Assembly (NCBI GenBank): GCA_019058315.1
Contig: JAHPZH010000001.1
Coordinates: 279,436-343,435, forward strand
DNA: 64,000 nucleotides
Source of the DNA: Candidatus Helarchaeota archaeon
Lineage (GTDB): Archaea > Asgardarchaeota > Lokiarchaeia > Helarchaeales > RDOG01
Reading direction: 5' to 3'
Shown: piece after piece, positions 1-64,000 of the stretch
Numbering within the stretch: the first letter of the stretch is position 1
How the letters are laid out: the number at the start of each line of letters is the position of its first letter
Notes under the pieces: model-generated
Database searches by the model: none
Seen by the model: only the letters and a program-made list of their open reading frames with translations
Told to the model about the DNA's origin: nothing
Made by a program: the position numbers and the translations under genes

Positions 1-412
1 CAATTTTTTTTATCTTTTTTTCTTGTTCATCTAATTCACACACATATTTAGGACGACCAAAATAATGAGCAAATGTATCAATTTCAAATATTCCTGTATT
101 TGGTTCAAGAGAACACATTGTTGGAAATGCGAGGACTTCCTGATTTATTTCATGAATTTGTTTAAAAAACCCAGCACCAAAACTTATCCCTAATAATGTG
201 GGCTTCCCCAATTCTGCAAGTGCTATTACTTGATCAGGATGTCTTAAGTAAGATATGTAGAGATCACATTCAGGAATCTCTAATTTATAATCGTCTAAAA
301 TTTGAGAAGAAGAAATTTCTTCTACTTGTATCCATTCACAAGAAAATATCCGCTGAATGTTCTCAAAGGCACGTTCCCCGTATTTTCCATCGGTAACGAT
401 GCCTATTTTCAT
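1..412 (-). CDS. DUF166 family protein (partial, runs off window start; not in ORF track)
   Basis: Manual minus-strand translation from ATG at 412: MKIGIVTDGKYGERAFENIQ...YLRHPDQVIALAE...PTMCSLE...FGRPKY, open to position 1; start lies 1 nt after the ArsR stop. Confidence 0.75.
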   Translation of the reverse strand, partial: MKIGIVTDGKYGERAFENIQRIFSCEWIQVEEISSSQILDDYKLEIPECDLYISYLRHPDQVIALAELGKPTLLGISFGAGFFKQIHEINQEVLAFPTMCSLEPNTGIFEIDTFAHYFGRPKYVCELDEQEKKIKKI

Positions 413-413
413 T

Positions 414-767
414 TTATACTTCCTTTAAACTATTTAAAATATGTTTTGTTGAGTCATTGAGCTTATAGAATTTCCACTTAGATTGTAGGTATGTGCTAAC
501 GAGACCACTACCTTTCATAACCGAAAGATGGTGGGAAATTAAGTTAGGTTTTTTATTTAACTGTTCAATCAGTTCACAAACACAATGATCCCTTAAAAGT
601 AGTAGAAAAGCAATTTTTAAGCGAATAGGGTGGGATAAAGCGTGAAATGCTGAACCTAACTCGTCCAAAACCTCTTCGGGCGGTATATCTTCTAACTCTT
701 TCAACAATTCTAACCTTAATTCTTCTTTTGTTTTAGGATCAGTTGCACAGCATGGATGTTGGTTCAT
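414..767 (-). CDS. ArsR/SmtB family metalloregulatory transcription factor
   Basis: FHALSHPIRLKI, HCVCEL, ISHHLSVMK winged-helix motifs; extra N-terminal CC. Confidence 0.9.
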   Translation of the reverse strand: MNQHPCCATDPKTKEELRLELLKELEDIPPEEVLDELGSAFHALSHPIRLKIAFLLLLRDHCVCELIEQLNKKPNLISHHLSVMKGSGLVSTYLQSKWKFYKLNDSTKHILNSLKEV

Positions 768-802
768 ACTTAGATATTATCTTCAACTTATTTAAGTCAT
801 TG

Positions 803-818
803 ATTTTGAATTCAAAAT
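803..818. promoter_or_regulatory. Perfect 16-bp palindrome upstream of ArsR gene, candidate operator
   Basis: attttgaattcaaaat is its own reverse complement, 36-51 nt upstream of the ArsR start; AT-rich so chance occurrence is possible. Confidence 0.4.
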
Positions 819-857
819 TTTTTGAATTTAAATATACAAGTAAAAAACAAGAAAAAA

Positions 858-1427
858 TTAATTAGAATCATGCATTACAAATTTAAATTCACAAATATCG
901 TCCCCTTCTGAGATACGCTTTAATGGTATTATTTCACCATTAATACCAGCAGCCTCTAACCATCCTCTATGTCTGAAATTACAAGCACATTCATATTCCG
1001 ATTCACCTTTTGATTTTTGTACCATTTGCCATATGAAGCACTTTTTAACGATGCCTAAGCCCTCTTTATCAGAATTTATGACAAATTTAAACTTCATTAT
1101 TTTAGGAAAATAAGCATCCATTATAGTATTCATGAGTTTGAATATTTCCGGCATTGTTTTTATGTCTCCTTTGCTGATGTTTAGAGCATTCATAATGTGT
1201 CGGGCTTCGATTTTCCCCATAGCTAATAGAGTTTTTTGATTTAGCTCATTTGCTTTCTTAAAACCTAGTTCACTTTTACATTTTAAAAACCATTGAGCAT
1301 CATGTTGTGCCCAACACATTTGTAAAATGAATTTTTGAGTATCTAAGGATAATTTATATTTTTCTTTAATTTTCTTTTTGGAAAAATTCTCATTATTTCT
1401 CTCAACTATTGAAGATCTTCCAATCAT
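858..1427 (-). CDS. DUF6125 / V4R-like small-ligand-binding protein
   Basis: WAQHDAQWF motif; Cys pattern KKCFIW..YECAC..DICEFKF. Confidence 0.65.
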   Translation of the reverse strand: MIGRSSIVERNNENFSKKKIKEKYKLSLDTQKFILQMCWAQHDAQWFLKCKSELGFKKANELNQKTLLAMGKIEARHIMNALNISKGDIKTMPEIFKLMNTIMDAYFPKIMKFKFVINSDKEGLGIVKKCFIWQMVQKSKGESEYECACNFRHRGWLEAAGINGEIIPLKRISEGDDICEFKFVMHDSN

Positions 1428-1482
1428 TATAAGAATCTCCTTTTCAATTTAATAATATTTACCCTATAAATCCTAATATTGA

Positions 1483-1524
1483 TTTTCGATCGAAAACAAC
1501 TTTTTTTTAGTTGTAGTTCTACAA
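1483..1524. promoter_or_regulatory. Two palindromes in the divergent DUF6125/TrmB promoter
   Basis: ttttcgatcgaaaa (1483-1496, perfect) and ttgtag-tt-ctacaa (1511-1524). Confidence 0.45.
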
Positions 1525-1533
1525 TATTTTATA

Positions 1534-2430
1534 ATGTCAAATAATTTAACCTATGAATTGAAAGAATTTTTAAAAAGTGGAAAGCTTTCGAATTACGAAA
1601 TAAAAGCATATTTAGCAATGTTAGAATTTAATGATTTAACTGCGAAAGAAATTAGCCAAAAGTCAAGAGTCCCTGCTGGTAGAATTTATGAAGTTTTAGA
1701 GGAACTAAAAATAAAGGGCTTGATCGAAATTCAAGAGTCGAGACCAAAAAAATATAGAAAAATCCATCCAAATAAAGCTTTATATAATCTTATTTCGCAT
1801 TTTGCAGATGAGAATAGGAAAAGAATGACTTATTTAACCAATCAAGCCAAAAATTTGGAATCTCAATTAAAAAATTCTAAACTTTTTACCAAAGAAGACT
1901 CTTCGAGGATTTTTTGGTCGACAGCTTTTGGTTGGAAGTCTGTTTTCGATTTATACTTAAAAAAGTTCAGTGAAATGCAAGAAGAACTACTTATGACTGG
2001 TTTTATAGATAATAATACAATAAAAATTCTACATTTTGCTAAGCCTTTCTATTTAGGTATTAAAAGGTTAATAGATCGAGGTATTTCTGTGAAATATCTT
2101 TGGTGCTTTGACCATGATCAAAGAGCTATCTCAGAAGACCTTAAAATAAAAAATGAGACACTTTATGATAAATTAATGAAAAGGTTTAAAGAATTATACG
2201 ATTTTACTCCAAATCCAAATCTAGAAGTAAAGTTTATACATAATAGGATCCCAACTTATTTTGATATTCTAGATAAGAGAAGAATAATAATAAAACTCCA
2301 AGATCCATTACAACCACATAGAATTTTCTCCGCGTTAAATGTGTTAGACCCAAATCTGGCAAGGGAGTTAAGAAATAAATTCTTTGAAATTTGGCTTTTT
2401 GTAGCTAATGAAGGAAATATCTCTTTATAA
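1534..2430 (+). CDS. TrmB family transcriptional regulator
   Basis: LSNYEIKAYLAML..TAKEIS..SRVPAGRIYEVLEEL..KGLI..SRPKKY HTH plus PLD-like C-terminal effector domain. Confidence 0.9.
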   Translation: MSNNLTYELKEFLKSGKLSNYEIKAYLAMLEFNDLTAKEISQKSRVPAGRIYEVLEELKIKGLIEIQESRPKKYRKIHPNKALYNLISHFADENRKRMTYLTNQAKNLESQLKNSKLFTKEDSSRIFWSTAFGWKSVFDLYLKKFSEMQEELLMTGFIDNNTIKILHFAKPFYLGIKRLIDRGISVKYLWCFDHDQRAISEDLKIKNETLYDKLMKRFKELYDFTPNPNLEVKFIHNRIPTYFDILDKRRIIIKLQDPLQPHRIFSALNVLDPNLARELRNKFFEIWLFVANEGNISL

Positions 2431-2681
2431 AAACTTAAATCAAAAATTGGGAGAAGAAACAGAAACAAAACCTCGAAATTAATTAAAATTGATTCAAATA
2501 ATAATTGAATTATTTATATTTTTTCTTAAGCTGATATTATTTTAATACCTGTGATTAACGAAAGAATTACATCATAGTATATACATTATGATCGAGTGCA
2601 AAAATTAAAAAAAGAAAGAAATCATATTTCTTTTTACCTTTTAAAAACATAAAAATTTAAAATAAAAAAGAAGGTAAAAAA

Positions 2682-3059
2682 ATGGCAATTGAGGATATTC
2701 AGACATTTGTTTTTGGAATAATAATTATGGTTCTTGTGATAGTAGGGATAATCATTGGCGTGGCAGTAGTTGAAAATCCGACACTAATGGAGATATTGGA
2801 TAATCTTGCTGCAGTTATTTATATTAATGCTGGACTTGTGCTCTTATTGGGTGGTGTATGGAAAAGCAAGACCTTAATAACCGTTGGATTTATTTTAACG
2901 TTATGTGCATCAGGAATCCTTATACCAGGCTTTACATTCTCGATTTTCTATGCACCATATGATACTGCTAGCGTAATCGGTGCTATTATTTTGCTTTGTT
3001 TTGTAGGTACTGGTTTAGTCCTTGCAATCATATCCTTTGTTAATGTCCAAAAAGAATAA
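2682..3059 (+). CDS. Small 4-TM membrane protein
   Basis: Four hydrophobic segments; aaggt SD-like motif upstream. Confidence 0.7.
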   Translation: MAIEDIQTFVFGIIIMVLVIVGIIIGVAVVENPTLMEILDNLAAVIYINAGLVLLLGGVWKSKTLITVGFILTLCASGILIPGFTFSIFYAPYDTASVIGAIILLCFVGTGLVLAIISFVNVQKE

Positions 3060-3060
3060 T

Positions 3061-3080
3061 CCTTTCTCTCTTTTTTTTTG
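3061..3080 (+). terminator. Archaeal oligo-T terminator
   Basis: cctttctctctttttttttg immediately after the stop codon. Confidence 0.45.
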
Positions 3081-3235
3081 TAATGCTTGTTAAAAACCAT
3101 AAGATAATTTTTCTGAACTATATTCTTTTAGAAGCTTTGAATAATCAACGATAAACTAATTGAAATAGTATTAATGTAATTTATTACAAATAGATCAAAT
3201 TCGTTATTTAAAATTGATAAAAATAAACTAAAGAA

Positions 3236-3562
3236 CTAATAATATCCTCCTCCACTCAAAGGTGGAACAAGATAAAACTCATCCCCCTCATTTAACTCTA
3301 AATCTAAGTCCTTTTCTAAATCAAGATCCTTATAATTTCTCAAAAAATGTATCATTTTAAATTTTTTCTGACTTTTATCAAGAAAACTTTCTGGAAATGA
3401 GCCCGAATATCCTTCATATAAATAGTTTAAGAATGATTGAATGTTCATTCCCTTATCTATTTCCAATATTATTTGCTTTTTTCCAATACGCTCTCCTATT
3501 AACCCCATAAGATGAACTTTAATTTGAATTTTGTTACGATCCGATTTTTCTTCTTTTACCAT
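3236..3562 (-). CDS. MoaD/ThiS/SAMP family ubiquitin-like protein with C-terminal GG plus GYY extension
   Basis: Beta-grasp pattern IKVHLMG..LNEGDEFYLVPPLSGGGYY*. Confidence 0.85.
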   Translation of the reverse strand: MVKEEKSDRNKIQIKVHLMGLIGERIGKKQIILEIDKGMNIQSFLNYLYEGYSGSFPESFLDKSQKKFKMIHFLRNYKDLDLEKDLDLELNEGDEFYLVPPLSGGGYY

Positions 3563-3641
3563 AAATTAACAACCAGTTTTTTTTAAAAAACTCTCTAAAC
3601 AATATTATTATGTGTTAAATTCAAAAATAAATTGATTATTT

Positions 3642-4793
3642 ATGAAATCCAAATCATTAGTTTCTATTGTAAAAGGGCAAGATCCAATAATAATTACTCA
3701 AAAAGCTATAAATCTATTGAGAGGAATTAATAAATTTATTAAAAAGAGTGATAAAGTAGTAATAAAACCTAATTTAGTAGTTCCTCTACCAAACGAAACT
3801 GGAGTTACAACCTCTCCCTTAGTTGTAAAAGCTATAATTGAGCTACTTAAGAAAAATGGAAATGAAAAAATAACTGTAGGAGATTCGCCTTTCTTTCCAT
3901 TTAATGCAAGGGATTGTTTTGAAAGAACAAGAATGAGGGAAATTATTGAGGATAATAATGTAGATATCGCATATTTTGACGAAGAAGAATATATTTCATT
4001 AGATAATCCACAAGGGAAATTACTTAAAAAGATCAATCTTCCCAAAAGCATTGTTGATTGTGATGCTATCATATCAGTTGCTAAAATGAAATGTCATTCT
4101 CAAACTCTAGTATCACTATCTATAAAAAATCAGATTGGAATTCTCTCTCCTAACGATAAACAGATTTTTCATCGAGATGATCTTCATCAAAAGATAATAG
4201 ATTTTTTTATTGCATTAAGAAGTAAATTAAAATTGGCAGTAATGGATGCAATTATTGCTTTAGAGGGTCAAGGACCAACATATGGAAATCCTGTAGATCT
4301 AAACCTTGTTTTGGCAAGTCAAGATTTTTTAGCATTGGATTCGGTTTGTTGTGAAATTATGGATATAGAAATGAATTCAATAGCCCATCTTCGTCTTGCA
4401 GTTCAAGAAGATCTTGGAAAATATAATTCAAATAATATTGAAATTCATGGAGAAAAAATTGATGAAGTTAAACACCCATTTGTAAAGGCTTCTCAGGAAT
4501 TAATAGGTGTTTATCCAAATGTCCATGTCTATGTAGGTGGAGCATGTAAAATAGGCTGTTTTGCTTGGGGTAGAGTTGCAATTGATTCCTTAGTTAAAAA
4601 GGAAGAATTAGATAAATATGGTGATATTTCAATAATTATGGGTGTTGATCCAAGTGTTCCTGAAAAACTAATTGGAACGGTTTTTGTTATTGGAGATTGT
4701 GCTAAAAAATATCAAGATAAAGGAATTTTTATACCTGGGTGTCCTCCCTTTATGACCTATAAAGAGGTTAGAGATAATTTAATGAAAAAATAA
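3642..4793 (+). CDS. DUF362 domain Fe-S protein
   Basis: KVVIKPNL, AKMKCH, LSIKNQIG, LEGQGP; C-terminal CKIGC..GDCA..PGCPP. Confidence 0.85.
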   Translation: MKSKSLVSIVKGQDPIIITQKAINLLRGINKFIKKSDKVVIKPNLVVPLPNETGVTTSPLVVKAIIELLKKNGNEKITVGDSPFFPFNARDCFERTRMREIIEDNNVDIAYFDEEEYISLDNPQGKLLKKINLPKSIVDCDAIISVAKMKCHSQTLVSLSIKNQIGILSPNDKQIFHRDDLHQKIIDFFIALRSKLKLAVMDAIIALEGQGPTYGNPVDLNLVLASQDFLALDSVCCEIMDIEMNSIAHLRLAVQEDLGKYNSNNIEIHGEKIDEVKHPFVKASQELIGVYPNVHVYVGGACKIGCFAWGRVAIDSLVKKEELDKYGDISIIMGVDPSVPEKLIGTVFVIGDCAKKYQDKGIFIPGCPPFMTYKEVRDNLMKK

Positions 4794-4816
4794 AGATAAT
4801 CAAACATTTCTAATTA

Positions 4817-6046
4817 TTATTCTATTTTTGTTTCAATATCCGGAGAAATGGATTTCATTTTATATCTTTTAGGAAGGTCTGCAATATGTTTAGGACCTTC
4901 TTCCATTGCAATTTTAAAACCAACGCCAGCTCTTTCTTCAATTCGATGAAATGGTGTTTCTCCAATAGCTTCTTGAATGATCTCGGTTATGAAGTAGATT
5001 GGTATTTTAGATTCAAGTGTAACTTTTGCTAATGAGAGTATTAAAAAACATCCTCCACAATAAACTACTAGACCTTCAGCTCCTGATTCTTCTGCTTCTT
5101 TCAATCTAACTTGGGCGTCCATTACTATATCCATTATATCTTGTTTTCTTGCAAATGAAGCAATCCCACAGCATAATGCGTTTTGTTTATTATGTTTCAT
5201 CTCCACAATTTCTACGCCACAAGTTTGTAAAATTTTACGACTAAGATCAAAATAATGTGTTCCAAATGGTTTCGCATGACAATTATCATGTAATGTAAGT
5301 TTTTTGTTTACTTTATTCCTGATTTTTATGTTTCCATTCTCTATCCTTTCTGAAAGAAAATCCAATAAGCCAGTAGCTTCGAAATCATATTTAACATTAA
5401 ATTTATCTGGATATATTTTAAGGATGGTATCATAGCACCCTAAGCATGGAAATAATATTTTTTTAACTCCTATTTCTTTAAATTGTTTTTCCAGTCTCTT
5501 TGCAGTTTGTTCAGCTGTATCAAAAACGCCTAATCTATAAAAAGGTTCTGCACAACAAAGTTCATCCGTCATCATAATGTTCTGGTCTTCAAAAAGTTTC
5601 GATTTAAAAAGAAAAAAAGCCCCACCACACATAGAGCATCCAGGATATAGAAATTCTTCACACTTAGTTAATTCAGACCAAGATGTATAGAGTTGTTTTT
5701 CATCTTCAGGAACTCTCTCTTTTAAAATTGACCATAAATTTGGTTTTGGTTGAAGGGGAGTGAGTATAAATCTAGAAATGTTTGCTAACCCTTTCTCTTT
5801 ATATTTCTCATACCATCTATAAAGAATCAATTCATAAGGATTGCAATTATTAGGACAAATTAGATTACACGTCATGCAGCTAGTACATTTTTTAATAATA
5901 TGTTTGGCCTTTTCACCCTCAATTAATTTTCTCATTTCTTCTTTTGCTTCTTCTAAAGGCAATTCTAATACTGGACATTTGTGTAAACAGAGACCACATA
6001 AATCGCATTGCTCTTTTTTAAAAAAATAATATTTGTTTTCAACCAT
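4817..6046 (-). CDS. HdrD/GlpC-like (Fe-S)-binding oxidoreductase with CCG domains
   Basis: CDLCGLCLHKCP and CTSCMTCNLICP ferredoxin motifs; LCCAEP, HDNCH, LCCG, YCGGC. Confidence 0.88.
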   Translation of the reverse strand: MVENKYYFFKKEQCDLCGLCLHKCPVLELPLEEAKEEMRKLIEGEKAKHIIKKCTSCMTCNLICPNNCNPYELILYRWYEKYKEKGLANISRFILTPLQPKPNLWSILKERVPEDEKQLYTSWSELTKCEEFLYPGCSMCGGAFFLFKSKLFEDQNIMMTDELCCAEPFYRLGVFDTAEQTAKRLEKQFKEIGVKKILFPCLGCYDTILKIYPDKFNVKYDFEATGLLDFLSERIENGNIKIRNKVNKKLTLHDNCHAKPFGTHYFDLSRKILQTCGVEIVEMKHNKQNALCCGIASFARKQDIMDIVMDAQVRLKEAEESGAEGLVVYCGGCFLILSLAKVTLESKIPIYFITEIIQEAIGETPFHRIEERAGVGFKIAMEEGPKHIADLPKRYKMKSISPDIETKIE

Positions 6047-6060
6047 TATTAATCTCCAAA

Positions 6061-7002
6061 TTAACTAAAATAACCCTTAGTTATTTCAAAAACCCGATAA
6101 CCAAGTTCTGGTAACTTTTTTAGAATAAGCATTTCCGTTTTTGGGTTTTTAGAATAACACGTAATAAAATAAGTATCATCTTTAAATGAAAATTTTTGAA
6201 AATAAGCCTTTCCATTTTCTAGCTCAATATCAGTCCAAAAATCTATAACATCTGTAATCCTTTTTGAGGAATCATCTTTTATTGAATCTTCAACCCAACT
6301 ATTTAAGAATTGTTTAAGAGCAGATTGAGCGATCTGGAGATTTTCTTCATTACTACTATGTTTTTCTAAAATGAGGAGATTTTCTTCAAGAAGTATTATT
6401 GAAGAGGAAAATGTCGCTCTTGCAAATTCTTTTAATAATTTTTTGAAAAGATCTTTTATTACAGTGATTTGTTTCAGTCCTTGTGAGAAACTATTAATTA
6501 TTGACCAATAATCATAAATAGAAGTCTCAAAAAATGTAACGTTTTTCAAGCTACCAAATTTATTCTTAATCTCTTCAGCTCTTTGTTGAATCTCTGGAAG
6601 CTCTCTTTTATCTGGGTCCATTTTATGAATTAATATGAAAACACGAGAAGTGTCTATTGATTTAATTTCTGATACTTTCATTAATTGTTGAAAATATTCA
6701 AAGGATTCATCAATATTATCGCCTTGAACATCCACGAAATAATATATTATATCATTATCCGTGAGGAATTTATGCGATTTTTTAATATATTCATCCCGAT
6801 ATATTTTTTGTCCTCCATAATCCCAAATTTGAAATTTATATCCGAGAATATTCAATGAATTCCTCTGCGCACCTGTTGTAGGCTTTAAATTATAAAGAGA
6901 TCCAAACTTCTTTTGTAATACACTTAAAAATGTTGATTTTCCAGATTCTTCCATACCTAAAAAAGCAATTCTTTTTGCTAATTTATCATCTAATTCTTCC
7001 AA
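6061..7002 (-). CDS. Rag/Gtr-like (Arf-related) small GTPase with C-terminal roadblock-like domain
   Basis: G1 GMEESGKS, G2 PTTG, G3 WDYGGQ, G4 HKMD, G5 TSI; ~135 aa C-terminal alpha/beta domain. Confidence 0.85.
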   Translation of the reverse strand: MEELDDKLAKRIAFLGMEESGKSTFLSVLQKKFGSLYNLKPTTGAQRNSLNILGYKFQIWDYGGQKIYRDEYIKKSHKFLTDNDIIYYFVDVQGDNIDESFEYFQQLMKVSEIKSIDTSRVFILIHKMDPDKRELPEIQQRAEEIKNKFGSLKNVTFFETSIYDYWSIINSFSQGLKQITVIKDLFKKLLKEFARATFSSSIILLEENLLILEKHSSNEENLQIAQSALKQFLNSWVEDSIKDDSSKRITDVIDFWTDIELENGKAYFQKFSFKDDTYFITCYSKNPKTEMLILKKLPELGYRVFEITKGYFS

Positions 7003-7160
7003 TTTAATATTTTACTCCAGCTAGTCAATTAACTAAAAATATTGAGTTTTATCAGTATTTATCTCATATTAAAAAATTTTAGGTACAATATTGAATTCAT
7101 TTTAATAATTTTTATTGAAAATTATGATTATCCTTTTGAAAAAAGAAAAAAGAAATTCAA

Positions 7161-7457
7161 TTATGATGTTAAATTTTTTATGACTTCTTCTGTTTGTTCA
7201 ATTGACATAACTTGTTTTACTTCATAAAAAGCAAATGGAACATATTTTTGGGTTGCATTAGTAACTTCAACTTCAGTTCCTTCCATAATACTATATCCTT
7301 TTGTTTCACCAACAAATAATCCCCAATCCTTGGTTAGACCTTGTTTAATTTGTTCCTTTATCATGGACAAAAGAAAATTCCACCCCGTTCCTCGATCTTT
7401 ACGACCAGTTGGTATTCTTCTTTGGTCGATTTCCCAAAGAATTAGATATTTTGGCAT
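7161..7457 (-). CDS. DUF3303-like small ferredoxin-fold protein
   Basis: MPKYLILWEI..DWGLFVGETKGYSIMEG pattern. Confidence 0.6.
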   Translation of the reverse strand: MPKYLILWEIDQRRIPTGRKDRGTGWNFLLSMIKEQIKQGLTKDWGLFVGETKGYSIMEGTEVEVTNATQKYVPFAFYEVKQVMSIEQTEEVIKNLTS

Positions 7458-7581
7458 AAATTGACACCTAATCTAATCTATTACATTATTATTGAAAAGA
7501 GTAAAATTGTATTTTTTTAAAATTAGTATTAATAATTTTATTAATTTTTTAAATATCATTCTAAAATTAGGTTAAATAAAA

Positions 7582-8631
7582 ATGAAAGCTGCTTTTTTTC
7601 AAGGTCCAAATCAAAAACCATTATTTAAGATTGAAGATGTAGAAATACCAAAACCTAGCGTAAATGAAGTTTTGGTTAGAAATTATGCCTCAGCATTATG
7701 TGGAACGGATTTACATATTATTGACGGTTCCTTACTAAGAAACATCAAAGGAGAATGGCTGGCATATAAAGATTTGCCTATTGTAATAGGGCATGAAGCT
7801 TCAGGAATTGTTGAAGAAGTAGGAAAAAACGTTAAAAGGTTGAAGAAAGGAGATCATGTATTCACAGCTCCTAATATATTCTGCGGTTACTGTTCTCATT
7901 GTATTCGTGGAAAAACAAATTTATGTAATAATCGCAAAGTTATTGGGCTTCACTACCCTGGTTTCCACTCAGAATTCTTTGTTTGTGATGAAAAATCACT
8001 TTATTTGCTACCTGAAAATATTGATTTTGATACTGGATGTTTAATAGGTGATACTTTAGGAACTGCATATCATGCTATTAAGCAAATAAATATTCAACCA
8101 GGTGATATCGTTTCTGTTTGGGGGCTTGGACCTATTGGTACGACTGTGGCACAAATGGCAAAGATTGCTGGAGCTTCTAAAATTATCGCAATTGATGTAA
8201 TGAATGAACGAATTCAATTAGCTAAAGATTTAGGAATGGATGTTTGTATTCATGCGGATGAAGCAAGAGATAAAATTATGGATTTAACAATGAATGAAGG
8301 TGTAGATGTAAGTATAGAAGTGACAGGTATAAATATTGTTTTAGAAAATGCGTTTAATACTACCCGTAAAGGTGGAAAGGTCCTAGTTGTTGGGATACAT
8401 TCAAAAAAGTTAAATTTGTATACTCTAGCTTTGAGTTATCGGGAAATTTCTATGATAGGGACATTTTCCCATACTTTTAACGAATCCGAACATATTATAA
8501 ATTTAATTAGCTCAAATAAGATTAATTTAAAATCGTTAATTAGCCATAAATTTCCCCTAGAAGAAATAAATGAAGCTTATAAATTATTTATTGCGAAAAA
8601 AACGAATAAAGTTATCCTAAATCCCCACTAG
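7582..8631 (+). CDS. Zinc-dependent alcohol dehydrogenase (MDR family)
   Basis: CGTDLH, GHE, CGYCSHC..C, GLGPIG. Confidence 0.93.
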   Translation: MKAAFFQGPNQKPLFKIEDVEIPKPSVNEVLVRNYASALCGTDLHIIDGSLLRNIKGEWLAYKDLPIVIGHEASGIVEEVGKNVKRLKKGDHVFTAPNIFCGYCSHCIRGKTNLCNNRKVIGLHYPGFHSEFFVCDEKSLYLLPENIDFDTGCLIGDTLGTAYHAIKQINIQPGDIVSVWGLGPIGTTVAQMAKIAGASKIIAIDVMNERIQLAKDLGMDVCIHADEARDKIMDLTMNEGVDVSIEVTGINIVLENAFNTTRKGGKVLVVGIHSKKLNLYTLALSYREISMIGTFSHTFNESEHIINLISSNKINLKSLISHKFPLEEINEAYKLFIAKKTNKVILNPH

Positions 8632-9277
8632 AACTTCTTGAAAAAATATTTAGACTTCCACCAGCTGTCATGTAAGCCTTCATAAACACGTCAAATATAT
8701 GTTTTAATGGAAGATCTGCAAATGTTCCCCTATCACTTATATATTCAATATGTTTTTTACCATCTAAAGTGGTTTTTGGAAGCATACCATCATTAATTCC
8801 ATCGAATTCGACAGTTTTGTGACCAAATTTCTGACATAGCTCTATATTAAAAGCGGGCGTAGCTTTAATCCATTTATTATTAAGATACAGCTCTGTGTAA
8901 CCATGAAAAATAAACAAGTCTGTTCCCATTTCGTTTTTCAATTTTGGCGTTATTTGATGATTTCTAATATCTGCAAAATGTAGTCGTGATGGGATATTAA
9001 CGGCTCTCGCTAATGTTGCAAGAACAACGGCCTTAGGAACACACCAAGCTCTTCCTTTTCGAATTATATTAGAAGCTTTGTAGCTTTTTTTCATAAACGA
9101 GAGAGAGTAAGGATCGTAAGGGATCTTATCCCGAGTCCAATAGAATATACTCTTTGCTTTTTCTATTGGATCAGACATATCCCTTGTGAGTTCATATGCA
9201 ATATCAGAAATTAATTCAGAATCTGTATCAATAAAATAAGTCTGTTTAAGATATTTCTCGTCTATTTTAGATTCCAA
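8612..9277 (-). CDS. Transglutaminase-like domain protein
   Basis: WCVPKAVVLATLARAVNIPSR, FHGYTELYLNNKW. Confidence 0.88.
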   Translation of the reverse strand: MESKIDEKYLKQTYFIDTDSELISDIAYELTRDMSDPIEKAKSIFYWTRDKIPYDPYSLSFMKKSYKASNIIRKGRAWCVPKAVVLATLARAVNIPSRLHFADIRNHQITPKLKNEMGTDLFIFHGYTELYLNNKWIKATPAFNIELCQKFGHKTVEFDGINDGMLPKTTLDGKKHIEYISDRGTFADLPLKHIFDVFMKAYMTAGGSLNIFSRSSSGDLG

Positions 9278-9432
9278 TTTTAATACTACTCACAATTTGT
9301 CTATCCAACAGAGAAATTTTTAGTTATAATTATTTCTGAATAACTGGATTTTATTAAATTAGAAAACAAACCTTTAAATTTTAGACGATTAAAATAATAA
9401 CTGGAAAATTATTTTAACGGAGGTTAGATAAT

Positions 9433-10440
9433 TTGAGTCAATGGGACCAAATAGTAACAGAAGAAGATGAAGGGTTTCATAAAAAAGATATAATGGAGTG
9501 GTATTATATCGCTGGGATTTTTAATGATACTAGTCCTGAATTTGAAGATTGGGTATTCGTAAATACGTTTCTGGTCACTCAAGGAATTCGTGAATTTAAT
9601 AGTATGTGGCTTTTCCCTACACATGAAAATAAGGTTTTTGATATAGGTTATATGAGTTTAAAACCACGATCAATAAAAGTGAGTAAAAAACAAGTTGATA
9701 CCACTTATAAAAATAATTTCTTTAAAGGATTCTATCCAAATTATCATCTATACTTCGAGGGAATAGATAATAAATATATTTTTGATTTAAAGTTTAAGGC
9801 AGATGCTGAAATAAAATGGGTTACCAAAAAGGGATCAAATGAGAAAGTAATACGAGCTGACAGAAGTTCATATTTGTATGATTATTTTATTCCCCGCATC
9901 TTACATGAAGGGACATTAACAATTGATGGAAAAGAATGGCCAGTTCGAGCCGATGGTTATTATGAGCATGTACGCGGATTTGTAGACCCAACTGAAACGA
10001 AAGGCTGGTTATGGATTGGTACTCCAAGAGCGGAAGGAAAAGGAAAAAGTAAGAAACTTACCATTAATATCGGTACTGCTTTTAATCTAGACAATACACC
10101 ACAAAATCAAATGATATATTTCACTGAAAATGGAAAAGATTATGGTAGTTTCGAAAAATATGATATTAAAATTCTTGAAATAGAAAAATTTGAGGGTGCA
10201 GATTACCCTAATAAGTTACAAATAACTTCTGAAGAAGGAAGTGATAAGATGGATATTATATTTACAAGGTTACCGAGCACCCATAAAGTTAGTGGAGGAA
10301 GGGAGAATGCTATGATTCAAGCAATTTTTATAACTGGTCCTTGTGTTTGTAAGGGATATCTGCAATGGAATAATAAAAAATATGATGTCAATAGCATTAG
10401 TATCGGAAGTTCCATGTATTTAACACAAATTGGGAAATAA
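9433..10440 (+). CDS. AttH/CrtC/tocopherol-cyclase-like double beta-barrel protein
   Basis: EWYY near N-terminus, GTLTIDG..GYYEHVRG, GWLW; paralog of 15467-16480. Confidence 0.55.
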   Translation: MSQWDQIVTEEDEGFHKKDIMEWYYIAGIFNDTSPEFEDWVFVNTFLVTQGIREFNSMWLFPTHENKVFDIGYMSLKPRSIKVSKKQVDTTYKNNFFKGFYPNYHLYFEGIDNKYIFDLKFKADAEIKWVTKKGSNEKVIRADRSSYLYDYFIPRILHEGTLTIDGKEWPVRADGYYEHVRGFVDPTETKGWLWIGTPRAEGKGKSKKLTINIGTAFNLDNTPQNQMIYFTENGKDYGSFEKYDIKILEIEKFEGADYPNKLQITSEEGSDKMDIIFTRLPSTHKVSGGRENAMIQAIFITGPCVCKGYLQWNNKKYDVNSISIGSSMYLTQIGK

Positions 10441-10469
10441 TTTAATATGAAATAATTTTAATCTGATTA

Positions 10470-11468
10470 CTATTTCTTATTTTTTAAATTTTTTAAAAGA
10501 TCTATTGCTTCCTGTAAATCTGGTTCAAATTCTAAACTTTTTTCTAGGTATTTTATTGCTTTCTGAACATTGCCTATTTTTTCATACGCTTCTCCAATTG
10601 TGCACCATGCATATCCATATTCGGGGTCTAATTCAACTGCTTTTTTTGAAAATTCAATCGCTTTATCAAAGTCTCCAAGCTTAAAGTAAGCGTCTCCAAC
10701 CTCATTCCAAGCTTCTGCGTCTTGAGGGCAGATTTTGATGACCTCTTTATAACATTCTAATGCTTTCTGGTATCCCCCTAACTCATAGTAACTATTTCCC
10801 ATCGCATACCAGCCATCATTATCTTGAGGATCAATTTCCAATACTTTTTTGTAACATTCAATAGCTTTTTGATGTTTATTTAAATATTCATAGCTTGTTC
10901 CCATATTATGCCATGCATCTACAAAATCGGGATCAATCTCTAACGCTTTTTTGGTACACTCAATTGCTTTTTGGTGTTCTTGTAACTCATTATAGGCAAT
11001 CCCCATGATAAGCCAAGCAAGCTTGAATTGGGGATTAATTTCAGTTGCTTTTTGGGAACACTCAAGTACTTTCTGATAATTCTCTAGTTCTTTATAAGTT
11101 ACTGCTAAATTTGTCCATGCTATAAAATCTTGGGGGTCAATTAATATAACCTTATTATAACATTCAATAGCTTTTTCAAAATTGCCTAAGGCTTCGTAAT
11201 TATTTCCCATATCAACCCAAGCATGGATAAATTCGGGCTCTAGTTTAACTGCTTTTTCAAAGCAATAAATTGCCTTTTGATAATTTTCTGATTTTTCATA
11301 ATCCAATCCAGCGTTCCACCAAAGATGAGAAGTTTTCATATCCTCCAAAGGTTTTTCCCCTTTTAATACCGAACGTATAAATTCTTTCGTCCCTTCTCCT
11401 CCAACACCTCTTAGCTTTTTTATTTTTTCAAGTTGAGCTTCTATAATCTTTTCATCTTCTTCTGACAT
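10470..11468 (-). CDS. Tetratricopeptide repeat protein
   Basis: About eight 34-aa repeats of type AW..MG..Y..L..YQKAIECY.K...IDP. Confidence 0.93.
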   Translation of the reverse strand: MSEEDEKIIEAQLEKIKKLRGVGGEGTKEFIRSVLKGEKPLEDMKTSHLWWNAGLDYEKSENYQKAIYCFEKAVKLEPEFIHAWVDMGNNYEALGNFEKAIECYNKVILIDPQDFIAWTNLAVTYKELENYQKVLECSQKATEINPQFKLAWLIMGIAYNELQEHQKAIECTKKALEIDPDFVDAWHNMGTSYEYLNKHQKAIECYKKVLEIDPQDNDGWYAMGNSYYELGGYQKALECYKEVIKICPQDAEAWNEVGDAYFKLGDFDKAIEFSKKAVELDPEYGYAWCTIGEAYEKIGNVQKAIKYLEKSLEFEPDLQEAIDLLKNLKNKK

Positions 11469-11573
11469 TTTAGTTCAGCTAAAGTATTTAATTTAAAAGC
11501 TGAAAATTTATTTAAAAATATTTTAATTTTAAAAAAATTGAAAAAAAAAAAATTGCGATAAAAAAGAACCACA

Positions 11574-11801
11574 TTATATTATTTCTAGAAATCCAATTAG
11601 AATTAATACTGATCCAATTATAATTCCACCAATTCCAATTTTGCTATGGTTTGAAACTGCTACTATTCCCATAACTACTACTGCACCGCCCCCGCCTAAC
11701 CATATATATTCCGCAAATGCAACCGGTAGAGGTATAACTAAAAGGACCGTACCAATTATGCATGAAAGTAACCCAACTGTATCATAACTTTCCCAAGGCA
11801 T
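11574..11801 (-). CDS. Small Gly-rich membrane protein
   Basis: Three hydrophobic segments; ggag SD upstream; poly-T downstream on coding strand. Confidence 0.65.
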   Translation of the reverse strand: MPWESYDTVGLLSCIIGTVLLVIPLPVAFAEYIWLGGGGAVVVMGIVAVSNHSKIGIGGIIIGSVLILIGFLEII

Positions 11802-11914
11802 ATATTTCTCTCCAAAATTTTTTAAAATATTATAATAATTTGTTTTTATATTTTTTATTTTAACTTAATACAATTATATCTTACACCTTTAAATTCGAAG
11901 AAAAAGAAAAAAAA

Positions 11915-14900
11915 TTATTTCATAAATATTTTTTCAATAAATTTACCAATTTTTGAAAATACATTCAAATTTCCTGAAAAAGATTCTAATTCTTCCTGAA
12001 AAAAATCTTCAACTTCTTCAATTAATTGTTTTAATTTATTTTGCAGAGTTATTAGTTTTTCCTCAGTGATTAAAGCAATACTCATAAATCTTCCATGCTC
12101 AAGAAGTATTGTCATTTCCTCTTGTTCAACTATTTTTACTTTTGTTCTATTTAAAGTAAGTTCCTGTATTAACATGGAAATTCCCGTTAGACTTCCTGAA
12201 ACCAATTGTGGTTCCATTCTACGTTCTGCTTTAAACGACTGATCAAAAATACAGATTCCCCCTGGAATGAAAAAATATATATGATGAATTCTATCAAACC
12301 AGCTTATTTCAGATTCTGCTTGTGTATCATGATCTTTCATCTCTTTAATATTTACTGAGGAACTTATTTCGATTGGACAAGGGGGTGCTGTAATTCCTAC
12401 ACTACTTTCAGAGATATTAGGTTTTTCAATAAGATTCAATGCTGAGGTAAGTATTGCTTTTTCATTTTTAACCAAATTTAGATACTTTAATATTTCCTCT
12501 CTTTTCTGTTTATAACCCGCTGTATTAAAAATATCTAGTGCGGTATTGAGATAATTTGTGGCTATACCTAAAAACTGATTTTTCTTAGTATGATCAATTT
12601 CATTATCTGCCTGTATTAGATGCCACATTCCATCAAAGAAAGTGGAGGTTGCTAGGGCCCATTGTGAATCTTGTTCAAAGCCTCCTAAATGATAATTTTT
12701 TGAGGATTCCCTTAAATGCATTTTTATTTGTTTATAAAAATTAATTTTATCATCTAATTTATTGGTTTTGTCAAATAAACTTCCGCATTCAAGAGCTAAA
12801 CAATAATATGAATTACCTAATGATAATTTTTTCATTTTGGAATTATTGAAGAGATTACCTGCTTTTTCAAATAATTCTGATGCAACTGAAAAAAGAGATG
12901 ATCTTTGTTCTACATCGGCCCTCTCCATATTTTGCCAAGCTTTACACAAATAGAATATTGCAGTTAATTCATTTTTTTCTCTTTTTATTGTAAAAGTCTG
13001 ACATAAATTTTCAAAAAGTGAACTTGCTTTATTATATAATTCTGCTGCAAGTATGTGGTTTCCTTTTTTACTCTCTAATCTTGCTGTTTCTAATTGATAA
13101 CGGGCTGTACTGTACATTTCCCGAATTTTTGCGACTTTAATTAATCTGGATATTCTATATTCATCTTCTGGAGATAATCCATTTTCTAAATATGTTTTTA
13201 AAATTTCTCCTACTTCTCGAAAATCTTCTTGAGCTGTTAGAAATATGTTTGAGGCTTCTAAATGTCTATTTTCTTTACTCAATTTTTCTGCTTTTTGCAA
13301 CACTGCCCATGCAGAATAAAAAGGAGCTTCAAATTTATATTCCTTGATTTGATCTAAAATAATGCTTGCTTTTTCATAATTCACTTCTGCATTTTCATGG
13401 TCTTCATTTGTATGATAAGACTTAGCAATCTCAATTAGATTCCAAGCTCTTACATAATTTTTTAATATAACAGTTTCTTTAATTAATTCCGTATAGGTAA
13501 GTGTTTTTATTGCACTATCAAATGAATCAAGAGCTTTCTGATAATCTTCCGCTGCATAAAGATAGTTTCCCAACCTATCCTCAATTCTAGCAAGGTTTAT
13601 GTATCCCGATCCTACTAAATTATAATAACCTTTATTTTTACAATACTCAATCGCATCTTTGTATGCTGAGCTAGACTCTTCTAATATTTTATCTTTATTA
13701 GTTAATCTTCCAATTTCATAATAAGAATCACCAATTAAGAAAATATTTTCTATGTGAAAAAGGGCAACTATCATTTTTTTACTTTCAGTCAAAAGATCTA
13801 TCGTTGTCTCATAATAATTGACTTTTTCGGATATTTTTGGTACATTTTTAGCTAATATTAGTCCCGCTCTAGATACACAAAATAAATATCCTTGATAATG
13901 AAAAAAAGTGTTATTTATTTTTTTAGTATCAAATTCAGATATCTGATTGAAGATTTCAGCAGCTATTTGTAAATATTCCTCTCTCTCTCTCTTTTCTTTT
14001 GATAAATCTCCCAATATTGAATTTACCGTGCATAATTCACAATTATATAGTAGATGAAATATTTTATAACTCGGATCCTTCATTACTGGTATTTCTTCTT
14101 TTAATATTCCTAATAATTCTTGAATTTTTTTTGCCAAACCGATACGTTGTGTTTCTGGACTTGAACGATTAAGAGCACCAACTAAAAAAACACCTGCTGA
14201 ATAAAAAATATTATGTGCACCCATTGCGCTAGGAAATAATAGAGACGCTGACCTAACACAGAGGTTTACATCTTCCAAAATATATTGAAATTCCCTCGCT
14301 GACTGACCTTTATCTCTCATAAATATTGCAGAAGTAAATCTCGTGTAATAAAACAACACTAATGGTGAATGAGCCCTTATTTTTGGTAATAATTCTTCTC
14401 CCTTCGTAATCCATGCTTGAGCTTTTTTTAAGTATTTTATTTGTTCAGATTGATTATTTGCATAATAAGTTGCATAAGATGCATGAGTCCAAGAATAAAA
14501 TGCATAAGCGTAAAATAAACATAGTGTTTTTATTGAATTTTCATAAATATTGATGAATTCTTCAAATCGATCTATATTTCTTTCTAAAAAATACTTTAGA
14601 TCTATATTTTCAGCTGGTAAAAAATGCGTAATCCAATTGGAAAATTCATGTATGCTTTTTAAATAGGAATATAAATAAATTTCAGGAAAATCTTGCTGTT
14701 TTTTTATTTGATCCCATATTTCTCTTATTAATATTTCCGATTCTGACACTAAATCTTTTACATCGGCGACCTCATCAATTCTAATGAGTTTTTCACTTAT
14801 AAACAAACTTAAAGATTTGCTTTCCAAAATTTTCATTTTTAATGAATCTGATAAATTTCCACTATCTATTGATATTTCTTTCGCTTTTTTGAAATATTTC

Positions 14901-15295
14901 TTTGCAGTTTCCAATAATTTTTCTTCTTTTCCAACGAAAGTTCCAGATATATATTTCAATAGATCAATAAAACCTAAAGATGCATTTATTTTTTGTTCAT
15001 TATATAATTTTTTAAATGTTTCATGTGCGTTGGAAAAATTTAAAATCGATTGTTGAAGATATTCCAAGATCTTTTCCTTGTTATCTTCAAAATCCGCAGC
15101 TATTTGATAAATAACTCCCAATTTGTAATGTATATCACATTCAATTTTTTCCAATTTATTTTCTACACTAATTTCCCATGCTTCTTTTAAAAGATTTATG
15201 GCGTTATCCCATTTATATTTGTGTTCTTCTTCTTCTGCTTTTTGAATTATTCCATTGATTTGTTTTAGAATTTCTTCTTGTGATAAATCTGCCAT
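11915..15295 (-). CDS. Large TPR-like alpha-solenoid protein with C-terminal Asgard longin-like domain
   Basis: Helical repeats throughout; terminal IHHIYFFIPGGICIF..PQLVSGSLTGISMLIQE..ILLEHG..LESFSGNLNVF. Confidence 0.75.
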   Translation of the reverse strand: MADLSQEEILKQINGIIQKAEEEEHKYKWDNAINLLKEAWEISVENKLEKIECDIHYKLGVIYQIAADFEDNKEKILEYLQQSILNFSNAHETFKKLYNEQKINASLGFIDLLKYISGTFVGKEEKLLETAKKYFKKAKEISIDSGNLSDSLKMKILESKSLSLFISEKLIRIDEVADVKDLVSESEILIREIWDQIKKQQDFPEIYLYSYLKSIHEFSNWITHFLPAENIDLKYFLERNIDRFEEFINIYENSIKTLCLFYAYAFYSWTHASYATYYANNQSEQIKYLKKAQAWITKGEELLPKIRAHSPLVLFYYTRFTSAIFMRDKGQSAREFQYILEDVNLCVRSASLLFPSAMGAHNIFYSAGVFLVGALNRSSPETQRIGLAKKIQELLGILKEEIPVMKDPSYKIFHLLYNCELCTVNSILGDLSKEKREREEYLQIAAEIFNQISEFDTKKINNTFFHYQGYLFCVSRAGLILAKNVPKISEKVNYYETTIDLLTESKKMIVALFHIENIFLIGDSYYEIGRLTNKDKILEESSSAYKDAIEYCKNKGYYNLVGSGYINLARIEDRLGNYLYAAEDYQKALDSFDSAIKTLTYTELIKETVILKNYVRAWNLIEIAKSYHTNEDHENAEVNYEKASIILDQIKEYKFEAPFYSAWAVLQKAEKLSKENRHLEASNIFLTAQEDFREVGEILKTYLENGLSPEDEYRISRLIKVAKIREMYSTARYQLETARLESKKGNHILAAELYNKASSLFENLCQTFTIKREKNELTAIFYLCKAWQNMERADVEQRSSLFSVASELFEKAGNLFNNSKMKKLSLGNSYYCLALECGSLFDKTNKLDDKINFYKQIKMHLRESSKNYHLGGFEQDSQWALATSTFFDGMWHLIQADNEIDHTKKNQFLGIATNYLNTALDIFNTAGYKQKREEILKYLNLVKNEKAILTSALNLIEKPNISESSVGITAPPCPIEISSSVNIKEMKDHDTQAESEISWFDRIHHIYFFIPGGICIFDQSFKAERRMEPQLVSGSLTGISMLIQELTLNRTKVKIVEQEEMTILLEHGRFMSIALITEEKLITLQNKLKQLIEEVEDFFQEELESFSGNLNVFSKIGKFIEKIFMK

Positions 15296-15466
15296 TTAAT
15301 AATTTTCCCCGTTTATGTATCACGAATATATTATTATGTTTTTTTTAAAAAGATTGGTTTTGAATGATAATAACTAATACTTGTTAATCTGAAAAAAATT
15401 TATCCATTAATTAAATTATTATAATGACCAAAAAGTTAATTTTTAGATAAAATTTATGAAATTTGG

Positions 15467-16480
15467 TTGAAGCTTATGTCACAAAAAGCAAAAATACTTA
15501 AAAAACATGAAATTACTCTCGACGATGAAGGAGAACATAAAAATGATTTATTAGAATGGCATTATTTAAATGGTTTTATTGAAAAAAATTCTAATAATCC
15601 ATACTCGGGCTGGAAATTCATCACAAATTTTACAAAAGCTCGAGGTTTTTTTGATAATGTAATGTTCTTATTATTTCCACCTGAAAAAGATCCTATTGAT
15701 CGCTCAAAATATTCTATGAAATACCGATCTATGAAATTTGCTAAAGGCAAATTAGAAGGAAGGGTCCAAAACGATGTGATTAAAGGTCGTTACCCAAATT
15801 ATGAAATTTATATTGAAAAAACACAAGAGGACAAAATCAGTAGTTTAGACGTAAAAATTTTCCCTTTAATAAAAACAAAATGGGCTTTCGTTGAAAAGGG
15901 AGGAAAAGCTATTGCAGATCAAAGTAATTTGGCACAATATGCATTTTTAAAAACTGGAATTGAAGGACAACTAACCGTTGATGATGTTGTTGCTCCAATA
16001 AAAGCTGTTGGATATTATGAACATGTATGGGCAACAATAAATCCGAAAGCGTTTAAAGGCTGGATGTGGTATTGTATCCCTAATGCTTCAAAAACAACAC
16101 CCAAGCTATCAATTAATATAGCTATTGGTCTAAGACCTGATGACTCTTTGACCACGAGATTTGTTCATTATACTTTTGACGGAGAAAATTTTTACGCTTT
16201 TGATGATTATGATGTGGATATACTAGAAACAGCGGTTCATGATAATATGGAATATGGAACAAGGATCAAAGTCACCCAAAAACTTCCAAATAGTGAACTT
16301 AATATTACTATTACAAGAGATAAACATCCAAGTACAAGAACTCATCAAGGAGGTTTTGCGGTTTTAAGATTTATTACAGGTGGAGCTTGGGTAAAGGGTT
16401 ATATAATCCATGATAATAAAAAATATGAGATTGATGGAGATAGTATTGGTAGTTCATTTTTATTATCTTCCTCTAAATAA
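15467..16480 (+). CDS. AttH/CrtC-like double beta-barrel protein (paralog of 9433-10440); start may be ATG 15476
   Basis: EWHY, GRYPNYEIY, GYYEHVWA, KGWMWY, FITG..KGYI..KKYEI..SIGSS shared with 9433 ORF. Confidence 0.55.
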   Translation: MKLMSQKAKILKKHEITLDDEGEHKNDLLEWHYLNGFIEKNSNNPYSGWKFITNFTKARGFFDNVMFLLFPPEKDPIDRSKYSMKYRSMKFAKGKLEGRVQNDVIKGRYPNYEIYIEKTQEDKISSLDVKIFPLIKTKWAFVEKGGKAIADQSNLAQYAFLKTGIEGQLTVDDVVAPIKAVGYYEHVWATINPKAFKGWMWYCIPNASKTTPKLSINIAIGLRPDDSLTTRFVHYTFDGENFYAFDDYDVDILETAVHDNMEYGTRIKVTQKLPNSELNITITRDKHPSTRTHQGGFAVLRFITGGAWVKGYIIHDNKKYEIDGDSIGSSFLLSSSK

Positions 16481-16517
16481 AATAAATAATGTATTATAAA
16501 CTAATAAGTGATGAAAA

Positions 16518-17330
16518 ATGCCAAAAATTCTTGTCAAAGATGTAAAGATTTATTATGAAACTTTAGGAGAAGGTGAACCAATCTGTTTAATTATGGGGTG
16601 GGGTGGAAGCAGTGTTATGTGGTACCGGCAACGAGAAATGCTTGCAAAATCATATAAAGTAATTTTAATAGATAATCGTGGCACGGGAAGAAGTGCAAAA
16701 CCAAAATACCCATATAAAATGGAAATGTTTATTGACGATATTAAAGGAGTATTAGATCATCTAAATATTTCTAAATTACATCTTATGGGATGTTCAATGG
16801 GGGGAATGATTTCTCAACAATTTGCTCTAACTTATCCAGAAATGCTTAGCTCACTTATTCTATGCTGCACATCTGCTAATGTGAAGATGCCAGGAGTTCG
16901 AAATGAAGATCCTGAAAAATTATTTCTAATGACGAGTGTTACTCCTGAAAATTTAAAGGAGATGTTCTCCTTAATATTTACAAAAAAATACATTGACTGG
17001 TTGTTTTCAGAAGAAGGAAGAGATGAATTTAATAACTTAATTGGTGAAATGGCTAAATATCCACCTACAATTAAAGGAATGAAAAATCAATTTAGTGCAA
17101 TACAAGACCATGATGTTGTAAATCGTTTAGGAGAAATTAAAATTCCTACTTTGATATTGGTGGGTAAGAACGATGTTTTATTACCTCCTAGAAATTCTAA
17201 AATTATTCATAAAAACATAGCTAATTCAGAACTGCAGATCCTTGAAGGTGGACATATGTTTTGGATTGAAGCAGAAAAAGAATTCAATAAAGCTGTTATA
17301 GATTTTCTTAGTAAGCACAAAATAAATTGA
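16518..17330 (+). CDS. Alpha/beta hydrolase
   Basis: DNRGTGRS, GCSMGG nucleophile, GKND, GGHM. Confidence 0.92.
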   Translation: MPKILVKDVKIYYETLGEGEPICLIMGWGGSSVMWYRQREMLAKSYKVILIDNRGTGRSAKPKYPYKMEMFIDDIKGVLDHLNISKLHLMGCSMGGMISQQFALTYPEMLSSLILCCTSANVKMPGVRNEDPEKLFLMTSVTPENLKEMFSLIFTKKYIDWLFSEEGRDEFNNLIGEMAKYPPTIKGMKNQFSAIQDHDVVNRLGEIKIPTLILVGKNDVLLPPRNSKIIHKNIANSELQILEGGHMFWIEAEKEFNKAVIDFLSKHKIN

Positions 17331-17351
17331 TGAAAAAATAAAAAAAAGAAA

Positions 17352-18965
17352 TTAATTTACTTGTCTCTCTTTACCTTCCCAATATTTTGCTCTTAAATCC
17401 TTTTTTAATATTTTCCCTTGTGCGCTTTTTGGTAATGATCTTTTAAATACAACGCTTTTTGGTGCTTCATATCTTGCTATATTATCCTTACAAAATGCAA
17501 TAATCTCCTCTTCAGTAACATCCACTCCTTTTTTATAACCTTTTTTAAGGCTAACAATCGCATGGACTGCCTCTCCCCAACGTTCATCAGGAATACCAAT
17601 TACTGCACATTCTAAAACTGCCGGGTGTTTATAAATGCATTCTTCAACCGCTATAGAATATACATTCTCTCCTCCGGTAATTATCATGTCCTTTTTTCTA
17701 TCAATGATGTAAAGATATCCATCTTTATCCATTCGTCCCAAATCACCAGTATATAACCAATCATCTTTAATTGTTTCTGCTGTTTTTTCTGGCTTTTTCC
17801 AATATCCTATCATCATTCCGGAACCTTTTGCTATAATCTCGCCAATTTCTCCAATTTCTACATCTTCTCCCTTCTCATCAACTAATCTTACATCAGTTCC
17901 GACTTCAGGGCGACCCGTGGAAGTTAATTGATATTCATTTCCAGGTTTCATCGCTTCTAGATGGTCTAATGGAAGCATTACTGAAATTGTTGGATATTCT
18001 GTTTGTCCGAAAGCTTGAAAGAAACAGGCATTATAAAAAGTCTCCATTGCCTTTTTCAATACTGTTGGTGGCATTGGACTTGCTGCATAATAAATTTGAA
18101 TAATGTTTTCTATATGCTCTTTCCTTAAGTCTTCTTGTTGTAATAATAGGTTTAACATCGTGGGGACTAGTCCAAAACAATTTATTTTTTCATCAATCAA
18201 AGTTTGAAGAAATTCTCTTATTACAAAAGAATCCATAAGAATAGTTGGAGCTGGTGCCACAACTCCAGATGTTGTTCCCCAAGCACCCATAATATGAAAA
18301 AGTGGTGTGGCTATTAAATTTCTCAATCCTCCCCATTTAATTATTTTTGGAGTCCCCCAAAAAGATGATGCATAAACACGGACTACATTATTTATAATGG
18401 CATAATGAGAAAGCATTACCCCTTTTGGCAATCCAGTCGTACCTCCAGTATATATCATAAAAGACATATCCATATCTTTGATAGGTTCTGAGGGAATTGG
18501 CTCCTCTTTTGAAAACTTCGTGGCTAAATCCTCATAATCCATATATTCGGATGGCACACCTGTTCCATTTTGATCATACATCACAATATTTTTTATTTTT
18601 GGACATTGTTCCTTAATGGCAGGCATGTTGTAAAGTAAATCATTTGACATTATCAAAGTTTCAGCTTCACAATCATTCAGAATATAGACGATATCATTTT
18701 TAGATGCCATATAATTGATAGGTGTTGCGCAGGCAACTTTAGTTATACCAAAAAAAGAATTCATAACACCATCAGAATTGTGTGCTAGTAATGCAACTCG
18801 ATCTCCTTTCTTGATATTGGCAATTTCTTTTAATCCATTAGCAATTGAATTTGCCCTTTCGTTTACCTGTAGCCAATTAAAGCGTTTATTTTTAAAAACT
18901 ATCGCTTCCAAATCTTTAGTATGTACGAATCTAGCATTTTTTTCACAATAATCTCCAATTTTCAT
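17352..18965 (-). CDS. Long-chain fatty acid--CoA ligase (AMP-binding)
   Basis: YTGGTTGLPKG, FGQTE, TGDLG, DRKKDMIITGGENVY, GKILK. Confidence 0.93.
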   Translation of the reverse strand: MKIGDYCEKNARFVHTKDLEAIVFKNKRFNWLQVNERANSIANGLKEIANIKKGDRVALLAHNSDGVMNSFFGITKVACATPINYMASKNDIVYILNDCEAETLIMSNDLLYNMPAIKEQCPKIKNIVMYDQNGTGVPSEYMDYEDLATKFSKEEPIPSEPIKDMDMSFMIYTGGTTGLPKGVMLSHYAIINNVVRVYASSFWGTPKIIKWGGLRNLIATPLFHIMGAWGTTSGVVAPAPTILMDSFVIREFLQTLIDEKINCFGLVPTMLNLLLQQEDLRKEHIENIIQIYYAASPMPPTVLKKAMETFYNACFFQAFGQTEYPTISVMLPLDHLEAMKPGNEYQLTSTGRPEVGTDVRLVDEKGEDVEIGEIGEIIAKGSGMMIGYWKKPEKTAETIKDDWLYTGDLGRMDKDGYLYIIDRKKDMIITGGENVYSIAVEECIYKHPAVLECAVIGIPDERWGEAVHAIVSLKKGYKKGVDVTEEEIIAFCKDNIARYEAPKSVVFKRSLPKSAQGKILKKDLRAKYWEGKERQVN

Positions 18966-19129
18966 TTTAAATCACTATCTTAAAAATAAAAATCCACTAA
19001 TAATGATAATTTTTATCTAAAAATCCTTAGGAATTTAAAATTTTCTAAAAAAAGAATAAAATTTTAGCAATCAAAGAGTAATTGAGTGTTCATTCTTGGT
19101 TATTATTTTCAAAATGACTAATTATAGGT

Positions 19130-19846
19130 TCAAGTTATGGGCTTAACCGCACCACGCACCATGAATAAGAATATTATATCAACGAAACATATCCAGATTA
19201 ACCAAAATGCGGTTACTTGAGGAGGCATCGGAAAGGCTGCGTAAGGTAAGGCAAAGAAAATAACCAATGCCACCAGACCAATACCAATTGTAATTCCTAT
19301 ACTAAAAATACCCACTAAAATCAATCCAATACGATATTTTTGCTCTAACCGTTCCGATGAGCTATCTTTGAAACTTCCAATGGCTAATAACAAATATGCA
19401 AACATTCCTAAACAGAATATAACTTCAAATACTAAGTAAGAAATCCAAGGGTAGCTGGTAGGTTGTGTTGTTAAAAATAAGATTGCATTTATTGCAATCA
19501 AAGATAAAATCGTAATAAAAATTACCCAACCAATAAATTGAAGAGATCTAATGTGCTTAAAGTGAATTTCGAAAACCAAAAGATATACAGCAAAATAAGT
19601 ACATCCAATTAAAGCGAAGAACATTGAATATAGAAATGGGTTCAAATAAAAGTAATAATTAGAAGGTGCAGTAAGTTCAGATATAAATAAACAAATAATT
19701 CCAAAGATCAAGGTTAAAAATATAATCGTAATAAGGATAATCCATTTATGAGGGAAGAAATCTCCCCATTTAACATTTAATATTAATATAATTAGGCTTA
19801 ATACTGCTATCGATGTGATATAAATCAAGAATAAACCAAAATCCAA
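19130..19846 (-). CDS. Membrane protein with about 7 TM helices
   Basis: Seven hydrophobic stretches; ggtg SD before TTG start. Confidence 0.7.
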   Translation of the reverse strand: MDFGLFLIYITSIAVLSLIILILNVKWGDFFPHKWIILITIIFLTLIFGIICLFISELTAPSNYYFYLNPFLYSMFFALIGCTYFAVYLLVFEIHFKHIRSLQFIGWVIFITILSLIAINAILFLTTQPTSYPWISYLVFEVIFCLGMFAYLLLAIGSFKDSSSERLEQKYRIGLILVGIFSIGITIGIGLVALVIFFALPYAAFPMPPQVTAFWLIWICFVDIIFLFMVRGAVKPIT

Positions 19847-19873
19847 ACTAAAACACCTTTTTTAACATCTTTT

Positions 19874-20965
19874 TTATGCACCTTTCTTCTTGAAAAATCT
19901 TTCTGGAGCTTCGGGATTATAAAAACACTTCGGATCGGATGCGGTTATGTCTCCGTGATAAACATGTGCCCTTGCACGACAACCAATGCAAACGTGTCTC
20001 GACACACATGATGCACAAGGACCTTTAATATTGTATTTGAGCAAGAGTTGTTTCTTGCTTTTTTTAACGATTTCAAGGAGATTATCCTTGTATATGTTTC
20101 CCACTGCGAGGTCAGGTAGGAGCAAACAAGGAACTACATCTCCATTAGCAGTAATTGCTATGTGGCCTTGGCAGCCATATTTACCGTCAGCACTTCCTAC
20201 CATCAGCATTGATTTTCCTTCAACATCTGCTCTATGATGAAAAGCTTTTTGTATTTGAGTTAAGGTCGGCTCCCATTTCATTCCTTCATTTATAGAGAGT
20301 CCTAATGGTGTGAAAATTGGTAGCGCAACGTGTTTGGCCCCTTTAGAATAAAACCAGTTCATCAATTCGGTAATTGTCTCGCCTGTCTGAATTGTAAGGG
20401 TTGGACATCCATATATCCTATCAGGAGGAAAACCTTGGTCCAATAAACCTTGATACCCATCTATCTTGGCTTTAAGGCTATTTGGATATCTATTTACTTT
20501 ATTATATACGTCTTGATTTAAAGTGTCTATATGGATCCCAATGAAAAATTCTTGATCTCTTGATGTAGCGAGTTTTTGAGCCTTTACTAACCATTCAGCT
20601 TTGGTCTTTGGGATAAGACCTGCTAGGGGCATTAAAAGATGGAATCCTTCCTCAATTGCGTGAAATACCATCTCCTTACAATTTGGATGAATAAGCTGAT
20701 CTCCTCCATAGAGGTATAGAACTTGTATACCAATTTTTCTTAATTCAAGGATTTCCTTGAACTTTTCTAACGATAGATTGTCATTTGGGAGATAATCAAG
20801 ATCTACTGAGCTTGCGTAACAATACATGCAGCCTCCAGCACATCTCTGATTGATCTCGATATTAGTACATATTGGATTACCCTTATTATAGATTTTAACT
20901 AACTCCCTTCTCGTAAATAAGTCAATTACTGGATTTTCCCTTTTTAGTTGCCTTTTCGTAAACAT
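19874..20965 (-). CDS. Radical SAM protein with SPASM domain (PqqE/AhbC-D-like)
   Basis: CAGGCMYC; GGDQL in place of GGEP; CQG..GDVVPC..CASC....CIGCRARA..DPKC. Confidence 0.9.
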   Translation of the reverse strand: MFTKRQLKRENPVIDLFTRRELVKIYNKGNPICTNIEINQRCAGGCMYCYASSVDLDYLPNDNLSLEKFKEILELRKIGIQVLYLYGGDQLIHPNCKEMVFHAIEEGFHLLMPLAGLIPKTKAEWLVKAQKLATSRDQEFFIGIHIDTLNQDVYNKVNRYPNSLKAKIDGYQGLLDQGFPPDRIYGCPTLTIQTGETITELMNWFYSKGAKHVALPIFTPLGLSINEGMKWEPTLTQIQKAFHHRADVEGKSMLMVGSADGKYGCQGHIAITANGDVVPCLLLPDLAVGNIYKDNLLEIVKKSKKQLLLKYNIKGPCASCVSRHVCIGCRARAHVYHGDITASDPKCFYNPEAPERFFKKKGA

Positions 20966-21023
20966 GAAACCATCCTACCATTTTAGAATAAGAAATATAT
21001 TTCATAAAACTTCCATAATGCAT

Positions 21024-22700
21024 TTATGTATATCCCAATTTCAGCAAGTTTGGATATTCAACGTTTGGCAGATCGAATAATAACCCCATAATTGCTTTAC
21101 CAAGTTTCATTAAATCTCGAAGTCCAATATCTTTTAGAAATGCTTTTAATGGAAGACGAGGGGATAGATAGAAGTTGTCCCCGATGAATTTTCTTATGAA
21201 ATAGTAAAAAGATAATCCCCGAAATACCATAAATATTCCCCGTAATTTTAATACTCTCTCAATCATCTCTCTTATCAAAGGCATCTTCATCCCCATGGCG
21301 TATTTAATCCAACCATACTCTCCCCACAGCTCGAATCTTGCTTGAGAAACTGCCTCAGTCTTATTTTTTTCTTCGGTAAAAATTTTCTTGAGCTTTTTAG
21401 TTGTTTCTTTTGAAAAAGATTCTATTTTTTGAAGTCGACCATTATCAAAGTGAACTAATAACGCAGTCTCTAATTTTCCTTTTTCGTCCAGAATAAAAAA
21501 GACAATTTTAAATTGAATTCCAAACACATTAAGAAATCCAAAAATAAATAGTTCTTCCAACCACCAATTTGAAAATCTATTTAAATCATAATCAAAACCC
21601 ACTCTACGCGCAATCCATCTCATATATCTTTTAAAAAAGCTTGGTTCTGGAGAGTAAAACCAATATTTTTTATATTCTCTAATGCCAGAAAACATCATCC
21701 CCATTCCTTTATCCAATTTTCCAATATCCCAAGGAGACGGTGCTTTTAAGACTTTTACTATTAATTTTTTCAAAGCGAAACCATCTAATCCTATCGCATC
21801 TCTTGCTTTGAATTTTTTTCGAATTTTATTTGTGAATTTTTGAAGTTTAATACCCCTTTTAAATACTTTATCCGCTTTATCTTGGTTCATTTCAATATTC
21901 ATTTTTCCCGTTTTCCTTTGGTGGCGAATTTTTACAAATGTTCCCCAATTATCTGTAAGAATTGCAATACCTATACTCAAGTTTGGCAATACAGCTTTAA
22001 TCGTATTTCTTAAAAATTGAAAATCCAAATCAAACTTATTGTCGATTAGATTAAATATTTGTGGTAGTCCATATGGCGTTGGAATAAATTTAATCCAATC
22101 ATTAGAAATTACATTTTTTACTGTTTCTAAAACATTTACAATGACTTTTTCAAAATTTTGTCCTCGTTCAGATTCTTCCCATGCTTTTCTGAATTCGGAA
22201 AAAAATTGAATTCCAACAATGTTTATGATACCTAATTCAATATGTTTCAAATCCTCTTGTTTATAGACCCATTGCTGGAGATACTCAAATAATTCATCGT
22301 CTCTTCTTGCATCTATTAATTCAGCTGCTTTTTTTGCCCATTCTTCATCGATTCTATCTTTAAGCATAATAAAGTCCTTATAAACTCCGTCATCAGTTTC
22401 ATGCTCTATACTCGCCCATATTATTCTTTTACCATTTTCTCCTAAAATTATGGTGAACATAGAAGCATTCGGTATCTTTAAAATATCATATAATAAGAAA
22501 GTCACTAGATGCAAAATTGATTTCATATCTATTTCTACCCAAGGAAGGACTTCTAAAATTACTCTGCGTTCTTCTATAGGTAGTTCTCCTTTGGCTTCGC
22601 CGAGCTTTTTAAATATCTCGATCATATCTGCCCAAGGTTTTTTTACATAACGGGAACCCCATGCCAAAGTTTCCTTTTCATAATCACTTAAGTTGACCAT
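21024..22700 (-). CDS. Hypothetical protein (558 aa) translationally coupled to DUF362 gene
   Basis: Long ORF; TAAATG junction with upstream gene; no family recognised. Confidence 0.75.
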   Translation of the reverse strand: MVNLSDYEKETLAWGSRYVKKPWADMIEIFKKLGEAKGELPIEERRVILEVLPWVEIDMKSILHLVTFLLYDILKIPNASMFTIILGENGKRIIWASIEHETDDGVYKDFIMLKDRIDEEWAKKAAELIDARRDDELFEYLQQWVYKQEDLKHIELGIINIVGIQFFSEFRKAWEESERGQNFEKVIVNVLETVKNVISNDWIKFIPTPYGLPQIFNLIDNKFDLDFQFLRNTIKAVLPNLSIGIAILTDNWGTFVKIRHQRKTGKMNIEMNQDKADKVFKRGIKLQKFTNKIRKKFKARDAIGLDGFALKKLIVKVLKAPSPWDIGKLDKGMGMMFSGIREYKKYWFYSPEPSFFKRYMRWIARRVGFDYDLNRFSNWWLEELFIFGFLNVFGIQFKIVFFILDEKGKLETALLVHFDNGRLQKIESFSKETTKKLKKIFTEEKNKTEAVSQARFELWGEYGWIKYAMGMKMPLIREMIERVLKLRGIFMVFRGLSFYYFIRKFIGDNFYLSPRLPLKAFLKDIGLRDLMKLGKAIMGLLFDLPNVEYPNLLKLGYT

Positions 22701-24167
22701 TTACAATTCCTCCTTCAAGATTTTTATTTCCTTTGCCCATCGTTCACTAAATGCTGGGTCATATTCCCAACGATGTTTTGCAGGTTCACTGGCTTCAATT
22801 AATATTTTCCATTTTTCAATTAAATCGAGCATATTTGTGAGCACGTCAAGTAAAGGAATTGCACCTCTTAATCCATTTACTAATCTCTTGACTCCTTCAT
22901 AATCGATTTTAAATGGAGGACAACCCCATTGGTCTACATAAGCGGGTTCTTTTTTGAATAATCCTTTCCTATATTTTTTCTCTCGAAATTTGTAATTTTG
23001 TGTGCTACATACTGCACAATCCCCCATTACTAATACAACTGCACCTTCGGGTGGTTCTGGTGGGTTTTCACCTACTAATAAAAAAAGAGGATGCCCAATT
23101 TTATGGCTTTCAATCAAAAACTTCAACCCAAAACTCCTAAAAAGGTCAATCATAAATCTAACAGCCATAGAACAAGCACCATTGCAGACATCACCTTTTA
23201 AAACAGTCATATATGGTTCAAGATTCTTATAATCAAAATTCAAATTTGCCCTAATAACTTCAAATCGATGAGCATCGAGGATTTCACCAATTACTCTAAT
23301 TTTCGAAATGTCTCCTTGACCAATACCCCTCTCATGTGCGTCTTTTATTAACTCAATCTCGTTAAGTGGATCAAACCCCATAATATATGAAGTGCATGCA
23401 TCTACTGCCACAGGATCCGTCCCTGCGAGGATGAGATCTTTCTTCACTAGAGGTATTCTGTATCTCGGGTCTGTTTTGGGTGGTATTGGTGAAATCCAAG
23501 GTCCCTGTCCTTGAACAACATACCACATATCCATGACGACGAGATCTGGTCTTGCTCTAGTCATCATCAAATCTGTAAATTTCCACATTAACGATTTTCC
23601 TGCATCTTCCTGAACAGCATGTGATTCCCATTTATCCTCATCACATAATATTCCCTGATTGAGTTTTAATGAGAGTGTAACTTGTGTGACTGAATGAGTT
23701 TTTGCCACAGGTATCGAAATTAAAACATCACTTGTCAATAATTCTTTATGAAGCCTAATTTTTTTGAAAGTTTTACCATTTGGAACATCTACCCATTCAA
23801 AATCTTTGTTTCCATCATCCCTCAGATATAAATAACGTGCTCCCATCCGTTTAGCGAAATCATCATAATTAAGCATACGAAATGTTAGCCTTGATGAAAG
23901 GGAGAGAAAAGGCGAATCAGAAATTATAATATCAGAAGCACCCGCTTCTTTACACATTTCTACAACAGTAAATAAAACATCTCCACTAGTTGTGGAATGT
24001 TGAGTTGGGCTCATTAAATTAGGTTTAATGAATACTTTATCTCCCTTTTTTACAAATTTTTCCATTCCACCAAGCTGATTTATGGCAATACGAGTTGTTT
24101 GTCTAATTTCAGGACCAAAAGCCACGGAAACAGTTGGTGAACTACTTGATGAATTTATTTCAGTCAA
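22701..24167 (-). CDS. DUF362 domain Fe-S protein with C-terminal extension
   Basis: KVFIKPNL, PVAKTH, TLSLKLNQG, QGQGP, DPVAVD; CNGAC..GDCA..WGCPP. Confidence 0.85.
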   Translation of the reverse strand: MTEINSSSSSPTVSVAFGPEIRQTTRIAINQLGGMEKFVKKGDKVFIKPNLMSPTQHSTTSGDVLFTVVEMCKEAGASDIIISDSPFLSLSSRLTFRMLNYDDFAKRMGARYLYLRDDGNKDFEWVDVPNGKTFKKIRLHKELLTSDVLISIPVAKTHSVTQVTLSLKLNQGILCDEDKWESHAVQEDAGKSLMWKFTDLMMTRARPDLVVMDMWYVVQGQGPWISPIPPKTDPRYRIPLVKKDLILAGTDPVAVDACTSYIMGFDPLNEIELIKDAHERGIGQGDISKIRVIGEILDAHRFEVIRANLNFDYKNLEPYMTVLKGDVCNGACSMAVRFMIDLFRSFGLKFLIESHKIGHPLFLLVGENPPEPPEGAVVLVMGDCAVCSTQNYKFREKKYRKGLFKKEPAYVDQWGCPPFKIDYEGVKRLVNGLRGAIPLLDVLTNMLDLIEKWKILIEASEPAKHRWEYDPAFSERWAKEIKILKEEL

Positions 24168-24344
24168 TATTTTATCCTTTTCTTGATATTAGATAATTAT
24201 AACTAGATAATCGATATTAAATGACAAATTTTAATTGTATTATTTAAAGTGATTATGATAATTAATAATCAAGATATGTGTCTTTTTAAAAACATCAAAT
24301 ATAATGTAAGCAGAAAATTTTGGTTTTAAAAGGAGATTACCCAA

Positions 24345-26135
24345 TTGGATAATATTTCTTCTGAAGACGTAATTAATCTCGATTATTCTGATAAAAAGAG
24401 AGCTGAAATTATTCGGAAATTAAAGAGCGTTGATTTCGACATTTTAATTATAGGGGGAGGCATAACTGGTGCGGGAGTGGCTCGGGATGCTGTTTTTCGT
24501 GGTTTAAATGTAGCTTTGGTTGAAAAAGATGATTTTGCTGAAGGAACAAGTTCAAGATCCACTAAGATGTTTCATGGCGGATTGAGATATTTAAAAGATT
24601 ATGAAATGAAGTTGGTTAAGGAGTCTACTATGGAGCGTAATTGGGCAAGAGATGTAGCTTTGCCGCATAATGTAAGACCCGTTCAATTCTTAGTTCCGGT
24701 GTTTGGTGAAAGAAAAGATCCTAAAACCGGTAACACTATACCGCCCAGTAGCAATGATATGGAAACAATCAAGATAGCGTTAGATATGTATGATGGGTTA
24801 TGTAATCATCAGAATTACAAACCTTGGCAAATTATAGATGATCCAAAAAAAGTCGCTGAAATAGAACCCGAACTTAATACCACTTCTCTAATCGGTGCTG
24901 GTCTATATTATGATACTAACATGGATGATGCTCGCATAGTGGTCGAAACAATCAAAGAATGTGTTGCTTCAAGTAAATGTACAGCTTTAAATTATCTAAA
25001 AGTAATTGATTTTATTAAAAATGATAAGGGGATTATTAATGGTATCAAAGTAGTTGAAAATGATAAATTCTCGCCTGATCTAAAATCAGAACCTTTTATA
25101 ATAAAAGCAAATATAGTTGTCAATTGCACAGGTATTTGGGCCGATGAGATATTAGAAAACAAAGGAAAAGATAAGATAATCTCACCCACAAAAGGAATCC
25201 ATTTTATTGTCAAAAAGGATGATTTTAACATTAACCACGCAGTCGGTATGAGTATCATAGAAGATCATAGATTCACATTTGTAATACCCCGAGAAAATTG
25301 GATTTTAATTGGTACATCTGATACTTTTTATGACAAAGATTTTGATAGTCCCGTCGCTACAAATGATGATATTGAATATTTTAGAAATTCTGTAAAGTTT
25401 TTATTTCCTAATGCAAAAATTGATGATGCACACATCCTAGGGACTTATGCGGGGCTTCGTCCTCTAGTACGTGAGCCCGGTAAAAGTGAAAGTGATATAA
25501 GTAGAAAACATATCTGCTTGGATAGAGAAGATGGGCTTTTTTCATTACTAGGTGGTAAATATACGACTTTTAGAGCAATGGCAGAAGACTTAATGCGAAA
25601 ATACATCATACGAAGCAAAAAAGTGGATATAACTCGAGGTGGAAAAATTAATGTGCTGAAGGATAAAAAACTGACGAAAGTGCCTTATAAAATTGCACTA
25701 AAACGTAATGAATTTGAAACTAGTAATCAATATAAAGCAGCAAAAGATAAAATTCACCCAACAATCTTGAACCATCTCTTTATAGAATTTGGTAAGGGTG
25801 TTCTAAAGATAATAGATGAAATTTTAAAAGATAATGATTTGGGAAAACAATTAATTGAAGATCCCAAATATCCACCAAAATATTTCCCTTGGATAAAAGG
25901 AGAAATTAAATATATAGTAAAACATGAAATTCCTAGACATTTAAAGGATGTATTATGCCGACGCACAGAAATTTGTTGGTTAGTAGATCCTTCAAGACAA
26001 CGCAAAGTAGCTAACGCAACAGCTGATATTATGGGTGATTTATTAAACTGGGATGAGGATAAAAGACAAAAGGAGATTGAATTTTATCTAAATTATATTA
26101 AAGCAAATTCTGTTTTTTATAAAGGAGAAATCTGA
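24345..26135 (+). CDS. glpD: FAD-dependent glycerol-3-phosphate dehydrogenase/oxidase
   Basis: IIGGGITGAG, GTSSRSTKMFHGGLRYL, DDAR, AGLRPL, SRKH, GGKYTTFRAMAED. Confidence 0.9.
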   Translation: MDNISSEDVINLDYSDKKRAEIIRKLKSVDFDILIIGGGITGAGVARDAVFRGLNVALVEKDDFAEGTSSRSTKMFHGGLRYLKDYEMKLVKESTMERNWARDVALPHNVRPVQFLVPVFGERKDPKTGNTIPPSSNDMETIKIALDMYDGLCNHQNYKPWQIIDDPKKVAEIEPELNTTSLIGAGLYYDTNMDDARIVVETIKECVASSKCTALNYLKVIDFIKNDKGIINGIKVVENDKFSPDLKSEPFIIKANIVVNCTGIWADEILENKGKDKIISPTKGIHFIVKKDDFNINHAVGMSIIEDHRFTFVIPRENWILIGTSDTFYDKDFDSPVATNDDIEYFRNSVKFLFPNAKIDDAHILGTYAGLRPLVREPGKSESDISRKHICLDREDGLFSLLGGKYTTFRAMAEDLMRKYIIRSKKVDITRGGKINVLKDKKLTKVPYKIALKRNEFETSNQYKAAKDKIHPTILNHLFIEFGKGVLKIIDEILKDNDLGKQLIEDPKYPPKYFPWIKGEIKYIVKHEIPRHLKDVLCRRTEICWLVDPSRQRKVANATADIMGDLLNWDEDKRQKEIEFYLNYIKANSVFYKGEI

Positions 26136-26172
26136 TTGTGATTTTTTCTGATTAACTAAAAATTGGGGAATT

Positions 26173-27312
26173 TTGATGAGTAAAGTTCCAAATTCAAATG
26201 AAGAAAACAAATCAAACGTTAAAGAAACCGCATCAGATTGGTTTGATAAGGGAATTGAAAATTGCAAGTCTAAAGACTATAATAAAGCTTTGGAATGTTT
26301 TAAAAAAGTGATTGAGATTGATCCTAAATACGAGGATGCTTGGTTCCAATTAGGATGGGTGTACTCTGAACTTTACAATGCACAGAAACCTCCTGAGGAT
26401 CCATTTGGATTTGATGATAATCCCTTTTATGGCGAAAATGATGTTGAGCTGCTTAAAAATGCAATTGACTGCTACGAGAAAGCAGTTAGCTTAGAACCAG
26501 AAAATTGGCAAGCTTGGTATAATCTGGGAAAGAAATATCAAGATGAGCATAAAAATTACCAGAAAGCAATTGATTGTTACGAAAAAGCTCTAGAAATTTC
26601 TCCCGAATTTAGTTACGCTTGGAACAATATGGGACTTGCATATGATGATCTAGGAGATCACCAAAAGGCTGCAGAATGTTATGAAAAAGCAATTAAGTTC
26701 GATCCTAAAAATCAAATTGCTTTGGTTAATTATGCGATTAATCAACATTCTTTAAAGAACTATTTGAAATCAATGGAATGTTATGACCAAGCAATGGAGG
26801 TTGAACCCCTAGATTTTACTGCAAAGATGAGTCTACAAGCAGCAATGGAATCTATCAAATCAAAAATTAAGCCCAATCATAAAAATATAGATTTATGGAT
26901 GCAAATGGGGATCAATTATGGAAAGTTACTTATTCATAATAAAGCTATTGAATGTTTTAAACAGATAATTGAATTAGATGTACAAAATTTTGCTGCTTGG
27001 CATAACATCAGTATTACTTACCATATATTAAATGATCACCAAAAATTTCTTGATTGTTTTGAAAAGCGTGACAAATTATTAAAAGATTTAAAAAGAGTCT
27101 CGATAATCACTACTGATCAAGGACCTTTCTATCCCGATATATTTTGGTTATTAGAAAGCAGCTCTGAAATTGGGATTATCCCCCAAGAAGGGCCAGATTC
27201 GGAATTTCTTATAAAAGTACAACCTCTTCCCAGCTTCGACAATAAGGCAGTAATAATGGCAATGACGAGTTCAGAAGATAATATTTTTGTCTGCTGGGAA
27301 AAAAAGAAATGA
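26173..27312 (+). CDS. TPR protein with small C-terminal globular domain
   Basis: TPR repeats followed by TTDQGPFYPDIFWLL..LPSFDNKAVIMAM..FVCW. Confidence 0.85.
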   Translation: MMSKVPNSNEENKSNVKETASDWFDKGIENCKSKDYNKALECFKKVIEIDPKYEDAWFQLGWVYSELYNAQKPPEDPFGFDDNPFYGENDVELLKNAIDCYEKAVSLEPENWQAWYNLGKKYQDEHKNYQKAIDCYEKALEISPEFSYAWNNMGLAYDDLGDHQKAAECYEKAIKFDPKNQIALVNYAINQHSLKNYLKSMECYDQAMEVEPLDFTAKMSLQAAMESIKSKIKPNHKNIDLWMQMGINYGKLLIHNKAIECFKQIIELDVQNFAAWHNISITYHILNDHQKFLDCFEKRDKLLKDLKRVSIITTDQGPFYPDIFWLLESSSEIGIIPQEGPDSEFLIKVQPLPSFDNKAVIMAMTSSEDNIFVCWEKKK

Positions 27313-27323
27313 AATGAAAGTTA

Positions 27324-28106
27324 ATGGCACAAATAAATCTAACAATATCAATAAGTGGTAAAGGAGGGACAGGAAAAACTACTTTTACAGCATTATTATT
27401 AAAATATTTGATTCAAAATGATTTTAAAAATATCCTCGCTGTAGATGCAGATCCAGCAGTAAACCTTGGAGATGTATTGGGAATTAGGGTGATTAATAAT
27501 ACTATTGGGGAAATTGTGGATAAAACTATGGATGAAGTTGAGGATAAATCTGAAGATTATGATGCTCCTACACTTTTAGAATATAAAATTTGGGAATCAA
27601 TTATAAAAAATGAAGACCTGCATTTTGATCTATTATCAATGGGCAAAACTAGCGGAAATAAATGTTATTGTGCAGTAAATAAAGCACTAGTTGCTATGCT
27701 AGATTACTTAAAATCTTTTTATAATATCATTTTGATAGATATGGAAGCAGGACTAGAGCATTTGTCCCGTGGAACCGATAAAAATATGGATATTCTATTT
27801 ATTGTGGTTAATCCATCTCGTATGTCACTTAATACTGCAACAACAATTTCTGAAATATTGAAGGAATGTCACTTAACTTTTAAGGATGTTTACGTAATTG
27901 GAAATAAATTTCTAACAAATTCTGATAAAATTTTAGAGGATTTTTGTAAAAAAATTAATTTTAAATATGTAGGCTCAATTCCATACGATAAAGATATAGA
28001 AAAATTGAATTTTGATGGAAAATCTCTTTTAAATTTATCCGAAAATTCTAATGCTTTTAAAAAATTAGAAGAAATTCTTAATTATTATACTTTTTTAGCT
28101 AAATGA
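27324..28106 (+). CDS. cooC: CooC/AcsF nickel-insertion ATPase
   Basis: SGKGGTGKTT, DADP, CYC, DMEAGLEHLSRG. Confidence 0.88.
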   Translation: MAQINLTISISGKGGTGKTTFTALLLKYLIQNDFKNILAVDADPAVNLGDVLGIRVINNTIGEIVDKTMDEVEDKSEDYDAPTLLEYKIWESIIKNEDLHFDLLSMGKTSGNKCYCAVNKALVAMLDYLKSFYNIILIDMEAGLEHLSRGTDKNMDILFIVVNPSRMSLNTATTISEILKECHLTFKDVYVIGNKFLTNSDKILEDFCKKINFKYVGSIPYDKDIEKLNFDGKSLLNLSENSNAFKKLEEILNYYTFLAK

Positions 28107-28148
28107 TGAAGTTATTCGAGTTCACAGATTTAAAAAAGAAAAAATGGT

Positions 28149-28964
28149 TTAAAGAGTACCTAAAAAGTCTTCCAAAGCTTTATGATAGTCATCAGTTGCT
28201 TCAAATTGAATCATATGACCAATTTTAGGGGATAGCTTTACTAATTTTGAGTTGGGTATTAATTCATTCATTTTTTCTGAGTCTTGAGGGGGAATAAAAA
28301 TATCTGAAACACCGGTTAGAATTAATGTAGGAACATTAATGTTCTTCAATTTATCTACCACATCGTAATTAAGAACAATTGCATGCATAGTTTTGACTCC
28401 GATAAACTCTTCATTTTCTAAAGTTAATCTGATAAATTCTTTAACTATATCCTTATGCTCCCTTTTATATGATCTATGGAAGCAAAGATTCACGAGAATA
28501 TTTTTAACCGAATCTGGGTCTATAACTTTCATAGTTCCAGCATCAATATCCTTGATATATTGATCAAGACCTGGATTTTGTAATTTAGGTGCTGTAGACA
28601 TTAAGACTAATCCTTTAAGTCTTTTCGCCAAATTTGGAGTCGTTGCATAGGTTTGAGCTATCATACCTCCCATAGAATGACCTATTAATACAATCTTTTC
28701 ATCCCCGATTATTTGTTCAAGAGCTTCATCCAAATATTGAGCTAAATCTTGCAAATTATATTCTTCCGATTCTGGTTTATCACTTTTTCCATGTCCGAGA
28801 TGATCAATAGCAATTGCACGATACCCCTTTTTGGAAAAATGTTCAATTTGTGCTTCAAATAACCAAGTTGAACCCAAATATCCGTGAATAAATACTAAAG
28901 GTTGTCCTTTTCCCTTTTCAATATAATTTACCTTATAACCTTTTTTTATTTTTACAAATGGCAA
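28149..28964 (-). CDS. Alpha/beta hydrolase
   Basis: FIHG, DHLGHGKS, GHSMGG, GHM. Confidence 0.92.
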   Translation of the reverse strand: MPFVKIKKGYKVNYIEKGKGQPLVFIHGYLGSTWLFEAQIEHFSKKGYRAIAIDHLGHGKSDKPESEEYNLQDLAQYLDEALEQIIGDEKIVLIGHSMGGMIAQTYATTPNLAKRLKGLVLMSTAPKLQNPGLDQYIKDIDAGTMKVIDPDSVKNILVNLCFHRSYKREHKDIVKEFIRLTLENEEFIGVKTMHAIVLNYDVVDKLKNINVPTLILTGVSDIFIPPQDSEKMNELIPNSKLVKLSPKIGHMIQFEATDDYHKALEDFLGTL

Positions 28965-29076
28965 AATATCACCTTTAAAATTTTTATTTGTTAATCCTAT
29001 AAACAGATGAAATTAAAAATATTCAGTAAAATAGCTAAACATATTAAATAAAATTTGATATTAAAAGTGTTCGAAT

Positions 29077-30900
29077 TTGAATGAAAATAAAGTAGGATTA
29101 ATAAAAAACCTACGAATTAATCCGAATCTTGGTCATACTGGAGCAATATCCTCGGTAGCGGTCTCTCCTGATGGAAAGTTTATTATTAGTGGAGCATGCG
29201 ATAGAACTGTTAAAATCTGGGAATTCGAATCCGGAAAACTGCTCCGTACACTCGAAGGACATACTGATTTTGTGCACTCAGTCTCAGTTTCTCCCGACGG
29301 TAATTATATAATCTCAGGGGCTTCTGACAGCTCTATCAAAATTTGGGAGCTAAAGACAGGAAAGCTCATTCACACAATTCAAGAAGTTGATTCAATGCGG
29401 CTTCCACATTCTATGTGGTCTGTGGTTTTTTCACCTGATGGAAAATATATTATTAGTGGAACAAGTGCTTTTGAAAAGTACGTTATGATGTGGGAATTAA
29501 AAACTGGGAAGTTAGTTCATGTTTATAAAGACCATGAAGGATCAGTGGAATCTGTTGCGGTTTCACCAGATGGTAAATATATTGTTTCTGGATCTGATGA
29601 TAGAACTGTAAAAATCTGGGATTTAAAGACTGCAAAACTTATTAGAAATTTATTAGGTCATAAGTTTACTATTACTTCTGTTGCAATTTCTCCTGATGGA
29701 AAATATATTGCCAGTGGGGGTTATGATGAGACTGTTAAGGTCTGGGAAATGGAGACAGGAAAGCTTGTTTATGACCTTATAGGGCATGAATATAATATAA
29801 ATTCTCTCATATTTTCAACTAACGGAAAAATTATTAGTGCATCTGAAGGAGGGGTTATTAAAATTTGGGACATAAAAACGGGGAAGCTTATCCATACAAT
29901 TAAAGCGCATTTAGATATGGCTAGTGTTGCAGTTTCTCCCGATGGTAAATATCTTGTAAGTGGTTCCAGTGATATGACCATTAAAAAGTGGGATATTGAA
30001 ACATGGAAACCAAAGCTTACTATTGAATGTCATAGAGATAGTATATCATCAGTTGCAACATCCCATAATGGTGAATTCATAATCGCTGGTTCTAATTATG
30101 GTACAATTAAAATATGGGATAAAACCTGGAAGATAATTCATACAATCGATGCACATGAGAAATCTGTAAATTCGCTTGCAATATCGTATAATGATAAATA
30201 TTTAATTAGTGGTTCAGATGACAAAATAAAGATTTGGGATTTGAAGACAGGGAAATTAGTAAGTATATTTGGAAAGCCTAAAGATTTAGTGTTTACCGTT
30301 GCTATTTCTCCGGATGGAAAATATATTATTAGTGGTTCTAATGAACTCTGGGCGAATGAAGGCACTGTTAAGATCTGGGATTTCAAAACAGGGAAACTCA
30401 TTCGCACTCTTAAAGGTCATGATAGAATTATTCAATCTGTAACGGTTACACCTGATGGTAAACATATCATTAGTGGTTCAGAAGATAATACTATTAAAAT
30501 TTGGGATTTTAATACAGGAAAGCTTATTGACTCATTTGAAGGACATGAAGTCCATGTTAATTCAGTTTTAGTAACTCCAGATGGTAAAAATATTGTGAGC
30601 GGAGGTAGTGGAGCCCGTGTATCTAAAGTAAAGATTTGGGATTTTTCTACAAGAAAACTTGTTCGAATGCTTGAAGGTCATAAACATATTATTTTTTCAT
30701 TGGATATTTCTTCTGATGGAAAATATATTGCAAGTGGGTCTTATGATAGCACAGTTAGGGTTTGGAGCTTCGATGGAAAACAACAATTCGGTCCCTTTTA
30801 CCATGCAGGATTCATCAATTCAGTTGCTATAATTCCCGGAACAAATTTAGTAGTTGCCGGGGATGATCATGGTGATATAAAAATTTGGAAATTCGCATGA
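29077..30900 (+). CDS. WD40 repeat protein (about 14 blades, double propeller)
   Basis: Repeated GH..V.SVAVSPDGKYIISGS.D.TVKIWD units. Confidence 0.95.
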   Translation: MNENKVGLIKNLRINPNLGHTGAISSVAVSPDGKFIISGACDRTVKIWEFESGKLLRTLEGHTDFVHSVSVSPDGNYIISGASDSSIKIWELKTGKLIHTIQEVDSMRLPHSMWSVVFSPDGKYIISGTSAFEKYVMMWELKTGKLVHVYKDHEGSVESVAVSPDGKYIVSGSDDRTVKIWDLKTAKLIRNLLGHKFTITSVAISPDGKYIASGGYDETVKVWEMETGKLVYDLIGHEYNINSLIFSTNGKIISASEGGVIKIWDIKTGKLIHTIKAHLDMASVAVSPDGKYLVSGSSDMTIKKWDIETWKPKLTIECHRDSISSVATSHNGEFIIAGSNYGTIKIWDKTWKIIHTIDAHEKSVNSLAISYNDKYLISGSDDKIKIWDLKTGKLVSIFGKPKDLVFTVAISPDGKYIISGSNELWANEGTVKIWDFKTGKLIRTLKGHDRIIQSVTVTPDGKHIISGSEDNTIKIWDFNTGKLIDSFEGHEVHVNSVLVTPDGKNIVSGGSGARVSKVKIWDFSTRKLVRMLEGHKHIIFSLDISSDGKYIASGSYDSTVRVWSFDGKQQFGPFYHAGFINSVAIIPGTNLVVAGDDHGDIKIWKFA

Positions 30901-30988
30901 ATTTAAGTTCTTAAATTACGGATATTATACAAAAATTTAATTAAAGTGCGTTAATATTTTTAATAATCTAAAAAAAACTAAGGCAATC

Positions 30989-31639
30989 TTGGTGAATCCC
31001 TTGAGCATTGATGAAGAAATAAGTCAAAAAATTCAAAAAAACATAGAAATCATTAAAAAATATATGCTTGAAGAAATAAAATTAGCACTGAAACACTCTG
31101 GGGAGTATATTAGGAAGAATATGCCAACTTATGAAGCTGCTTATCAATTATTGGTTGGTCCAGATGAAGAAGAACGTTCTATACATCAAATTAATTTAAT
31201 ATTAGAATGTGCTGCTAAATTAAAATCCGATCAGTCGAATATTGAAGAATTAATTGAAGAGACTTTTAAAAAATATTTAAGAAATGATAATCTAGGTTAT
31301 AACATGCGTAAAAAGCATAGAAAAACAGCAGAGGCTTCCGAACTTATTAAAGAGATGTTTAAAAATCATGTTATTAGTTTCTCTAAACTTCTCAGAGGAG
31401 ATGGCGAAACTTATGATGATCTTTCTAGAACGGTAAGTCCAACTTATGAAGAAGCAATTGAGTATGTTAATAAAGAGATTGAAATATCTAAGAAGATTTC
31501 AGACTTGATTCGTAATGATAGAGGGATAATAAATGCACCTGGTTATTTTCGTTATGATATAATGTTAGCAATTTTAGATATAGCTGAGTATGGAAATAAT
31601 AGATTGATAGAAGAAACAAAAAGAATTTATAATAAATAG
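30989..31639 (+). CDS. Hypothetical alpha-helical protein
   Basis: 216-aa ORF in a co-oriented gene run. Confidence 0.65.
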   Translation: MVNPLSIDEEISQKIQKNIEIIKKYMLEEIKLALKHSGEYIRKNMPTYEAAYQLLVGPDEEERSIHQINLILECAAKLKSDQSNIEELIEETFKKYLRNDNLGYNMRKKHRKTAEASELIKEMFKNHVISFSKLLRGDGETYDDLSRTVSPTYEEAIEYVNKEIEISKKISDLIRNDRGIINAPGYFRYDIMLAILDIAEYGNNRLIEETKRIYNK

Positions 31640-31655
31640 AAAATCAGGATTTGAA

Positions 31656-32150
31656 TTGACCAGATTATCTAGCCTTGAAATAAATTGTGATTGTGGACAT
31701 AGGTTTAAAGTTGTATATTATGCTAGCATAAATACTTTTATTGATCCTGATTTCGACACTAGTATAATTAAAGAATTCATTGATGGTACACTTCATGATT
31801 TTAAATGCGAAAATTGTGGCAAAATTCATCATATTAACATGAAAGTTCTAATTAATTGCCCAAAGGGAATGTTCTGGGTTTCTACAACAGAATCGCCAGA
31901 AAACATCAAGAACATATTAACAAATTATGGTGTTCTAAATAAAGATGGAAATGTTGTAGATGGATTTGCTGAAAGACTAGAATCTTGGCTTAAAAAATCT
32001 CCCGAAGAAAGAAAAAAAGAAGCAGAGGATGCAGATGAAAAAATCAAAAACTTAAGAAAAGAATTTTTTGATGGATTAAAAAAAGCATTGGAAAATTCAT
32101 CTGATGAAGAAGAGCAGATGAATAATAAAGAAAATAATGAAGTGAATTAA
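31656..32150 (+). CDS. CpXC-type zinc-ribbon protein
   Basis: CDCGHRF..SIN..GTLHDFKCENCG; charged helical tail. Confidence 0.75.
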   Translation: MTRLSSLEINCDCGHRFKVVYYASINTFIDPDFDTSIIKEFIDGTLHDFKCENCGKIHHINMKVLINCPKGMFWVSTTESPENIKNILTNYGVLNKDGNVVDGFAERLESWLKKSPEERKKEAEDADEKIKNLRKEFFDGLKKALENSSDEEEQMNNKENNEVN

Positions 32151-32197
32151 TAAATAAAATTACTTTATGATCTTGAATATCATGTGGAGGGTTTTAA

Positions 32198-32656
32198 ATG
32201 GTTATTATAAGAAACGCGAAATTTCCAGAAGATTTAATGGAAATTTATGAAATTGAGCAAAATGCATTTGAAAATGATGGTTATTCTATTTATTTTATAA
32301 CTCAAGCTTTAGAATTTTTATCAAATTCGATTTTTGTTGCTGAAGAAAATAATAAGTTAGTTGGTTATATTTTAGGCGCATTAGATCAAAAAGATGGCAA
32401 TCTTGGCTGGTTTTTGAATATTGCTGTTATGAAGGGAAACCAAGGTAAAGGTATTGGATATAAATTACTCGAAAAACTTATGGATTTTTTTAAAGAATCA
32501 AAATGCAAAGAAGTGCATCTCACAGTTGCCCCAAATTATTCACCCGGAATACATTTATATGAAAAATTTGACTTTAAAAAAACCAAAATAATAAAAAATT
32601 ATTTTGGCAAAGGGCAAGATCGGCTTTTAATGATTAGGGATTTAAGTACTGTTTAA
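32198..32656 (+). CDS. GNAT N-acetyltransferase (RimI-like)
   Basis: NIAV..NQGKGIGYKL, LTV..N..GIHLYEKFDF, KNYF; ggagg SD. Confidence 0.9.
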   Translation: MVIIRNAKFPEDLMEIYEIEQNAFENDGYSIYFITQALEFLSNSIFVAEENNKLVGYILGALDQKDGNLGWFLNIAVMKGNQGKGIGYKLLEKLMDFFKESKCKEVHLTVAPNYSPGIHLYEKFDFKKTKIIKNYFGKGQDRLLMIRDLSTV

Positions 32657-32694
32657 ATTGGATAATTTGACTGTTAAGAAAAGAGGTTGTTTAA

Positions 32695-35439
32695 ATGGAA
32701 GAAAAAGAGACTAAATTTAATGAATATCTTATTTTATTAGATGATAAGAAGAAAGATTATACTAGAATTTACGACTTAATAAGAGGTTGGGAAGAAACTG
32801 TATGGACTGGGTTAACTTTAGGCAGGTTTGATATTGTTGCAAAAATAAATTTGCCTGTATCAATTAATATTACGGATTTCCTATATGATGAAATTCATGC
32901 TCTTTTCCCTGAATCTGATATCTATTTAAAAATTTTTAAAATTACAGACGAAGTGTTCAGACAAGATAAGAGCAAGATTGGGAATTATAACATAATAGGA
33001 ACTACTCTTATACATCTAATTTTTGATAAAGTTGAAAAAAATGAAAAATTAATAAATTTCAAAAAGAGATTATTTAAACAACAAGTCAAAGATATCCCAA
33101 AAATAATTGAATTCGTTGAAATTAATGAACAAATATTGACTCCCAAACAAGATATGGGTAAATATATTCCAGAATTATTAAAATTATCTGATTTTAACCT
33201 TATAGATGATTTAACTCCAATTGATGAATTTTCTGCGGACACAAATCAAATATATCAAAGCTTTAATTTTGCATATCTTTTCAATGTAAATGAAATCGAA
33301 GAAGTAAATGAGATAATTAAGTCCTTAAGCAGATTAACTGAAGAGTTTAACATTGAAATGGCCGATACGGAGAGTATGATTTGGTCCAAAGAATGGTTAC
33401 AAGAGATCGAGTTTGAGAAATATTCAGCATTTGGGAATCATTTTGTTATAATAGATGAACGTTCAAAATGGCCTTTAATTCCAGAAGGAATGAAATCCTT
33501 TTTTGCTGTTCATGCAAATGACTTTTACTTTGGTGTAGGTAGCAATGATATATTATTCATACAACCACCCGAACTAGAATTAATTGCATATTTGGTTACT
33601 AGAAATAAGATTAGAGATTATCTGGTCTCAAATGTTAATAATTTTTGGCAGAATAATTTAAAAATTAACTTTCTTGCCACATTAGAAAGTAATTTTAAAA
33701 TTGCACTATATAATACTCCATTACTGAGTCTAATTGTAAATTTACTAACAATGAAGCCAAAAAAAGATATTGATATTGAAGATAGTTCTCAATATCTAAT
33801 TAGAAGCTCTAAAATTTATGGCGTTATAATCGAAGTTTTACAAAATATTCTACAAGATATCCTATTAAATTATAAACGTAATTTAAAGATATCTGCAGAG
33901 AAATATAAACATTTAGAGAAGCTAACTCCGAACGAGATTTTTCCCATCAATAGATACAAAGAATTTATTGAAATTTTAAAAAATAAGTTTAAAGAGGTGC
34001 TAAGAACCGTAAAGATGAATGATGTGGATGTAATTATGAGGATTATCGAAAGGGATGGTTCTGAAGCAGATATGTGTGGAAATGGAATAAGATGTGTAGC
34101 TGATTATCTCTTTAAAAATCCTATCCAAACTCTTGATGGGCAATTAAAACCATCTGAAAAACTTATTGTCCTTACAGAAACAGTTAATGACGATTTTATT
34201 CCAAGAGAGATAAGGAAGAGTGTAAAAGGAGAATACATTGTCAATATGAATGAATTGAAACCTGTAAATAGTATTTATTATACGGTAGTGAATAAAGGAA
34301 CCCATTTAAAATATCTCGATAAAGATTCCCCTATTTTTTTAATACGTATTCCTGTAATTAAGAAATATAATCCTAAAGCTTCTAAAAATTATTCGTTAAA
34401 CTATCCGATAATTGAATGGCATTGTAGAACTACAGATTCTGAAGATGAAGATTATGGTATATATGGTCTATATTTGGCTTTTGGAGAACCACATTTAGTA
34501 TTTTTCTCTGATGAAATAATAGAAGGTAAAAAATCATCTAATATCAATAAAATTTTAAATTATTTATGGAATATGGGACCTCTTGTCAAATCGACCGTGG
34601 AAAATATCGATACAGATTCAAAACAAGTAGAGGAAAAAAGTGATAAAATAGACTTTTTAGCACTTCCAAGCATAGAAACAAGCGCTGAGGATGTAATGTC
34701 CTTAATTTATGCACTTGGAGATTGGGGGAATATATCTTCTGAGAAATTTGGTGAGGTTTTTACTGTTAAAAGTAAAAATATCCAGCCTGGAATGACTTTC
34801 TCAAGAAATGTTGCCATTAAACAAGAAGAAGGAAAAATAATTTATGATATGATTGATCGAGCAGGTGTTAATGTTAATTTAATTACCTTAAGAAGTATCA
34901 GAAAACCAAAACCCGAAACATCTGCCCAATATTATTATGAATTGAATCAATTAGTATACGAACGTGGGATGGGAGCCTCTCCAATAACTCTGGCATGTGG
35001 GACAGGAATGACATCATCTGCTGTTGCTCTATATGAATTATTTAAAAAAATGGCTGAAATGTTCAACTCCTCTGATTTACCTGAAGAAATAAAAGAATTA
35101 ATAAAAAATTTCAATCTAGAGGTCGTTAAACCAGGATATGGCATTAACGATAATGATTCTGTAACATTTCCAGTCATCCCTTTGGGTTCAAAATATAATT
35201 TTTCTGAAGATGTTACTAATTTACCAACGGCAAGTTTCGGTAGAGTATTTTCTTCATATATTAATGAAATCTGTATGAGATCCACGCTGGGGGCTAAACA
35301 ACCCTACCATAATGTAGATTTTGGAGAATTTGGTAGAGTAAATATTGAAGTAACTGAAAAAAAAGATTTGGTTGAAGCAAAAATGATAGGTATAGCATCC
35401 CATGTTTATCGGGGGCGATTGATAAGATCTTCGTTATAG
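32695..35439 (+). CDS. Giant DapF-family (two-cysteine) epimerase/racemase with N-terminal Lrp/AsnC RAM-like domains and large insertions
   Basis: FEKYSAFGNHFVIID, GVGSNDILFI, MRIIERDGSEADMCGNGIRCVA, GEPHLVFF, GVNVN, YERG..TLACGTG, MIGIASHVYRG; N-terminal LGRFDIVAKI RAM-like motif. Confidence 0.8.
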   Translation: MEEKETKFNEYLILLDDKKKDYTRIYDLIRGWEETVWTGLTLGRFDIVAKINLPVSINITDFLYDEIHALFPESDIYLKIFKITDEVFRQDKSKIGNYNIIGTTLIHLIFDKVEKNEKLINFKKRLFKQQVKDIPKIIEFVEINEQILTPKQDMGKYIPELLKLSDFNLIDDLTPIDEFSADTNQIYQSFNFAYLFNVNEIEEVNEIIKSLSRLTEEFNIEMADTESMIWSKEWLQEIEFEKYSAFGNHFVIIDERSKWPLIPEGMKSFFAVHANDFYFGVGSNDILFIQPPELELIAYLVTRNKIRDYLVSNVNNFWQNNLKINFLATLESNFKIALYNTPLLSLIVNLLTMKPKKDIDIEDSSQYLIRSSKIYGVIIEVLQNILQDILLNYKRNLKISAEKYKHLEKLTPNEIFPINRYKEFIEILKNKFKEVLRTVKMNDVDVIMRIIERDGSEADMCGNGIRCVADYLFKNPIQTLDGQLKPSEKLIVLTETVNDDFIPREIRKSVKGEYIVNMNELKPVNSIYYTVVNKGTHLKYLDKDSPIFLIRIPVIKKYNPKASKNYSLNYPIIEWHCRTTDSEDEDYGIYGLYLAFGEPHLVFFSDEIIEGKKSSNINKILNYLWNMGPLVKSTVENIDTDSKQVEEKSDKIDFLALPSIETSAEDVMSLIYALGDWGNISSEKFGEVFTVKSKNIQPGMTFSRNVAIKQEEGKIIYDMIDRAGVNVNLITLRSIRKPKPETSAQYYYELNQLVYERGMGASPITLACGTGMTSSAVALYELFKKMAEMFNSSDLPEEIKELIKNFNLEVVKPGYGINDNDSVTFPVIPLGSKYNFSEDVTNLPTASFGRVFSSYINEICMRSTLGAKQPYHNVDFGEFGRVNIEVTEKKDLVEAKMIGIASHVYRGRLIRSSL

Positions 35440-37125
35440 TTGGTGGGTATGATGATATTTAGAAAGAATTTATATGTAGCAGCAATGGGTGCCGTCGGTT
35501 CTGGAAAAAGTTCGTTTTTGGGTCAGTACTTCATTAAATCGAAGGCGATCGACGATTACGAATTAAATTATTTAGAGGATATTGTCAGAAAGGAGTACAA
35601 AGATGAAGCGGAAATAAAGAAGAACTTATTATTAGAGATATTTAGATCGCAAGAGATTGATCCAATAAAAAGGCAAAAAAAACGAAAATATGAAATTTCA
35701 AGCTTAGATTCAAAAATATCTGCATATACTATGGATATATCCTCATTAAGAGCACAACTATCCTATATCAATCATGAAATTGAAAATAAAAAAGATAGAA
35801 TTTTATCTTCTGATAAACAAGAATTAGACTCTATTATAACAAAGCTTCAGAATGATTTAAAGGTAAAATCTGGAAAATTGAACACTTTAAAGGATATTCA
35901 AGATAAACAATCCATAATTGTTAGTTATAGAAAAGATATTACCGAAGCTGCAGATTTACCAATGAGAATCTGGAAAGATGTTATTTTTATTGATGTACTT
36001 GGAACTTCACAACACCTTAAAAGTCTAATAAATGAGTCCACATTTTTAGATATAGCAATTATTGTTATAGATATTACAAATTTTCAAAATCAATTAGATT
36101 TACAAACATCAGGAGAAATTTTGCAAAATGGAATTATTGCAAAGATTTTTGGAGCGAAAAAAATTATATTAGTAATTAATAAGCTTGATAAAGTTGATTA
36201 TTCAGAAAAAAAATATCTTGAATGTAAAAAAGATGTCCAATTTAGGTTATCAGAATATTGTGGGATTAGCAAAGATCAACTAATAGCTATTCCAATTAAT
36301 TCTCTTGATGGTGAAAATATTATTCAAAAAAGCGATAAACTAAGTTGGTATTATGAAAAAGACGAATATCCATTAAATTTTCATGAAGTTTTAGAAGTCG
36401 AATTGCAAGAATTACGTAAATTAAAAGAGATAAACACATCTAAATTAAAAGATGAGGATTCTTTGATATTTTATGTGAATGATATATCTAAGGATGAATT
36501 AGGCGTAATTGGATATTTACAATATGGAACAATTACTCGTGAAAAAGATTATGTAACATTCCTTCCACCAATATCAGAAGAAGAATCTTATAAATTCTTA
36601 ATAGACAAAATTTTAACTTACCAAGGAGAAAATATATTAAATTTTACTCCAACAGATTCAATCGTTGCCGAAAAATATCCTGTTAAATTGTTATTGGGAA
36701 GTATTCAAAAAGAATACCTCTCGGAAATTAAAAAGGGAATGATTATTACAAAATATCATTCTGATGGAAAATATCCTAATTTAACATGGGCTAATAAGTT
36801 TATTGGGACACTTTATATAATATATCATCCCACTCCTATCGGGATGAGAACAACTTCTAATTTAATACATCATACATTTAATACAACATGTTTCTTCCAC
36901 CAATTCATGACAAGTAAAAATAATATTATTCAAAATGTAGGTACTAATGAATCTGTTAAATTTTGGTTGGAAACACAAAATACAATCCCACTATTAAAAA
37001 CAAAAAATATCAAAGGAAAGGATAATTTTGGGCACTTTATCCTTTATGAAGGTCAAAGAGCAATGGGTGTAGGAATATTCGAAGAAATAATTGGTAATTG
37101 GGATTTCGAACCTCTCAATTGGTAA
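35440..37125 (+). CDS. Divergent EF-1alpha-like translational GTPase (probable start ATG 35449 or 35452)
   Basis: GAVGSGKS, YTMDIS, DVLGT, NKLD, PINSLDGENI; domain III FIGTLYIIYHPTPI..HTFNTTCFF and FGHFILYEGQRAMGVG. Confidence 0.82.
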   Translation: MVGMMIFRKNLYVAAMGAVGSGKSSFLGQYFIKSKAIDDYELNYLEDIVRKEYKDEAEIKKNLLLEIFRSQEIDPIKRQKKRKYEISSLDSKISAYTMDISSLRAQLSYINHEIENKKDRILSSDKQELDSIITKLQNDLKVKSGKLNTLKDIQDKQSIIVSYRKDITEAADLPMRIWKDVIFIDVLGTSQHLKSLINESTFLDIAIIVIDITNFQNQLDLQTSGEILQNGIIAKIFGAKKIILVINKLDKVDYSEKKYLECKKDVQFRLSEYCGISKDQLIAIPINSLDGENIIQKSDKLSWYYEKDEYPLNFHEVLEVELQELRKLKEINTSKLKDEDSLIFYVNDISKDELGVIGYLQYGTITREKDYVTFLPPISEEESYKFLIDKILTYQGENILNFTPTDSIVAEKYPVKLLLGSIQKEYLSEIKKGMIITKYHSDGKYPNLTWANKFIGTLYIIYHPTPIGMRTTSNLIHHTFNTTCFFHQFMTSKNNIIQNVGTNESVKFWLETQNTIPLLKTKNIKGKDNFGHFILYEGQRAMGVGIFEEIIGNWDFEPLNW

Positions 37126-37137
37126 ATATTTATTTAA

Positions 37138-40100
37138 TTATTTCTTAATATATTGGATTACTGCATCTAATCCTTTTTCATAAATATCTTTATCTTCTTC
37201 TAATAACGGATTATTTTCAAGTTCTAATATTCGTAATTCAGAAATATTCTTCAATCCCTCTATTTTATTAATCTGATTATTAGAAAGCTTTAACTCTATT
37301 AAATTTAAAAGCGTTTCTAAACCTTCTATCTTTCTAATATTATTCCCTAAAAGATTTAATATCTGTAATTGTGCGAGTTTCTGAAGCCCCTCAATTTTAG
37401 ATATTTGATTATTATCAAGGGATAATGATACTAATTGAGAGAGATTATCTAACTTTTCTATTTTTGAAATCTTATTTTGATTCAAATTTAGATTTTCTAA
37501 ATATAAAAGCGTTTCTAAACCTTCTATCTTTTGAATTTTATTATTATATAAAAATAAATCTCTTAAATCCATGAGTTCTTCTAAATTCTCTATTTTTATA
37601 ATTTCATTATCATTAAGGCATAATACTTGCAATATGGAGGAGCAACCTTTTAATCCCTCAATCTTCTTTATCTTATTCGTCTCAAGATTTAATATTAATA
37701 ATTGAGAAAGGATTTCTAAGTTTTCTATTAGCATAATTTGATTAGCCTTCAGATCTAATTGATTTAATTGAGAAAGATTATCCAATCCTTCTATCTTTGA
37801 AATTTTATTATTCGATAAGATTAATTCATTTAATTCAGTTAACTTTTCCAAATTTTCTAATTTTTCTATAAAATTTACTGAAATGTCTAAATGTTTTAAC
37901 TTTAAAAGAGTATCCAAGTTCTCTATCTTTCTAATATTATTTCCCGAAAGATATAATACCTCTAATTGTATGAGTTTCTGAAGCCCCTGAATTTTAGATA
38001 TTTGATTATTACTAAGGGATAATGATATTAATTGAAAGAGATTATCTAAATTTTCTATTTTTTTTATCATATTTTGTTCCAAATATAGCAATTCTAAGTT
38101 TAAAAGAGTTTCTAAACCTTCTATCTTTTGAATTTTATTATTCTCTAAATATATATCTATTAAATTTATAAGCTCCTCTAAATTCTCTATTTTTAAAATT
38201 AGATTTTCACTAATGGATAATACTTTCAATCTGTAGAGTCCTTTTAATCCCTCAATCTTCTTTATCTTATTCTTATCAAGATCTAATATTTGTAAATGAG
38301 AAAGGTTTTCTAAGTTCTCTATCAACACAATCTGATTATCCTTAAGAACTAATCTCCATAATTGAGAAAGATTATCCAATCCTTCAATCTTTGAAATTTT
38401 ATTGTTCGATATAAGTAATTCATTTAATTCTGATAGCTTTTCCAGATTTTCTAATTTTTCTATAAAATTCAGTGAAATGTTTAAACCTTTTAACTTTGAA
38501 AGATTATCCAAGTTTTCTAGTTTTCTGATATTATTATGGTCAAGATATAATCGCTTTAATTGTGAAAGTCCCTCTAATCCCTCTATCTTTGTGATTTGAT
38601 TGTATGATAAAACTAATTCCTTTAATTGTGAGAGTCTTTCTAACCCTTCAATTCTTATGATTTCATTCCTAGAAAGACCTAATGATCTCAATTGTAATAA
38701 TTTCTCTAATCCCTCAATTTTCGTGATCTTGTTATTACTCAAATATAATTTATGTAATTGTGAAAGGTCCTCTAATCCTTGTATTTTCTTAATCTTATTA
38801 TTAGATAGATGTAATACCTTTAATTGTGAAAGCTTCTCTAATCCCTCTATTTCAATAATTTGATTGTTAAAAAGATATAAATTTTGTAATTTGAAGTTAT
38901 TCTCTAACTCCTCAATTTTTGTAATCTTGTTTTTACGTAAAAATAAATCTTTTAAATTATAAAGCTTCTCTAATCCTTCAATCTTCTCGATCCTATTGTT
39001 ATCAAGATCTAATATTTGTAAATGAGAAAGGTTTTCTAATCCCTCAATCTTATTCAATTTATTCCCCATTAGTTCTAATATTTTTAATTGATTGAGGTTC
39101 TCTAACCCCTCTATTTTCTTAATCTTGTTTTGAGAAAGATACAATTCTTGTAATTGCGTAAGTTTCTCTAATCCTTCAATTTCACTTATATTATTCGCTC
39201 TAATATCTAATATTTGTAATTGTGAGAGCCCTTCTAATCCCTCTATCTTTGAAATTTTATTAAAAGTAAGAGTGATTTTATTTAATTTTGAAAGTCCATT
39301 TAATCCTCTAATTTTCGTAATTTGGTTACCAGAAAGGTCTAATTCCCGTAAATGAGATAAATTACTTATAAAACTTGGAATTTTTTTTAATTTATTATTA
39401 AATATACCAAGAAATATTATATTTCCATCTTTAACTTTAACATCAACAAAATAAAGGTCAAAACCTTTTAAAACCTGGAAATGGGAATTTATTGAAACAT
39501 TTTCTCCCAACTTTACCAGAGCTGCGACTGCAGGGAATCTCACATCTTCATCTTCTTCAATTTCAAGTATTTTCAATAAGTATTTTTGAACAATTATGTT
39601 ATCAATGAAATCAGAATACCATTTTTCTGTCTGAAAATCCAGTAATGCTTTTATTTGAAAATAGATCTGTGGATTAAACTCATCTTCATTATTTTTTTCA
39701 ATAAGGCGGAGTATAATTGCTTTAATCTCTTCTAGGCGATATTCTAATATCTTTTCTGATGCAATACCCGCAGAAATTATATTATTTAATGCTTGATATA
39801 CAATATTATAATCAAAACTCATAAATGTAGGGGTTTGTTCTGTAAAAAAATGGTCTAAATTTTGAATTGTTGCTAATAATTCGTCTTTAGGTGATAATTT
39901 CATACGTTCAGTATTCTGAGGTTCTAATTCAGGGTTATATTCTACAACAATCTTATAACAGGTAATTTTTTTCAGAATCCTTTCTATATTATCTTTTTTT
40001 ACATAAAGTCTGAGCTCAAATTGGGGGTTACAAATTAAAGCAAATCTCGCTTCTAACTCTTCATCTTCCCAAAATGCAGGAGATAAAATATATAAGTCTC

Positions 40101-40284
40101 TTTTTATTTTTGAAATTCTCCATCTTGTATCTGTCCAGTATTTAAAAATTATTGGTTCATCTAAGTCCTCATCATAATATTCAAATTCCCCTAATTTTGT
40201 TAAATTATCCTGAAATACTGGATCTTCTATAAACTTTTCAAACCAGGTCGTCTGATCCTTTTCTTTTGACATAATTGGTTTCAT
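37138..40284 (-). CDS. Large SDS22-like leucine-rich repeat protein (about 33 LRRs) with unknown N-terminal domain
   Basis: 22-aa repeats L..L.L..N.I.KIEGLE.L; cap LENNPL..IYEKGLDAVIQYI. Confidence 0.93.
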   Translation of the reverse strand: MKPIMSKEKDQTTWFEKFIEDPVFQDNLTKLGEFEYYDEDLDEPIIFKYWTDTRWRISKIKRDLYILSPAFWEDEELEARFALICNPQFELRLYVKKDNIERILKKITCYKIVVEYNPELEPQNTERMKLSPKDELLATIQNLDHFFTEQTPTFMSFDYNIVYQALNNIISAGIASEKILEYRLEEIKAIILRLIEKNNEDEFNPQIYFQIKALLDFQTEKWYSDFIDNIIVQKYLLKILEIEEDEDVRFPAVAALVKLGENVSINSHFQVLKGFDLYFVDVKVKDGNIIFLGIFNNKLKKIPSFISNLSHLRELDLSGNQITKIRGLNGLSKLNKITLTFNKISKIEGLEGLSQLQILDIRANNISEIEGLEKLTQLQELYLSQNKIKKIEGLENLNQLKILELMGNKLNKIEGLENLSHLQILDLDNNRIEKIEGLEKLYNLKDLFLRKNKITKIEELENNFKLQNLYLFNNQIIEIEGLEKLSQLKVLHLSNNKIKKIQGLEDLSQLHKLYLSNNKITKIEGLEKLLQLRSLGLSRNEIIRIEGLERLSQLKELVLSYNQITKIEGLEGLSQLKRLYLDHNNIRKLENLDNLSKLKGLNISLNFIEKLENLEKLSELNELLISNNKISKIEGLDNLSQLWRLVLKDNQIVLIENLENLSHLQILDLDKNKIKKIEGLKGLYRLKVLSISENLILKIENLEELINLIDIYLENNKIQKIEGLETLLNLELLYLEQNMIKKIENLDNLFQLISLSLSNNQISKIQGLQKLIQLEVLYLSGNNIRKIENLDTLLKLKHLDISVNFIEKLENLEKLTELNELILSNNKISKIEGLDNLSQLNQLDLKANQIMLIENLEILSQLLILNLETNKIKKIEGLKGCSSILQVLCLNDNEIIKIENLEELMDLRDLFLYNNKIQKIEGLETLLYLENLNLNQNKISKIEKLDNLSQLVSLSLDNNQISKIEGLQKLAQLQILNLLGNNIRKIEGLETLLNLIELKLSNNQINKIEGLKNISELRILELENNPLLEEDKDIYEKGLDAVIQYIKK
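37320..38550. repeat. Higher-order tandem duplication of a nine-LRR cassette (594-597 bp period)
   Basis: NFIEKLENLEKL.ELNEL..SNNKISKIEGLDNLSQL and NNKIQKIEGLETLL each recur about 198 aa apart with matching DNA. Confidence 0.85.
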
Positions 40285-40397
40285 TTCCTTAAAAGGATCA
40301 TAAATTAAATGATTAATAAATTAAATAGATTAAAACAATTAAAAAAACTGGATTAAATGTTATATTTTAATTTTTTAAAAAAAATTAATGATTTCGA

Positions 40398-41888
40398 ATG
40401 AAAAAGATAAAAGACAAATTTGAAAGGGAAGCAATTAAAGAAATAAAGGAAAAACTAAAAATTAGTGATTCGAGGTTCGTTGTTAAGGAAGGGCATGTAA
40501 CAGAACTCCATTTAGATGATTGTGGTCTAAAAGAAATTCCTAAAATACTTGAAAATTTACCTTTTTTACAAAAATTATACTTTGATACAGACCCTATAAA
40601 GGATTTATATTATACTCCCGATAATGAAATTTCAAAAATAGAGAAGTTAGATAACCTAACCGAATTAACAGATTTATCAATCTCTTTTAATCAAATTACA
40701 AAAATAAAGGGCTTGAAAAACCTTACAAACTTGCGTTACTTGAATCTTTTAAATAATAGAGTCACGAAAATTGAGGGACTTGAAAATTTATCAGAATTGA
40801 ATAATTTAAATCTCATGAATAATCATATCAAAAAATTAGAAGGTTTAGAAAATCTCACCAAATTAGAAAAATTTTATGTTAGATCAAATGATATTAAAAG
40901 GATAGAGGGGCTTGAAAATCTATCAAAACTGCAAATTTTAAGTCTTGAAGCAAATAAAATTTCCAAAATAGAAAATTTGGATAAATGCCTTAATTTAAAA
41001 GTTTTAAATCTTTCAAAAAATAATATTGAAATGATCGAAAATCTTGAGAAATTGTCTCAAATAGATGATTTAAACCTTAGTATGAATCAAATCCAGAAAA
41101 TTGAGAATATAAATAATCTTATTAAACTTCGAAGGTTGTGGTTTGATGTCAATAAAATAAATGAAATAGAGGGTTTAGATAATCTAACCGAATTAGAACT
41201 TTTAGCTCTCTCAAGAAATTCAATTACTAAAATAGAAGGCTTGGATAAACTCTCAAATTTACAAACATTATTTCTTTCTGATACGCAAATTAAAAAAATT
41301 GAAGGGTTAAATAAACTTACACAACTTAAAAGATTGGAATTAAGTAATTGTAGAATTTCAAAGATTGAAAGATTAAAGAAATTATCCAAATTAAAATCTT
41401 TATACCTTATTGGGAATCAAATAACGGAAATAACAGGGTTAGAACATCTTTTAGAATTAAAAGAACTAACCCTTATTGGAAATAAAATAAATAAAATTCA
41501 AGGATTAGAAAATCTAACAGAATTAGAAAAATTAGATCTTAATGGAAACGAAATTACAAAGATAGAGGGTCTTAAAAGTCTTTCCAAACTTAAACAACTA
41601 AATTTATATAAAAATCAAATTACCCGAATCGAGGGATTGGAATATTTATTTGAATTAAATTATATAAGACTTGATGAAAATCCGCTAGATAAAGAAGATG
41701 AGAAGATAAAAAAGAAAATGGCAAAAGAACTAGTTGAAATTTGTAGGCAAAGAAAATTAGAAGCTTTGGTTAGAGAAGTTGATATTTTAAAAGCACAAAT
41801 GAGCATGAAAGGATTAAAATTAGCGGATTATAAACATTTGGAAAAAGAAATAGAAGAACTTTATAAAAAGATAAAAGATTTTAGTTAA
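40398..41888 (+). CDS. SDS22-like LRR protein with C-terminal coiled coil
   Basis: About 16 22-aa LRRs; LDENPL cap followed by helical tail. Confidence 0.93.
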   Translation: MKKIKDKFEREAIKEIKEKLKISDSRFVVKEGHVTELHLDDCGLKEIPKILENLPFLQKLYFDTDPIKDLYYTPDNEISKIEKLDNLTELTDLSISFNQITKIKGLKNLTNLRYLNLLNNRVTKIEGLENLSELNNLNLMNNHIKKLEGLENLTKLEKFYVRSNDIKRIEGLENLSKLQILSLEANKISKIENLDKCLNLKVLNLSKNNIEMIENLEKLSQIDDLNLSMNQIQKIENINNLIKLRRLWFDVNKINEIEGLDNLTELELLALSRNSITKIEGLDKLSNLQTLFLSDTQIKKIEGLNKLTQLKRLELSNCRISKIERLKKLSKLKSLYLIGNQITEITGLEHLLELKELTLIGNKINKIQGLENLTELEKLDLNGNEITKIEGLKSLSKLKQLNLYKNQITRIEGLEYLFELNYIRLDENPLDKEDEKIKKKMAKELVEICRQRKLEALVREVDILKAQMSMKGLKLADYKHLEKEIEELYKKIKDFS

Positions 41889-41965
41889 ATTAACTGATTT
41901 TTACTATATTGTAAATCCAAAAATTGTATTAAAAAAAATAAAAAAAATATAATTTGCTGTTTCTA

Positions 41966-42110
41966 TTACTTCATTAACCAAAAATATCCATATAAACCAA
42001 TTGCAATTACGAGTCCTATAAGTCCTATAAATACAGCTACTGCGAATAAATTACTTTCCTTTGGTGATAAAAGTTGAAATATTAGAAGTGTGACGAAAAT
42101 TATATAAAAA
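41966..42110 (-). pseudogene. Orphan 3-prime gene fragment encoding a C-terminal membrane anchor
   Basis: Reads ..TLLIFQLLSPKESNLFAVAVFIGLIGLVIAIGLYGYFWLMK* with no nearby start codon; resembles the C-terminus of the 42147-43784 protein. Confidence 0.5.
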
Positions 42111-42146
42111 AAAAGGATTAAATATGAATGCTGTATTGAATTAGAG

Positions 42147-43784
42147 CTATTTTTCTTGAAGATATAAGACTAGAAAGCCTATTGCTATCGCAATACCTAT
42201 TACTAATCCAAAGATAAGTAGTGAATATGATGGTTGTTCTAGAAATAGTAATAGAAATAATCCCCAATTAAATGGTTTTGGTTGATAATTTATTATCTTT
42301 TGAGCAAATATATCATAGTTAGCATTTCTAGTATCATACCAAGTGACAATTGCACCATCTGAACCACCACAGCAAAGCTTGGGATTAGATGCATAACCTC
42401 CTAATGCAGATATTACTGCTCCCTTCGATCCCCATTGTATATTGCCTTCCGAACTTACTAACTGTCCATAAATGTCTGTCGGGAGTGCTAATATATGGAT
42501 GCCTGAAATAGATAGCGACTCCGTAGCTCTTGTATCTCTCCAACATATGAATGCCCCCCCATTTCCATTGCAACAAATTTCAGGAACCATTTGTGATCCT
42601 ATTGCATTACATATAACTGTACCATTTATTTCCCACTGGGTATGTCCGCTTGAATTTACCTTTTGTGCATATATATCATCTTTTGCTGTTCCAGTTCTAT
42701 TCTTATCTTGCCAAGTAATAATAGCCCCACCTACCCCATCAGAACATAGTTTGGGCTCTGATTGTAGGTATTCTGCATTACATATAACAGTTCCGTTTAT
42801 GTCCCACTTAACTGCTCCAGTTGAATTAATTTTTTGTGCATAAATTCCATCATCTGCGCCCCTATCGTCAAACCAAGTAATTATCGCACCCCCAGATTCG
42901 TCTCGGCATATTTGGAGATCTTTCTGTTCTTCCTCTGCATTACATATAAGTGTTCCATTAGTTACCCATTGTGTTCCACTTGAATTGATTTTTTGTACAT
43001 AAATATCACCTAAAACACCACCAATTCTTTCGTCTTTCCAAGCGATTATTGCACCTCCTGCTCCATCACTACAAATTTGAGGGTCAATTTGATCATAATT
43101 TTCGTTACAAATTACAGTTCCATTTGCTCCCCATTGTATACCACTTGAATTAACATATTGTGCATAAATATCAGAATATGTCCCATTCCTGTTATCTTCC
43201 CAAGTTATTATTGCACCTCCCAAATCGTCACAACAAATTTTGGGGTTCTCTTGGGTATTTTCTGCATTACATATAACCGTTCCATTTGGATCCCAAAGTA
43301 ACAATCCTTGAGAATTAATATTTTGAGCATAAATATCATAATTTCCATTTCTGTAATCCTTCCAAGTAATTATTGCACCTCCATCTCCATCATTACAAAT
43401 TTCAGGCAGCATTTGATTTGAATCAGCATTACATATTATTAATCCATTTAGTGTCCATTGTATTTGTCCTTTTGAATCAATTTTTTGTGCATATATATCG
43501 TATTCTGCCAATCCTGACCGATTATAATCTTGCCAAACGATAATTGCACTATTATTTTCATCGCAGCAGATTTGTGGTGCCAATTGAGAATAAGGTTCTG
43601 TGCAAATTTCAATATCACTACTACCCCATACTTTTTTACATATTCCACTTGAAGTAACGAAGTTATTTTTTGCATTTAAATTGTTTAATATATCCAGATT
43701 GCTAGTAGAACCAATTGTATTTATGCTTAAAAAGAATATATTTGAAAATATGATTAAAAATATTAACACAAATTTAATTTTCAA
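42147..43784 (-). CDS. Secreted beta-propeller-like repeat protein with C-terminal TM anchor
   Basis: Signal peptide; about seven ~62-aa repeats Q..P.IC.DG.GGAIITW.D.R...DIYAQKI.S.G...W..NG..ICNA; terminal TM. Confidence 0.85.
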   Translation of the reverse strand: MKIKFVLIFLIIFSNIFFLSINTIGSTSNLDILNNLNAKNNFVTSSGICKKVWGSSDIEICTEPYSQLAPQICCDENNSAIIVWQDYNRSGLAEYDIYAQKIDSKGQIQWTLNGLIICNADSNQMLPEICNDGDGGAIITWKDYRNGNYDIYAQNINSQGLLLWDPNGTVICNAENTQENPKICCDDLGGAIITWEDNRNGTYSDIYAQYVNSSGIQWGANGTVICNENYDQIDPQICSDGAGGAIIAWKDERIGGVLGDIYVQKINSSGTQWVTNGTLICNAEEEQKDLQICRDESGGAIITWFDDRGADDGIYAQKINSTGAVKWDINGTVICNAEYLQSEPKLCSDGVGGAIITWQDKNRTGTAKDDIYAQKVNSSGHTQWEINGTVICNAIGSQMVPEICCNGNGGAFICWRDTRATESLSISGIHILALPTDIYGQLVSSEGNIQWGSKGAVISALGGYASNPKLCCGGSDGAIVTWYDTRNANYDIFAQKIINYQPKPFNWGLFLLLFLEQPSYSLLIFGLVIGIAIAIGFLVLYLQEK

Positions 43785-43866
43785 ATTAATAACTCTCCTA
43801 TATCACAATTATAGTGTTATGGATAATAATTTAAGTTGTATATAAAAAATTAAAAAAGTTGTTTAA

Positions 43867-44826
43867 ATGAATTTTGATAAAATTTGTAAAAAAATTAAAT
43901 CACTATTAGAAAAAGTTGTTAAAAAAAACTTGGCAGAGGGTATATTGCTTTCTGGAGGTCTGGATACTAGTATTATAGCGACGTTAGCATCAAAATTTAT
44001 AAAACTAAATGCAATTACTATTGCTTTTAAAAATGCCCCAGCTTTAGATATTAAATATGCTAGATTGATGGCAGAATTTCTTCAAATTGATCATATTGTT
44101 CATTATTTTGAAAAAACTGAACTATTTAACGCAATTAACAAAACTATAGAAATAATGAAATCGTTTGATCCCATGGAAATACGTAATAGTGCAGCGATTT
44201 TTATCGGTCTAAATAAAATAAAAGAAAATAATATGTCTGCTGTTATGACAGGTGATGGGGTCGACGAATTATTTGCGGGATATAGTTTTTTCTTTGGTAA
44301 ATCAGAAGAAGAATTGACTTTGGAACTTAAAAAAATATCAAATATTATGTCATTTTCGTCCATTCCATTAGGTAAATTCCTAGGAATTGAAGCAAAACTT
44401 CCATATATTGATCCTGAATTTAAAAAATTTGCATTAGAAATACCTTCACGTTTTAAAGTCTATAGAGAAAAAGGGCAAATAATTGGGAAATGGATATTAC
44501 GTAAATCATTTGAAAAAATCTTACCTGAAGAAATTGTTTGGAGGAGTAAAGCTCCAATTGAACAAGGTTCGGGCACATCTATACTGCCAAAATTATTCAA
44601 TCAAGAAATTTCCGACACTGAATTTAATAAGAAAAAAAGAAAATTTCTTGAAGAAGATTTGGTAGATATTAGGGATAAAGAACATTTAATCTATTATGAA
44701 ATATATCGAAAATCTTTGGGTGTTCCACATCCTGTTGATCCAAATCAGAAGATCTGCCCTCATTGTAATTCCAATGCACCTAATGGAGCTAATTTTTGTA
44801 AAACTTGTGGAGCATATCCAATATAA
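43867..44826 (+). CDS. Asparagine synthetase-like ATP pyrophosphatase domain (no glutaminase domain) with C-terminal zinc ribbon
   Basis: LLSGGLDTS, TGDGVDELFAGY, KWILRK, WRSKAPIEQGSG; CPHC..CKTC. Confidence 0.85.
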   Translation: MNFDKICKKIKSLLEKVVKKNLAEGILLSGGLDTSIIATLASKFIKLNAITIAFKNAPALDIKYARLMAEFLQIDHIVHYFEKTELFNAINKTIEIMKSFDPMEIRNSAAIFIGLNKIKENNMSAVMTGDGVDELFAGYSFFFGKSEEELTLELKKISNIMSFSSIPLGKFLGIEAKLPYIDPEFKKFALEIPSRFKVYREKGQIIGKWILRKSFEKILPEEIVWRSKAPIEQGSGTSILPKLFNQEISDTEFNKKKRKFLEEDLVDIRDKEHLIYYEIYRKSLGVPHPVDPNQKICPHCNSNAPNGANFCKTCGAYPI

Positions 44827-44978
44827 ATTTGCTAAATTCATGGGATTTTTATCACATTTCCGCCAAAATTGAAGCATTTTTTTAAGAGATAAATTCAAAA
44901 AATAATTATTATAAATGATATCACTAAAGTATTTTATATTTCAATTATATATAATTGAATTAAATGTGAGGTTTATAA

Positions 44979-45494
44979 ATGGAGAATAAATATCTTTATG
45001 TTTCAATTACACTCATACTTTGGTTTGTAGTAGATTTGATTTTTCTATTTTTGATTGCAGATTATTTCTATTATTTTGTTTCTTCATTAATTCTCATGGG
45101 TGCTAATTTAATAATCTTTTCAATTGGTTATATTAACTATGAAATGCATGAAAAACCGTACTCAATTATGTATTTCATAAATTCAATTCCTTTAATTCTA
45201 TCTTTTTATTACAATCTTCTTGATAAAACTCTTATATTCATTCTAATGCCAATAATTATTGGGATAATTTTCCTAATTGTTATTGCAATAACAAAAAAAT
45301 TAGGGGGATTTGATTTTGATACAATTGTTTTCTTACAATGTCTCCTAATTATTCCATTATTATACTTAGCAGACCTAATCATTATTATCATCTACGGAAC
45401 TCTTGGGATTCAACAATTTCCTTTTCCATTTGGCTTTTTAATATACCCCTTAAATTATATTTTCTTAATCATCCTAGTTGGAACTGCAAGATAA
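44979..45494 (+). CDS. Hydrophobic membrane protein
   Basis: Five to six TM segments; gaggt SD upstream. Confidence 0.65.
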   Translation: MENKYLYVSITLILWFVVDLIFLFLIADYFYYFVSSLILMGANLIIFSIGYINYEMHEKPYSIMYFINSIPLILSFYYNLLDKTLIFILMPIIIGIIFLIVIAITKKLGGFDFDTIVFLQCLLIIPLLYLADLIIIIIYGTLGIQQFPFPFGFLIYPLNYIFLIILVGTAR

Positions 45495-45593
45495 ACAAAT
45501 ACATTATTTCTATGAAACAAAATAAGCTATATTCGCTTTTTCTCCATTTAAATCCATAATTGATTTATATTTAAGCTATATAATTATTAGTGA

Positions 45594-47009
45594 GTGGTAA
45601 AATTGAGACCAATTTTTCAATTTTTAAATAAATATGAAATAGAAGAGATTTATCTTAATGCTTTGAAATTATTAGAGGACTTTGGAATTTATTTTGAAAA
45701 AAGAGAAACTCTAGATTTATTTAAAGAGGTTGGCTGTAAAGTTGATATCGAAAAGAAGATCTTATTTATTCCAAGATCATTAGTTGAAGAATCTCTTAAA
45801 TCAGTTCCATCCGAATTGGCTTTATATAACAGAGAGGGAAAAAAAGTTATCTCATTATCTGGAAATAGTACCATCTTTAATCCGGGTTCGGCTGCTATAA
45901 ACATTTTAGATGGTAAGACTTTAGAGATCAGAAAACCTGTTACTAAAGATTTTATTGATTTTATTAAATTAACAGATGCATTAGAGTATATAGAAGCTCA
46001 AAGCACGGCCCTAGTAGTTAATGATGTACCGGAATCTATCGTTGATAGATATAGGCTTTATCTTGTACTAAAAAATTCACCAAAACCAATCATTACAGGA
46101 GCTTTTACTATCGAAGGAATTCATATAATGAAAAGAATGTTGGATGTTGTTACTGATGGTAAAATAGCAGAAAAACCTATGGCTATTTTTGATTGTTGCC
46201 CTTCACCTCCTTTAAAATGGAGTGAACTTACATCTCAAAACCTAATTGATTGTGCAAAATATAAATTACCTATTGAATTAGTATCTATGCCATTAGCTGG
46301 AGCAACTGCACCTGTCACCTTAGCTGGAGTTTTAGTAACTCATACAGCTGAAAACCTTAGTGGAATTGTTCTATCTCAAATAGTAAATAAAGGGGCACCA
46401 GTTATTTGGGGAGGATCTCCTACATGTATGGATATGCGTTATGGAACTACTCCTATGGGAGCTATTGAGGCAGTGATGATTGATTGTGGCTATGCACAAA
46501 TTGGTAAATATTTAAATTTGCCAACACACGCATATCTAGGGCTATCTGATTCGAAATTGAACGATTATCAAGCTGGGTTTGAATCTAGTATTGGAATTAT
46601 TCTTGGGGCAATGATGGGAATAAATGTAATTTCTGGACCTGGGATGCTTGATTTTGAGAGCTGCCAAAGTATGGATAAACTTATTTTGGATAATGAAATT
46701 TGTGGAATGGCGAAAAAATTATGTAATGGGATATTAACCAATCCAGAGACTATTAGTTATGAGCTTTTTAAGGAATTAGGTCATCATGAAACCTACCTGA
46801 TGGCGGATCATACTTTAAAATGGCATAAAAAAGAACTATTCATTCCGTCATCGATTATCGATCGCCAGAATAGAATTGCTTGGGAAAATAAAGGTAAGAT
46901 ACCGATTTTAAAAAGAACTCAACATGAAATATCAAAAATTCTAAAAGAATATAATTCTATACCATTAGATTCAGATAAAGAAAAAGAATTAGATATGATT
47001 TTTAAGTAA
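45594..47009 (+). CDS. mttB: Trimethylamine methyltransferase (MttB) superfamily, non-pyrrolysine
   Basis: SPPLKW, GATAPVTLAG, GAPVIWGG, DMRYG, GLSDSK..DYQAGFE, GMLDFE; no in-frame TAG. Confidence 0.9.
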   Translation: MVKLRPIFQFLNKYEIEEIYLNALKLLEDFGIYFEKRETLDLFKEVGCKVDIEKKILFIPRSLVEESLKSVPSELALYNREGKKVISLSGNSTIFNPGSAAINILDGKTLEIRKPVTKDFIDFIKLTDALEYIEAQSTALVVNDVPESIVDRYRLYLVLKNSPKPIITGAFTIEGIHIMKRMLDVVTDGKIAEKPMAIFDCCPSPPLKWSELTSQNLIDCAKYKLPIELVSMPLAGATAPVTLAGVLVTHTAENLSGIVLSQIVNKGAPVIWGGSPTCMDMRYGTTPMGAIEAVMIDCGYAQIGKYLNLPTHAYLGLSDSKLNDYQAGFESSIGIILGAMMGINVISGPGMLDFESCQSMDKLILDNEICGMAKKLCNGILTNPETISYELFKELGHHETYLMADHTLKWHKKELFIPSSIIDRQNRIAWENKGKIPILKRTQHEISKILKEYNSIPLDSDKEKELDMIFK

Positions 47010-47063
47010 GTAGTTTTTGGTAATTTATTTTATTCCATTAGATTATTTGTTTAATCGAAAGAA

Positions 47064-47104
47064 CAACTATTGTCAAAAGTGGTACTAGACTATTTGACAA
47101 GTTG
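47064..47104. promoter_or_regulatory. Imperfect inverted repeat upstream of ABC/PadR operon, candidate operator
   Basis: caactattgtcaaaagt-ggtactag-actatttgacaagttg, core ttgtcaaa/tttgacaa. Confidence 0.5.
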
Positions 47105-47195
47105 AATATATATAGAAAGTTTCGTAAATTATTTTGCGATTGAAATTATGGAAATTTGTATAATTTTTATTAAAAATTAGGAAGTTCTTTAAAAA

Positions 47196-48401
47196 ATGAC
47201 TGACATTTTAGATGAAAATAAGATAACAAATATTATTGAGGTTAAAAACTTAACAAAAACTTTTGGTGCTGACTCAGATCCAATGAAAGTTGAGGCTGTA
47301 AAAGGAATTAACTTTTCTGTAAAAAAAGGTGAAATTTTTGGTTTTTTAGGTCCTAATGGAGCTGGAAAAACAACCACATTAAATATGCTTTCAACTTTAT
47401 TATTCTCGACATCGGGAACGGCCATAATTAATAATAGCGATATAATAAAAGAACCCGATCTAGTTCGAAAAAATATTGGCATGGTATTTCAAGAAACCAG
47501 TGTGGATATTGATTTAACAGGTTGGGAAAACATGGAATTGCATGCTATTATGTATGGATTAGATAAAAAGACCAGAACTAAAAGAATTAAAGAAATGCTT
47601 GAAATTGTGGACTTGTCTGATAAAGCAAAAACTCTTGTTCAAAATTACTCCGGCGGAATGAAAAGACGTCTTGAAATAGCAAGAGGATTATTACATTATC
47701 CAAATTGTTTATTTTTAGATGAGCCAACTATTGGTCTAGATCCCCAAACACGTAGAAGCATTTGGGATCATATCAAAAAACTTAACCAAGAATATGGAAT
47801 AACTATCATTCTTACAACCCATTATATGGAGGAAGCAGATGAACTTTGTGATAGGATTTGTATAATAGACCATGGGGAAATTATTGCCCTTGATACGAGT
47901 GAAAATTTAAAAGCAAAATTAAAAGGGGACACTATTTTAATGGAATTTGAGAATAATAAGGATTTAATAAAATTTAAGGATAAAATCAAAGACTTTCCTG
48001 GCATAAATGCCATAAAATTAGTTATGGATAGGAATGGAATTGCTTTAAACCCCCAAAACATGCCAGGACACCCTCCTATGGGGGGAGGACCCCCTATGCC
48101 TGGAAAAATACCAAAGAAAATGATGAAACAAATGCAACAAATGATGATGAAGATGAAAGATCAACACTCAACAAAATTGAATATAACAATTGAAAATGGT
48201 GGTGAGAAAATTCCTGAGCTTATCAAAATTGCAAATGATTTAGAAGTAAAAATTAAATCTTTGACAATTAAACAGCCCAGTTTGGAAGATGTTTTTATTC
48301 ATTACACAGGACGTTCAATTAGAGCCGAAGAAGGGGAAGGTAGAATTCATCTTATCAGAAAAATAATTCAATCTAGGATGGGAGGCGGCAGAAGGCATTA
48401 A
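47196..48401 (+). CDS. ABC exporter ATP-binding protein (DrrA-like)
   Basis: GPNGAGKTT, YSGGMKRRLEIA, LDEPT, TTHY, PSLEDVF. Confidence 0.93.
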   Translation: MTDILDENKITNIIEVKNLTKTFGADSDPMKVEAVKGINFSVKKGEIFGFLGPNGAGKTTTLNMLSTLLFSTSGTAIINNSDIIKEPDLVRKNIGMVFQETSVDIDLTGWENMELHAIMYGLDKKTRTKRIKEMLEIVDLSDKAKTLVQNYSGGMKRRLEIARGLLHYPNCLFLDEPTIGLDPQTRRSIWDHIKKLNQEYGITIILTTHYMEEADELCDRICIIDHGEIIALDTSENLKAKLKGDTILMEFENNKDLIKFKDKIKDFPGINAIKLVMDRNGIALNPQNMPGHPPMGGGPPMPGKIPKKMMKQMQQMMMKMKDQHSTKLNITIENGGEKIPELIKIANDLEVKIKSLTIKQPSLEDVFIHYTGRSIRAEEGEGRIHLIRKIIQSRMGGGRRH

Positions 48402-48406
48402 TAGAG

Positions 48407-49186
48407 GTGAGAATGATGAAAATATTGGATATTGATTTTACCGTATCGTTTGCATTATCAAAACGGGAATTTATAAAATATGTACGAAATCGTTCCCGGT
48501 TAATTACATCCTTATTTCAAAGTTTAATGTTTGTCGCTATTTTTGGTGTTGGCCTGGGAAATGTTTCAAGAGTGGCAGCAGGAATGATTCCTCAAGCAGT
48601 CTTGTTTACAGGAATATTTGCTGGTATTTCTATTGTCATTGATCGGATGTTGGGATATTTAAAAGAAATTATGGTAGCCCCGATATCAAGAACTACAATT
48701 TCAATGGGAAAAGCTCTGGGTGGAACTTTTGTTGCCAGTATTCAAGGAATAATTGTATTAATAATAACATCTGCTTTAGGCCTTTACGGATATGATATTA
48801 ATTTAATTGCTAAAATCTTATTGGTCTTGCCCTTGATTTTCCTAACTGCATTCTTAACTACCAGTTTAGGTAATTTAATCGCAGCAAGACTTGCCGATAT
48901 GCATCAAATGCAGTTACTTATGACTTTTCTTGTCATGCCCATGTTCTTCACGAGTGGGGCTCTTATTGATTTCAAAGGGTCACCATTTTTCTATATAACA
49001 TTAATAAATCCCTTGACTTACGCTGTGGATGCTATGCAACAAATTTTGATCAGTCCAACACTATTCGGATCCCTATTTTCAACTACTTATCTGCCATTGC
49101 TCGTAGATTTTCTTGCATTACTCGGTTTCAGTCTGATCTTCCTATTTTCAGCTGCTTATATTTTTAGAAAATCGGAGGCAGTTTAA
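48407..49186 (+). CDS. ABC-2 type permease (DrrB-like)
   Basis: Six TMs; GYLKEIMVAPISR, NPLTYAVDA. Confidence 0.9.
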   Translation: MRMMKILDIDFTVSFALSKREFIKYVRNRSRLITSLFQSLMFVAIFGVGLGNVSRVAAGMIPQAVLFTGIFAGISIVIDRMLGYLKEIMVAPISRTTISMGKALGGTFVASIQGIIVLIITSALGLYGYDINLIAKILLVLPLIFLTAFLTTSLGNLIAARLADMHQMQLLMTFLVMPMFFTSGALIDFKGSPFFYITLINPLTYAVDAMQQILISPTLFGSLFSTTYLPLLVDFLALLGFSLIFLFSAAYIFRKSEAV

Positions 49187-49213
49187 CTCTTTAATTTCTA
49201 GAAATTGATTTAA

Positions 49214-50140
49214 ATGAAATCAGAAAAAATTCGATTTAGAATCTTAAAAATATTAAAAGATTTCCCTACCTATGGATATAATTTATTTTTAATGTTATCA
49301 GAAGAAGGCCTAGTTAATAATGCATCCGAATCATATAAGGTTCTTCGATCATTTAGGAAAAAAGGTTTAATAGTTGGGGAGGTCTCAAAATCATCACAGG
49401 GACCAAATAGAACTATTTATTCTCTGACTGAGAAAGGATTAGATGAGTATTATTCTCAAGTTATAGATTCAGCTATTAATTTTTTTGAATTAATGATAGA
49501 AGCAAACTCAACAACCATTGTAGAGGTGATTAAGGAAGGAACAAGAAGGCTGGATTTAGATATTGAGAAAATAGAGCATAAAAAAATATTTATTGATTCT
49601 TTTCAAATTGCACATCGATCTCAGAGTAACCTTATTCATAAATTGTTAATACCACTGAAAAAAAAGAATCAAGTATATTTACAAAGTAAAATAATGGATG
49701 AACATGAACTTATGTATTTTAAGGATGGTATTTTAGACATCAGAATATTAGATGAAAATTTAAGTATAAAACCTCATATGATGGATATAATATTTGCTTT
49801 TGGCCGAACTTCAAAGGATCTATTTGAAAAGCATATTATAGAAATTTTGAAAGTACTCAAAAGGGAAGGAATTTTATTTCTGTTTATTAGAAGGAGAGAA
49901 AATATTAGAGAACCAAAGATTTTCAAAGTTTTTATAGATGATTTATTTAAAAATATTCCTGAAAAACAGCATAAGAAACTCCAACAAATTGTACCATTTC
50001 ACTATTCGATAGAATTTCCAGAAAATCCACTAAAAGATAATGAGATAAAAGATTTATTATTCAATTACTTTGAAAAGGTAGAATTATTTCCTCTTCCTGC
50101 ATCTCTAAGTGTAATTTTAGCAAAAAAATCAAAGTTATAG
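49214..50140 (+). CDS. PadR family regulator fused to a degenerate methyltransferase-like domain
   Basis: PTYGYNL..Y.VL..GPNRTIYSLTEKG; C-terminal MDIIFAF..KVLKREGILFL. Confidence 0.75.
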   Translation: MKSEKIRFRILKILKDFPTYGYNLFLMLSEEGLVNNASESYKVLRSFRKKGLIVGEVSKSSQGPNRTIYSLTEKGLDEYYSQVIDSAINFFELMIEANSTTIVEVIKEGTRRLDLDIEKIEHKKIFIDSFQIAHRSQSNLIHKLLIPLKKKNQVYLQSKIMDEHELMYFKDGILDIRILDENLSIKPHMMDIIFAFGRTSKDLFEKHIIEILKVLKREGILFLFIRRRENIREPKIFKVFIDDLFKNIPEKQHKKLQQIVPFHYSIEFPENPLKDNEIKDLLFNYFEKVELFPLPASLSVILAKKSKL

Positions 50141-50177
50141 ACTTTTTTCAGAGATGAAATAAATTAAAATAGGACTA

Positions 50178-50756
50178 TCATAATTTTAGAAATTTTTTAA
50201 TTCCATAATCAAGTCCGGCGGTTATTAGAGCTCTTGCTTGAAGTTCCAAGTTAGCCCAATCTTTAAATATTAATGGACCATGAACAAAAACAGATCTTCC
50301 TTCATAACTTTCTCGTTTTTCAATATCTAAACCCTTTACAAATTTAAGGTTTTTATTATTAATGCGAATTCGAACCTTGCTACCTTTAAATGTAGAATAA
50401 AACTTAAAGAGAATATCTCCGTTTCTTACTTTTTTGTTGTCAATAGATCCCTTTAAAGTAATTTCCATCCCTGGCTTAAATGTTGATTTTTCTTTATAAA
50501 ATTTTTGAAGAATTTTTCTAACTGTATTTAAATCATCTTTCCTTACAATGTATGCCCTAATTTCTTCTAATTTGTGATTCTTAATATCACCTAAAATTTC
50601 ACCAGAACCTATACAAATATACTCTTTATCCATACGATTAATGACATCTCCAAGATCTAGACTCATAGTGACTCCTAAGGGTTCAGTTTCACCTAATAGA
50701 TCAACTATTAATGAATAAGGATGTTCAAGACTTTTAAAAAAATTTTTTGGAGACAT
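50178..50756 (-). CDS. Hypothetical protein
   Basis: 192-aa ORF 4 nt downstream of the amidohydrolase gene. Confidence 0.65.
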   Translation of the reverse strand: MSPKNFFKSLEHPYSLIVDLLGETEPLGVTMSLDLGDVINRMDKEYICIGSGEILGDIKNHKLEEIRAYIVRKDDLNTVRKILQKFYKEKSTFKPGMEITLKGSIDNKKVRNGDILFKFYSTFKGSKVRIRINNKNLKFVKGLDIEKRESYEGRSVFVHGPLIFKDWANLELQARALITAGLDYGIKKFLKL

Positions 50757-50760
50757 TCTA

Positions 50761-51702
50761 TCATAGTTTCAGAAATTTTTTAGCATTATCGATGAGAATC
50801 TTCCTTATTTCTCTTTGTTTGAATTTTAAACCATATTCTTTTCCTTTTTCTGGAATATTTTTAACCCAATCAACCCAATTTTTCTGGTCCATTATCGTTT
50901 CCAACATAGGCCAATCCGTTCCAAACATTAATCTATCTTTGTGAGGTTTTATACCTGGAGCGTCGAGAATACTTCTTAAATTCTTCAAAAAGTACTCAGG
51001 CATTAATAGTGCTTGAGCTTGATAACCCGAGAGTTCAGCGTAGACATTTGACCTCGTAAACATTATTTCGGCACATTTTAGATGATAACTAAGGCTCCCG
51101 AAATGAATTAAGACTATCTCTAGATCTGGAAACTTAGCTGCAATCGAATCAAGATAAATTGGGTCAGCATATTTAGACATGAATGGCGGTCCAATTGTTG
51201 CGGCAGTATGTGAATAAACAGGAACATCTAGTTCTAAGCACTTTTCATATAAGGGGAAAAATGAGGGATCATCGGGATAATAACCAGCAGTGGGATGAAG
51301 TTTAAGCCCTTTCATTCCCCATTCTACCACAGCTTTTTCAAGTAGCTTAATCGCCCTTTCACCCCTTCTGGGGTCAATAGCACATAAAGTAAAAAGCTTG
51401 TCTGGATATTCATTTGCTTGTTTAACGACCCAATGGTTTATCTCTTCAATAGACCAAGGAGCTTCACCAACATCAGAGTTCATTTCAAAGTCAACTGCCA
51501 TGACCAAAGCTTTATCAATACCCGCTGCATCCATCTGCTCAACGAATAATTTTGCATCATAATTCTGAAATGGCTCCATTTGTTTGCGGATAGTTTCTAA
51601 TGGGACGCCCATTAAATTTGAATAAAATCTTGCTGAAATGTTCCAAAAGGCGTCAGAATGATGGTTTTTATGACCTAAATGCGCATGTACATTTATTACC
51701 AA
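50761..51702 (-). CDS. Amidohydrolase_2 family TIM-barrel metallohydrolase
   Basis: NVHAHL, GLKLHP, VYSHT, LIHFG, MFGTDWP. Confidence 0.92.
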   Translation of the reverse strand: MVINVHAHLGHKNHHSDAFWNISARFYSNLMGVPLETIRKQMEPFQNYDAKLFVEQMDAAGIDKALVMAVDFEMNSDVGEAPWSIEEINHWVVKQANEYPDKLFTLCAIDPRRGERAIKLLEKAVVEWGMKGLKLHPTAGYYPDDPSFFPLYEKCLELDVPVYSHTAATIGPPFMSKYADPIYLDSIAAKFPDLEIVLIHFGSLSYHLKCAEIMFTRSNVYAELSGYQAQALLMPEYFLKNLRSILDAPGIKPHKDRLMFGTDWPMLETIMDQKNWVDWVKNIPEKGKEYGLKFKQREIRKILIDNAKKFLKL

Positions 51703-51821
51703 TCTTTATCATTCCTTTCTGTAAATTAAATCTAATTTTTGTTAAACAATTTATATTGGATAATCTTTACCTATTATATTAAATTAATTTAAAAAACCAA
51801 AATTATTAGTGGGTAATCGAA

Positions 51822-53765
51822 TTGCCAGAAAAAATTGAAGGAAAAACCGCATCTGAATGGGTTGATTATGGGTACGAATACGAAAAGGTAAATAATTATC
51901 AAAAAGCTATAGAATGTTATGAAAAAGCTGTTAAAATAGACCCTAAGTTTTTAAAAGGGTGGAATTATATGGGCTTAGCTTTTGGATATTCAGGAAATAC
52001 CGAGAAAGAAATCGAATGTTATAAAAAAGTCCTCCAAATCGATCCTAAAAATAAATATGCGCTAACAAATATGGGTGTGGCCCATGAAAAATTAAGAGAA
52101 TATCAAAAATCTCTTGAATATCAAGATAAGGCTCTTGAAGTTGATCCGAAATTTAAGCTCGCATGGTATAACAAGGGAGTAATTTACTCTAAATTAAATA
52201 AACACGAAGAAGAGATCAAATGTTTTAGAAGAGCACTAGAACTCGACCCTTCATTTAAAATCGCTTGGTACTACTTGGCAGTTGCTTATAAAAATCTTGA
52301 GAATTATAAAAAAGCTATTAAATGCCTTGAAAAGGCTTTAGAAATCGATCCTAATTATGAAAGTGCATCATTACTATTAAATAACATAAAAGACGGATTA
52401 GATGGTCTAAAAGAAGTAAGTGAGACAGAAGGAAAAACCGCATCAGAATTATGTGATATGGGATTTGAATATGGAAGGTCAGGAAATTTTCTAAAAGCCA
52501 TCGAAATACTTAAAAAAGCTGTAGAAATAGATCAAAAACATAAAAAAGCATATTATTATCTAGCTGCAGCTTATGAAAAAGTGAATAATTTTCAATCAGC
52601 TATTGAGAATTATAAAAAAGCAATTGAAAACGATCCTCAAAATAATGATGTTCATAATCATCTAGGAAAATGTTATGAGGAAATTGAAGAATATGATAAT
52701 GCTCTTGATAGTTATAAAAAAACAGTTTCAATTGATCCAAATGATAAAAACGGTTGGTATAATATAGGAGTTGTCTACCGTAAATTGGGGGGAAAGGAAA
52801 ATACACAAAAAGCAATCGAAAGTTATCATAAAGCTATCGAAGTCAATCCCAAGGATTATGATGCTTGGAAAGCTATAGGTTATGCGTATTGCGATCTAGG
52901 AGATCTAGGCGATCAAGAGGGCTATCGGAAATCAATAGAATTTTATGAAAAAGCCATTGAAGTAGATCCAGAAAATGAATCAGCATATTTTGCTTTAGGA
53001 ACTGCTTACGGCAAGCTAAAGGAATATCATAAGGAAATTGAAGCTTATACAAGATCAATAAAAATTAATCCCCATGATTTTAGACTTTGGGATAATATCG
53101 GTGCTTCTTTAGACGATTTAGGGGAACGAGAAGCAGCGGATTATTGTTGGGAAATATCAGATAAAGTTAAAGCTGGTTTTAAATTTTCCAGCGAAAAAGA
53201 ACTATCAGATGTTTTTAAAGTTTTGGGAGGTTTAAGATTAACAGAAAAAGGTAAAAATGCCAACGAATTGATTGAGATGGGTCGAAAAGAAAGCGATATT
53301 GAAAAAGCTCAAGAATATTTCCAAAAAGCGTATGATATTTATAAAGAAGTGGGAAATAAAATGGGTCAAGCTAATGCTCTCCGATACATCGGAAGTTGTT
53401 ATCGAAGTAAAAAGAATTGGGAAAATTGTATAAGTTGTATGCAGGAAATTCATGATATTTATTCAGATGTCAACCATAAATCGGGAATGGCTGAAGCAAT
53501 TCATAACACAGCGTTCTGTTACTTTTTCATGGATAAATTAAAAGAAGCAAAGGAATATTTTGAAAAATCTGTAAAAATTTATGAAGAAATAGATGATAAA
53601 GTAAAATTATCAGATGGTTTATCAAATTTAGGTTTGATCTGTAAAAAAGAGGGTAATAAAACTAAGGCTTTAGAATATTTTAAAAAATGTTATGAAGTGG
53701 ATAAAGCACTTGGGAATAAAAGCCGAATGGAGCAAGATAAAAGGGATATAGAATCAGTAAGTTAA
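51822..53765 (+). CDS. Tetratricopeptide repeat protein
   Basis: Two TPR blocks each starting EGKTASE, then longer TPR-like repeats. Confidence 0.93.
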   Translation: MPEKIEGKTASEWVDYGYEYEKVNNYQKAIECYEKAVKIDPKFLKGWNYMGLAFGYSGNTEKEIECYKKVLQIDPKNKYALTNMGVAHEKLREYQKSLEYQDKALEVDPKFKLAWYNKGVIYSKLNKHEEEIKCFRRALELDPSFKIAWYYLAVAYKNLENYKKAIKCLEKALEIDPNYESASLLLNNIKDGLDGLKEVSETEGKTASELCDMGFEYGRSGNFLKAIEILKKAVEIDQKHKKAYYYLAAAYEKVNNFQSAIENYKKAIENDPQNNDVHNHLGKCYEEIEEYDNALDSYKKTVSIDPNDKNGWYNIGVVYRKLGGKENTQKAIESYHKAIEVNPKDYDAWKAIGYAYCDLGDLGDQEGYRKSIEFYEKAIEVDPENESAYFALGTAYGKLKEYHKEIEAYTRSIKINPHDFRLWDNIGASLDDLGEREAADYCWEISDKVKAGFKFSSEKELSDVFKVLGGLRLTEKGKNANELIEMGRKESDIEKAQEYFQKAYDIYKEVGNKMGQANALRYIGSCYRSKKNWENCISCMQEIHDIYSDVNHKSGMAEAIHNTAFCYFFMDKLKEAKEYFEKSVKIYEEIDDKVKLSDGLSNLGLICKKEGNKTKALEYFKKCYEVDKALGNKSRMEQDKRDIESVS

Positions 53766-53779
53766 AATAGGTTAATAGC

Positions 53780-54844
53780 ATGGAAAGCCGAGAATTGGTA
53801 ATACGTGCATTGACATTCAAAAAACCAGATAGAATCCCGCTTCATTTAGCCACTAATATGCTCGAAAGTGATACTGTTGGAGGTTTAATTTTTCCTTTCA
53901 GAGGATGGAAATTGAATAAGTTTCAAAAAAGAATAGGCATCAAACGCTCCCCAACATGCTATGTTATTTCAAGAATTAAAAAGGAAAAACACTATTTAAT
54001 TGATGAATTTGGTAGTATTTGGTACAATCCTGGTAACGAAACAATTGGTCAAGTAGTAAACCCTAGAGTAGTAAAAAAATGGGAAGATATAGAAAAAGTA
54101 AGAAAAAGAATAATTCATATGCGAAATAATAAAGGTCGATGGTGGCTTACTAAACTTTTATTTGGATTATTTGGAAAGAAAAAATTTAGAGTTGGGTCTC
54201 TTGATCAATTTTATTTTGAAAGATTACATATGTTGAGGGGCTTCGGAAATCTTTTAAAGGATCTAAAAAGAAATAGAGAGAAAGTAAAAGAATTAGCAGA
54301 TATTTTAGCTGAGTGGTATATTTGGCTTGTTGATCAATGGGCAAAACAAGGCGCAGATGGGTTATTTGCCACTGATGATTGGGGAACTAACCACGGTCCT
54401 TTTATATCACCTCGAGATTTTGACGAAGTCTTTAAACCTGTTTATCAAAGAGTCACAGAGCGAATACATAACCATGGAATGTACTTCATATTACACAGTT
54501 GTGGTAATATTTTTTATTTAATACCAAAATTAATTGAATCAAGAGTAGATTGTCTTCAATTAGACCAGCCACGAATGACGGGATTAAAAAGGTTGCAGAA
54601 ATTTGGCGGAAAAATAGCTTACATGTGCGTGGCTGATATTAGTAAAATAATTCCATATAAAACCCCTAAAGAAGTTGAAGCTGAAGTTCTTATGATGATA
54701 AAAACTCTTGGAAAATTTAATGGTGGATTATTAGGTACAATCTATGCTGATCTTGCAGCAGTTGATTTTCCAGCAAAAAATATGGCAGCCAATGTAAGAG
54801 CTTATAAACGATTCGGGAAATATGGTGAATATCCACTTAATTAA
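53780..54844 (+). CDS. Uroporphyrinogen decarboxylase / MtaA-CmuA superfamily protein
   Basis: M.SRELV..AL....PDRIP, DEFG..W, DDWGT, HSCG. Confidence 0.85.
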   Translation: MESRELVIRALTFKKPDRIPLHLATNMLESDTVGGLIFPFRGWKLNKFQKRIGIKRSPTCYVISRIKKEKHYLIDEFGSIWYNPGNETIGQVVNPRVVKKWEDIEKVRKRIIHMRNNKGRWWLTKLLFGLFGKKKFRVGSLDQFYFERLHMLRGFGNLLKDLKRNREKVKELADILAEWYIWLVDQWAKQGADGLFATDDWGTNHGPFISPRDFDEVFKPVYQRVTERIHNHGMYFILHSCGNIFYLIPKLIESRVDCLQLDQPRMTGLKRLQKFGGKIAYMCVADISKIIPYKTPKEVEAEVLMMIKTLGKFNGGLLGTIYADLAAVDFPAKNMAANVRAYKRFGKYGEYPLN

Positions 54845-54892
54845 AAAATAAAAATAAGAAAAATGCTATAAGTATTAATAAAAAAATTGGAT

Positions 54893-55717
54893 TTATCGTC
54901 TAATTTGTTTAATAATTACTATTCCAATTATTAAACCAATAACTGCAACAATTGCAATAATTGTTAGAATCTCTATTCCTATACCCTCACCAGTATTAGC
55001 CAACATTAACAATAATGGTCCTAAATCTGTTCCTCCATTTGGAATATAATGATTAATGAGAGTTAATTCAAAGAGATAATGCCAACCCGTGGTTCCATTA
55101 TCCAGTCTCGCCATTTGAGTAAGAATTTTTCCATCGTATGTATAATTATACATACGACTATTTGAAGTACTCCAAGATCCATTCCATATAGACCATGTAC
55201 CTTTAGTATTTGGAGAAATGGGACTTATATATGACGGATTTGGAATTTGTTCAAGATCAATACTCCAGTGTACTATGGTATAATTTGCTGCTGAGAAGTT
55301 TTGAGGAATATAAAAGGGGTCATCCTGAAGTAAAAAATAAAATTCTGTATAAGCTGGATTTGTAGAGTTATATCCCCCATATAATGTATATGGATCAGTT
55401 ATTGTCCAATTACCTGAACTCTGATTCCAATATTCCTTTTTAAACCATATAGCATCTGCAATCCATCCCTTTAAATTTTGATTTTCAATGTTTTCGATAA
55501 TAAATCGATATTTATCACCTATTTTTACAGGTGCAAAAAGAACTGGATCAATATTAGAGACATTATATGTTAGAATCTCACCTTCACGAACACTAAATCC
55601 GTCGGATCCCGATTCAAATGATGGTCCAATTGCTTGTACACCTTGTATTTGAACTAGTAATAACACAATTGTAATCAACGAACTAAAAATTATGAAACCT
55701 ATTTTAATTCTAGTCAT
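54893..55717 (-). CDS. Secreted/surface protein with C-terminal TM anchor
   Basis: Signal peptide ending VQA; several N-x-S/T sequons; terminal TM plus KQIRR. Confidence 0.75.
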   Translation of the reverse strand: MTRIKIGFIIFSSLITIVLLLVQIQGVQAIGPSFESGSDGFSVREGEILTYNVSNIDPVLFAPVKIGDKYRFIIENIENQNLKGWIADAIWFKKEYWNQSSGNWTITDPYTLYGGYNSTNPAYTEFYFLLQDDPFYIPQNFSAANYTIVHWSIDLEQIPNPSYISPISPNTKGTWSIWNGSWSTSNSRMYNYTYDGKILTQMARLDNGTTGWHYLFELTLINHYIPNGGTDLGPLLLMLANTGEGIGIEILTIIAIVAVIGLIIGIVIIKQIRR

Positions 55718-55882
55718 CGGTAATTATTCCCACCAGATTTGAGTCGTTAAATTCTATAGCTATCTTTTAAATTTAATATGTTAAGAATATTGAATTCTTA
55801 TTAATATTTTTTTATATTTATTGTATTCAAATATATAATTAAATTATTTTAAAAAGTTTTTAGAAAATTAAGGTGCAGAATA

Positions 55883-56491
55883 TTGGAGAAACCATTTAAT
55901 TTCAGATCTGGGGAAAAGGAAATTGAAGGAATTATTTATCTTCCCTCAGAAATAAAAAAATGTCCGGGAATGATTATTCTTCATCCACATCCTGCCTTTG
56001 GTGGCTCAATGGAAAATAATGTTGTAAATGCAGTATGTGAAACACTACAACAAAATGGAGTAATTGCATTTAAGTTTAATATCCGAAATCCCAACATAAA
56101 TAAAGCCATAAAACACACTAAGGCAGGATTAGAATTTTTTAGTACTTTAGATGAATTAGATAAATCTAGAATTGGAGTTTGTGGCTATAGTTGGGGAAGT
56201 AGAGTAATTTTAGAAGCATTTTACAACGATGAAAGAGTTAAAGCATTAATTGGAGTATCTCCACCAGTTTCAATGTTTAAATACGATTTTTTATTAGATT
56301 CAAAAAAACCTATATTATTGACTGTAGGTACTCATGATCAAATCATTCCCATAAATCTAATGGAAGATTTCTTTAATAAATTAAAAGAACCCAAAGAATT
56401 TGAAACTTTTAATACTGACCATATTTATATTGGTGTCGAAAATAAGCTTTCTAAGAGAGTTTTAGAGTTTGTGAATAAATATTTATGGTGA
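55883..56491 (+). CDS. Alpha/beta hydrolase (HPHP..GG type)
   Basis: LHPHPAFGGSMENNVV, GYSWGS, GTHD, DH. Confidence 0.88.
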   Translation: MEKPFNFRSGEKEIEGIIYLPSEIKKCPGMIILHPHPAFGGSMENNVVNAVCETLQQNGVIAFKFNIRNPNINKAIKHTKAGLEFFSTLDELDKSRIGVCGYSWGSRVILEAFYNDERVKALIGVSPPVSMFKYDFLLDSKKPILLTVGTHDQIIPINLMEDFFNKLKEPKEFETFNTDHIYIGVENKLSKRVLEFVNKYLW

Positions 56492-56495
56492 TTTT

Positions 56496-57917
56496 ATGTC
56501 GAAAGAAGAAAAATATGGTTTAGGAAATAAATTAGCTTATGGTTTAGGAAATATTACCGATATGGTAGCTTATCAAACCTTTACTTTATTAATTTTTGTT
56601 TTCTATTACAGTGTAGTGGGACTTGATGCTTTCGAATTAATGATAGGTTTTATAATTTGGTCTATTTGGAATTCACTTAATGATCCTTTATTAGGTCTTA
56701 TTAGTGATAAAACAAATGTGAAAATTGGGAGACGGAAATTTTGGATACTTCTTGCTTTAATCCCAATCAGTTTAATTATGATATTTTTATGGACACCTCC
56801 TTTAGGTAATAGGTTACTTGACCCTAATAATGCCTTAATTAATTGGTTATATTTCTTAATTGTAATAATACTTTTTGATTTCTTTTATACGATGTTTTCC
56901 TTGAATTTTACGGCACTTTTCCCAGAAATGTACATAGAACAATCAGATAGAAACGAGGCAGGTTTAATTAGAAGGGTAATGACCATTTTAGGATTGATTA
57001 TCGCCTTCATATTACCTATAGCTATTATCGGTGATTCAAAGGATATCGCAAATTTATATAATGGTCGATATTTCTTCGCAGGATTAACCAATTGTCTGAT
57101 TGTTTTTATTAGTTTATTAATTGCAATCAAATATGCTGTTAAGGAACGACCTTTATTTAAGAGAGATCCTTTAGAAAATCCTAGTTTTATGGATTCTCTT
57201 AAAATTACTTTAAAAAATAGAACATTTTTAATATTTGTTGCAGGAAATCTATGTAATTGGTATGTTTATGGATTAATTCCAACTATTATTTTATTATATG
57301 GAACTCATGTCCTTGGAACTACAGACATGGGATCCTCAATATTACTTTTAGTGGGCTTCCTTTCGGCAGCTGGACTTATGCCCCTATGGAAAAAAATAGG
57401 TGAAATAAAAGGAAATGCGAAAGGTATGACGATTTCTTTCTTTATTTGGGGTATTTCTTTCATTCCATTTCTGTTTATATTCGGAGCAACAATTTTGAAT
57501 TATGTAATTACAATGTTAGTTATGATTTTAGTGGGGTTTGGGATTTCTGGGTCAATTTATTACGGAGATCTAGTCATTTCTGATATGATAGATGAAGATG
57601 AGGTGGCTACGGGGGTTAGAAGAGAAGGGGCCTACTATGGTGTCAATGCGTTGATAATACGATTAGCTACTATTTTAGTCATGGCATCTATCGCACTGGT
57701 CTTCTCCGGAACTGGCTGGACTGAGTATCAACCGGCAACCCAAGATATAGCTCAATTAAGGTTGGGTCTAATGTTATTAATGTCGATCTTTCCATCGGTA
57801 GCTGCATTTATAGGGTCTTTCTGTCTTTATAAGTTCCCATTAAAAGATGAAAGATTATCTAAGATGAAAGAGGATCTAACTAAGTTACATAAGACTAAAT
57901 CAAGTAAAACTGTTTAA
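56496..57917 (+). CDS. MFS transporter, glycoside-pentoside-hexuronide family
   Basis: NDPLLGLISD..GRRK, DMIDEDE..TGVRREGAYYG. Confidence 0.9.
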   Translation: MSKEEKYGLGNKLAYGLGNITDMVAYQTFTLLIFVFYYSVVGLDAFELMIGFIIWSIWNSLNDPLLGLISDKTNVKIGRRKFWILLALIPISLIMIFLWTPPLGNRLLDPNNALINWLYFLIVIILFDFFYTMFSLNFTALFPEMYIEQSDRNEAGLIRRVMTILGLIIAFILPIAIIGDSKDIANLYNGRYFFAGLTNCLIVFISLLIAIKYAVKERPLFKRDPLENPSFMDSLKITLKNRTFLIFVAGNLCNWYVYGLIPTIILLYGTHVLGTTDMGSSILLLVGFLSAAGLMPLWKKIGEIKGNAKGMTISFFIWGISFIPFLFIFGATILNYVITMLVMILVGFGISGSIYYGDLVISDMIDEDEVATGVRREGAYYGVNALIIRLATILVMASIALVFSGTGWTEYQPATQDIAQLRLGLMLLMSIFPSVAAFIGSFCLYKFPLKDERLSKMKEDLTKLHKTKSSKTV

Positions 57918-57998
57918 TTCCAATAATCTCCCTTTTTTCATTTTTCCAATTGAATGATTAGAATTTGAAAAGTGAATTAATTTTTATAAGTGTGAATT

Positions 57999-58991
57999 TT
58001 GTTAAAAAAAATAAAAGTAATTCCTTTGGCAGCAGAAAGTTTCGGCGTTCGTTCTATGGCTACTCTAGTGGAAACACCGGATACTAAAATTATGATTGAT
58101 CCTGGATGTGCTTTAGGTCCGAGACGCGGAGATGCCAAAAAGTTTTATTATCCCCATCCTCTTGAATATAAAGCTTTAAAGGAATGCACTGAAAAAATTG
58201 TTACAGCAAGTCTAGAAGCTGAAATTTTAATTATTTCACATTTTCATTATGATCATCATAAACCTCAATTTACTGATTATTTCACCATTTACTCAGACAA
58301 AGAGATTGCACAAAAAATATACAAGGACAAGATAATATATGCTAAAAATTTCCGCGAAAACATAAATTCAAGTCAACGTAAAAGAGGTTTTTTATTCAAT
58401 AAAATAATGAGGAAACAATATAAGAAGATTTATTGGGCAGATTCAAAAACTTTTCAAAAGGGGAATACAGAAATTGCATTTTCCCCTCCAGTTTATCATG
58501 GAGAGCAAAAAGCTAAAGGGGGTTGGGTTATTATGTGTTCAATCATTTACGATGATGAGAAGTTCTTATTTACTTCTGATGTCCAAGGTCCGATGATTAA
58601 GGACACATTAAACTTTATTTTAAAGCAAAAACCTGAGGTTGCATATGTTGGAGGCCCTCCTATATACTTGCGTAATTTACTTTCTGAAGATCTTCTAAAT
58701 CAATCTTTAAAGAATATGATTAAATTAGCGGAGAAAATTCCTTGTCTAATTATCGATCATCATTTACTTCGAGATAAAGATTGGCGAAAATGGGCGGATT
58801 CTATTTTTAATACTGGATTAAAAAAGAAACATCAAATTTCCTGCGCTTCAGAATATATAAATGAACCAGAAAACATACTAGAGGCACTCCGTAAGAACTT
58901 ATATAAAAATAACCCTCCAAATGAGAAATTTATGAAATGGTTAAGCTTACCGGAAAAAAAACGAACAAATATTATTCCCCCAATAAATTAG
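57999..58991 (+). CDS. UPF0282-like metallo-beta-lactamase fold protein
   Basis: AAESFGVRSMAT, IDPG.ALGPRR, SHFHYDHH, SDVQGP, DHHLLRD. Confidence 0.85.
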   Translation: MLKKIKVIPLAAESFGVRSMATLVETPDTKIMIDPGCALGPRRGDAKKFYYPHPLEYKALKECTEKIVTASLEAEILIISHFHYDHHKPQFTDYFTIYSDKEIAQKIYKDKIIYAKNFRENINSSQRKRGFLFNKIMRKQYKKIYWADSKTFQKGNTEIAFSPPVYHGEQKAKGGWVIMCSIIYDDEKFLFTSDVQGPMIKDTLNFILKQKPEVAYVGGPPIYLRNLLSEDLLNQSLKNMIKLAEKIPCLIIDHHLLRDKDWRKWADSIFNTGLKKKHQISCASEYINEPENILEALRKNLYKNNPPNEKFMKWLSLPEKKRTNIIPPIN

Positions 58992-59126
58992 ACACAAAAT
59001 TTTTCCCAAAAAGAATAATTTTTATATCATGGAATTTTAAAGTAAGTCAATATAAGGGAAATTTTCAGAATATATTACTGAAAATCCAAAATATTATACG
59101 TCAAAATTATATGTAAGTGTAAATTT

Positions 59127-59897
59127 ATGATGAAACTAAAATCTCTGAAAGATATGCCCGAATTAGATTCTCCTTTAGCATTAATAGGCATGCCTGGCAT
59201 TGCAATGGTTGGGAAATTAGCTTTAATAAACATAGTAAGTTCCTTAAATGCAGAAGAAAGTTCTGAAGTTTATCATGATGATCTCCCCCCTCATGTTATT
59301 ATAGACGAAGGTGGTGAGATGCGACTACCTAGGGTAACGATTTTTTTTATAAAAAATCCCGAAATCAGCCATGATTTAGTATTATTCACCTCTGATTATC
59401 AACCTACAACTTCCGCTGGTATTTATCAATTATCCGATTATGTTTGTGGATATTGTCATAAACTAGGAGTAGTAAATATTATTTCAACAGGTGCCTTTGT
59501 GCCTGATTCATTTAAGAAACCTTATAGACAAGTTTATATCTCAGGGTCCAGTGAGGAGTTTATCAATTTCTTTCTTGAATCTAAGACAGGAACAACGATT
59601 CTATTGAAAGGTGGTTATATAACTGGGGCTAATGGAATTATACCTGCATGGGGAAAGGTTCATTACGATATAGATGGAGCTTGTTTATTGGCAGACACGC
59701 TTCCTATGAGAGCACTAGATCCTACAGCTTCAAAGGCAATTGTGGAAGTGTTGAATGAACGCTATGATCTTAAATCAGATGTAGCGAAGTTAGAAAAACA
59801 AATTTCAGAAGTAGAATTAGTTTCTTCTGAAATTAAAAAAAGACTTAAGGAAGAAAAGGAACGACAACAAAAAGAGACCCGACCTTATATAAGTTAG
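59127..59897 (+). CDS. PAC2 family proteasome assembly chaperone
   Basis: GMPGIAMVGKLA, GYITGANG, DPTAS, C-terminal coiled coil ending PYIS. Confidence 0.85.
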   Translation: MMKLKSLKDMPELDSPLALIGMPGIAMVGKLALINIVSSLNAEESSEVYHDDLPPHVIIDEGGEMRLPRVTIFFIKNPEISHDLVLFTSDYQPTTSAGIYQLSDYVCGYCHKLGVVNIISTGAFVPDSFKKPYRQVYISGSSEEFINFFLESKTGTTILLKGGYITGANGIIPAWGKVHYDIDGACLLADTLPMRALDPTASKAIVEVLNERYDLKSDVAKLEKQISEVELVSSEIKKRLKEEKERQQKETRPYIS

Positions 59898-59900
59898 TTC

Positions 59901-60677
59901 TCAAATTTTTATTTTTAAAAGATCTTTTCCAATGATTACTTTTCCTTTATAACTTTCTTTTATGCTCTTCACCATTTCTTTTTCCCTCCCTGTACAAACT
60001 GGGTATAAATGCGTTAAAACTAATTTTTTTACATTAGCTTCATATGCAAATTCTCCTAATTTTGAGGGAATAATATGTGATGTTTTAAACTGCCCCTCTT
60101 TATCTGGATTAGAGCACTCATGAATTAAAATATCCGCATCTTTTGATAGTTTTAAAAGATTCTCTGAATATCCTGTATCCCCACTATATATTATACTCTT
60201 AGATTCTGCTTCTAATTTATAACCTAAAGCGTTTGGATGCTCAACTTTAGTGCAAAAAACTTTCCATAAATCTGTTTTTTTAACTAAACCTTCTTCAATT
60301 TCATGGATTTTTATGAAATCTAACGTCTCTTCAAGATAAGGATAGACTTTTTCAAGGAGAGCATGTATTATATCACTACTTCCTTCTGGTCCATAAACAT
60401 AAAGTTTATCAGATTCAGATCTATTCACCATTCTATTAGCCATAACGAGAGGTGCAAAATCTGAAAAATGATCTGCATGGAAATGGCTGAAAAATACATT
60501 ATTTATATTTTTAAAATAAATCCCAGCCTTCTCAATTTGACGAAGAACACCATTTCCACAATCAAAAAGTAAAAAATCTTGCTTTCTATTATTTTTTATT
60601 GATATAATTAAACCAGAAGCGTTACGGGATTTATTTGGAAGTAAAACTCCAGTTCCTAGAAGAAAAATTTCAATCAT
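59901..60677 (-). CDS. RNase Z/BN-like metallo-beta-lactamase
   Basis: LLGTG, FDCGNG, SHFHADH, YSGDT, LIHEC, LTHLYP. Confidence 0.88.
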   Translation of the reverse strand: MIEIFLLGTGVLLPNKSRNASGLIISIKNNRKQDFLLFDCGNGVLRQIEKAGIYFKNINNVFFSHFHADHFSDFAPLVMANRMVNRSESDKLYVYGPEGSSDIIHALLEKVYPYLEETLDFIKIHEIEEGLVKKTDLWKVFCTKVEHPNALGYKLEAESKSIIYSGDTGYSENLLKLSKDADILIHECSNPDKEGQFKTSHIIPSKLGEFAYEANVKKLVLTHLYPVCTGREKEMVKSIKESYKGKVIIGKDLLKIKI

Positions 60678-60840
60678 TAACTCTGAAATAAGATTTTAAA
60701 TCTATAAAAAAGTAAATAGTCATCAAATCATTGGATTTCAAATTATTATTTTAAAATAAGATTTCAAAAGAAAATCAAATATCATGAATTTAAATTTTAT
60801 ATGAGGTGTTTTTATTTCAGATAGAGAAGAACGTAAAAGA

Positions 60841-63219
60841 TTGAAACGAGAGCAAAAGAAAAAGCAACTTCTTGAAGAACTTAGCAAGTCTTTGCCTCAA
60901 TTAGAAGGCACTATTGCTGTAAAAGGATTGGAAAAAGAAGTTAGAATATTAAGGGATAAATGGGGAGTCCCTCATATATTTGCTGAAAATAATCAGGATC
61001 TTTTTTTTGCACAGGGGTATACTCATGCCCAAGATAGATTATGGCAAATGGAATTTTTTCGATTCTTATCATCAGGTAGACTTTGTGAATTAGTCGGAAC
61101 ACTCACATTAGATCTTGATATTTTCGCTCGCACTTTGGGTTTACGTCGAGCTGCTGAAAAAGAATTGGAGCTCGTAAAGGAAAAGGGGGATCCAAGAATA
61201 ACCGAAATGATGGAGGCGTATATGGAAGGTGTGAATGAGTATATCAAAACTCATCAAGATGATTTACCCCCTGAATTTTCTATCGTAAATCATAAGCCGG
61301 AACCATTTACTGCTTTAGATTTAGTTACATTTTCTAAGTTTTTGACATTTTTATTAAACGGAAATATGGGCTTAGAGTTATTAAGGGCTCAATTAATGGC
61401 AAAATTAGGTGCAAAAAGGACAAAACAACTCATGCCTTTTATTTCGGATACCTCCACAACTGTTGTGCCTTCATTGGGTTCTTACACAGATTATATAATG
61501 ATGCGAGATAAATACAAAGAAATTTTTCCATGGACAAGAACTATGGGGAGTAATAATTGGGTAGTAAATGGAAAGAAAACCACAACTGGCAAGCCAATGC
61601 TTGCAAATGATCCCCATTTATTGACTATGATGCCTTCCATATGGTATGAAAATCATCTTGTCAGTGATGAATTGAATTTATATGGAGTAATATTTGCTGG
61701 AGCTCCAGGGATTGTTATAGGGTTTAATGGGACTATTGCTTGGGGATGTACTGTCTGTCCTTGTGATACCCAAGATTGGTATGTAGAAAAAATAAATCCA
61801 AAAAATCCCCACCAATACGAATATAATGGAAAATGGGAAGACGCTGAAGTAGTAGTTGAGAAATTCAATTTAAGTAAGAAGAAAATTGTTGAAAAGGAAA
61901 TCGTAATTACAAGACACGGACCACTTTTCGATTTCATGCTTGTTAGTATGGATCTTCCATTTGAATCCCGAAAAATTGACCGAAAATTAGCTTTAAGGTG
62001 GACTGGACATGATCCAAGTAATACACTTCAAGCATTTCTTGGAGTTTGTTTGTCGAAAAATTGGCAAGAATTTAGGGAAGCACTAAGTAGATTTGGCTAT
62101 GCCTCACAAAATTTTGTGTATGCAGATGTAGAGGGGAACATTGGTTATCAAACTCATGGTAGAATACCAATTAGAAAAAAAGGATCAGGACTTATGCCAG
62201 TTCCAGGATGGACTGACGAATATGAATGGGAAGGTTATATACCATTTGATGAACTGCCATCAGCATTTAATCCACCGACTAATTACTTTGCGACAGCTAA
62301 TAATAAAACAATCGATGATGATTATCCTTATCATATAACTCACGACTGGACTCCTCCTTATAGAGCAAGACGAATTGTCGAATTATTAACTGCAAAAGAA
62401 AAGCTGACAATAGATGATTTCAAAAGAATTCAAGGAGATTCCGTCTCTATCCACGCCCGAGAAAGCCTGCCATTGATGTTAAAGATGAAACCCGAAAATA
62501 AATTGCAGGAAGAAGCTATAAAATATTTAAAAAATTGGGATTTTGACCTTTCAAGAGAAAGCACAGCTGCAGCGATATTTGAAATGTGGTATCACCATTT
62601 GTTAATAAATCTACTAGAAAACATTCTGGGAAAAGAAATTTTAGAAAATTTTTACCTTAAAAAACAAAGTAATAATTATGATGCATTTGGTATTCCACGT
62701 GTGCTACAATATCCTGAAAATTATTGGATTCAAGGTAATTCCAATTCAAATACTGAAAATCTAAGTAAATTATTGAGTAAAAGTCTACAAGATGCACTTG
62801 AGACCCTGCAAAAAATGCTAGGTGAAGATATGAGCTCGTGGGCTTGGGGAAAAATACATATTGCTAATTTCGCTCATCCTCTGGGAATAATTCCGCCATA
62901 CGATCTTGTTCTTAATGTCATGGGCGTACCTACCGCAGGTGATGAAAATACAATAAATAATGGAATATTTAATCCAACCATGGATCCAAAAACGGGTTTT
63001 CATCAAGTAGGACTGCCTAGTACTAGATTTATAATGGATTTGAGTAATTTCTCGAATTCTGTCAACATGCACACCACTGGTCAGTCTGGTCATCCTGCAA
63101 GTAAACATTATAATGATATGTGTTATCCTTGGGCAAATATTGAGTACCATAAAGTGCTATACGATAAAGAATTAATAGAAAAAGAAGCTGAAATGGAACT
63201 GAAATTAGTTCCAAAATAA
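60841..63219 (+). CDS. Penicillin acylase family Ntn-hydrolase (no signal peptide)
   Basis: RDKWGVPHI, AQDRLWQM, GSNNW autoprocessing site, ANDPHL, GQSGHP. Confidence 0.93.
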   Translation: MKREQKKKQLLEELSKSLPQLEGTIAVKGLEKEVRILRDKWGVPHIFAENNQDLFFAQGYTHAQDRLWQMEFFRFLSSGRLCELVGTLTLDLDIFARTLGLRRAAEKELELVKEKGDPRITEMMEAYMEGVNEYIKTHQDDLPPEFSIVNHKPEPFTALDLVTFSKFLTFLLNGNMGLELLRAQLMAKLGAKRTKQLMPFISDTSTTVVPSLGSYTDYIMMRDKYKEIFPWTRTMGSNNWVVNGKKTTTGKPMLANDPHLLTMMPSIWYENHLVSDELNLYGVIFAGAPGIVIGFNGTIAWGCTVCPCDTQDWYVEKINPKNPHQYEYNGKWEDAEVVVEKFNLSKKKIVEKEIVITRHGPLFDFMLVSMDLPFESRKIDRKLALRWTGHDPSNTLQAFLGVCLSKNWQEFREALSRFGYASQNFVYADVEGNIGYQTHGRIPIRKKGSGLMPVPGWTDEYEWEGYIPFDELPSAFNPPTNYFATANNKTIDDDYPYHITHDWTPPYRARRIVELLTAKEKLTIDDFKRIQGDSVSIHARESLPLMLKMKPENKLQEEAIKYLKNWDFDLSRESTAAAIFEMWYHHLLINLLENILGKEILENFYLKKQSNNYDAFGIPRVLQYPENYWIQGNSNSNTENLSKLLSKSLQDALETLQKMLGEDMSSWAWGKIHIANFAHPLGIIPPYDLVLNVMGVPTAGDENTINNGIFNPTMDPKTGFHQVGLPSTRFIMDLSNFSNSVNMHTTGQSGHPASKHYNDMCYPWANIEYHKVLYDKELIEKEAEMELKLVPK

Positions 63220-63224
63220 TGCTT

Positions 63225-64000
63225 TTATTTTTTTGAAGCCGATGTACTTCCTATTTTTTTATTAATCACGCTGATTTGGTTATTAAGGGTGTTAATTTTT
63301 CTTCTAAAGAGAACAATAGTTATTATAAATGCCACTCCAATGCCAATAATAATTCCTAGACCAACGGTTGATAATAAAAGAGTATCAGCATCCCCTTGAC
63401 TCATAATAAAAACAGGTTGTGATTCTGTAGGAGATGGTTCACTTGGCGGAGAAAGTGGTTTATAAAGACCTGTGTTATTGTTATCATGGTGAAACTTAGG
63501 CCAAGGATAGAGATGCTCCTCGTAAACGCCTTTTTCATTCAAGGCATAAATGTATCCATCATCTGACCCAATAACAATCTCCACCCTTCCATCACCATCA
63601 AGGTCGCCAAGAGCAGGGGAAGAAAATACACCACTCCCTGTCTGTACGGGCCACCCCGTCACATTCGTCCCATCAGCGTTCAATGCCCAAATTTTATCAT
63701 CATAGGATCCAACCACGACCTCCAGATCACCGTCCCCATCAATATCCCCTAGAGCAGGGGAAGAATCTATATCGCCCCCTGTCTGTACAGGCCAACCCGT
63801 CACATTCGTCCCATCAGCGTTCAATGCCCAAATTTTATCATCATAGGATCCAACCACGACCTCCAGATCACCGTCCCCATCAATATCCCCTAGAGCAGGG
63901 GAAGAATCTATATCGCCCCCTGTCTGTACAGGCCAACCCGTCACATTCGTCCCATCAGCGTTCAATGCCCAAATTTTATCATCATAGGATCCAACCACGA
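63225..64000 (-). CDS. FG-GAP/VCBS-repeat surface protein with C-terminal TM (partial; 5-prime end beyond window)
   Basis: SSPALGDIDGDGDLEVVVGS Ca-binding repeats, WPKFHHD..NTG closure, Pro/Ser linker, TM. Confidence 0.9.
   Translation of the reverse strand, partial: VVGSYDDKIWALNADGTNVTGWPVQTGGDIDSSPALGDIDGDGDLEVVVGSYDDKIWALNADGTNVTGWPVQTGGDIDSSPALGDIDGDGDLEVVVGSYDDKIWALNADGTNVTGWPVQTGSGVFSSPALGDLDGDGRVEIVIGSDDGYIYALNEKGVYEEHLYPWPKFHHDNNNTGLYKPLSPPSEPSPTESQPVFIMSQGDADTLLLSTVGLGIIIGIGVAFIITIVLFRRKINTLNNQISVINKKIGSTSASKK
63638..64000. repeat. Near-perfect 141-bp tandem repeat (47 aa), at least 2.5 copies
   Basis: cataggatccaaccacga at 63701, 63842 and 63983; only two synonymous differences seen, in the gene-distal copy. 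Confidence 0.95.

Follow-up and report, generated by a model that had tools for sequence, protein, structure and literature searches.

The string of three genes at 32198 to 37125 of the window (the whole stretch of 64,000 nucleotides that was analysed) is best explained, in a reading that we place just on the likely side, as holding a neofunctionalised racemase-like paralog and a neofunctionalised paralog derived from EF-1alpha. The string is lineage-restricted and probably co-transcribed, and both paralogs would derive from housekeeping enzymes. For the 914-aa DapF-like protein, the sequence predicts as most likely an active enzyme that racemises or epimerises amino acids with two cysteines and no cofactor; the two insertion hot spots of its clade would have been hugely expanded in it and an orphan N-terminal domain of 237 aa added. 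It would probably act on an amino acid other than DAP, whose side chain may be nitrogenous or cationic. The 558-aa EF-1alpha-derived protein probably still binds GTP, as its motifs suggest, and its most likely role is that of a switch or adaptor away from the ribosome, with slow GTP hydrolysis or none.

Organization and distribution of the gene string

All three genes lie on the + strand. The first (32198..32656) encodes a RimI-like GNAT acetyltransferase of 152 aa. The second (32695-35439) is the DapF-like ORF of 914 aa, recognised by Pfam DAP_epimerase, by TIGR00652 and by its AF2 fold. The third (35449..37125) encodes the EF-1alpha-like GTPase, which has 558 aa when counted from the ATG and an alternative TTG start at 35440. 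The gap between the GNAT and DapF-like genes is 38 nt, and that between the DapF-like and GTPase genes is 0 nt (TTG) or 9 nt (ATG). The co-orientation, coordinates and tight spacing given in the preliminary description were thereby reproduced. The 9-nt spacer before the ATG contains a Shine-Dalgarno-like GGTGGG, read directly from the sequence (35442..35447, + strand), and GGAGGT stands at the matching place in the sister genome, ahead of the same ATG-ATG. The ATG at 35449 is therefore the likelier start; the database form of the GTPase, P0005, also begins there. Across both genomes, the spacing of the two large genes is 9-14 nt with a Shine-Dalgarno-like motif, and their junction was bridged by contigs of a related strain. 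Another GGAGG was found upstream of the GNAT gene at 32186-32190. The three genes probably share one transcript. The sequencing runs carrying the stretch were of sediment DNA only, none of them RNA, and the strain contigs obtained from them represent related strains only.

The acetyltransferase matched Pfam Acetyltransf_1 (PF00583) at 67 bits, which identifies the GNAT fold, and the RimI model TIGR01575 at 78.4 bits, below the cut-off of 86.4. The genome holds 31 GNAT matches, and the best RimI match (95 bits) is located elsewhere, at C7:215531. Relatives of the acetyltransferase in the string are merely 29-35% identical, and the gene keeps its position in the sister MAG and in the strain contigs.

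Canonical dapF (312 bits) and canonical EF-1alpha (653 bits, at C10) were both found elsewhere in the genome, together with SelB, aIF2-gamma and aIF5B. Since canonical copies are located elsewhere, both large proteins of the string are extra paralogs; the preliminary description had proposed this check, and it came out in favor of its view. Both large genes are under purifying selection. In comparison with one sister genome (dS about 0.6), dN/dS was 0.134 for the DapF-like gene, with 0.017-0.045 in the catalytic segments, and 0.234 for the GTPase gene; it was 0.19-0.20 even within the inserts.

A word-indexed search of 5.8 billion proteins with both genes detected one orthologue only of each, and an exhaustive phmmer search of 1.84 billion representatives, performed for the DapF-like protein alone, also detected one only. 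The DapF-like gene was absent from the 400 Asgard genomes searched, and the GTPase gene from the 161 genomes of the class searched. The pairing was found in two close genomes and in related sediment strains only. The conserved adjacency that the preliminary description had suggested seeking in Asgard and other genomes is thus confined to one genus-level lineage of Promethearchaeota. Among 14 distinct loci elsewhere that encode long-form DapF paralogs (described below), none had an EF-Tu/EF-1alpha-type neighbor within up to 8 kb, and no fused DapF/GTPase form was present among the best 150 matches. Because the pairing is lineage-bound and the long-form loci lack such a neighbor, homologs of the two genes largely do not co-occur in other genomes at the level of gene neighborhood, an outcome that the preliminary description had named as speaking against its proposal.

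The whole neighborhood is syntenic between the two close genomes, which is functionally little informative because only two close genomes are compared. The neighbor genes encode a DAO oxidoreductase, TPR, ParA/MinD, alpha/beta hydrolase, WD40, CpXC and LRR proteins, and none of them was recognised as a metabolic or tRNA-related partner. PADLOC defence-system models gave no match for the three proteins or the orphan neighbors. A literature search for a DapF/EF-1alpha pairing found nothing relevant, in agreement with the preliminary description, which knew of no such pairing.

Fold, active site and origin of the DapF-like protein

The DapF-like protein scored 53.7 bits against Pfam DAP_epimerase and 83.8 bits, in three stretches, against TIGR00652, below the cut-off of 114.65. 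Its AF2 model (pTM 0.70, core pLDDT >90) showed the two-domain pseudo-symmetric DapF fold, with a Foldseek E value of 1e-11 and TM (target) of 0.70-0.77 to 9mro, 1bwz and 8qzy. The DapF-fold enzyme of 914 aa that had been read from the sequence beforehand was thus recovered, its two catalytic cysteines being C461 and C768, and the large helical inserts that had been claimed for both large proteins were seen in the AF2 models.

Residues 1-237 (32695..33405, + strand) form an orphan N-terminal extension, for which a search of 5.8 billion proteins (shorter class) and of its own genome returned no homologue but the sister-genome fragment P0008. For the portion of it that the sister genome also contains, dN/dS was 0.19. 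The RAM-like domains of the preliminary description are a possibility at residues ~10-90, where the signals are weak. Residues 15-55 matched Pfam AsnC_trans_reg (PF01037) at E = 0.097 and 13 bits (cut-off 25), an hhalign comparison with eight RAM domains from this genome gave 16.6% probability and P = 0.0015 with the G-x-D motif in register, and the Atlas feature score was 0.78, with the top three matches all being Lrp/AsnC clusters. The AF2 model over the N-terminus was all-helical at low confidence; the RAM fold is beta-alpha-beta-beta-alpha-beta.

The enzyme core follows in segments, all on the + strand. Core segment 1 (residues 238-293; 33406..33573) carries GNHF and aligns to residues 3-55 of PDB 9mro; its N248 occupies the position of Asn11 of Hi-DapF, its dN/dS was 0.017 and its pLDDT about 90-95. 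The helical Insert 1 (residues 294-441; 33574..34017), delimited by alignment A3 and by AF2 helices at 294-438, had dN/dS of 0.19 and is located at the same hot spot where the long-form paralogs have 30-45 extra residues. Core segment 2 (residues 442-480; 34018..34134; dN/dS 0.039) contains E452 at the Asn64 position and MCGNG with the catalytic Cys461 (codon 34075-34077). Residues 481-749 (34135..34941) comprise the rest of domain 1 and the start of domain 2, and include GEPH (E598 at the Asn157 position, followed by H600), a second large insert at ~606-722, N726 at the Asn190 position, and an in-frame indel at residues 737-745 that varies between strains. The last part, residues 750-914 with the stop codon (34942..35439), contains YERG (E756, R757) and TLACGTG with the catalytic Cys768 (codon 34996-34998), after which a C-terminal insert and then the last DapF beta-strands follow; dN/dS was 0.045 over residues 750-790.

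We compared the pocket with the residue roles known for DapF in Hi-DapF numbering (PMC8225329). The residues of the reacting center are kept: N248 (Asn11), C461 (Cys73), G462 (Gly74), N463 (Asn75), C768 (Cys217), G769 (Gly218) and T770 (Ser/Thr219). H600 (His159), N726 (Asn190), E756 (Glu208) and R757 (Arg209) are also kept. In the distal site (Asn64, Asn157, Asn190, Arg209, Glu208), E452 replaces Asn64 and E598 replaces Asn157. With Glu at both positions, a plain DAP epimerase is an unlikely identity for the protein, and because two of the four residues that grip the distal carboxylate of DAP are thereby Glu, another amino acid is the probable substrate. Some residual DAP or DAP-like activity could persist, since many bona fide short DapFs also have Val at the Asn157 position, a residue seen there in 18 of the 64 short DapF-like sequences, and since Arg209 and Asn190 are kept.

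In the phylogenetic tree, the DapF-like protein joined 39 long forms with SH-aLRT of 98, and Asgard DapFs grouped elsewhere. By this sequence comparison it is not a recent copy of Asgard dapF, and it would belong to, or be sister to, a mostly bacterial clade of long-form DapF that is separate from lysine-pathway DapF. Its stem branch is long (1.38), so that the placement could be partly due to long-branch attraction. Besides its place in the tree, the protein shares with the clade the Glu/Glu and GN(N/H)F signature and two common insertion sites; Glu occupies the Asn64 and Asn157 positions in 45/52 and 46/52 long forms. The clade consists of proteins of 340-430 aa, mostly from bacterial MAGs (among them Desulfosarcina, Chromatiaceae, Competibacter, Anaerolinea and Amphritea). 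Four of five bacterial genomes with a long form also have canonical DapF, so that the long form is a paralog. Our search found no characterised member of the clade. Databases annotate the clade as diaminopimelate epimerase, though it is present beside canonical DapF. When giant or fused forms were sought in Asgard genomes, open frames of 740 aa and 570 aa with DapF motifs were traced to lysine operons, where they represent ordinary LysA-DapF fusions.

Motifs and domains of the EF-1alpha-like GTPase

The third gene product had been described as a three-domain EF-1alpha-type GTPase. Its assignment to the EF-1alpha family stood; the G1, G3 and G4 motifs are present, and domains II and III were recognised weakly. 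The protein scored 35 bits against GTP_EFTU, 83-87 bits against EF-1alpha models over residues 181-509, and 82.8 bits against TIGR00483, far below the cut-off of 540. The best PDB match was 1jny at 54 bits, with 6.7 bits for 1jny domain 3. The score against CysN was 62.5 bits with a cut-off of 336, and neither a CysD-type nor a PAPS-reductase gene was found among the neighbor genes. The nearest relatives are archaeal EF-1alpha.

Both orthologues contain GAVGSGKS (14-21), DVLG(T) (182-186) and NKLD (244-247) as G1, G3 and G4, and in both the catalytic His after DxxG is Thr (DVLGT). The missing catalytic His makes it unlikely that the ribosome activates this protein. For the switch-I sequence RGITID, the closest that the MAFFT alignment offers is RILSSD, which is not a clear counterpart. 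A helical (hairpin) insert of about 110-135 aa follows the P-loop at ~25-162. Domains II/III (~335-558) were seen weakly: the EF-1alpha profile reaches residue ~509, and GTP_EFTU_D3 matched at E = 0.029 and 15 bits against a cut-off of 27. The beta-barrel signature of domain II is partly kept, and domain III is just 52% identical to that of the sister orthologue. In the AF2 model, made from a 10-row alignment, pLDDT was 45, with domains II/III not resolved (pLDDT there about 25).

Possible coupling of the two proteins and comparison with known systems

Physical binding of the two large proteins to each other is, in our judgement, about a one-in-three prospect, an estimate based on how the genes are spaced (9-14 nt), on the Shine-Dalgarno-like motif between them and on their common narrow distribution. 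The "GTP-gated epimerase" of the preliminary description would remain a proposal drawn from gene adjacency. Complex prediction with residues 238-914 of the DapF-like protein and 1-310 of the GTPase, each with its own alignment, gave ipSAE of 0.00, which is uninformative either way.

A tentative and rather less than even possibility is that the pair forms a dedicated heteromeric enzyme, by analogy with CysN and CysD, in which the EF-1alpha paralog would, depending on its GTP state, serve the racemase as a regulatory or adaptor subunit and the helical inserts would be the interface. The conserved spacing and the junction kept in a related strain are consistent with it, as are the lineage-specific occurrence of both genes, their large helical inserts and their constraint; the loss of the catalytic His also fits a non-translational role. 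EF-1alpha-family proteins serve as subunits or carriers of other proteins, and DapF forms a regulatory complex with RppH. However, the conserved neighbors of the long-form loci encode sensor kinases, an MFS fusion protein and ABC_sub_bind proteins, which lie in a cluster with the bacterial long forms, and not an EF-1alpha-type protein, fused forms were not among the best matches, and the pairing occurs in a single lineage whose whole neighborhood is syntenic. Somewhat more doubtful is a GTP-controlled complex in which the EF-1alpha scaffold would have the new use of a regulatory or carrier subunit of an enzyme that inverts amino-acid stereochemistry; an amino-acid-binding N-terminal domain might gate this complex, or its substrate might even be an activated, tRNA-bound amino acid.

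That the pair acts on tRNA- or peptide-bound amino acids, with the EF-1alpha paralog delivering aminoacyl-tRNA or a nascent or peptidyl substrate for D-aminoacyl-tRNA handling or D-residue installation, is very unlikely. The GTPase derives from an aa-tRNA carrier and partly keeps the domain II signature, and the remainder of this proposal comes from family functions. The clamp for the alpha-carboxylate and alpha-amino groups (G462, N463, G769, T770, N248) is, however, intact, and a free amino acid is therefore favored over an ester or amide. In addition, domains II/III are highly diverged, switch I is unrecognisable, the string has no tRNA-related gene, and relatives of the racemase exist without any GTPase. 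Decaying or non-functional duplicates, or ORFs mis-called in AT-rich DNA with junk as their long inserts, might be suspected from the low GC content (27-31%), the largely low AF2 confidence of the inserts and N-terminus, and extra regions without homologues. The decaying-pseudogene explanation was ruled out by dN/dS, which stayed far below 1 from the cores to the inserts, and by the in-frame strain indels; the catalytic motifs are intact and both frames are open in two genomes, so that we regard this whole group of explanations as improbable in the extreme.

If the complex forms, a GTPase derived from a translation factor would for the first time be seen to control a racemase, and this would be, after CysN, a further case of the EF-1alpha scaffold removed from translation. 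Asgard archaea are the archaeal group closest to eukaryotes. Even without coupling, the DapF-like protein would represent an uncharacterised clade of paralogs whose side-chain pocket is remodelled, and the string would show the extent to which Asgard lineages expand and remodel housekeeping folds. How much can be drawn from the string is limited by its basis, two closely related genomes analysed at the sequence level.

Compared with DapF (TIGR00652; PDB 1bwz, 9mro, 6d13), the DapF-like protein has the same fold, both Cys and the same reacting-center residues, as well as His159, Glu208, Arg209 and Asn190. It differs in being three times the size, with the 237-aa extension and about 400 aa of inserts, in its sub-cut-off score, in having GNHF where DapF has GNDF, and in the two Asn to Glu changes. 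It resembles the long-form clade in the Glu/Glu signature, GN(N/H)F, the two insertion hot spots and its status as a second copy beside canonical DapF, but has much larger inserts, an extra N-terminal domain, a long branch and an adjoining GTPase.

DapF-derived racemases with other substrates are known, namely PddB (2,4-diaminobutyrate), HisR/CntK (histidine) and DcsC (O-ureidoserine), and Glu residues of HisR/CntK were proposed to contact the nitrogenous side chain (PMC8225329, PMC11602996). These DapF-annotated two-Cys enzymes are precedents for a remodelled side-chain pocket with a new substrate, and DcsC (7vdy) was among the fold matches of our model. Unlike the DapF-like protein, they have a normal length of about 270-320 aa; in sequence they do not group specifically with it, and their pocket substitutions differ, with PddB, for example, additionally lacking Arg209.

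The GTPase is similar to archaeal EF-1alpha, eRF3, Hbs1 and CysN, which were its best matches, in G1, G3, G4 and, as far as domains II and III can be recognised, the three-domain order, and differs from this group in scores far below the cut-offs, the change of His to Thr, the lack of a recognisable switch I and the helical insert. For a DapF-fold protein that binds and regulates an unrelated enzyme, the precedent is E. coli RppH-DapF (PMC4227774, PMC6061855, PMC6061791), whose structures 6d13 and 6vck were among the fold matches of the DapF-like model. In that system, the partner is a Nudix hydrolase instead of a GTPase, the DapF is canonical, and gene adjacency plays no part.

Gene string and constraint

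The three genes lie co-oriented on the + strand of the window, positions 279436-343435 of contig C3 in an Asgard (Promethearchaeota) assembly of 5.79 Mb in 12 contigs with about 30% GC. Their tight spacing, reported in the preliminary description, was confirmed: the GNAT ORF occupies 32198-32656, the DapF-like ORF 32695-35439 and the GTPase ORF 35440-37125, with a gap of 38 nt and then of 0 nt (TTG start at 35440) or 9 nt (ATG start at 35449). Shine-Dalgarno-like sequences precede the GNAT (GGAGG, 32186-32190) and the DapF-like gene (GAGGT, 32683-32687). For the GTPase, the ATG at 35449 is the better predicted start, because it is preceded by GGTGGG, and by GGAGGT before the same ATG-ATG in the sister genome (GCA_048940975.1); the database form likewise begins there. 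The gene downstream is convergent, thus the string terminates with the GTPase. Upstream, on the same strand, are an orphan 216-aa protein (30989-31639) and a CpXC zinc-ribbon-type protein (PF14353; 31656-32150), with gaps of 16 nt and then 47 nt up to the GNAT. Since these two are co-directional, closely spaced and kept in order in the sister genome (contig L157), the string may be five genes long.

The sister genome showed the same gene order, split over two contigs: hydrolase, WD40, 209-aa protein, CpXC, GNAT, DapF-like, GTPase, LRR, Asn-synthase-like and so on. The genes for a 1048-aa LRR protein (37138-40284, - strand) and a 545-aa orphan (42147-43784, - strand; no match in Pfam or PADLOC) were absent from its otherwise collinear contig L040, and are either recent insertions in the window or deletions in the sister genome.

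Between the two genomes (dS about 0.6), the DapF-like protein is 84.8% identical with a dN/dS of 0.134, which was 0.017-0.045 in the three catalytic segments and 0.19-0.20 in the inserts and N-terminus. The GTPase is 76.5% identical with a dN/dS of 0.234, and neighbouring genes gave 0.085-0.20. Indels between strains were in frame, and both gene junctions were bridged by related-strain contigs from other sediment metagenomes. These results show that both genes are functional and constrained, inserts included, and make it very improbable that they are junk. A nine-codon in-frame indel (34903-34929; residues 737-745, PKPETSAQY) was polymorphic; its absence from the sister genome and from a related sediment-strain contig (X2) points to a tolerated loop in the second large insert.

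Canonical dapF (312 bits) and EF-1alpha (653 bits), whose presence the preliminary description had left to be confirmed, were found elsewhere in the genome together with SelB, aIF2-gamma and aIF5B, thus the DapF-like and GTPase genes are extra copies. Word-indexed searches of 5.8 billion proteins with both genes found only the sister orthologues, and when the DapF-like protein was run by exhaustive phmmer against 1.84 billion representatives, two sister-genome fragments were the only orthologues. Other matches were only canonical DapFs of about 300 aa in 400 Asgard genomes, and only canonical EF-1alpha (25-33% identity, G domain) in 161 genomes of the class. Two longer Asgard DapF frames were ruled out as oversized relatives, being LysA-DapF fusions. 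A 730-aa LysA-DapF (L057:4754-6946, genome G130) and a reverse-order 555-aa DapF-LysA (L058:1458-3125, genome G197) each lie in an Asgard lysine-biosynthesis operon, adjoining dapA, dapB, asd, aspartokinase and aminotransferase genes.

The DapF-like protein and its long-form relatives

Assignment of the 914-aa protein to the DapF fold held up (PF01678, 53.7 bits; TIGR00652, 83.8 bits, below the cut-off of 114.65). An AF2 model built from a 120-row alignment (pTM 0.70, core pLDDT >90) matched DapF structures over residues ~238-914 with TM 0.70-0.77, and also matched the DapF-derived O-ureidoserine racemase. Residues 238-293, 442-472 and 750-779 align to residues 3-55, 56-86 and 209-235 of solved DapFs. 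When residues were mapped by the Hi-DapF roles quoted in PMC8225329, the reacting-centre residues N248, C461, G462, N463, C768, G769 and T770 were present, and H600, E756, R757 and N726 were also conserved. Asn64 and Asn157, contacts of the distal DAP carboxylate in Hi-DapF (PMC8225329), are replaced by E452 and E598, and GNDF by GNHF; Arg209 is conserved. Among 64 short forms, 18 have Val at the Asn157 position.

Residues 1-237 had a homologue only in the sister genome when protein databases and the own genome were searched. Three weak signals point to a possible Lrp/AsnC-type RAM domain at residues ~10-90: Pfam RAM (E = 0.097), hhalign against eight same-genome RAM domains (16.6% probability, P = 0.0015), and an Atlas feature score of 0.78 with top matches all in Lrp/AsnC clusters. 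The AF2 model of this region is helical at low confidence.

In the exhaustive search, DapF-like proteins of 340-430 aa, mostly from bacterial MAGs, ranked above canonical DapFs. These long forms resemble the window protein in the residue traits above, have inserts at the same two sites, and carry Glu at the Asn64 and Asn157 positions in 45/52 and 46/52 cases. In a maximum-likelihood tree the query pair joined 39 long forms (SH-aLRT 98), a placement to be taken with some caution because the query stem is long (1.38); Asgard DapFs formed their own clade among canonical forms. The long form is a paralog, as a canonical DapF (246-308 bits) accompanied it in 4 of 5 genomes, and its scores of 97-152 bits, around the DapF cut-off, explain its annotation as DapF.

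The DapF-like gene of nine bacterial long-form loci (L061-L068 and L113, from MAGs; for example L065:5327-13452 and L066:2246-15724) belongs to another, shared cluster, present in part or whole, together with Cache/HisKA sensor kinases, a large MFS fusion protein (560-940 aa, MFS domain at the end), a ~540-aa protein, and one or two ABC_sub_bind (PF04392) proteins. Naturally fused forms of the DapF-like protein also occur, with a receiver domain (P0020) and with the MFS protein (P0023). Some long forms adjoin proline racemase, AOR and aminotransferase genes, and others a peptide ABC transporter and CN-hydrolase. Possibly the nine-locus cluster forms an uncharacterised module for sensing or transport of D-amino acids.

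The GTPase and the GNAT

The EF-1alpha-type call for the GTPase stood (EF-1alpha models 83-87 bits, CysN 62, GTP_EFTU 35), whereas domains II and III of the three proposed were only weakly recognisable. Its closest relatives by profiles, genome and PDB were archaeal EF-1alpha, then eEF1A, eRF3, Hbs1 and CysN. GAVGSGKS, DVLG and NKLD are present in both orthologues. Unlike EF-1alpha, it has Thr in place of the catalytic His of DxPGH, and the RGITI switch-I motif is without a clear counterpart. The P-loop is followed by about 110-135 extra residues, for which AF2 predicts a pair of long helices (72-113 and 120-158, counted from the ATG; pLDDT 60-80). From these motifs, we infer that the protein would bind GTP, hydrolyse it poorly and work off the ribosome.

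The acetyltransferase belongs to the GNAT family (PF00583, 67 bits), but the RimI assignment fell short (78.4 bits against a cut-off of 86.4), and a better RimI candidate exists elsewhere. Its relatives in kin genomes are only 29-35% identical. Its link to the other two genes is no stronger than adjacency. Against the RimI model, the 5.8-Mb genome yields at least 31 GNAT-type hits, this gene among them, and has an expanded acetyltransferase repertoire.

Coupling and substrate

Both large proteins are unusual and the original observation is correct, including that no DapF/EF-1alpha pairing was found in the literature searched; PADLOC gave no match for the string. The proposal of an undescribed system is supported by operon-like spacing in one lineage, whose whole neighbourhood is syntenic. 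Conserved adjacency did not extend beyond this lineage: when flanks reaching up to 8 kb on either side were scanned at 14 separate long-form loci, EF-1alpha/EF-Tu profiles matched no ORF, and the sole GTPase match around the 83 distinct DapF loci stood near a canonical DapF, at a distance of 4.4 kb. We slightly favour two neofunctionalised paralogs on one transcript, leaving coupling aside, while a dedicated GTP-controlled complex of the two is a weaker possibility. Action of the pair on aminoacyl-tRNA or peptides is very unlikely: the clamp for the free alpha-carboxylate and alpha-amino group is intact, which speaks for a free amino acid as substrate rather than one bound to tRNA or peptide.

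For the DapF-like paralog, altered substrate specificity is a reasonable expectation by analogy, since DapF-derived enzymes with new substrates are known: PddB (diaminobutyrate), HisR/CntK (histidine) and DcsC. In HisR/CntK, Glu residues were proposed to contact the imidazole (PMC8225329, PMC11602996).

Follow-up and report, generated by a model that had tools for sequence, protein, structure and literature searches.

Diaminopimelate epimerase (DapF; EC 5.1.1.7; PF01678, TIGR00652; PDB 9mro, 1gqz/2gke, 3ejx) is a pseudosymmetric two-domain protein of about 280 residues in which a Cys/Cys pair heads two central helices, and the C-terminal strands of this fold form the dimer (PMC11602996). The distal carboxylate of diaminopimelate (DAP) is bound by Asn64, Asn157, Asn190, and Arg209 (PMC8225329, citing Pillai 2006; PMC12039745 for 9mro). 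There is precedent for the retooling of DapF-fold enzymes, which have been found to act on histidine, O-ureidoserine, and 2,4-diaminobutyrate (PMC11602996, PMC8225329). In PddB (2,4-diaminobutyrate), DcsC (O-ureidoserine; PDB 7vdy), and CntK/HisR (histidine; PDB 6jis, 9cr6), the fold and the two-base chemistry are conserved, and a change of specificity comes from replacement of the distal DAP-binding residues. None of these enzymes is enlarged.

The protein described here is encoded in a stretch of 64,000 nucleotides (the window, to which all positions refer) from the genome of Candidatus Helarchaeota archaeon, an Asgard archaeon, where it coexists with the normal DapF of the lysine pathway. 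It is similar to DapF in its pseudosymmetric fold and its pair of cysteines, with 29% identity across 277 aligned core residues. It differs in its length of 914 residues, in an N-terminal extension and five insertions, in the replacement of both Asn64 and Asn157 by Glu (hereafter E/E), and in that it is not its genome's copy linked to lysine synthesis. With PddB, DcsC, and CntK/HisR, it shares, as judged from sequence and model, the fold, the elements of two-base chemistry, and the loss of distal DAP-binding residues. In contrast with PddB, in which all three Asn are replaced and Arg209 is Val, it has kept Arg209 and Asn190.

Organization of the gene

The features of the giant gene and its flanks are as follows.

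32198..32656, + strand: upstream neighbor, a RimI-like GNAT acetyltransferase of 152 aa that scores below the family cut-off, 38 nt before the giant gene
32695..35439, + strand: whole uninterrupted open reading frame of the giant DapF-like protein P0001, 914 aa plus stop
32695..33396, + strand: N-terminal extension, residues 1-234, an orphan covered by no family member (pLDDT <50)
33397..33582, + strand: core segment A, residues 235-296, first strands of DapF domain 1 with GNHF and GVGSND (pLDDT >90)
33433-33444, + strand: GNHF motif, Asn248 = DapF Asn11 (alignment)
33583..34014, + strand: insertion 1, residues 297-440, predicted helical (80% identical to the orthologue, no indels)
34015..34530, + strand: core segments B and C, residues 441-612, including small loop insertions (alignment)
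34048-34050, + strand: Glu452 = DapF Asn64 (alignment)
34075-34077, + strand: catalytic Cys461, followed by Gly462-Asn463 (alignment)
34486-34488, + strand: Glu598 in GEPH = DapF Asn157 (alignment)
34531..34689, + strand: insertion 2, residues 613-665 (alignment, orthologue comparison)
34789..34860, + strand: insertion 3, residues 699-722 (alignment, orthologue comparison)
34861..35049, + strand: core segment E, residues 723-785 (alignment)
34870-34872, + strand: Asn726 = DapF Asn190 (alignment)
34960-34965, + strand: Glu756-Arg757 = DapF Glu208-Arg209 (alignment)
34996-34998, + strand: catalytic Cys768, followed by Gly769-Thr770 (alignment)
35050..35325, + strand: insertions 4 and 5, residues 786-819 and 835-877, around a short core strand, 820-834 (alignment)
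35326..35436, + strand: C-terminal core strands, residues 878-914 (pLDDT >90; the DapF alignment reaches residue 910-914)
35449..37125, + strand: downstream neighbor, a diverged EF-1alpha paralogue found only in the source genome

All that a first-pass annotation of the letters had stated about the sequence is confirmed. The translation bears out the reading frame, the MCGNG (Cys461) and LACGTG (Cys768) motifs 307 residues apart, and the sequences GNHF, IIERDG, and GEPH in place of the canonical motifs. In the genome's own canonical DapF, which has 285 residues, the two cysteines are about 145 residues apart. The helical insert placed by that annotation at nt 33570-34015 matches 33583-34014, and the further insertions and N-terminus of about 235 residues that it mentioned correspond to residues 613-665, 699-722, 786-819, and 835-877 and to the extension 1-234.

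A GAGG sequence at 32683-32686 lies 8 nt 5' of the ATG. Every junction between core and insertion is bridged, at about 93-97% identity, by contigs that a separate study obtained from independent sediment metagenomes, and the gene is therefore no assembly artefact. The regional amino-acid identity between the giant and its orthologue, together with 16 listed variants from sediment relatives, served to estimate selection. Identity is 88% in the core and 80% outside it, and reaches 82% in the N-terminal extension; the extension and insertions 1-4 are free of indels. In the sediment relatives most indels within the gene preserve the frame (3 or 6 nt), the single exception being one contig with a 1-nt loss and a 1-nt gain five bases apart. 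Nine of the 16 listed variants are synonymous, though synonymous sites make up only 20%, which corresponds to a dN/dS of about 0.2 for these 16. The best reading is that the frame is a real gene under purifying selection.

The linkage to the GNAT gene is kept in a close sediment relative, in which one 866-nt contig spans 32236-33101. On the other side, the EF-1alpha paralogue probably starts at the ATG at 35449/35452, and 2-nt indels occur in relatives just ahead of it, at 35446/35447. This paralogue, like the giant, is also inflated and lineage-specific, and the source genome is AT-rich. A PADLOC analysis of the giant and five neighbors returned nothing relevant.

The giant form was found only in the source genome, in one other metagenome-assembled genome (MAG), and in the close sediment relatives. 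The MAG, assigned to Promethearchaeota, contains the orthologue as P0002 and P0003, of which P0003 is the N-terminal fragment; its contigs carry GenBank protein MFX1449837.1 and locus tag ACFFCM_11535. No further giant was detected in 400 genomes of the phylum, in a scan of genome contigs, or in a JGI metagenome scan, and none beyond P0002/P0003 among 5.8 billion clustered proteins and 1.84 billion representatives.

Fold and active site

Three separate pieces of the giant (residues 238-293, 442-472, and 750-779) align to solved DapFs. The Pfam DAP_epimerase model (PF01678) gives 53.7 bits against a gathering threshold of 34.7, matching only one short stretch (437-477); the second domain is broken up too much to be scored. 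With TIGR00652 the giant obtains 83.8 bits, below the cut-off of 114.65, as compared with 312.3 bits for the canonical DapF of the same genome. An AlphaFold (AF2) model was built on a 106-sequence alignment and has a core pLDDT above 90; it was used instead of a single-sequence prediction of the whole protein, for which pLDDT was 31.5. The model superposes on the closed, inhibitor-bound DapF 9mro_A over 277 of 279 residues (Z 24.3, rmsd 3.0 A), with a Foldseek TM (target) of 0.78, and on the O-ureidoserine racemase 7vdy with a Z of 24.4. Because the model superposes on closed DapF structures, the two-domain fold and the geometry of the active site look intact in the giant, and Cys461 and Cys768 would be juxtaposed. 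The refuting outcome named in the first-pass annotation, a model with the two cysteines apart, was not obtained. The likeness to the histidine racemases is at the level of the fold (Z about 20), and the CntK/HisR model (NF033599) gave no match at E values up to 1.

In the alignment, the giant has kept the equivalents of Asn11, Cys73, Gly74, Asn75, Asn190, Glu208, Arg209, Cys217, Gly218, and Thr219, and thus both catalytic cysteines and all head-group ligands, in line with the earlier statement that the cysteines are intact. Glu452 and Glu598 replace Asn64 and Asn157, so that the distal-carboxylate site departs from that of DapF. That these asparagines contact the distal end of DAP was correctly stated in the annotation (PMC8225329, PMC12039745). 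Asn64 is invariant in the 22 canonical sequences of the alignment. The Asn157 position is Val in 7/22 canonical-type DapFs and is therefore weak evidence on its own. The description of the substrate site as rewired holds for the two Asn-to-Glu changes, and requires amendment in two respects: the site is only partly altered, since the equivalents of Asn190 and Arg209 (Asn726 and Arg757) are retained, and the changes are the mark of a large existing family, as detailed below.

The E/E family

In the 106-sequence alignment (A2), the giant and each of the 82 other E/E rows have Glu at both positions and an otherwise unchanged active site; one row of the long clade has Asp at position 64. As read from these sequences, the Asn64-to-Glu and Asn157-to-Glu replacements are the mark of a large, pre-existing DapF-like family and are not peculiar to the giant. 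An exhaustive search of the 1.84 billion representatives returned E/E proteins of 340-430 aa as its best matches (E values of 7e-19 to 1e-12). The family comprises a short form of about 285 aa, present in Thermoplasmatota, Culexarchaeota, Caldisericota, and others, and a long form of 340-460 aa, mostly from bacterial signaling and transport cassettes. In two trees the giant groups with the long E/E clade, apart from the Asn/Asn DapF of its own genome (SH-aLRT 98 with 106 rows and 96 with 42 rows). The giant pair sits on a very long stem of 1.67 changes/site, and the AU test run on the 42-row subset leaves a grouping with canonical DapFs short of formal rejection (p 0.086). Within the phylum, a search of 400 genomes with P0004 as the query for an E/E ancestor found no other E/E copy. 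Its single match, P0268, was rejected as an E/E protein, being a distinct Asp/Asp variant without Arg209.

The giant resembles the long form in a motif and in its loops. The GNDF motif is GN(N/H/T/S/K)F in the long clade and GNHF in the giant, and the five insertions sit in loops where the long clade already has smaller ones. The LFIQ-MRI loop has a median length of 9 residues in canonical DapFs and of 30 in the long E/E clade, and reaches 158 in the giant; the corresponding lengths are 30, 62, and 125 for the GEPH-NVN loop, and 52, 59, and 138 for the loop that follows the second cysteine. Unlike other members of the family, the giant is two to three times longer and resides in an Asgard genome. 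What is unusual in it is its size, not its pocket.

Conserved gene contexts were found for both forms. The short form occurs with an Amidohydro_3 protein, a class-III aminotransferase, and a peptide ABC set. Directly downstream of the long form comes an MFS-type membrane protein, and the cassette is completed by ABC_sub_bind proteins and a dCache histidine kinase (45/64 metagenomic loci). In contrast, the giant is flanked by the GNAT and EF-1alpha paralogue genes and shares neither context, and therefore no function can be transferred to it by context. A literature search of incomplete coverage found no description of the E/E family.

Uncoupling from lysine synthesis

The canonical DapF of the source genome (Asn/Asn) and its LysA are encoded elsewhere from the giant. 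A similar separation is seen in other lineages. Among 81 Thermoplasmata genomes, which are related and hence provide non-independent samples, 8/8 classified Asn/Asn DapFs adjoin lysA and 7/7 E/E copies occur in genomes without a LysA match, one of which is a complete 2.0-Mb chromosome. Culexmicrobium has an Asn/Asn dapF paired with lysA and a separate E/E copy. The E/E protein is thus the sole DapF homologue in genomes without a LysA match and stands beside a lysA-linked Asn/Asn DapF where lysA exists. The E/E family is uncoupled from lysine synthesis. This comparison of E/E copies with LysA lends support to the proposal, made initially from the giant itself, of a substrate other than DAP.

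The extension and the insertions

The only homologue of the N-terminal extension among 5.8 billion proteins is P0003, and no shorter stand-alone homologue was detected. Neither the insertions nor the N-terminus has a significant Pfam match, and insertion 1 has no Pfam match; within their own genome they have no paralogues. A LAGLIDADG match in this material (E 5.7) was dismissed as noise, there being no intein signature. The insertions are of normal complexity (3.7-4.1 bits), not low-complexity sequence.

The first-pass annotation proposed tandem ligand-binding (RAM) domains of the Lrp/AsnC type at the N-terminus. Weak RAM-like signals are indeed present at residues ~15-54 and ~173-214, and four methods agree on them, none at significance: Pfam PF01037 (E 0.034; 14.5 bits, below the cut-off of 25), hhalign (E 0.022, probability 2%), an Atlas score of 0.80, and a local RAM HMM (4.9-7.5 bits, near the 99th percentile of shuffled sequences at 5.3). 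The matches at 15-54 lie in the same register and include a G-x-F-D-I-hydrophobic strand motif. Residues 1-234, over which the alignment has no depth, are modelled as helices at pLDDT <50; the RAM fold is beta-alpha-beta-beta-alpha-beta. The extension has no confident fold, and no homologue beyond the orthologue. It may be a RAM-like module that binds a small ligand. The further suggestion of allosteric control through such domains is purely conjectural.

Possible function of the giant

We consider it fairly probable that the giant is a real, selected, cofactor-independent, two-cysteine amino-acid racemase or epimerase of the E/E branch, with a predicted substrate other than DAP, and that it is not the DapF of the cell. 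In the proposed mechanism, an alpha-amino acid would have its C-alpha proton exchanged by the Cys461 thiolate and the Cys768 thiol. Its carboxylate would rest at the N-terminal ends of the two central helices (Gly462-Asn463 and Gly769-Thr770), and its amine would be held by Asn248 and Glu756. The end of the side chain would lie in a pocket rendered acidic by the two extra carboxylates, which should reject the distal carboxylate of DAP and favor a neutral or cationic end group. The leading guess for the substrate is a basic or diamino acid, in keeping with the Lys/Orn/Arg-like compound put forward as a possibility in the first-pass annotation, although the retained Arg209 and Asn190 might leave room for an acidic or zwitterionic end group. 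To the family core the lineage has added the 234-residue extension and five insertions at loops already lengthened in the long E/E clade, with regulation, partner binding, or assembly as candidate roles.

A bolder version goes further, and as a whole we hold it to be rather unlikely. The E/E branch would stand for a new enzyme activity, namely the cofactor-independent racemization of a basic or diamino acid (lysine or ornithine, for example), and would serve to handle D-amino acids instead of making lysine. The giant would be the first case in which a single polypeptide joins this core to a RAM-like module that senses amino acids and to large helical insertions, yielding a ligand-gated or partner-bound racemase.

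Alternatively, the giant might be a non-catalytic ligand-binding or scaffold protein, in which the DapF fold would either act as a sensor or provide the platform that bears the helical inserts. Fusions to receiver, EAL, or MFS-membrane modules occur among relatives in the long E/E clade, and one relative, P0028, has lost both cysteines; non-catalytic use of the E/E scaffold therefore exists. Over half of the giant is non-catalytic sequence, and DapF of E. coli also has a non-enzymatic role as a partner of RppH (PMC6061791). On the other hand, the cysteines and all head-group ligands have been kept in both orthologues despite their long stem. This conservation would be difficult to account for had selection not maintained catalysis or, at a minimum, tight binding of a substrate, and a non-catalytic role is unlikely.

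That the giant is still a diaminopimelate epimerase, as a second and perhaps regulated isozyme of lysine synthesis, appears improbable. The retention of the head-group ligands and of Arg209, Glu208, and Asn190 would be compatible with it, as would the variability of Asn157, and many E/E relatives score higher than the cut-off of TIGR00652 and carry the name diaminopimelate epimerase in their sources. The giant itself, however, falls below that cut-off and has Glu at the otherwise invariant Asn64. A canonical DapF and LysA are already present in the same genome, and E/E proteins occur where LysA is unmatched or apart from the lysA-dapF pair.

It is less probable again that the giant catalyzes another reaction of the DapF fold, as do isomerases and dehydratases such as PhzF, PrpF, and 3-hydroxyproline dehydratase, rather than racemization. 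The model does align with PhzF, YddE, and proline-racemase-like enzymes (Z 17-20), but identity in the core is 9-16% to those families as against 29% to DapF proper, and the giant has a DapF-type Cys/Cys pair with GN and GT helix caps. Finally, a decaying or neutrally drifting frame, or an artefact of assembly or annotation with junk as inserted material, would fit the orphan status and low model confidence of the additions, the AT-rich genome, and the equally inflated paralogue next door, but is very improbable given 914 open codons, junctions bridged in independent assemblies, the 80% identity without indels outside the core of the orthologue, mostly frame-preserving indels, an excess of synonymous changes, and insertions of normal complexity.

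Implications

A large set of E/E proteins goes under DapF names in databases. They are found, in the genomes searched, exactly where the lysine pathway is absent, and are likely to be mis-annotated. The family probably has a substrate specificity not previously described for the cofactor-independent racemase fold, of which new types are expected by the field (PMC12039745), and new racemase specificities matter for the turnover of D-amino acids in sediments. In the giant, a fold of about 280 residues has been stretched by some 630 extra residues in six places, with the catalytic residues all kept in position and under selection. This makes it a natural test case for the tolerance of a fold to insertions, and perhaps also for regulation gained in this way, within a lineage that is noted for paralogues both enlarged and lineage-specific.

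The Gene and Its Neighbors

The giant DapF-like protein (P0001, hereafter the giant) is encoded in a window of approximately 30% G+C, and the sequence GAGG is found 8 nt 5' of its ATG. It belongs to the following arrangement:

Window 29077-37125, + strand: six co-directional genes (WD40 protein, 216-aa ORF of unknown family, CpXC protein, GNAT, giant, EF-1alpha paralogue)
Window 32695-35439, + strand: giant DapF-like ORF, a single unbroken frame of 914 aa
Window 35440-37125, + strand: EF-1alpha-like GTPase of 561 aa, downstream of the giant

The GNAT gene lies 38 nt upstream of the giant and the GTPase starts approximately 9 nt downstream. As all intergenic gaps in the run are of 9-88 nt, these lineage-specific genes may form a single transcription unit. 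The EF-1alpha paralogue is unique to the giant's genome: in 25 related genomes, only the ordinary EF-1alphas of approximately 435 aa matched it, with 25-33% identity over some 120 residues. Because 2-nt insertions occur at 35446/35447 in relatives, this gene probably starts at the ATG at 35449 or 35452 rather than at the TTG at 35440.

The giant harbors the motifs GNHF (residues 247-250), IIERDG, MCGNG (Cys461), GEPH, ERG, and LACGTG (Cys768), and each motif listed in the first-pass annotation was found at the residue assigned to it. Profile searches capture the protein piecemeal. Pfam DAP_epimerase covers residues 437-477 only (53.7 bits), the NCBIfam DapF equivalog TIGR00652 scores 83.8 bits in three pieces and falls short of its cut-off of 114.65, and DapF sequences of the PDB align in three separate blocks (238-293, 442-472, and 750-779).

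The E/E Signature of the Substrate Pocket

The substrate site of the giant had been described as rewired by the loss of asparagines that bind the distal end of diaminopimelate (DAP). That role agrees with the literature: Asn64, Asn157, and Asn190 (DapF numbering) hydrogen-bond the distal carboxylate of DAP, with which Arg209 forms a salt bridge, and the distal amine is also held by Asn64 and Glu208 (PMC8225329 citing Pillai 2006; PMC12039745 for 9mro). Glu does stand in for Asn64 and Asn157 in the giant, but the change is not particular to it, and sequence comparison indicates a trait of a whole family, referred to here as E/E, as opposed to the canonical Asn/Asn DapFs. In an exhaustive search of 1.84 billion representative proteins, the orthologue of the giant was directly followed by a series of 340-430-aa DapF-like proteins with FEPDG, TGEPH, and GN(N/H)F motifs. 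In A2, a 106-sequence alignment, Asn157 is replaced by Glu in all 82 E/E relatives, and Asn64 likewise in all but one, which carries Asp; Asn11, Cys73, Gly74, Asn75, Glu208, Arg209, and Gly218 are invariant among them, and Asn190, Cys217, and Thr219 almost so. The canonical DapFs of A2 have Asn64 without exception; at position 157, 15 have Asn and seven have Val.

Other pocket variants were also encountered. Val replaces Asn157 (TGVPH or MGVPH) in a sizeable set of otherwise canonical DapFs from Planctomycetota, Bacteroidota, Chlamydiota, and Omnitrophota, and Asn157 is thus not universally required. An Asp/Glu group (LFDRDGPE ... TGEPH) occurs in Chloroflexota, Bipolaricaulota, and Thermotogota. 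In P0268, a 294-aa DapF-like protein of the Asgard genome G001 (L237:1318-2199, + strand), Asn64 and Asn157 are each replaced by Asp (LFDRE..., SGDPH) and Arg209 by Ala (YEAGV), with both cysteines present.

The E/E family comes in two forms, a short one of approximately 285 aa that retains GNDF and a long one of 340-460 aa. By its signature the giant belongs to the E/E group, and it has the GNxF change and the enlarged loops of the long form, with which it groups, tentatively, in two trees (SH-aLRT 98 and 96). The stem leading to it is very long, and an AU test did not reject its placement with canonical DapFs (p 0.086).

Predicted Fold

An AlphaFold model of the giant, built on A2, has a pTM of 0.67, with pLDDT values above 90 for the core segments and below 50 for the extension and most insertions. 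Over its residues 237-910, the model superimposes on the closed, inhibitor-bound DapF 9mro_A with a Z score of 24.3 and an rmsd of 3.0 Å for 277 of 279 residues. Other DapFs and O-ureidoserine racemase are matched equally well, followed, at Z 17-20, by histidine racemases and by members of the PhzF and proline-racemase families. The model thus shows an intact DapF-fold catalytic core, with both domains placed as in the catalytic form, an arrangement in which Cys461 and Cys768 would face each other.

Extension and Insertions

Compared with other family members, the giant carries the following additions, and some further loops are lengthened:

Residues added at the N terminus: extension of 234 residues
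Residues 297-440, 613-665, 699-722, 786-819, and 835-877: five insertions

The insertion sites correspond to loops already enlarged in the long E/E form.

Lengths of three segments in canonical DapFs, the long E/E form, and the giant
LFIQ to MRI: canonical 9, long E/E 30, giant 158
GEPH to NVN: canonical 30, long E/E 62, giant 125
After the second catalytic cysteine: canonical 52, long E/E 59, giant 138

The added sequence is not of low complexity, and searches for a Pfam family, a paralogue in the same genome, or a shorter stand-alone homologue of it returned none; insertion 1 (297-440) is predicted to be helical. Identity with the orthologue is 80% in the added parts and 88% in the core, and the extension and insertions 1-4 are devoid of indels. 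In the sediment metagenomes of a second study, relatives are 93-97% identical, and their contigs span every junction of the giant. In these relatives, indels within the gene are mostly of 3 or 6 nt; the sole exception is one contig in which 1 nt is lost and 1 nt gained at a distance of five bases. Synonymous changes make up nine of the 16 variants with the best support, as against 20% of sites, which corresponds to a rough dN/dS of 0.2 for this small, non-random sample. The giant, insertions included, is under purifying selection.

The N-terminal region might be a sensor resembling RAM, the Lrp/AsnC ligand-binding domain, a lead that we regard as rather unlikely. A tandem arrangement of such domains and allosteric control through them, as first proposed, are conjectural. 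Pfam AsnC_trans_reg touches residues 15-54 (E 0.034) and hhalign against eleven RAM domains encoded in the giant's genome aligns residues 23-54 (E 0.022), both non-significant; a local RAM HMM also reaches residues 173-214, with scores near the 99th percentile for shuffled sequences and likewise non-significant; and the nearest protein-atlas clusters are all AsnC ligand-binding domains, with a score of 0.80 that lies under the lead threshold of the tool. The four weak signals agree in register; the AlphaFold model offers no guidance on this region.

Distribution and Relation to the Lysine Pathway

The only close homologues of the giant, 84-85% identical, are P0002, its orthologue, and P0003, an N-terminal fragment of the latter, both partial and from the same Promethearchaeota (Asgard) MAG. 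The giant is rare, being confined in these searches to two MAGs and to close strains in sediments. Of 400 genomes searched in the phylum, only its own encodes it; all other matches were DapFs of approximately 300 aa matching at the motif of the first cysteine, and the 19 inspected were all Asn/Asn. A phylum search with the closest long-form protein yielded no further E/E copy, just an Asp/Asp variant lacking Arg209. This absence is compatible either with horizontal acquisition or with wide loss.

The giant is an additional DapF copy beside the housekeeping one, since its own 5.8-Mb genome encodes LysA and a separate, ordinary 285-aa DapF (GNDF, IFNSDGSE, GNPH; TIGR00652, 312 bits). E/E proteins are probably not lysine-pathway enzymes, and they are uncoupled from LysA family-wide. 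In Candidatus Culexmicrobium, an Asn/Asn dapF directly follows lysA, and the E/E copy is on a different contig. That genome has two full-length LysA genes of 484 bits each (L104 = G402:C10; G402:C1:239620-240858), one of them in the lysine operon with the Asn/Asn dapF. In a complete 2.0-Mb Thermoplasmata chromosome and in three MAGs (two of approximately 1.4 Mb and one of 1.1 Mb), the sole DapF homologue is E/E or Asp/Glu, with no LysA above the cut-off. Among 81 Thermoplasmata genomes, each at least 85% complete, a DapF homologue passes the Pfam cut-off in 16. LysA adjoins the Asn/Asn DapF in 8/8 classified cases and a LysA match above the cut-off is found in 0/7 classified E/E genomes, a clear-cut pattern but not one to be read as a statistic, as the genomes are mutually related; one further genome with a lysA-dapF pair was left unclassified by the motif search.

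LysA itself was above the cut-off in 27 of the 81 genomes (G405-G484), only nine of which have a PF01678 DapF; the other 18 would need another route to meso-DAP, or their DapF was missed by the search.

Gene Contexts of the E/E Forms

In a context that spans four phyla, the short E/E form recurrently adjoins a PRK09061-type Amidohydro_3 enzyme, related to N-acyl-D-amino-acid deacylases, and it is also found near a peptide ABC transporter and a class-III aminotransferase-family gene with matches to GSA-aminomutase-like or archaeal racemase-like models. The long form, in 45 of 64 metagenomic loci, is preceded by a dCache histidine kinase and followed by an MFS-type membrane protein of approximately 870 aa, an unknown 535-aa protein, and ABC_sub_bind proteins. 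Long E/E domains are also fused to receiver or EAL domains or to the ~870-aa MFS-type protein, elsewhere encoded by the gene downstream (among P0015, P0018, P0028, P0092, P0225, and P0239). P0028 has lost both catalytic cysteines (TGGNG, WASGTG), a sign that it may bind a ligand rather than act as a catalyst.

Putative Function

The giant would act as a two-base racemase or epimerase on a non-DAP alpha-amino acid. The two carboxylates would make its pocket more acidic, disfavoring a distal carboxylate, and they may favor a cationic end group. A substrate of the Lys/Orn type, as first proposed from the sequence, is a tentative guess with the balance somewhat against it. The class-III aminotransferase neighbor of the short form fits this guess only loosely, as the family acts mainly on omega-amines and the matches were GSA-aminomutase-like or racemase-like, and the conservation of Arg209 and Asn190 in the giant calls for caution. 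The giant is an extreme new form of a known kind of enzyme, inside an E/E family that appears to be uncharacterized and widely mis-annotated.
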